Below, in pieces: positions 1 through 64,000 of a stretch of DNA of 64,000 nucleotides. A model generated the notes under the pieces. It was given only the letters and a program-made list of their open reading frames with translations. It ran no database searches and was not told where the DNA came from. Source of the stretch: Eledone cirrhosa (taxonomy: Eukaryota). The first letter of the stretch is position 1. The number at the start of each line of letters is the position of its first letter. The position numbers and the translations under genes are program-made. The stretch covers positions 54,312,001-54,376,000 of the forward strand of contig OZ024749.1 in the NCBI GenBank assembly GCA_964016885.1. The letters run 5' to 3'.

Positions 1-29954: not shown

Positions 29955-30104
29955 TATATATATATATATATAGGATCGAAGTCAGTTTTGCAGCATATAA
30001 ACTTTATTGGCATATTACAATCGTTTCAATATCGATCAGATCGGGGTACGATTATATTGACCTGGGCACCTCTCTTCCTCGACATTTCATCAGATATGAG
30101 AGGT

Positions 30105-30372
<268 letters not shown>

Positions 30373-30541
30373 TAAAAGGTAAACAGAAATAACACAATCG
30401 GTACAGTATATGGAAGGGATATATTAGGTTAACGCTTGATATAGCTGGAAATGCGCGCGTGTGCGTGCGTGCGTGTGTGCGTGTGCGTGTGTGTGGTAAT
30501 AATAAATGTGAAAACTAAAATCCAAAGAGGGCTGGAGAAGG

Positions 30542-30588
<47 letters not shown>

Positions 30589-30773
30589 ATCCAAGTACAG
30601 GCTTGACAGGACTAATAATCCACTGATAACCCAAGGACCAATTATTAAGTATTATACTATAATTACAATAAAGTGTAGAAAACAGATAAAATATGTTGAG
30701 GGAAGACTTAAACGTAGTCAGGGCTGGATATCTTGAAGGAGTGAACAAGTAAGGACTTTGTTGGGGTCAGGAA

Positions 30774-31315
30774 CTATGGTGATCCCAGGAAAGACATAGG
30801 TTTATGGTGGCAGAATGTTTTTTCTGGGAACCTGATGTGTGCCAGAAGACTTGGGAGACCAGCCATTATTACGTTGAAGGATGACCTACAAATTGTAATT
30901 CCGTCTAAACTTTCATTCGTAATACGTCGGCGCCAGTTTATGTTCCGTACAACCCTAAGCAGTTTATTATTAATATATAAACCATCTAGTTTCTTCTCAA
31001 GTGTTTGTGTCAGGGTCCATGTACCTGATCTATACAACAACACTGCCTGACGTTCTGAAGTATGATTTATATAGATGTTTGTAACATTAAGTAGATGCAA
31101 TTTTCTAGATACAGAGATGCTTGATGTAGCAATAACTCTCTATACTAAGGTCTACAAAGAAATCAGATATATTATCTATCCAGTACTATTCTTAAGAATT
31201 TCGTCTGAAACTCTAAAGGGAGAAAGAAGCATCAATGGCAATACTTTGGTCAATAATTGGAAGTAATTCACATAAATTCAATGGAACGACTTGATGCCGT
31301 CTATGCCTTGCAGAA
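30774..31315 (-). pseudogene. Decayed RTE-like LINE reverse-transcriptase C-terminal region
   Basis: VLLYRSGTWTLTQTLEKKLDG...LLRVVRNINWRRRITNESL matches the RTE-clade pattern LLYGsETWtL...L...LRrI..i.W...itNe. Upstream sequence is disrupted by stops and frameshifts. Confidence 0.75.
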
Positions 31316-31419
31316 ATATATAACATTCTCATGAAATAAGTTTTCAATGAGTTAAACTGAAAACAAAAGATTAATTCGAAACGTAGGCAATAGAAAATTG
31401 ACTTCTAAACAAATACTTG

Positions 31420-31725
31420 CGTGAGTATGTGTGTGTGCGTGCGTGTTTGTGTGCGTGTGTGCGTGTGTGCGTGCGTGTGTGCGTGTGTGTGTGTGCGTGT
31501 GTGCGTGTGCGTGTGTGTGTGTGTGTGTGCGTGTTTGTGTTTGTGTGCGTGTGTATATGTGCGTGCGTGTGCGTGTGCGTGTGTATATGTGCGTGAGTGT
31601 GCGTGTGTGTGCGCGTGTGTATGTATGTATCAGAGTGTATGTATATATATATATATATATATATATGTATCCATGCAAATTTGTGTATGTTTGTGTGTGT
31701 ATACATATATATATATACACACACC
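31420..31725. repeat. (TG/TGCG)n and (TA)n compound microsatellite
   Basis: Direct reading. Confidence 0.9.
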
Positions 31726-31859
31726 TGCATAAACATAGTTTAACGTATGTCAAAATCAGGTATATTAATTACTTTTTTCTATTTTGTAACATACATACTG
31801 AGAGAGAGGGGGGGGAGAGAGAAAGAAAGAAGTTTATGTGAGTGTGTGTGTGTACTAAA

Positions 31860-31895
<36 letters not shown>

Positions 31896-32099
31896 ATGTG
31901 TATTTGTCTTGTGCCAAATCTCACTCAACTCTAAAATGACCAATACCTTCTCTAACAACAATCACGCCATCTCTGAATTTGTTAATTAAAAACTTTTGAC
32001 ACACCTATCCAATTACTTAATGACCTTTCTTACTTATGTCCTATTAAAATCAGTAAGCGAGGCGGGGCAGTGCCCATTCTTCTTCTAGATACTTTCAAA

Positions 32100-32305
32100 A
32101 TAATGGTTCCTGAATTAAGTACAAGGCCAACAATTTTGTGGGGAGGGGAAACAACAAACTTGCCACCGTTAAAACCCCGCCGAGGTTAACTTTACCTTTC
32201 ATCCTTCAGAGATAAAATAAAGTACCAGTCAACCACTTGGGTCGATACAATAGACTTTACCTTCGTCACAAATTGCAGGCCTTGTTCCTAGATTAGAAAG
32301 CATTG
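32100..32305. mobile_element. Two SINE family 1 fragments in opposite orientation (minus 32100-32150, plus 32173-32305)
   Basis: ACAAGGCCAACAATTTT (reverse 3' end), then the CCCGCCGAGGTTAACTTT core. Confidence 0.75.
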
Positions 32306-32462
32306 TTAGTAATGTCGCCTTACCGAAGACTACGTCTTTGGATTAGATAATTCCACATAACTAACCACCACAAAAATACCCTTCAAGCTATATTTTATCT
32401 ATAGATAGGTTTGTCATTTACCTGTCGCAATATTGTCATTGCATGTGTGAGGAACAGACTGT

Positions 32463-32493
<31 letters not shown>

Positions 32494-33097
32494 CCTCCCA
32501 CTCTCTCACACACACTTCCTCCCTCACACACACACACTACCTCCTACTCTCTCACACACACACACTACCTCCTACTCTCTCACACACACACACTACCTCC
32601 TACTCTCACACACACACTACCTCCTTCTCTCTCTCACATACACACAATCTTCCTCTATTTGCTTTCTCCTATCCGTCTGCCTGTGTCTCTCATTCTCTCT
32701 CCTTTTATAACCTCTCTCTCTCTTTACGTCTGTCTGACTGTCTCTCCCTTACACTCATTTTCCCTCTCCCTCTATCCCTCATACTCCTCCAGTTTACTCT
32801 CTTTCGCATTTATTCTCACTCTCACAGACTTCATTATACTCTCTTCTCCCACCCTTCCTCTATGTACGTCTGTCTGCCTCTCTCTCCCTCCGTCCCACTC
32901 TCCCTACCCCTCCCTACTACAAGCGCTATTTGCCTTTCCCCCTTGTAAAGGCTCTTTCACTCATAATTAAATACTCTTTGAATCCTAATTAGTTTTCAGT
33001 GATAATTAATAACGGCATTTCTGGAGAAGCCTTAGTTGTACGTTTGCGCATGATCATGTTAGTGTATAATACACATTGACGGGTCGTGAGATGGGGA

Positions 33098-33318
33098 GGG
33101 GTATAATTGGTAGAGCATCGTATAACACCACATGATGGGTTTCAGTTACCTCCAAACACGTTCTAAGTTCAAATCCCGCCGAGGTTAGCTTTGCCTTTCG
33201 TCCTTACGGGGGTGGATAAAATAAAGTACCAGTAATGTACTGGGGTAGACTTAATCGACTTTCCCTTCCCCAACAAAAAAATTGCTGGCCTTGTGACTAT
33301 AGTAGAAATTATTATTAT
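33098..33318 (+). mobile_element. SINE family 1
   Basis: Head, core and tail present. Confidence 0.9.
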
Positions 33319-33388
33319 AAATACACTCCGGAGCAAACAGACCCACTTGAGTACTTCGTCCAGTGCTCTACCGTGCATACAAGTCTCG

Positions 33389-33426
<38 letters not shown>

Positions 33427-33430
<4 letters not shown>

Positions 33431-33550
33431 AAATGGCTTCTACAGGACTAAAACTGTTTCATTCAGAGGAAATCATCAAAAAAGTCCTGCTATGTATTGA
33501 GTACCTTACTTACTGTGGTTACCCCCCGATTGAACCCGGGATAAACTTAT
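33427..33550. mobile_element. TA-embedded element family B (inverted hammerhead-like head fused to tail)
   Basis: GCTTCTACAGGACTA...TTTCATTC...TCATCA and CTGCTATGTATTGAGTACC...AACTTA both match 59291-59558. Confidence 0.85.
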
Positions 33551-33698
33551 ATATATATTTAAAAGTTAAACAAGGTTCAATGAATAAATCAAACAATGAG
33601 TTTTACAATAGATTGGAAGCACTCAACAAAAATGGTTTTCCAGAGCTATTAATATTAATTCAAAATATTAACAAAATAGATATTCTTGTGATCAAGCA

Positions 33699-33765
33699 TA
33701 TTTTATTATACATATTTCAGAGGTACTGAGCTAACTGCAACAGTACGTCCTCATCAGATAAAATA
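33699..33765 (-). ncRNA. Type I hammerhead ribozyme (left arm of element C)
   Basis: Mirror of 34288-34354 with identical core and stems. Loop II reads UUGCAGUUAGCU. Confidence 0.75.
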
Positions 33766-34287
33766 AGATGATGCATGACATACCCTGACATAGTAGAGGG
33801 TTAAGACTCAGTCATGGTAGTGAGTAAGATATGACAAAACTCAATATTTATATACCTTAATATTGAGAAACATGAGCAAAATATATAATACATACAATAG
33901 AGAGGGTGCGTGTGAGACAGCTTTAAAAATACTTGGCATCAATAAAAGACTTGAACATAAGTTATTCCTATTTATCTATCTCTCTCTGTAATCAACTCTC
34001 TTTTGCTTTTCTAGGCCCCTACTAACTATATTATCCCCTCATCTGTCTCTTCCTCTATGCTTTTCTTTTCTATTCTCTTTCTTCAGTAATTTAAATTATG
34101 TAACAGTTATATTGATGCCAAGTATTTTTAAAGCTGTCTCACACGCACCCTCTCTATTGTATGTATTATATATTTTTCTCATGTTTCTCAATATTAAGGT
34201 ATATAAATATTGAGTTTTGTCATATATTACTCACTACCATGACTGAGTCTTAACCATCTACTATGCAGGGTATGTCATGCATCATCT

Positions 34288-34354
34288 TATTTTATCTGAT
34301 GAGGACGTACTGTTGAAGATAACTCAGTACCTCTGAAATATGTATAATAAAATA
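34288..34354 (+). ncRNA. Type I hammerhead ribozyme (right arm of element C)
   Basis: UAUUUUAU-CUGAUGA-GGA C GUACUG[12 nt]CAGUAC C UCU-GAAA-UAUGUAU-A-AUAAAAUA. 8-bp stem I, long stem II, quasi-palindromic stem III, AUA triplet with predicted cut after 34346. Confidence 0.75.
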
Positions 34355-34427
34355 TACTTGATCACAAGAATATCTATTTCGTTAATATTTTGAATTAATA
34401 TATATATATATATATACAGTATATATA

Positions 34428-34596
34428 TGAAAAAAAGGAAAAGAATGACTTCACTTGTAGTGTTAAAAAATGTTTGATTTAATTTTATAATATTATAATA
34501 TAAAATTAAATCAAAAGTTTTTTAACACTACAAGTGAAGTCATTCTTTTCCTTTTTTTCAAATATATCTAACTGTACCAAGGATCTCACACATTTC

Positions 34597-34600
<4 letters not shown>
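34428..34600 (+). mobile_element. TA-flanked palindrome (34428-34560) plus 40-bp tail
   Basis: TGAAAAAAAGGAAAAGAATGACTTCACTTGTAGTGTTAAAAAA pairs with TTTTTTAACACTACAAGTGAAGTCATTCTTTTCCTTTTTTTCA. Tail ends CACACATTTCCCAA-TA. Confidence 0.75.
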
Positions 34601-34627
<27 letters not shown>

Positions 34628-34669
34628 CATTTCAACTCTTCTAATTAATAACTACATTGTTTCTTTCCA

Positions 34670-34755
34670 GAAACTATGTTGAAAAATAAACCTCATTTGG
34701 TCATTCCATGAGAGTATCTTGGTCAGCCTATAAACCTTTCATCCTACCATTGTAC
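34670..34755 (-). mobile_element. mariner-like MITE fragment (same family as 6287-7183)
   Basis: TTCCATGAGAGTATCTTGGTCAGCC is the reverse complement of the family motif. Confidence 0.75.
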
Positions 34756-34769
34756 AATGTAACATGAGT

Positions 34770-34845
34770 TGGTGAGTCGACAGAGCAGCAGATATAATCT
34801 GTTGTGGTACTTATGTCTGTGTTTTACGTTCAAATCCCACTGGGT
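34770..34845 (+). mobile_element. SINE family 1 head fragment
   Basis: GGTGAGTCGACAGA...GTTCAAATCCCAC. Confidence 0.5.
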
Positions 34846-34875
34846 CCCATAAACTAAATAACTCTCCACAAGTCA

Positions 34876-35019
34876 GACCCCTTCTTTGATCTATTATAAA
34901 TCGAAAATTCATTTGTCGGTAATTATCCTTTAATTAAAATCTAATTATGCTTGCAATTAATGAGATCTAAACGGATAAACTGATTCTGGTCTTGCCACTC
35001 ATTTGCATAATTAGTTTCG
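34876..35019 (-). promoter_or_regulatory. Octamer/TAAT-rich segment, left copy of an inverted pair
   Basis: ATTTGCAT at 35001-35008 and several TAATT motifs. Its reverse complement aligns to 35915-36085. Confidence 0.45.
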
Positions 35020-35249
35020 CTACTTATACATATACGTACACGTATATGTGAATGTGTGTATGTGAGTACATGTTTATATGTATGTATGTATGAGCGCATG
35101 TGTAGCTATACATAGATAAATTTGTGCGTATTTGTATGTGTGTGTATATATGTGTGTGTGGGGGGGGGGTGATGTATGGTAGCCACTTAAACACACAGAT
35201 TCTTGTATTCGCTTTTGTTTTGTTTTGTAATATTAGATATATACACTTG

Positions 35250-35312
<63 letters not shown>

Positions 35313-35443
35313 TACTTCTACTAAATATCAGTATTCCGTACGTCTACAGCTTGTTCATCTATACAGTATTTCACCGTCACATATATTTGTGTGTTTGTGT
35401 ATGTGAAGACGCCGTGGCTTAGTAGATAACGTGTTCGGTCCAC

Positions 35444-35490
<47 letters not shown>

Positions 35491-35914
35491 GGGCAGATAG
35501 ATAGATACATAAATGGATAGATCGATAAAATTTCGATCTATTATTATTTATTAATTATACAGTTGTGCTGGTAGATCTGGATGGGTGTTGAATACACCTT
35601 TTGCCAATTCCAGCTACGTTGACGAGGTCAATGGTGGAACCAAGTATCTTGCACAAGAATAATGCTATTTTACAGAAATACGTAGAACAGAGAGAGAGAT
35701 GAGGGGAGAGGGGAGAGAGATTAGGGGAGGGGGGTTGAGATTAGGGGAGGGGGAGACAGAGAGATGAGGGGGGGGGGGGATTAGCTAGCTGGATATATAT
35801 ATATACATGTAAATATGTGTGTGTATATAAACAGACACACAAGTCCATGTAGCTGTATATACACAAGGTTTGGTGTGTCGTTCTGATAGAGATAATATAC
35901 ACATACAAAATGGA

Positions 35915-36085
35915 CGAAACTATTTATGCAAATGAAGGCTGAGATCCAAAGTTAGTTTATCTGTTAAGATTTCAGTAATTGTGAGTTTAATTACATTTTA
36001 ATTATAGCAATATTAGTAGAATTTTAGATTGATAACATTTCCAACTTCATTTATCAATTTAGATATTTGCAAATGAAGGGGGGGC
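35915..36085 (+). promoter_or_regulatory. Octamer/TAAT-rich segment, right copy of an inverted pair
   Basis: ATGCAAAT at 35926-35933 and several TAATT motifs. Confidence 0.45.
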
Positions 36086-36140
36086 AGTTAATATAACAGT
36101 AAAAGGGGGGTATTTAGTGATTGGGTCTAGAATTGTGCGT

Positions 36141-36244
<104 letters not shown>

Positions 36245-36835
36245 ATATATATATTATAATTATATATATATTTATTATTATTATATATATAATTATATAT
36301 ATGTGCCTGTGTGTGTGCGTGTATGTTTGTGTGTGTGTGTCTATACACTTGTGGGTATGTGTGTGTTTGTTTGTGTGTGTTTGCATATGTCACGATGTAT
36401 GATTGTACACAAGTTATATTTTTCCACACTACTTCCACACACAACTTCCACACACACACACTACTACTACTACACACACTCACACACGCTACTTCCACAC
36501 ACACTACTACTACACACACACACACACACACTATTTCCCATTTCTATGATTTACCACGGCAATGGCAACGTGATTTCTATTCTGATGTTTGTTGTTACAT
36601 AATTCATGGACCAAATTAAATATGTGTTTAGGCTAATTCCCTGCATATATCTTGTATATAACCGAGAGAAGATTATTGATGGACTCATGAATTTGGTAGC
36701 TGGCAACCAGCCAAATATTTAGAGGTTCATCTCTTCTGACAGACTCTGAGATTTCATCTTAATAGCAGAATTTATATTGTCCTAAATGAAGAGAGACTGC
36801 TATAATTGATTCCTTGAAAACCGCGTTTCCCGATA

Positions 36836-37045
36836 ATAATTTCTGATTTAGGCACAAATGTCGACAATTTTAGGGTAGAGTAAAGGTGAGTGAATCGACT
36901 GCAGTATATTAGTAGTCTTTATTTTATCAACCCCCGTAAGAATGAAATACAAAGCTAACCTTGCAGGGATTTGAAATCAGAACGTAATGGGCTAAAACTG
37001 TATGCTGCGAAGAATCGTATCCTATGCTCTACCGATATCTGCCAG
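36836..37045 (-). mobile_element. SINE family 1
   Basis: Tail, core and head in reverse orientation. Confidence 0.85.
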
Positions 37046-37783
37046 TCCACCACCTGCCTCTCAGAATGTGTCAACTCATCTATCGGTCCAAACTTATCTC
37101 TCTGTCTATCTATGTCTCTCACATACACACACACACACTATACATTCCCCTTCTCTTTCTCTCTCACCCTCAATTTCTTTCTCTTTCTATCACTAAAGCC
37201 CCCCCCCCCCCATCACTCTCTCTCTCTCGGTTACTGCCCGTCTGCGCCTGCTAAAATACTGGAGCCGAACAGGCGGTAAATAGCCATACAACTGCCCAGT
37301 CATAAGGACAATCTGACTAGAATCAGAGTTAACAGCAATATTAAAGTCCGGCCGACATATTGCAGGTGAAATATGAGACGAGAGTTGAACGAGAGTTGGG
37401 CAGATGAACGGGAGTGTGAAGTTGAGAGAGAAAATAGAGAAACACTGATAGAGACAGGGTGAGAGGAGGAAGGGGTAGACTTAGGAAGAAGACAAAGAGA
37501 TTGAGAGTAAATAGGAATGAATTGAAGAGAAAGAGAAGAGGAAGGGAAGAGGTGAAAAGGACTGGGATGAAGAGGGAGAACAAGAGTGAAGGAGGATATA
37601 TAGGAAGATAGAGTAATAAAGAAAATATAATATATATATTGGTGTGTGTATACATAAATATATATATATAGGTGTTGGTGTATGTATGTATATATCTACA
37701 TACAAAAAGAGAGTGTGGTTGTTTGTGTAAAGATGTGTGAAAAATAGGAAAATAAAGTAATAAAGAAAATATAAGGAAAATTA

Positions 37784-37820
<37 letters not shown>

Positions 37821-38114
37821 TATATGTGAGTGTGTATGTGTGCGTGTATTTATATTGAGAGAGAGGGGGAGAGCGGGTGGTGGGAACAACACCCATTTGT
37901 CTCCAACTGGCCGGAATTTGTGTCTACAATTAATAAGAGCAAAAGACAATTTACATGCCATTTCACAACCCTTCTGCGCCATCATTGTCAAATAAAAATG
38001 GCGTCTCTGTAGTTTTGGCGTTGTTGCTACTGCGTCTATGTCAATGTCTGTGTAGGTGGCGTTGGCAATATTAGAGGTGTAAGTTATAACATTAACAAGA
38101 ATATCGGTGCCACA

Positions 38115-38245
38115 TAGAGGGAGACATAACTAATCTACAAAGAGGTGGAGTGGAGACATAACTAATCTAGAAAGTAAGAGGTGGAGTGGTGCAGTGTGAC
38201 GTAGAGGGAGACATAACTAAGCTAAGGCTAGTCTACAAAGTAAGA
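38115..38245. repeat. Degenerate tandem repeat x3 (GGAGACATAACTAA...)
   Basis: GGAGACATAACTAA at about 38120, 38152 and 38207. Confidence 0.75.
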
Positions 38246-39490
38246 GATGAGTGTGAGGTGAGGTGGGGGTGGCGTGGATGGGGTGGGGTGGACTGGTGCA
38301 AGTAACGTACAGAGATTCCATGGCTATTATATTGCAAAGCTTGCGAGAACGGAAATGTTTTTCGAATGTGGAGCGATGGCCTGTTTGCCATTAGAGAGTC
38401 ACGTGACTCAGCGTGTTCCGTGCGGAGAGATTTCTCAAGAAAACTCTTCAAATACCTATGTATGTGTATATGTATGTATATACGTACATATATATATATC
38501 AATGTTTGTATATACGTACGTATGTATGAACGTATGCATGTGTATATGCCTATATGTAATGTGTATGTATGGATGGAGGTATAGATGTTTATGTATTTAC
38601 GTATGTGTATGTATGTATATAGATATATGAATGACTGTACTACCAGCTATTTGTGTGTATATATATATATAACATCTGTAATGAGAAGAAAACCTTGTGA
38701 AGTGACAGATACATGAGATGGTGACAGAACTCTCGAACGTATTTAATGATAACACTCCTGAAATCTTTAGTTTTGTTTGTGGTTGATATTTCTTATTGGA
38801 TGTATAGTTGTGTTCTGAGAGAGAGAGAGAGGGAGAGAGAGGGAGGAAGAGAGAGAGAGTGTGTGTGTGTGTGTGTTCCATTATAGCTCCGAATGTGTCT
38901 TACGTGTGTCTATATGTATGTGTGTGTCTGTGTGTGCTTGACTGTGTAGGTGTGTGATTGTGTGTGAGAGTGTGTATTACTACGTGTGTGCATGTGTGTG
39001 GTTATCTGTGGGTGACTGTGTATATACATATATTAGTGTATATTTCTGCCACAATGTCACATTAATTCTTGGAAAGAAATACGAAACAAGTCCGAACATT
39101 CTATTTCTTAATTTCTTGTCCATCCGTTTACGAAAGAATTCTTTGGTCCCTCTTGAGAAATTGCTATTGCTGGTGTGAGAGATCGGTCAAAGTGAAGTAT
39201 AGAATTACCACATTCAGATATAAAGACCTGGCAACATCTCACAGTTATTTGTTCATCAGCAGAAACAAGTTGATATCTTTCTGCTGATTCTATGCTGGGC
39301 TTTTTTTACCTTTTTTAATTTGTGGGGGTTTGGGGGATTTTTGAGTGTATTTTTTTTTATCTTGTTTCCAATAGAGTTTATATTTTCTCTTCTCATTTCG
39401 CTGACTTCACAACAAAACAAAAAATACCCTGCGGTGTTCGTGAGGACGTTAGCGGAACAGTTCACTCCTCCCTCTCTCTCCCTCTCTCTC

Positions 39491-39532
<42 letters not shown>

Positions 39533-39916
39533 CACACACATACATTTTATTATAGGAATGACGTTTCCATGACTAGAGCTTCATTAGTAAGGTGGAGTGG
39601 GGGTTGGTGTTCCGTGATGGTTTCACTGTGATGACTGAGCTTTGGTGTCCGGGCTGTACACATACACCCACATCTCATCTCTAGCTATTAAGGTATTCAC
39701 AAGTTCAGAATCTTTTGTTGGCAGTATCGAGTGAAATAAGAATGTGAGACGTAAGTAGGAGTACAGCATGTCATACTGGTAGTCCGCCTATCAGCGAATG
39801 ACAGATCCAGCGAGCTCGCCAAAGGCCACGCATGTGCATGGATGTATGCGGCTCCACTCAACACAGTTTTGTCTCCCTAACGCCAATATTTTCCAAGAGA
39901 AAAAAATAAATTCGGT

Positions 39917-39966
<50 letters not shown>

Positions 39967-40345
39967 TATAAACATGTGAGTGGGTGCGTGACGATGTGTG
40001 AGTGCATGTACGAGTGTGTGAGTGCATGTACGAGTGTGTGAGTGCATTCAATGAAATATAATATATATAAACTTATCTTTATTATACACAGATATAGAAT
40101 ATTAATATTCATGTTTGTGTATCTATATATCTGAGTGTGTTTATGTATGCGCGTGTGTATAATATATATATATATATATATATATACATACACACATAAA
40201 TATATGCAAATATTCCTGTGATATATATATATATATATATATTTGGGCCGGGTTGAGTTTGATGTATATACACAAGTGTCTGTGTATCCGTGTGTCTATA
40301 CAGAGAGACAGACAAATTCAGAAAGGTGTGTGTGTGTAAATATAT

Positions 40346-40487
<142 letters not shown>

Positions 40488-41834
40488 AAATATATCAATA
40501 TATATATATATGTGTGTGTGTATGTGTCTTCAAAGCTATCCAATATGATATTTCTTTTGCCTGTCCACATGCAATTTTAGATTTCATTACGTACATTAGT
40601 TTTCTCTCTCTATAGATATAATATAATATATTTCATACACACAACACAACTCTATATAAACTTCTTGTCTTCTTGCGTCTCTTTTGTATTGTTTTTCTGT
40701 TGTTTTTATCTGTTGCCTTATGTTATTTATCAGGATGTGTATTCGAGGCAGGCCGACATTTTGTTTCTTTCTATCTTTACGGAAATGCAATATCGTTGTC
40801 ATGATTCAAATAGACAAATGTTTTGCAAACAAACATTATTTCTTTTCTTTAAAACTTGCTTTCAATATTGCCATTTCGCTTTAATATAAAAGAGAAAATA
40901 CGAAAAATAAAACAAGGTTTGTTCCATTTTCTCTTTACGAATGCAAACCTAATAATTTTTAAGGAAATCATGATTTTATATGTTAGGGGGCAATTAATTG
41001 AATATATTTTCTGACAGGCTCTCTCTCTCTCTCTCTATCTATGGAATATTTCAGCTTGAAATATTTTTAAAATTAAATTCTATATAACATGCTCCTTGTA
41101 TTCATTGCTTGTATATAATGTTGACAGTTATTGTAGACAATTGTCTATGACAAAAATATATTTGCTAATTTTTTTTATTATTATTTTATTGTCATTATAA
41201 TAACAACAACAACAACAACAACGATGATGATGATGACTATAATAATAATTATTATTATTATTTATATATTTATTTATTTTTCCACTCATTATTTCATTGT
41301 TGTTGCGTGGGTATGGGATTGCTAGAAAGCAACCTGCGTCCCACAGCCATATTATTATTATTATTATTATTATTACAAGTATCATTATTTTTAATTCATT
41401 TTTTTTCTTTATTTTATATTTTATATTTATTTATTTATATATTTGACGAGATAATTTCTATATTACAAATTTACACGAAAATTAATTTGAAAACATTTTC
41501 GACTGGAAAAGAAAAATGATGGCAATCATGTAGCAGACAATTGGAAATATATTTGACTTGACAATTCATCTGTATAACATGGTGAAAGAAAGCATTTATT
41601 CAATAACGAAGCTCCACAGGGCGAAAGATTAGCTGTAATGTTAGAATGAAGTTGAAAAAACTGCTTCTTGTCATTTAATTACCTCCCCTTTCTGATGTCA
41701 TTTCGAAACGCACCGGATCTTTCTTTACATAGTCAATAAAACATATCAGTCATACACTCCGGATCTATATCGATTAAGTACACACAGTGTCGGACTAGAT
41801 GATGGATGGGTTATAGGTTATTTGTCTTGACTCT

Positions 41835-41996
41835 CTGAACTCTGAGTTCAAATACTGCCGTGGTAAATTATACCTTTCTTCCTTTCTGGGTCGATAGATA
41901 AAGTACCAGTCGATATTTGTTAGAGCATCGAACAAGATTCCTTGCCGTGTGTATCTGTTCCGGTTGGCTCTGTGTGTTCTGAGTTCAAATCCCACC
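41835..41996 (+). mobile_element. Two SINE family 1 fragments
   Basis: CTGAGTTCAAAT occurs twice: a core fragment, then a head fragment. Confidence 0.75.
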
Positions 41997-42039
41997 TGTT
42001 CTCACTGAAGAAATTGAAAAGAACTTGGGCTCCTACCAT

Positions 42040-42320
42040 TACATGCATGGTACCGTAACTCCTGAGTCTTAGCGGAGCCGTATTGACATGCAACGTTTCT
42101 AGGGGAACTTTAACCCTGGAAGAGTCTATCCCTTCAGGTCTGAATACAGCAGGTTTCTTCCAGAGAAGGATAGAGAGAGAATAGAAGTGAGAAAGAGATA
42201 GAGAGAGAATAGAAGTGAGAAAGAGATATAGAGGAAGAATCGACCCCAGTACTGGATTGGAACTTTTTTTTAATCGACCTTGAATGGATCAAAGGCAAAG
42301 TTTACCTCAAAGCCTTTCGA
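42040..42320 (-). mobile_element. SINE family 1 core with alternative 3' module (copy 1)
   Basis: Reverse core at 42240-42310. The module at 42063-42243 aligns to 43437-43585. Confidence 0.7.
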
Positions 42321-42779
42321 CCGAAGTGACTGAATTAATTTAATAGCTACAGGAATACACCAACCAGACTATATGTTATATTTATTACACATCACCTAAC
42401 TGCAAGGGGCGGGTTTATCAAATACTCTAAGAAAGTTATCGGTGCCTGACTGGTGTCCTATCCAGGGAAATATTATTATCCAATATCCACTTCAAATCAT
42501 AAAACAATAATTTTATCACCGATTCCCAGTAGCGCAATTTTGTCATAAAATATATTTACATAAAGTTTATATATTCAAGCGGTCGAATATTATGAACCAA
42601 TTCCTAGATACTTGGTTGTCTGCAAATTGCCAATATCTCGTTTCTAGCATTATACATCTCGGCTTGGATAATGCATAATGGCCGTTTTCTAAGACGATAA
42701 GAAGAAAACATTATAAAACAAATATTATTGATTCCAAGAAACTTACAGGCTATGAGAATATTCTTCATATTACTAAATC

Positions 42780-42982
42780 TAACCGATGCCGATGCTAACC
42801 GATGCCGATTTAGTAGTTTTCAACTAATGGTCAATGGTATCATTTGCTGCCTGCTAATATCGCTTCTTATCGGCTAATGCCGGTTACAGTCGGCTAATAT
42901 CGCTTCTTATCGGCTAATGCCGGCTACAGTCGGCTAATGCCGGCTTCTGTCGGCTAATGCCGGCTACGGTCGGTTAATATAG
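42780..42982. repeat. 20-bp minisatellite (CGGCTAATGCCGGCTACAGT variants)
   Basis: About six 20-bp units at 42854-42980, with a 40-bp dimer period at the start. Confidence 0.85.
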
Positions 42983-43104
42983 TAAGTCGCCAGCTTATAA
43001 CGTAAGATGTCGGCTTATATCTTATGCTGTCGACATCACATGTTGTCACTCAATATTATATGATGACGGATAATGTCGCCTGCTCTCAGGGATTTCTCTC
43101 TCTG

Positions 43105-43136
<32 letters not shown>

Positions 43137-43289
43137 CTCCTTTGGAGACTCATATCAACTAACGCCGGGTATTGTAGGATATTCTCACCTATTTTCAGCC
43201 AAAGTCTCGTATATTGTCTGCTAATGATCCCGCTTATTGTTGCCGTTTCATTCTGTCATGTCAATTTAACGTCGTCTCTTTTAAAGCGA

Positions 43290-43615
43290 CGAATTATCAA
43301 TGTCGTTAGAACATCGGATAGAATACTTTGCGGCATTCGTCTCAGTTCTCTGAGTTCAAATCTCGCCAAGGTCAACTTTGCCTTTCTACAATTCGAGGTC
43401 GATAAAAAAAGTCAATTACCAGTCAATTACTTGAGTCGAATCTTCCTCTATGTCTTTCTCACTTCCTCTGTCCTTCTCTAGAAGAAATCTGCTGTGTTCA
43501 GACCTGGAGAGGGGAGATGGGCTCCACCAGGTTTAAGAAGATTTCCCTAGAAACGTCGTATGTCAATACAACGCCCCTACGACTCCCTGGGGAGCTTCGG
43601 GAGCACGCTTGCATG
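43290..43615 (+). mobile_element. SINE family 1 head and core with alternative 3' module (copy 2)
   Basis: Head and core, then TCTTCCTCTATGTCTTTCTCACTTC...CTAGAAACGTCGTATGTCAATAC. Confidence 0.75.
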
Positions 43616-44799
43616 CTTGTTTGGCTAGATATTACGTAATGTCATTGGCTAATGCTATCGGAAGTCATGTAATGGCGCTTGTATTCGGGTGAGATCGGGA
43701 TATATTGTAACTAACATCATCTACTTCAAATTATATTGGAAAAAGAACAACACAAACCGAGAACAGAACAAGTCGAACAAAATACATTACCATTGAGATT
43801 CTATAGCATTTCAACTTAGTCATCACTTTAGCATGGACATATTTTATAACATAACCAAGATAAAATCTAGAATACGGGAACAACACCACGCACGCGTACC
43901 CACTTACACGTACATATATATTTACAAATATATATACACATATATATATATATATTTACAAATATATATACACATATATATACATATATATTTACACATA
44001 TGTACATACATATATATATATGTACATACATGCATACATACATATATATATATACACATACATGCATACATACATATATATATATACACATACATGTACA
44101 CATATATTCATACATACATACATACATACATATATATATATATTAGTTGAGATATTTTTTTATATACATCCTAATATATTCCATTTTATATCCAATACAG
44201 TCAGTTAGCCTTTCAATTTATTTAATAGCTTCGCCATGACTTTTTATTTTTATAGTTCCATTATATTATTTTTAAGGCCCACAATTATTTTACGATTATT
44301 TCGATATGAATATACATTTCATATCCTATTTATTCCATAAGTTTTTCGTGTTTTTTTATATATTGTTTTTTTTTGGGGGGGGGGGGGATGTTTATATTTA
44401 TCTATTTATTGTATTTTTTTTTGCCATTGTTTTTTCTAATTTTATTTTATTTATTTTGTTGTTGCTATTTTCCGGTTTCGATAAATACTCTTTAGTAAGA
44501 ATCTACACGTTTTTTCCATAATATATATATTTATTGATTAGACATTAAAAAAAATTCCTTTTTCGCTTCTTTTGCATTTTTTTCATTTTTTCTTCATTTT
44601 TTGGTTAATGTAAGTATAAATGAAAGAGAACTATAGTAAAACAGTTTACTATATCAATAAAATAATGGTAATAATAGTAAAAATGACTACTAAATGACTA
44701 ACTAGTACTTTATTATTATTTACCAATAAGTAATATGTAACCGACTATAACGATCACTTGTTTTTGTCTTATTTCAAGGCAATTTAGTTTCTTTACAAA

Positions 44800-44935
44800 T
44801 TTTATTCTTTAACATGTTTCAGTCATTAGACTCTGGCTATGTTGGAGCAATCACTCTCTTCAAGAGTATTTGTTTCTGTTAAGTCACGTCGGTACCATTA
44901 TTTATTTTGGTATGGAGCATGTTATATTTCATTGC
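44800..44935. mobile_element. Fragment of another abundant octopus-type SINE
   Basis: TGTTTCAGTCATTAGACTCTGGCTATGTTGGAGCA resembles, from memory, the common octopus repeat TGTTTCAGTCATTTGACTGCGGCCATGCTGGAGCA. Confidence 0.5.
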
Positions 44936-44967
44936 TCTCTATTAATGGGAATTACTGTACTCAGTGT

Positions 44968-45140
44968 AATAATTGTTTCTACTTTAGGCACAAGGTCAGA
45001 AACTTTGAGGGAAGTCGATTAAATAGACCCCAATTCAAAGCTAAACTCGGTAGGATTTGAACTCAGAATATAAAGGGCCATAGCTATTTACCACAAAACA
45101 TGTTGTCCGACACTCAGCCGATTACAGCCAATACAAAGCC
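44968..45140 (-). mobile_element. SINE family 1 with internal deletion
   Basis: TTTAGGCACAAGG...GGATTTGAACTCAGAA in reverse orientation. Confidence 0.8.
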
Positions 45141-46007
45141 CCTGAAACTAGTAAAATAATAAAACAATACGTGTGAGTAGAGGAGAGCAACTGTAGAAAG
45201 GTCCCAAGAAGTTATGACCTAAGTGGGCCTGGCTCCCTTAAAGTGTTAGGGTGAATCAAGGGCTGAAACACTTACTTGAAGGGAGTTCTTCCTCTGAAGA
45301 TCTTCCTGTAGGAGAGGGTCAGCTAGGATTGGCCAGTCAAAACCCATGGTCAGTCAAGACCGAAAGAAGGGCCACCGTTCCTTTCCAATTGAGATGTATT
45401 GTCCAAACATTAGGTTACGTCCAATATACGGGATTCTAATCAATTCTCAAATCATTTGCGTACCGAGTGAAACTGAACCAAGGAAACAATGTTTCTATTG
45501 GTCTCTAACATTGCTGATACTATCAACCAGTTGCAGCCCCTGGCAAAAATATATCTCAAAACGTCTGTATCATTTAATCTTGGGTTTGACCTTCGATTTG
45601 AGCTCATTAACTGTTGATTCCTTATTCTAAACTATTCATTCTTTTATTCCTATTTTTTTCTATCGGATTCAAAATCTTTAAAAAAAGTTACCACAATAAA
45701 AAAAAAATGAATAAATAAATAAACGAGATTCTCACGGAAATTTTAAAGGAGTAAAACCGAGACTAGAAAAATGTTCCCAAAGGGTGTTAGTGATGACAGG
45801 AAAACAAAGAGTGTGAGGAAGATCAACTGAAAAATATGACAAAATTATGTTTGGAGAGGAGATAATCGGAAGATAAAAAATACTATCATATATTCAGATA
45901 TTACTGTCATATTATTAATGAAAATACATATATATTCTATATAAATACATATATGTTTTGCAAGATTTTTTTAAATTCTATTAGCAGTACGACCCTCCCA
46001 AAGCACA

Positions 46008-46149
<142 letters not shown>

Positions 46150-46330
46150 AATATCTGGAGTGTTTTGTCATTCAATGGCATCAGTGTGGCAAATGTCATT
46201 TGGGGAAAGACGTGAGGGTGAATGTCGCCATATGTTGTACAGCCATATTGGATTAATATCTTGGGAATATGTAGTACACACTACCACAATACACTGAACA
46301 CACACACACACGCACATATGTGTGTGTATG

Positions 46331-46387
<57 letters not shown>

Positions 46388-46525
46388 GCGTGCATACATA
46401 CAGAGAGAAAAGAATGATAGATAGCTACATATTTGTGTGAGCGTGTGATATATATATATATATATATACATACCTACACATATGTATATATACATAGCTA
46501 TACATGCATATACATACCTAATTAT

Positions 46526-46584
<59 letters not shown>

Positions 46585-46690
46585 TATGTGAAAAAAAATG
46601 TAGATTTTTTTTTAAACTCCACCCAGCAACAGACAAGGAAATTAAGAAAGCACAATGGAAAGCTGGAACATCAGATTAACAAATGTTGAT

Positions 46691-46725
<35 letters not shown>

Positions 46726-46998
46726 CAGTTGGTGATGTAATGACTGATAGAATATTATCTCATTATAGTTGGTGGTGGGTGGTTGGTGTTGGGGTGGGGG
46801 AAGTGTAGTTGTAGTGGTTATTGTTGGTGGTGATGTTGTGGTGGCTGTGTTTGGTGTGGTGGTGTTGTGGCTGTTGTTATTAACTAATTGTTTGATATAT
46901 ATTGTGTACGTGCGTAAATATGATAGGATAAACATTACACACACACACACACATATATACGTGTGTGTAATGTTTGCATGAGAGTATTATGTGTATGT

Positions 46999-47048
<50 letters not shown>

Positions 47049-48481
47049 AACGTTAGTTTGTGTGTGTTTTGGTTTGTAACTTTAATAACTTTCTGCTTGC
47101 TATTAGTGGTATTGTTATTGGTCTTTTAGTTATTGCTATTATCATTATTACTGATGTTGTTGTTGTTCCTATCTCTACAAATTATGATTTGTTTTGTTTT
47201 CGTCTGTTGTTATTGTTTTTGTTATTGTTTTATTTGTTTATATGTTTACTTTTAATACAACATAGGGAGATAATATTGTGATGAGATGCACTGCTGCACG
47301 TAGGAGATGCTGCAATGTATGTCTGCCCTTTTACCGTAACGGCGGTAACGGTGGTGGATAGCTAATAAATGGTTATTGTATGGATGCACCAGAAAGTGTT
47401 CCCCTCCGCCACCTCCCACATACACACATTTCTCTCGTTCAACTACCGTCCCTCCATACACTCACATGTGTTATCCCCCGACCGTAATTCCGAGAGATAA
47501 GAAGTAATAGCTTATATGAGATAAGTTAAGGGGGTCGAACACTCAACAGGGACCGGAGACATTGCTACCAACGGAGTGGAAAGGGAACAAACCAATAAAT
47601 AAATAAAATAAATGGTAGCTAAATAAATATCTGGAGATATGATAGTAAAGATATACAGTGATAGTATGGAAGATAACAATACATATGGTTGGTGATCACG
47701 AACATATATGTGTAATATTCCCTGGTGTGTGTGTATATGTATGTGTGTGTGTTTCTACATCTGTATTTATGTTTGTACATCTGTATGTATACATGTATGT
47801 ATGTATGTATGTAGATATGTAGAACCCAATAAACAAACCTACTTATGTGTGTATGTTTATTTTACATGTGGTTATCTCCCACTCCCTTTCTTACGTAGCC
47901 AGTGCTTACTTCTCCGCTATCACCACAATGCTGAATCAATGTACTTTACTACTCCACCTCATATTGCCATTCTCTATGTTTTTATTATTACATCTGCCTT
48001 CAACCCTTCTGCTTCTCACCCTCTCTTTCATATATATATATATATATAAATGTGTGTGTCATAAATCGGTTATCATTTTACAACTCAAATGTCTCTCGTC
48101 CTTTCTCTCTCTCCCTCTCTCTCATTATTTCATTCTCTGTAAACTGTCTTGTCATTCAATCTTTCATTTCTTTTGTGAGATCTCATTTCCCCCCCACATC
48201 TCAATCATCGTATTAATGTAGACATCTATTTCCGGGTATCAGGACGCCAGTTCGTCAAACATATTTCTGATGAAACTTAAACAATCACTATAAATATTTC
48301 TATCTCAAACAACGTTTACCTCGCTATACTACTTGGAATAATAGATAGCTTTAGCTAGCTCAATCACAACTTATTCCTAGATATTTGTCCTCGTGCATGT
48401 ACAGACAGTAAAACAAAGTAATTTAACATGTTCATATTCTTACAAAGGCGCACATGTGTGTGTGTGTGTGTGCGTGCGTGT

Positions 48482-48521
<40 letters not shown>

Positions 48522-49374
48522 GTTATATTAAAATTCTAAATGTGTTTAATGTTTTTCTTCCTTTAACATGAAATACATTTCTGAAAAACTGAAAATGTAT
48601 TATTATTTCAATGGAAATGATGATCTGTTACGAAAAATATTAAATATGTGTTCTAGTAAACATATTGCTAAACACGAAATACGTTTCACCCTATTTTTAT
48701 AATTTCATTCTTTTAAAGTTGAAATATATTTCAGTAGAAAAAAAAATGGAATATATAAGTAAAACTAAATAACGAAATATATGCCAGTTAAAAATAAAAT
48801 AAAATGAAATAAAATTAATTTTAACATTTAACACTAAAATTTGAATATCTGAAAAATATTTTTACAAAAAGAAAACGACAAAAAAAAATATGTGTTACTA
48901 AAATTTTAAGAAAAGGAAATAATGTTTCATTTAGTATTGATAGAATAAAATATTTTCAAAATGGCTGAGAAAAGTCAAAACATGTAACACTTGGTATGTT
49001 TTTTTAATCTAATGACACCTTTTACTAAACCTGATAAAACAAGTTAACATTTCCTATGAAAAAGAAATTGGAAATATATCTGATATCTGTTTGAGTAAAA
49101 TTTAAAAATATGGAAATATATTTCACTAGAAAAATATTTAAAAGTAATAATGAGGTCGAAAGCACAAAAGTATATAGAAAATATATCAATGAATTTTAAA
49201 GGAAAACTAAATAATAATAATTAGAGAAAAATTAATTTTTAATGTTGGGGAAGACTATGAATTTGTTTGAAGTCATTGATTTTATTAGTAAAACAAAGGT
49301 CTGAAAATATATGTCGTACATGGATGAATTCGAACATAGAACAGTTATATTTACACTGCCGCCTATCATTTCTA

Positions 49375-49520
49375 AACTTTTTTTTATTGAACTCGAAAGG
49401 ATGAAAGGCAAAGTTGACCTCAGCGAGATTTGAACTGAGAGTGCAGAGAGCCGGAACAAATACTGCAAGGCATTGTATCAGAATTCACCGTCGTTCTAAC
49501 GACTGTCATTTCACCGTCTC
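49375..49520 (-). mobile_element. SINE family 1, 5' half
   Basis: AAGGATGAAAGGCAAAGTTGACCTCAGCGAGATTTGAACT. Confidence 0.85.
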
Positions 49521-50049
49521 TCTATGGTATAAAACTTTATTTAAAATTAATTAGATGTAAAATTATACGAGTGTATGCTGTGTGTTTTGATCCAAGCAAT
49601 AGCAAATTGTGTATAAAATGCTATTTAATACACCTTTAAATAAGAGTAAAATTGAGGTGGGAAATGAAAGCTGTGAGAATTCAAAATCTAGGAATACTAG
49701 GAGAAAAACAGACGACACGTTTGGAATCCACGCTGAAAACACATTCAGAAATGGTTAATTTCATCTCTGAAGAAAACAAAATGTTTATTTTGTTGACTAG
49801 TGATGTTAATGTTTTGTTTGTTCGAGGTGTTTTTGTCTTCTCTAAATGACAGCTATCGATATCCTAAAAAAATTGAAAAATGTTATCACGCACAAAAAAT
49901 TATTGGGAAATCTGAAATATATTTCACAGAAGTTCAAATAAATTAAATATATTTCAATGAAATAAAGAAATAAAAAGAAAATATATGCCGCTTAGAAAAA
50001 TCAAAAATGTATTTCACGAAAATATAAAACATATATATATATGTGAATA

Positions 50050-50112
<63 letters not shown>

Positions 50113-50785
50113 TTTTTTCTGAAGAATGACATATCATAAATATATTTTATAATATATTTATAATATATATATTTCATAAAAAAATTAAAATATAACAAAT
50201 ATATTTCAAAAACAAAATTAAATGACAGATATATGTGTATGTTTGCGCGTGTGTGTGCGTGTGCGTTTGTGTGCTTGTGTGTGTGCTTGTGCGTGTGTGT
50301 GTGTGCTTGTGTGTGTGATTGTGTGTGTGATTGTGTGTGTGTTTGTGTGTGATTGTGTGTGTTTGTGTGTATGTGTGAATATAATTCACTAAAAATTCAT
50401 GTCATAATTTAAATTAGATATATTTCATTAAACATTGATATACTATAAATATAGTTTTCTACCATTTGAAAATTAATAACAATAACAACAGCATCAGCAA
50501 TGACATCACAACAACAACAAACAACATATCCACACTACAAACATCGATAGTTTTTTGTTTTGTTTTTTTTCATCAACTTTCCTCACTGCTCAGTTAGCTA
50601 GTTAATTAGAAAGTTAGTTATATTATATTATAATATATTATATTATAGACTGTTATATTATATTATGTTATTTTTTATTTCTGAGGAAGACGGCGAGATG
50701 GATCTGGCGAGATTAATAATACGAGGTTACAAAACTGCTATTGATTTATCATGATCAATCAATCAACCTTCTGAAACGACCGTAG

Positions 50786-51050
50786 TTCCCTCGACATGCC
50801 ACCCTCAATGACAAAATGAGGAGTTTCAGCGCTGTCGGCCACTCATCAGAACTGGAGGCTCTAGGCCTCGACCGTGGGAACAGCAAGCGCCCCGACGGAA
50901 TTACCCTCTTCCCATTCGAAGGAGGTAAATCTCTCATCTGCAACGCGACATGCTGTGACACGTTCTCCACCTCCAGCTTAGTCACCTCAGCTATAAATAC
51001 CGGGACCGCGGTCGCAATGCAGAGGACAGGAAGACAAGCAAATGGCGGAG
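50786..51050 (+). pseudogene. CRE-like non-LTR retrotransposon fragment, restriction-like endonuclease domain
   Basis: FPRHATLNDKMRSF...ELEALGLDRGNSKRPDGITLFPFEGGKSLICNATCCDTF carries the RH..LND, R-P-D and [W]DAT motifs (the latter mutated to CNAT). After a frameshift it reads AEDRKTSK (E..K..KY motif). Upstream in-frame stop at 50783. Confidence 0.82.
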
Positions 51051-51065
51051 CTTGTCTAGCTGCTT

Positions 51066-51205
51066 TCACCACAACCACCATCACCACCATTATCATCACC
51101 ATCATCATCACCATCATCATCACCATCACAACCACTACTACCACCACCACCACCACCATTATCATCACCATCACCACCATCCCTACTACCACCACCACCA
51201 CCACA
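51066..51205. repeat. (CAC/CAT)n microsatellite
   Basis: Direct reading. Confidence 0.93.
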
Positions 51206-51786
51206 TCTGTGACAATCAATCCACTGTTATTCTTTCTTCCATCTTACAAACATTTCTTTGTCCAATGAAGAACTCAGGATAAGTTGCAACAGTAGCAGCA
51301 TCAGTAGTAGTAGTAGTAGTAGCAGCAGTTGCTGTTGTAGTACTGGTGGTGATGGTGGTGAGGTTGGTGTTAACAGTGGTGGGTAGTAGTAGTAGTAGTC
51401 TTCTATTTGTTCTGCTTTTATTCTATTATTATTATTATGATGGTGATCGTCTCGTAACAACAAGCCTATTATTATAAGATAATAACTTCGTGACAGAATA
51501 TATTTATCCCTAATAAGCTCATCACATAATCCGCCAATCATCAAATAACATTATTGGATACAAACAAGGGAGCTAACTGAGAATATGGATTCTTAATATA
51601 GAAACTCTATATTTCGTTTTCTGGATGATGTTTTATTTTAAGATAGCATTGCCGAATTATTATTACAAACTTATCGTATCCCATATCGTATAACAAATTT
51701 ATTTTTACTACAAATAGCTCAAAGGCATATATAATAACTTACAGGGATGAATTTCATAACGAATATGTGTGTGGTGTATATGTATG

Positions 51787-51824
<38 letters not shown>

Positions 51825-52365
51825 TACATATCCATACATATATATATTCATACATATCGATATATATATGGATGTATATAAATATATATATATTCATACA
51901 CACACACGTATGTATGTACATATATATATATATCTATAAATATATATAATCATACACACATATGTACATATATATTCATGTGTGTGTATACACACACACA
52001 TACACACACATATATATATATACTTCGGGTGTGAAGAGAGAATGTAAAATGAAATTATTTAAACACCAGTAGATTTATTGGCAAATGACAGAATCGGTTG
52101 TTTCAATAATGAAGAAATTAACAAGATTTATCTGTAAGGAACACTGCTGATGGTGGTGGTGGTGGGGTGAATATTACAGGGGTTCCTTATATAATCTGGA
52201 ATGTGTTTACGAAGCAATAATATCGTTCCCTTGGGGTGACAAGATAAGAAATATGTTGTCTGAGTTTTAAAGAAAAATACTAGCGGCTCTTGTTACTATG
52301 TTGTTGTTGAGGGTATGATGATAGCTTTTGTGTGTTAATATATACATACATGTGTGTGTGTGTGC

Positions 52366-52432
<67 letters not shown>

Positions 52433-53345
52433 TATACATATATATATATAAGATAATAAATCTAATGAAATAAAGAAACAAATAAGTAAAATAAAGATGA
52501 ATCTTTTAGTGGGTTTTTTTTTTCTTATGTTTTGTGAATAAGAAAGTAGGATGTTGAAATATTCTGAAATATGTAAAGGTATATGTATAGATTTACCTAT
52601 ATATATGTATATATGTAAATATGTATGTAGGCATATATTTATGTGTATACATATTTTTATGTAAGCAGGTATATATATATTTATACATGAATGCATATAT
52701 GTGTGAATGTGTATTTTAAATTGCAGGCAACTGTGTTGCACCTAGATAGATGAAATCTTGCATATAGGTGCAGCTTTTCATTGAATAGGCCAACGGCAGG
52801 GGGAGTTTTCTGGTTCTTTTTTTACAAACACAGCCAACTCCATGTCGCTAATTCTAACAAATATTAAAATAAAATAGCAATTTTTCCTTTGGCTAGAAAA
52901 AGAAACAGAGTTTAGCTTCGAATAATATTTCAAACATATATTACAATAAAGATGTGTGTAGTTGTTAAAATGGCGGAGTAGTAGAGGATTGTCAGTCGAT
53001 CTGGTTAATCAATGAATATTCATATTTTGAACAAACAGAAGTTTTTGGTTCTGGAAATAAAAGTCTTAATGTCTGTGTCTCCCACAGACACGTGTACCAG
53101 TAACTCAAATATGTGTATTAACATAAACCCCCTAAAATATATAGAGAAAGTGAGAAAAGTCAACAATAGTACTATAGTGGACAACCCTTCCTTTGTCTCT
53201 CTCTATATTTTGGGGGTCTTTGAATTAAAAGTTCAGTAACAAACAGAGTGACCCAAAGACTCTTTCACAGCATCATAAGGTACCACGAACCTGGGTCCTT
53301 ATGATTGTGGAGCTAACTTTGTATTCACCCGGCCTTACTTGCATC

Positions 53346-53388
53346 CATATATATATGTGTGTGTGTATATATATAGTGTGTGTGTATG

Positions 53389-53421
<33 letters not shown>

Positions 53422-53584
53422 TATATATATATATACACACACACACTATATATATATATACACACACACACATATATATATATATATACACACACATATA
53501 TATATATACACACACATATATATATACACACACACATATATATATATATATAGACACACACTATATATATATATACACACACAC

Positions 53585-53616
<32 letters not shown>

Positions 53617-53711
53617 ATATATACACACACACACACACTATATATATATATATATATACACACACTATATATATACACACACACTATATATATATATACA
53701 CACACACACAC

Positions 53712-53761
<50 letters not shown>
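53346..53761. repeat. (TA)n/(CA)n compound array
   Basis: Direct reading. Confidence 0.95.
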
Positions 53762-53768
<7 letters not shown>

Positions 53769-54086
53769 CAGTGACGTGAGGGTGGAGTATAATTACATTA
53801 GCATACGAACGTATCCAAACTCACGAATCTCGATTAGATAATTTAGCTTGGCAATTTTCTATAATTAGATTATAGATTCTGAATTCCAGTCTCTGTTGGA
53901 TCAACTTGTATTTTCTTCGAGATTTACCGTGACAAAAGTTTTATAAAACACTTCATACAAGTATTCCTTACAAAAAAAACCACTTCTGTCCAGTTCCGTA
54001 CAACGAATGAATATAAAATATCATTTTTATCTGAATTTCAGAGTTAAAGAATTATCATTATACACTGACATGTAAATTATATCATT

Positions 54087-54277
54087 AGTGAATTGGCAGT
54101 ATCGGTAGAGGGTCGGACACCATGCTTTGACGCATAGGGTTACAGCCCTTGCCATTCTGAGTTCAAATGCCGCCGAGGTTAACTTTGCCTTCTATCCTTA
54201 CGGGGTCGATAAAATAAAGTACCAGTAATGTACTGGGTAATTGCTGACCTTGTGCCTAAAATAGAAACAATTATTAT
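54087..54277 (+). mobile_element. SINE family 1, short subfamily
   Basis: Same internal deletion as the 22488 copy. Confidence 0.9.
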
Positions 54278-54309
54278 ATCTACATATATACACACACAAA
54301 TGTACTTAT

Positions 54310-54364
<55 letters not shown>

Positions 54365-54456
54365 TACACACACACATACATATATTCATACACACACACA
54401 TATTCATACACACACAGACACATATATATTCATACACACATATATATTTATATATA

Positions 54457-54616
54457 TAACGAAGGAGGTGTGGTAAAGAACCAGATGGACCATAACGCAC
54501 CAGAGTACTCAATACTTAGGGTAGTAGAGTGGGTAATAGGAAAATGTTTAACCCCGACGGCAGAGCTCAAGCCGTTTCGACGGCTATTTCTGCCGTCGGG
54601 GTTAAACATTTTCCTA
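54457..54616 (+). mobile_element. TA-embedded element family A
   Basis: Unique segment matches the 24547 copy. Terminal hairpin AGGAAAATGTTTAACCCCGACGGCAGA/TCTGCCGTCGGGGTTAAACATTTTCCT encloses AGCCGT-TTCG-ACGGCT. Confidence 0.9.
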
Positions 54617-54771
54617 TATATATATATATATTCATACACACACATATAGATATTCATATATACACACACACACACACATATATATAGATATTCATATATA
54701 CACATGTATATATATATATATATATTCATATATACACATGTATATATGAATATATATATATTCATATATGT

Positions 54772-55060
54772 AAAACGTCAGATAAAATACGTTATGACAT
54801 TTAGATACGACTTTCTAGATTCTGATTTCAAATCCCGCCGAGGTTAATTTTGCCTTTCATCATTCCGGGGTAGATAAAATGCAGTACCAGTAATGAACTG
54901 GGCCCAATTTAATCGTCTTTCCTCCTTGTGCCTAAATTAGAAACCATTATTGTACAGTGATGATAAGGTGGTAGTTTGGCAGTAATCGGTAGAGCGTCAA
55001 ACAACATGCTATGCAGCATAGAGTTACAACCCTTTATGTTCTGAGTTCAAATCCCACCGT
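54772..55060 (+). mobile_element. SINE family 1 copy (54772-54950) and head fragment (54967-55060)
   Basis: Core and head motifs present. Confidence 0.85.
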
Positions 55061-55683
55061 TTTATAATAATTAAGCTGTTTGTTGTCCCAGGAGGACCTA
55101 ACCCCTTGGTAAATAGAAATAATGTTCAACCAGAGAGTGAAATAATGTCGCAATGTATCTTGGAATACAACTAAACTCTGGTGTGATAGTCATCAGACTA
55201 AAAATAAACTCCTGATTAATTGATAATTAATCTTATTGCCTACTGTTGTTTTGTTATTGTTTTTGTTTGGTGTTGTTTTGTTTTGTGTTATTGTTGTTGT
55301 CTTATTCTGTCAATTCAACTAAAATCAAAACCGTTGACTTCCTGGCAATTTCACCATAGTTGTGTGTGTGTGTGTGTGCGTGTGTGTGCGTGTGTGTGCG
55401 TGCGTGTGTGTGTGTTTCTATATATTTCTTTATATTACTTCCTATTTATCATTGTTATTTGCACTAATAGTTGTTGTTCTTGTTGTGTTGTTATTGTTGG
55501 TGTTATTTATCTTATTGTTGTTCTTGTTGCTACTGTTGTATTTGTTCATTTTGTTGTTGTTGTTGAGTTCTTTAGTTGCTTTATTTCCCAAATTCAATAA
55601 CTTCCATGTTTATTTCCTTATTTTCTCTCCTTTCTTTACTTCTCTTAAAACTATTATTAGTTGCAATATTATTATTATTAGAA

Positions 55684-55856
55684 ATCATCACCACCATCAC
55701 CACCACCACCACCACCACCACCATCACCACCATCACCATCATCACCACCACCACCACTACCACCATCACCACCATCATCATCATCACCATCACCACTACC
55801 ACCATCACCACCACCACTACCACCATCACCACCACCACTACCACCATCATCATCGT
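55684..55856. repeat. (CAC/CAT)n microsatellite
   Basis: Direct reading. Confidence 0.95.
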
Positions 55857-56919
55857 TATAATTATTATTTCTTAATAATTATCTCCCACTCTCTATATAA
55901 ATATATATATATATGTGTGTGTGTGTATACATATATATATATATATACACACACAAATATCGTTAGTTCATTCATCTGTATTTCTTTGTTTCCTGATGAT
56001 TACAACATTATTACTATTATTATTATTCCTTCCATCTTTTCTTTAGACTATTTGAATATTTTCCTGTTTTATTTATGTTTATCTTATAAGATCGTTTTTT
56101 TTATCTTTTTCTATCTATTTCTTTCTATTTTGTTTTAAATTTAGCAACATTTTCTTGTGGGGGTGGGTCGTCGATTTGTTTGGTTTTTATTTTGTTTTGT
56201 TTCTTAATTTCACTTTCACAGTCTGAATAGATGTACAAATAAATCTTAGTGATTACATAAATAAATTAAATTTAGTTCAAATATCATCATTGAAGTTGTG
56301 TTTCGAACAGCCTCCAACTATATTTGACAGTTTACTGGCTTCCATTATCGTTCTACCATTGTCAGTCTGTCTAATTGATTTTGATAGATAGTATCTTGGT
56401 GGCTTTATTCAACAATAACAGACTCTGGAGAAAACAAAGAAACACAGATGAATGGACTAACAACACTAGTTGAACAACGTGTGTGTGTTGTGTGTGTGGT
56501 ATGTGTTGTGTGTGTTGTGTGTGTGGTATGTGTTGTGTGTGGTGTGTGTTGTGTGTGTAGACAGACAGACAGACAAATTAATACAGAGATAGACAGATGT
56601 AGATAGACAGATAGTCACTATTTCATACCAGTTAGTCCATTATTCAACTTATTACTCTCTATACTGAATTTTTTCTCCACCCGGGACCACATATTAGGGT
56701 AGGAGTAGGGTGGCAGTCTTCAGATGAAACGGTTAACAACACACACACACAAACAAACAATAAATGTTTATTTTATTTATTTTAACAGTCTCGCAAAGAA
56801 AAACAACTAAATATAAATGTTGGCCTGATTAGAACCCAGACACTAAAGTATTATAATACTAAATCCTACACTTTGTACTCTTTCCACCATTTGACTAACT
56901 TCTCGTAGTAACTGATAGT

Positions 56920-57130
56920 CACCAACGGAGCTCCTACGTGATCTCGCCACCTGCTAGAAATAGCAGTTAAACCTCTTACAAATCATACCCGTGTTTTTAT
57001 AAAGAGAAAAAATATATTTAGTAATACAGACCGAGATAAACTTTGAAAACAAAGTTGTATGGTTTGGATTGTAATGACTTTGATCGTCTGCTCGATCATG
57101 GCTGACCTGGAGCTAAACAACAACAACAAC
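56920..57130 (+). mobile_element. Dispersed retroposed repeat ending GGCTGACCTGGAGCTAAACAACAACAACAAC
   Basis: 5' part is shared with 15586. The (CAA)n tail is typical of LINE/SINE 3' ends. Confidence 0.6.
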
Positions 57131-58061
57131 CGATGATTAATTAGTCTTTAATGATGTATTTCTGAAAGATTTTGATTTCCCCTTATTTCTCTTCCTTCTC
57201 TTTTCCTTTAAATTTATCTGAAGAAAACATCTTACATGAATGAGATTCATAACATTTCAACAATGTCTTCTACTAGACAATCAACTAGTCAGGGGTGGGA
57301 GGGGAACAAGTCCTTTTCCAATTTAGAAACATGGATACTATTGAAGGAGAGAATAATGTATTCCTATCCGAGAAGATTATAATAAAAGAAGGGCTCTTTC
57401 ATTGAAAGAAAATCAAATGAATTTGTGAATGATAAATGAAAAAAGGAAATTAAAATTGAAAGCCATGTTTGATATTCTTGACTCTAACGTCTCGCTTTGC
57501 AGAATACTTTCTGGAACTTGGAACTTTTCCGATCGAATCAACTCTTTAGCGAATTTGATTGATTGATCGATTTCTCACAGGAACCTTTTACAGGTTGCTG
57601 ATGGTGCAACATTGATGAAAATAAGTCTTTTGAGAAATCCGTCAGATTCGACTCCAGGGCCACTGCTCAATTCGATTCGATGCCTAAAAGCCGAACTAAT
57701 CAATCATTGCACACTCTGTTTCACTAAATAGAAATGATCACCAACTCTTTCACCAGCCACTGTAATCATACTAAGCTTTAGAACCACCTCTCCATTATGT
57801 TACCAGATGCGATCAATCAAACCGCAATGGGTCTGAATTGCATCGACAGAAAGAACTGTTCGTTGCATGTTATCAACACACATATATGGAGGCGAGACAA
57901 TGCAGCTAGTTCAGAGTCTAACAAAGAAACTTCAACGTACGCAGTCCCACTATCTGCTTCATGCAACAACTAAACAAATCTCCGACGATATCATATCACC
58001 TTTAATCCCTAAACTACGTGTATTTTCAAGTCCTAAATCTGGTGTCAACAGGCTTTATAGC

Positions 58062-58135
58062 AAGGTTTCCTAAAGTGGGTTCCGAAAAACCTCAGGGGTC
58101 TGTGAAAATGCTTGGAGGTCTGCAAGATAATGTCA
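58062..58135 (+). mobile_element. Possible hAT-type MITE end
   Basis: CAAGGTTTCCTAAAGTGGGTTCCG...CAGGGGTCTG resembles CAGGGGTTCCCAAACT-type hAT termini. No matching right end seen. Confidence 0.3.
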
Positions 58136-58249
58136 TTTAATAAAATATGATAAATATTTATTATATATCAATTCTATATATATGAATCAGTTTATATGTA
58201 TATATATACATATATAAACATTTATTTTGTCAATCAAATATATCGTTAA

Positions 58250-58392
58250 GGGCCGTTGGTTGTCAGAATCGTTAGAAGACAGAGAAAATGCGTTAAGGTG
58301 TATTTATTCCTACTCTTTACGTTCTGAGTTCAAATCCCACCCAGGTTAAATTTTCCTTTCATCCTCCTGGGTTCGATATAATAAAGTACCAC
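58250..58392 (+). mobile_element. SINE family 1, 3'-truncated
   Basis: Head and core up to AAAGTACC. Confidence 0.85.
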
Positions 58393-58602
58393 CACCGCCA
58401 GAGGGAGTTGAACTCACGTCTTTAAGATGATGAACCAACAAAACATCCTCACCACTAAACTATACACCTTCATTACTAATACGTCTACTACTACAACTAC
58501 TGTTGTAGTATTATCACAACTGATACAACTTCCAAGTAGAGAATCTAAAGACTTTTTCTATAGCAATACACAGGAGAAGATCATGATACAGGTTTAAATA
58601 AT

Positions 58603-58780
58603 TGTTTCTACTGTTGACACAAGGCCAGCAATTATGCCAGTGTATTACTGGTACTTTATTTTATCGACCCCGTAAGGATCAAAGGCAAAGTTAACCTGGA
58701 TTTGAACTCAGAAGGTAAAAACTCTATGCTGCAAAGCATGGTGTCTAACGCTCTACCGATACTGCCAATCCACCGCACAT
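58603..58780 (-). mobile_element. SINE family 1, short subfamily, with 13-bp target-site duplication
   Basis: Flanked by AGGTTTAAATAAT (58590-58602) and AGGTTGAAATAAT (58781-58793). Confidence 0.92.
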
Positions 58781-59032
58781 AGGTTGAAATAATAAAAGCT
58801 ATCAAGACCAGGTTATAGAAGGACAGAGAGTAGCTTGTCGTTGTGATTAGTTTGTGATTAGGTTATATGTCATTAACTATTACCATATTAGTATTTCACT
58901 AATAGATTATATTAGTTGCACAATAACAATATAATTATCAGTAAGGTATATAAATGTTCAACAGTCGCATGATGTATCATTAATTCTTCTAAATTCATTT
59001 TCCTAAAGTCTCCCATTTATGAATATATATAT

Positions 59033-59128
59033 ATTATAAAGAAGAGATGGTTTTATGTGTACATCCTCTGTTTATTATATCATAAACAGGGGACGTATAT
59101 ACATAAAACCATCTCTCTTATTTATAAT
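59033..59128. repeat. Imperfect palindrome
   Basis: AGAGATGGTTTTATGT...CTGTTTAT pairs with ATAAACAG...ACATAAAACCATCTCT. Confidence 0.8.
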
Positions 59129-59248
59129 GTTGACATTCCGTCTGACACCTTATTGGTAATAACGTAAGGTACTTATGTCGTGGAGTGTTTTGATTTGTTT
59201 ACACTAAAGTCGGTAGATTAATTGATCAACCAACGTTTCTTTACTTGG

Positions 59249-59290
<42 letters not shown>

Positions 59291-59293
<3 letters not shown>

Positions 59294-59558
59294 TTATTCC
59301 GGGTTGAATCGGAGGTAACCAGAGTAAGAAAGGTACTCAATACATAGCAGAGTGTAAATGTTTTAATATAGAAGAGCTTCTACAGGACTAGAACTGTTTC
59401 ATTCGTGAGAACTCATCAGGAAGCGCATCCTGATGAGTTCTCACGAATGAAACAGTTCTAGTCCTGTAGAAGCTCTTCTATATTAAAACATTTACACTCT
59501 GCTATGTATTGAGTACCTTTCTTACTCTGGTTACCTCCGATTCAACCCGGAATAACTT
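59291..59558. mobile_element. TA-embedded element family B: perfect 131-bp x2 palindrome, 6-nt spacer
   Basis: 59291-59421 is the exact reverse complement of 59428-59558. Spacer AGCGCA, (TA)n on both sides. Confidence 0.92.
59430..59466 (+). ncRNA. Hammerhead-like core (mirror copy at 59383-59419 on minus strand)
   Basis: CUGAUGA-GUUC UCAC GAAU-GAAAC. Stem I and III pairing is ambiguous because the 5' side is cut at the palindrome centre. Confidence 0.45.
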
Positions 59559-60167
59559 ATATATATATATATATATACACAATCATACGTGCCATATTTG
59601 CATACATATACAGACAAATAAAAAAAGTAACGACATTCAAGACATTCAATCGTCGACTGAAAAGACATATACACTCATTACTTGAGTGCAAGTATATATA
59701 TATATACACACCAACATATATGAACATATATAACTCACTGATATATTCCAAAATAATTGGTACACTATCATGTAGAGACATCTTATCATTATATTGTTAG
59801 TGGTTTAAAATATACGAAGAAGAATAGAAAAAAATTTCAAAGAAATATATTCATACCACAAACTTAATGTTTAAAGTTTTCATACAACCAAGATGTTTCA
59901 GAAAAAAATAACTTTTAAGATGCATCTGTTATATATATATAGCTATATATATATAGCTATATATATATAGCTATATATATATAGCTATATATAGATAGAT
60001 AGATATATATATATAAGAATACGTTTCTCAACTACATAAGGATATATATATATATTATATATGTGTGTGTGTTTTATATATATGTATTCATATATATATA
60101 TGTGTGTGAGTGTGTGTTTTATATATCATATGTAAAACATATATCTATGTTTCATAATTACATTATG

Positions 60168-61002
<835 letters not shown>

Positions 61003-61409
61003 TCCAAGAGAAAAAGAAACAGATAATGAGAGACGCGAGACAGTGTAATGGGGGAAAATATTTTATGGGGTAAAATTTGTTTGTTTCAATCGGAAGTAAG
61101 AGCTGTAGAAAAAAAATCCTTTAAGCTTTTGTTTTGAATTGATAACAATATGGAAGCGACTGGGTCAGTGATGTATTTATAGTGAAAGTGAAATAAAATC
61201 TCGTCTGGTCTGATAATTCCATTAACAAGATTTAGCAATATATTTTGTGATCAGTGGTGATTGCCAGGAGCTTACATCTACCTCTCAATATGGTGTATGC
61301 AAGTGTATACGTATGTGTGTATATATGTGTATGTGTGGATGCATTTATGTGTGAGAAGGAAAGTGAGAGAAACAGAGAGAGAAATTGATGTGTATGTTTA
61401 TATGAGTGC

Positions 61410-61456
<47 letters not shown>

Positions 61457-61540
61457 AGAATATAGTATGTGTATATGTGTTGATGTAAGCATGACTGAAT
61501 AGTCAGGAATTTCGCTTTGAAATCTTGATGTTTCGAGTAG

Positions 61541-61836
61541 TGTGTGTGGGTGTGTGATACAAAGTTTCAAGTGTGTGTGTGTGTGTGTGATACAAAGTTT
61601 CAAGGGTGTGTGTGTGTGGGTGTGTGATACAAAGTTTCAAGTGTGTGTGTGTGTGTGATACAAAGTTTCAAGGGTGTGTGTGTGGGTGTATGATACAAAT
61701 TTTCAAGTGTGTGTGTGTGGGTGTGTGATACAAAGTTTCAAGTGTGTGTGTGTGATACAAAGTTTCAAGGGTGTGTGTGTGGGTGTGTGATACAAAGTTT
61801 CAAGTGTGTGTGTGTGTGTGTGTGATACAAAGTTTC

Positions 61837-61878
<42 letters not shown>

Positions 61879-61922
61879 TACAAAGTTTCAAGGGTGTGTG
61901 TGTGTGTGTGATACAAAGTTTC

Positions 61923-61968
<46 letters not shown>

Positions 61969-62059
61969 TACAAAGTTTCAAGGGTGTGTGTGGGTGTGTG
62001 ATACAAAGTTTCAAGGGTGTGTGTGTGGGTGTGTGATACAAAGTTTCAAGGGTGTGTGT
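61541..62059. repeat. 14 x GATACAAAGTTTCAAG core separated by variable (TG)n
   Basis: Fourteen cores counted, one with a single substitution. Confidence 0.95.
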
Positions 62060-62518
62060 TTCTGATCTTCAAGATACAAATTTGTCCAGTGATTCTCTCC
62101 TGAGACATTCTAACCATTTGCCTGTAATATCGGAGTTGTGATCTCTCGGAGAAGAAGTGGCTCTATCTGGAGATAATATTGCTACTCTATTTATCGATCC
62201 CAAACGATGCAATATATTACATCAGAGTGCAACGAGCCGGAACTGTTCCATACCCTAACCACTCGGCTATGTCACCAATACATTATTATATTTATGGTTT
62301 TTCAATAGTGAACGAAATTTTGAATTTCTGTTGTGAATTATTAGTGTACTATATAGTTGTTTCAACATTCTCTAAGGTGTGTATATATATATATATACAT
62401 ACAGACACACATACACATATATATACAAACGCATTTATGTATGCATGTATGTATATATATATATACATACACACATACATACATGCATGTATATAAACAT
62501 ACTTATAAATACACACAC

Positions 62519-62571
<53 letters not shown>

Positions 62572-62899
62572 TGGTGTAAAATAAATCTATATTATTTCAA
62601 TTTATTTTTGTAAAATACACTTGATATATTTCAAATTTTTTTCCTAAAATATATTTATGTTACGTCAAATTTTTTTTTAAGAAATATATATTTAAGATTT
62701 AAATTTGGTGAAACACTTATGAGTGTTGACTTTTTTTAGTGACACATTTTATTTTATTTTATTTTTATTTGGAAGATTTATAGAAATATATTTAATTTAT
62801 TTGAACTGCAGCGAAATATATTTCACATTTAATTCTTTACTTTTATGAAAATATTTTATTTTATTTCATTTTATCCTGGAGGTTTGCTCTAAATGTATG

Positions 62900-62942
<43 letters not shown>

Positions 62943-63174
62943 ATGAAAAAGGTAGTCAGCAGAAATAACAAAGCAAACACAGTACAATGAAGAAATATAT
63001 GTTTGCATGAATGTGTGTATGTATGTGTGTATGTATGTGTGTATGTATGTGTGTATGAATGTGTGTATGAATGTGTGTATGAATGTGTGTATGTATATAT
63101 ACATATATACATGTTTGTGTGTGTACACACACACAAAGTATATGAATATATACAAAGAGAGAGAGGGGGAGGGA

Positions 63175-63316
63175 ATGTCGACTAGATCGACACCAGTATA
63201 TTACTGGTGCTTTATTTTATCGACCCCGTAAGGATGAAAGGTAAAGCTAACCTCGGCAGGATTTGAACTCAGAACTTAAAAAGCTGTAACTATGTGCCAC
63301 AAAACGTGATGTCCGA
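63175..63316 (-). mobile_element. SINE family 1
   Basis: Core and partial head in reverse orientation. Confidence 0.9.
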
Positions 63317-63320
63317 TAAG

Positions 63321-63459
63321 ATTGCTGTTGGGGTCTTGGGGCCAGTCTCAAAATATATTGAGAGGGACATAAAGACAATAGAATGTCCAGTTGAGACTAT
63401 TGGAAAACATTTGTCTCCTTGACACGGCCGGCATTATCAGGAAAATATTAGATTATTAA
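63321..63459 (+). pseudogene. C-terminus of an RLE-type (R4/Dong-like) non-LTR retrotransposon ORF
   Basis: IAVGVLGPVSKYIERDIKTI, then after a frameshift LLENICLLDTAGIIRKILDY-stop. This resembles the P.vvGaLG.v...lQk..LLgTariiRkvL terminus. Confidence 0.65.
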
Positions 63460-63473
63460 AAAGAACAAATATG

Positions 63474-63578
63474 TGTTTCTACTTTTAGCACAAGACCAGC
63501 AATCATCCCAGTGTATTACTGGTACTTTATTTTATCGACCCCGTAAGGATAAAAGGCAAAGTTAACCTCGACGGGATA
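63474..63578 (-). mobile_element. SINE family 1, short subfamily 3' half
   Basis: Reverse core and tail. Sits directly after the LINE stop codon. Confidence 0.88.
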
Positions 63579-63900
63579 TTATGGTACCATAAGCTGCAGG
63601 TAGCAAGACCAATACTCCTGCAAGAATCTAGGAGTTCTAAGAAAATATGAGATAAAGAAAAAGTGTTTCATTGTTATTGCTACAAAGGTGACGAACGAGG
63701 AGAATACGACAATATAAACATTGGAATGTACTTTGTATTTATAGCCACGAAACCTTTTACTAATGCAAAAATGAGTCAAACTATTAATACAAATATATAT
63801 ATATACATGTGTGTGTACGTGTGTGTGTACATGCGTGTATTTAATGTACATGTGTGAGCTCGTGTGCGCGCATGAATGGGTGAATATGTATGTGTGCCTA

Positions 63901-63965
<65 letters not shown>

Positions 63966-64000
63966 TTATATTTATATATATATATATATGCATTATGATA

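Follow-up and report, generated by a model that had tools for sequence, protein, structure and literature searches.

The locus at 33553-34401 of the window, the 64,000-nt stretch of Eledone cirrhosa DNA that was analysed here, consists with high confidence (about 0.9) of two 5'-truncated copies of a coding Penelope-like retrotransposon with Hydra-clade motifs, which stand head to head in (TA)n, likely as the outcome of one insertion event, each with a predicted dimer-type hammerhead, and the loop of the element's tail is likely rewritten during copying. The head-to-head pair and its ribozymes are already known in kind and are one of many in the genome, and the copy in the window is a dead fragment without a gene. 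The hypervariable filler of the tail loop matters more than the mirror hammerhead pair, which is a published insertion type. The features of the locus are as follows.

33548..33558, no strand: (TA)n target tract, left side, overlapping the element's own ATAT end
33553..33944, minus strand: left copy, a 5'-truncated Penelope-like element with pLTR and tail
33553..33651, minus strand: tail of about 99 nt, which in tandem copies lies after the pLTR, its end about 60 nt ahead of the ORF
33614..33646, minus strand: tail stem-loop motif (R)CUC ... GUYRAGUGC, common to sister families and predicted to be a protein-binding element
33628..33633, minus strand: hypervariable filler with flanks GGAAAACC / GTTGAG, 6 nt here and 4-15 nt in the family
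33699..33765, minus strand: type I hammerhead motif of the left arm, predicted cut after 33707
33818..33852, minus strand: TATAAA and Inr-like TCACT (A at 33821) of the left copy, a likely outward promoter that mirrors the right-arm site
33944..33945, no strand: head-to-head junction of the two 5'-truncated copies, with 0-2 nt of microhomology
33945..34401, plus strand: right copy, 5'-truncated, without tail; 33945-34109 is its 3' UTR
34202..34236, plus strand: TATAAA (34202) and Inr-like TCACT (A at 34233), where family 5' ends cluster; likely transcription start
34288..34354, plus strand: type I hammerhead motif of the right arm, loop II at 34313-34324, predicted cut after 34346
34401..34416, no strand: (TA)n target tract, right side

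The inverted pair and its parent element

Alignment of the arms (33652-33944, 293 nt, and 34110-34401, 292 nt) revealed nine differences, eight substitutions and one indel, of which three (34316, 34319 and 34322) fall within the 12 nt of loop II and none in the core or stems, as an earlier interpretation made from the letters alone (the sequence-only reading) had described for inverted repeats of about 292 bp. The tail that it had placed on one arm is present, at about 99 nt rather than about 95. Both outer ends of the pair lie within (TA)n, and no target-site duplication is readable because the left tract overlaps the ATAT end of the element. The junction at 33944/33945 shows no palindrome. 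The apparent spacer is aligned over its whole length by other loci (21 of 28 match through to 33945-33949) and is therefore the upstream 3' UTR of the right copy. Neither a direct repeat, nor a tandem array of hammerhead units, nor an ORF is present at the locus, meaning that the Penelope insertion signature proposed earlier is retained in its Penelope origin, inverted pair and tail and lost in its direct repeat. No host exon was recognised by simple ORF listing, a procedure that cannot exclude an intron.

The element sits in the (TA)n at the end of a remnant of a second Penelope family (33430-33547), which comprises two oppositely oriented pieces and has very deep coverage in one raw-read run. 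Directly after the (TA)n of the right arm there is a separate palindrome of about 160 bp (34415-34576), 91% self-complementary and with TA-CAGT ... ACTG-TA ends, which we take to resemble a small TA-targeting MITE. A dispersed SINE-like repeat with a GATAAAATAAAGTACCAG motif occurs at 32211-32264, 33144-33268 and several other places and is also inserted in family copies. The open frame of 683 codons at 12697-14745 (plus strand), which repeats a unit about 14 residues long, is probably a minisatellite.

Among the family copies examined, the arm sequence is the 3' end of copies carrying a gene for RT and a GIY-YIG endonuclease, and the 5' ends differ from copy to copy. The search for such a parent, recommended in the sequence-only reading, thus yielded coding copies, none with an intact ORF in the loci examined (longest open stretch, 396 aa). 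The unit measures 4.4-4.5 kb (repeat-to-repeat distance 4436 nt in L162 and 4540 nt in L164), and its 3' end takes one of two fixed positions, that of the pLTR or that of the tail, which are separated by about 100 nt; in tandem copies the tail is followed by about 60 nt and the ATG. Searching the 3.0 Gb genome with the arm gave 1,778 first-look candidates, and the 42 matches listed are 95-100% identical. At least 1,489 copies bear the tail, most of them adjoined downstream by (TA)n.

Judged by its motifs and by eye, the family can be counted as Hydra-like, as a new and long representative. Its copies carry N-terminally the Hydra-type motifs RVRWRA (RWR, with R for K) and SDKT (DKT) and, in L050, the linker CNCRNKPDC (CxCX5C) followed by CNLC (CxxC) and CLH (CxH) in the endonuclease, and the resemblance to the Hydra-1_Obim protein (PMC8557442 supplement) was assessed by eye. 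Four proteins of 694-727 aa, among 5,174 candidates, match the family protein at 30-37%. In Pfam, RVT_1 gave a weak match below the cut-off and the GIY-YIG endonuclease was not matched. The family displays the traits of EN+ Penelope-like elements, namely RT and GIY-YIG in one ORF (recognised by motifs, no copy being intact), a sense hammerhead in the pLTR, partial tandem pLTRs, an inverted 5'-truncated copy and an optional tail (about 100 nt rather than 30-40), as well as the (TA)n insertion of the Hydra clade. The unit exceeds the "generally short, <3 kb" length of that clade, which the accessible text of PMC8557442 gives as a tendency.

These observations bear on the alternative that the arms are terminal inverted repeats of a DNA transposon (MITE), which the sequence-only reading had named as the explanation that could overturn its own. 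Inverted arms in a TA tract would conform to such an element; however, single arms and pairs with other junctions make up most of the copies, an RT-coding element has the arm as its 3' end and the ribozyme core covaries. None of the copies inspected combined a transposase with fixed ends and terminal inverted repeats, and this identity is ruled out, its remaining chance being negligible.

The 88 loci used (L072-L161, two duplicates omitted) contained 27 head-to-head pairs, and in 22 of the 23 that could be scored both arms have the same loop II lineage marker. The 5' and 3' pLTRs are mutual nearest relatives in five of five tandems (1.7-4.7% vs 4.2-15% between loci), one of these (L168) being a near tie. 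Some 5' pLTRs of 450-1,220 nt (L162, L164, L166 and L167) reach well beyond the likely transcription start on its upstream side and nevertheless agree with the 3' copy of the same element; this suggests that templates were longer than one unit or copied repeatedly.

Hammerhead motifs and likely promoters of the arms

Each arm contains an 8-bp stem I (UAUUUUAU/AUAAAAUA), CUGAUGA, a stem II of 10 positions with one C.C mismatch and a G.U first pair, GAAA, AUAUGUAU and AUA as NUH, in line with the type I consensus (CUGANGA, GAAA, NUH, stems I and II). A type I descriptor matches exactly twice in the 64-kb window, on the two arms, and not at all in 50 shuffled windows, in agreement with the 8-bp stem I, extended stem II, palindromic stem III and cut after 34346 (plus strand) that had been predicted beforehand. 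Rfam reported no hammerhead here with E-values up to 10, and the best 150 of 519 matches in the whole-window scan were only microsatellite-driven miRNA models. The top miRNA matches, all below the gathering score, are driven by short inverted arms around (TA)n at 28214-28314 that form a perfect hairpin. Single-strand folds of the hammerheads and tail were no better than shuffles (z -0.2 to -1.4), and folding energy is therefore no evidence.

Across 91 distinct descriptor matches from the fetched loci, N7 is occupied by all four bases, stem pairs change, and stem III is self-complementary in 88 (at least 3/4 pairs; all 88 tabulated at 4/4, G.U allowed) and reaches 2/4 in one more; the descriptor itself forces part of the pairing in stems I and II, though not that in stem III or the base at N7. 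In place of the G10.1-C11.1 pair both arms have G.U, and G-C occurs in 4 of the 91 matches; the published Hydra motifs likewise vary at this place, according to the accessible part of PMC8557442. Stem III is an 8-nt palindrome, and its duplex is predicted here at only -2.2 kcal/mol.

Of the variants present in at least four of 104 family copies, five fall in loop II (12 columns) and one in the core and stems (55 columns; p = 0.0004), and rare changes are even along the motif (1.0-1.9%). This distribution of lineage-shared variants, with a tolerant loop II and constrained core and stems, fits selection in active lineages. The concentration of arm-to-arm differences in loop II, to which the sequence-only reading had drawn attention, did not extend to 36 other pairs (13/358 vs 115/4094 cells, 3.6% vs 2.5-3.0%, p = 0.41), and loop II was rejected as an arm-to-arm hot spot; constraint is visible only in the lineage-shared variants. 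The three of nine differences within 12 of 295 positions in the window have a nominal P of 0.005, in a comparison chosen after the fact, and most likely represent chance or hot spots.

The 5' ends of 35 of 99 scored copies lie at 34230-34249, around the Inr-like TCACT 31 nt after TATAAA, in a scoring where 21 rows stop at an indel or the reference end and several breaks near 34377 are spurious; in an independent run, 6 of 11 joints listed end at 34231-34239. Based on this cluster, each arm likely carries its own outward TATA/Inr-like promoter. The hammerhead cut (34346-34347) was discarded as a common 5' end, with only 2 of the 99 copies starting there.

According to the sequence-only reading, the locus would be a non-coding Penelope derivative whose transcripts could self-cleave from either strand and would form long dsRNA; in the form weighed here, the derivative would be non-autonomous and similar to a retrozyme, and would act on host transcripts. 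The locus without ORF and the many short, pLTR-only family copies that begin near 34233 would agree with this proposal, as would the 292-bp hairpin (about -472 to -493 kcal/mol) into which a read-through transcript is predicted to fold. There is, however, no common non-coding unit, since each junction point is a truncation of the coding element peculiar to this locus, and the tandem hammerhead array is missing. Besides, the predicted fold of the read-through transcript pairs 64-65 of the 67 bases of the ribozyme with the opposite arm; the hairpin would bury the ribozyme, and cleavage and long dsRNA are therefore predicted to exclude each other, so that their combination is doubtful. Metazoan PLE hammerheads cleave weakly and as dimers, as stated in the accessible part of PMC4209133, and in the element PAc cleavage required protein and was dispensable for insertion (PMC11167929, accessible part). 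A non-coding derivative is accordingly very improbable and, as an account of what the locus is, largely refuted, and the reading as truncated copies of a coding element is preferred.

The hypervariable filler of the tail loop

One pattern for the filler matched 547 copies, as against 0 for the control. It comprises 66 variants in 90 copies (the first 90 places among the matches listed) and 80 in 122 copies when all other fetched loci are included. The same filler is present in 3 of 62 near-identical pairs (<3% diverged over at least 330 nt upstream), where a fraction of 0.83 (about 83%) would be expected at the flank's rate; the 62 pairs come from 31 copies and are not independent, some alignments span the inverted partner arm, and one of the three filler-sharing pairs is a tandem's own two ends. 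In head-to-head pairs with two tails, the filler differs in seven of seven (one spurious row dropped).

One explanation for this diversity is that the filler is not rewritten and that an unconstrained loop drifted in hundreds of long-lived source lineages and was shuffled by template switching. The upstream 3' UTRs, which differ by 4-15% between lineages, the inheritance of the loop in sister families and the similar behaviour of hammerhead loop II are compatible with drift. On the other hand, pairs only 1.7-3.3% apart over 417-527 nt, i.e. within the range of the 5' and 3' copies inside one insertion, have fillers that differ by several edits, and a sub-lineage with five common markers has a distinct filler in every copy listed. 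Drift is thus considered unlikely, and rewriting of the filler at some RNA or RT step probable.

The variation is neither an artefact nor DNA hypermutation, because host duplicates keep the filler (5/5, 2/2 and 2/2) and raw reads of two runs exhibit the same heterogeneity; the latter led to the rejection of assembly error and the former to that of hypermutation after insertion. Five host duplicates of one insertion (L215-L219) are located within 400 kb, at 217.3-217.7 Mb of one contig, with 95-99% identity, and L214 contains an inverted duplication, 1.5 kb in size, that surrounds (TA)n.

The filler lies in the loop of the tail stem-loop motif ACUC ... GUYRAGUGC. Its middle positions are rich in T (215) and A (133) over C (24) and G (14). 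Fillers of 10-15 nt (n=27) are T-rich tracts starting after CC, CCC or CCA in 26 cases, and the remaining one repeats the right flank. At the left edge GGAAAA is kept in 11 of 11 short cases, and the right edge is eroded in one. The last two bases of the filler can fully pair with the upstream YGG in 106 of 122 copies. At position -2 all 122 copies have a pyrimidine (C or T), as would fit a paired or templated base under selection, and this weighs against a template jump of the RT. The first base tracks the subfamily (A in 38/44, T in 37/44, p = 2.5e-13). The filler is identical at both ends of the tandem L164 and differs in L168, and two separate neighbouring insertions 1.7 kb apart (L213) share one filler. 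Only 3 of the first 100 tails listed start inside the filler; RT therefore does not often fall off there, which likewise speaks against a jump, and an obligatory RNA 5' end at this place was not supported as its origin.

Part of this evidence is also compatible with error-prone copying, in which the RNA stays intact and the RT slips and misincorporates while crossing a protein-bound loop. Copies ending at the loop do not pile up, the edge bases keep lineage memory, and the T-run length is variable, with one copy repeating the right flank, all of which would be expected from such errors; against them, most changes are exchanges of A and T or insertions, and neither the flanking AAAA nor the other T runs vary. 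RT error is therefore somewhat unlikely, with better prospects than drift, and an origin other than break and rejoining, RT error or drift is improbable.

Sister families with the same tail motif and hammerhead layout give 21,052 pattern matches genome-wide, about 14 times the studied family, and differ from one another in stem II (L171-L200). The dominant sister family mostly inherits its loop, indicating that rewriting is not universal; the minor sisters look variable by eye. Together with the memory of the first base and the shared fillers of L164 and L213, this inheritance leads to the conclusion that rewriting is frequent, partial and family-specific. A near-perfect palindrome of 320 bp at 59251-59571, between (TA)n tracts, is likely a head-to-head pair of another Penelope family, judging from its halves, which start at a hammerhead-like CTGATGA ... 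GAAA core cut off 5' and each carry an ACTC ... TTGAGT motif. The 3' end of Hydra-2_Amil (PMC8557442 supplement, accessible part) has a similar GCTC-hairpin-TT-GAGC motif, and the tail stem-loop may thus be clade-wide.

A model can be proposed in which an endonuclease would nick both (TA)n strands, two reverse transcriptions would begin inside the RNA at two AU-rich sites flanking the tail stem-loop (cf. PAc), both would stop early and the cDNA ends would be joined. The filler would arise if the RNA were cut or ended in the loop after ...GGAAAACC(A) and U/A residues were added, followed by rejoining of the RNA, or by a template jump of the RT that adds untemplated bases, with the stem keeping the two ends together. 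This precise route is favoured over RT error and drift, but is tentative and has slightly less than even odds. A similarly tentative extension is that a new tag of 4-15 nt is written into the tail loop in nearly every round, by cutting of the RNA in a protein-held stem-loop, U/A tailing and rejoining or RT jumping, and that the tag would represent the hidden seam of a pseudo-circular unit.

A spot that is sharply bounded, variable between sister cDNAs and stable in DNA points to the step and place of template breakage, rejoining or miscopying. The filler may serve as a per-event tag of whether the two arms came from one RNA or two, with the sister family with a stable loop as a built-in control. 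The regeneration of tandem pLTRs, tails and inverted pairs in PLEs is described as open in the accessible parts of PMC8557442 and PMC11167929; a tag rewritten each round would explain the regeneration of pLTR and tail in cis, and each insertion would be naturally barcoded. No published report of a rewritten tail loop was found in a search that covered mainly openly available papers and, for PMC11167929 and bioRxiv 10.64898/2026.07.22.740005, accessible main text.

Comparison with known systems

The closest parallels are in the Hydra clade of C-terminal EN+ PLEs, which includes Hydra-1_Obim and is defined in the accessible text (section 11) of PMC8557442 by an RWK motif, the change of DKG to DKT, a CxCX5C linker, CxxC and CxH, (TA)n insertion and a length generally <3 kb. 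The studied family shares with it the RT followed by a C-terminal endonuclease, the RWK-like/DKT, CxCX5C, CxxC and CxH motifs, (TA)n targets, a sense hammerhead near the 3' end, an inverted 5'-truncated copy at the 5' end and an optional tail. Unlike the published clade, its 4.4-4.5 kb unit contains a 3' UTR of about 2 kb, its tail is of about 100 nt instead of 30-40 nt, its stem III is an 8-nt palindrome and its tail loop is hypervariable, a trait without mention in the accessible text.

The chemistries able to write a U/A-rich junction are known from other retroelements, since the R2 RT performs untemplated addition and template jumping (PMC8857657) and LINE-1 undergoes uridylation (PMC6191937). 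The analogy is only one of chemistry, as neither report, in its accessible part, covers the rewriting of a fixed internal retroelement loop.

Poseidon PAc of Anolis, studied in vitro (PMC11167929, accessible part), resembles the family in that two internal RT start sites bound a tail, targets are AT-rich and the pLTR contains a hammerhead. In contrast to PAc, the two ends of the studied family are about 100 nt apart and both AT-alternating, and could pair with a (TA)n primer, its ORF starts after the tail and not inside the ribozyme, and no variable loop is reported for PAc in that part of the text.

The head-to-head structure of truncated copies has been described in both PMC8557442 and PMC3846280 (accessible parts). 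The latter reports for Adineta Penelope head-to-head inverted pLTRs, an optional tail and a TATA box with Inr-like TCACT in the pLTR, as in the studied family, and proposes self-priming on an antisense template, whereas the junction studied here has no palindrome and only 0-2 nt of microhomology. Finally, the non-LTR retrozymes described in the accessible part of bioRxiv 10.64898/2026.07.22.740005 have in common with the locus a type I hammerhead of Penelope origin and the lack of an ORF; they are direct tandem arrays of one unit, whereas the studied locus is an inverted pair with unequal truncations and was not assigned to that class.
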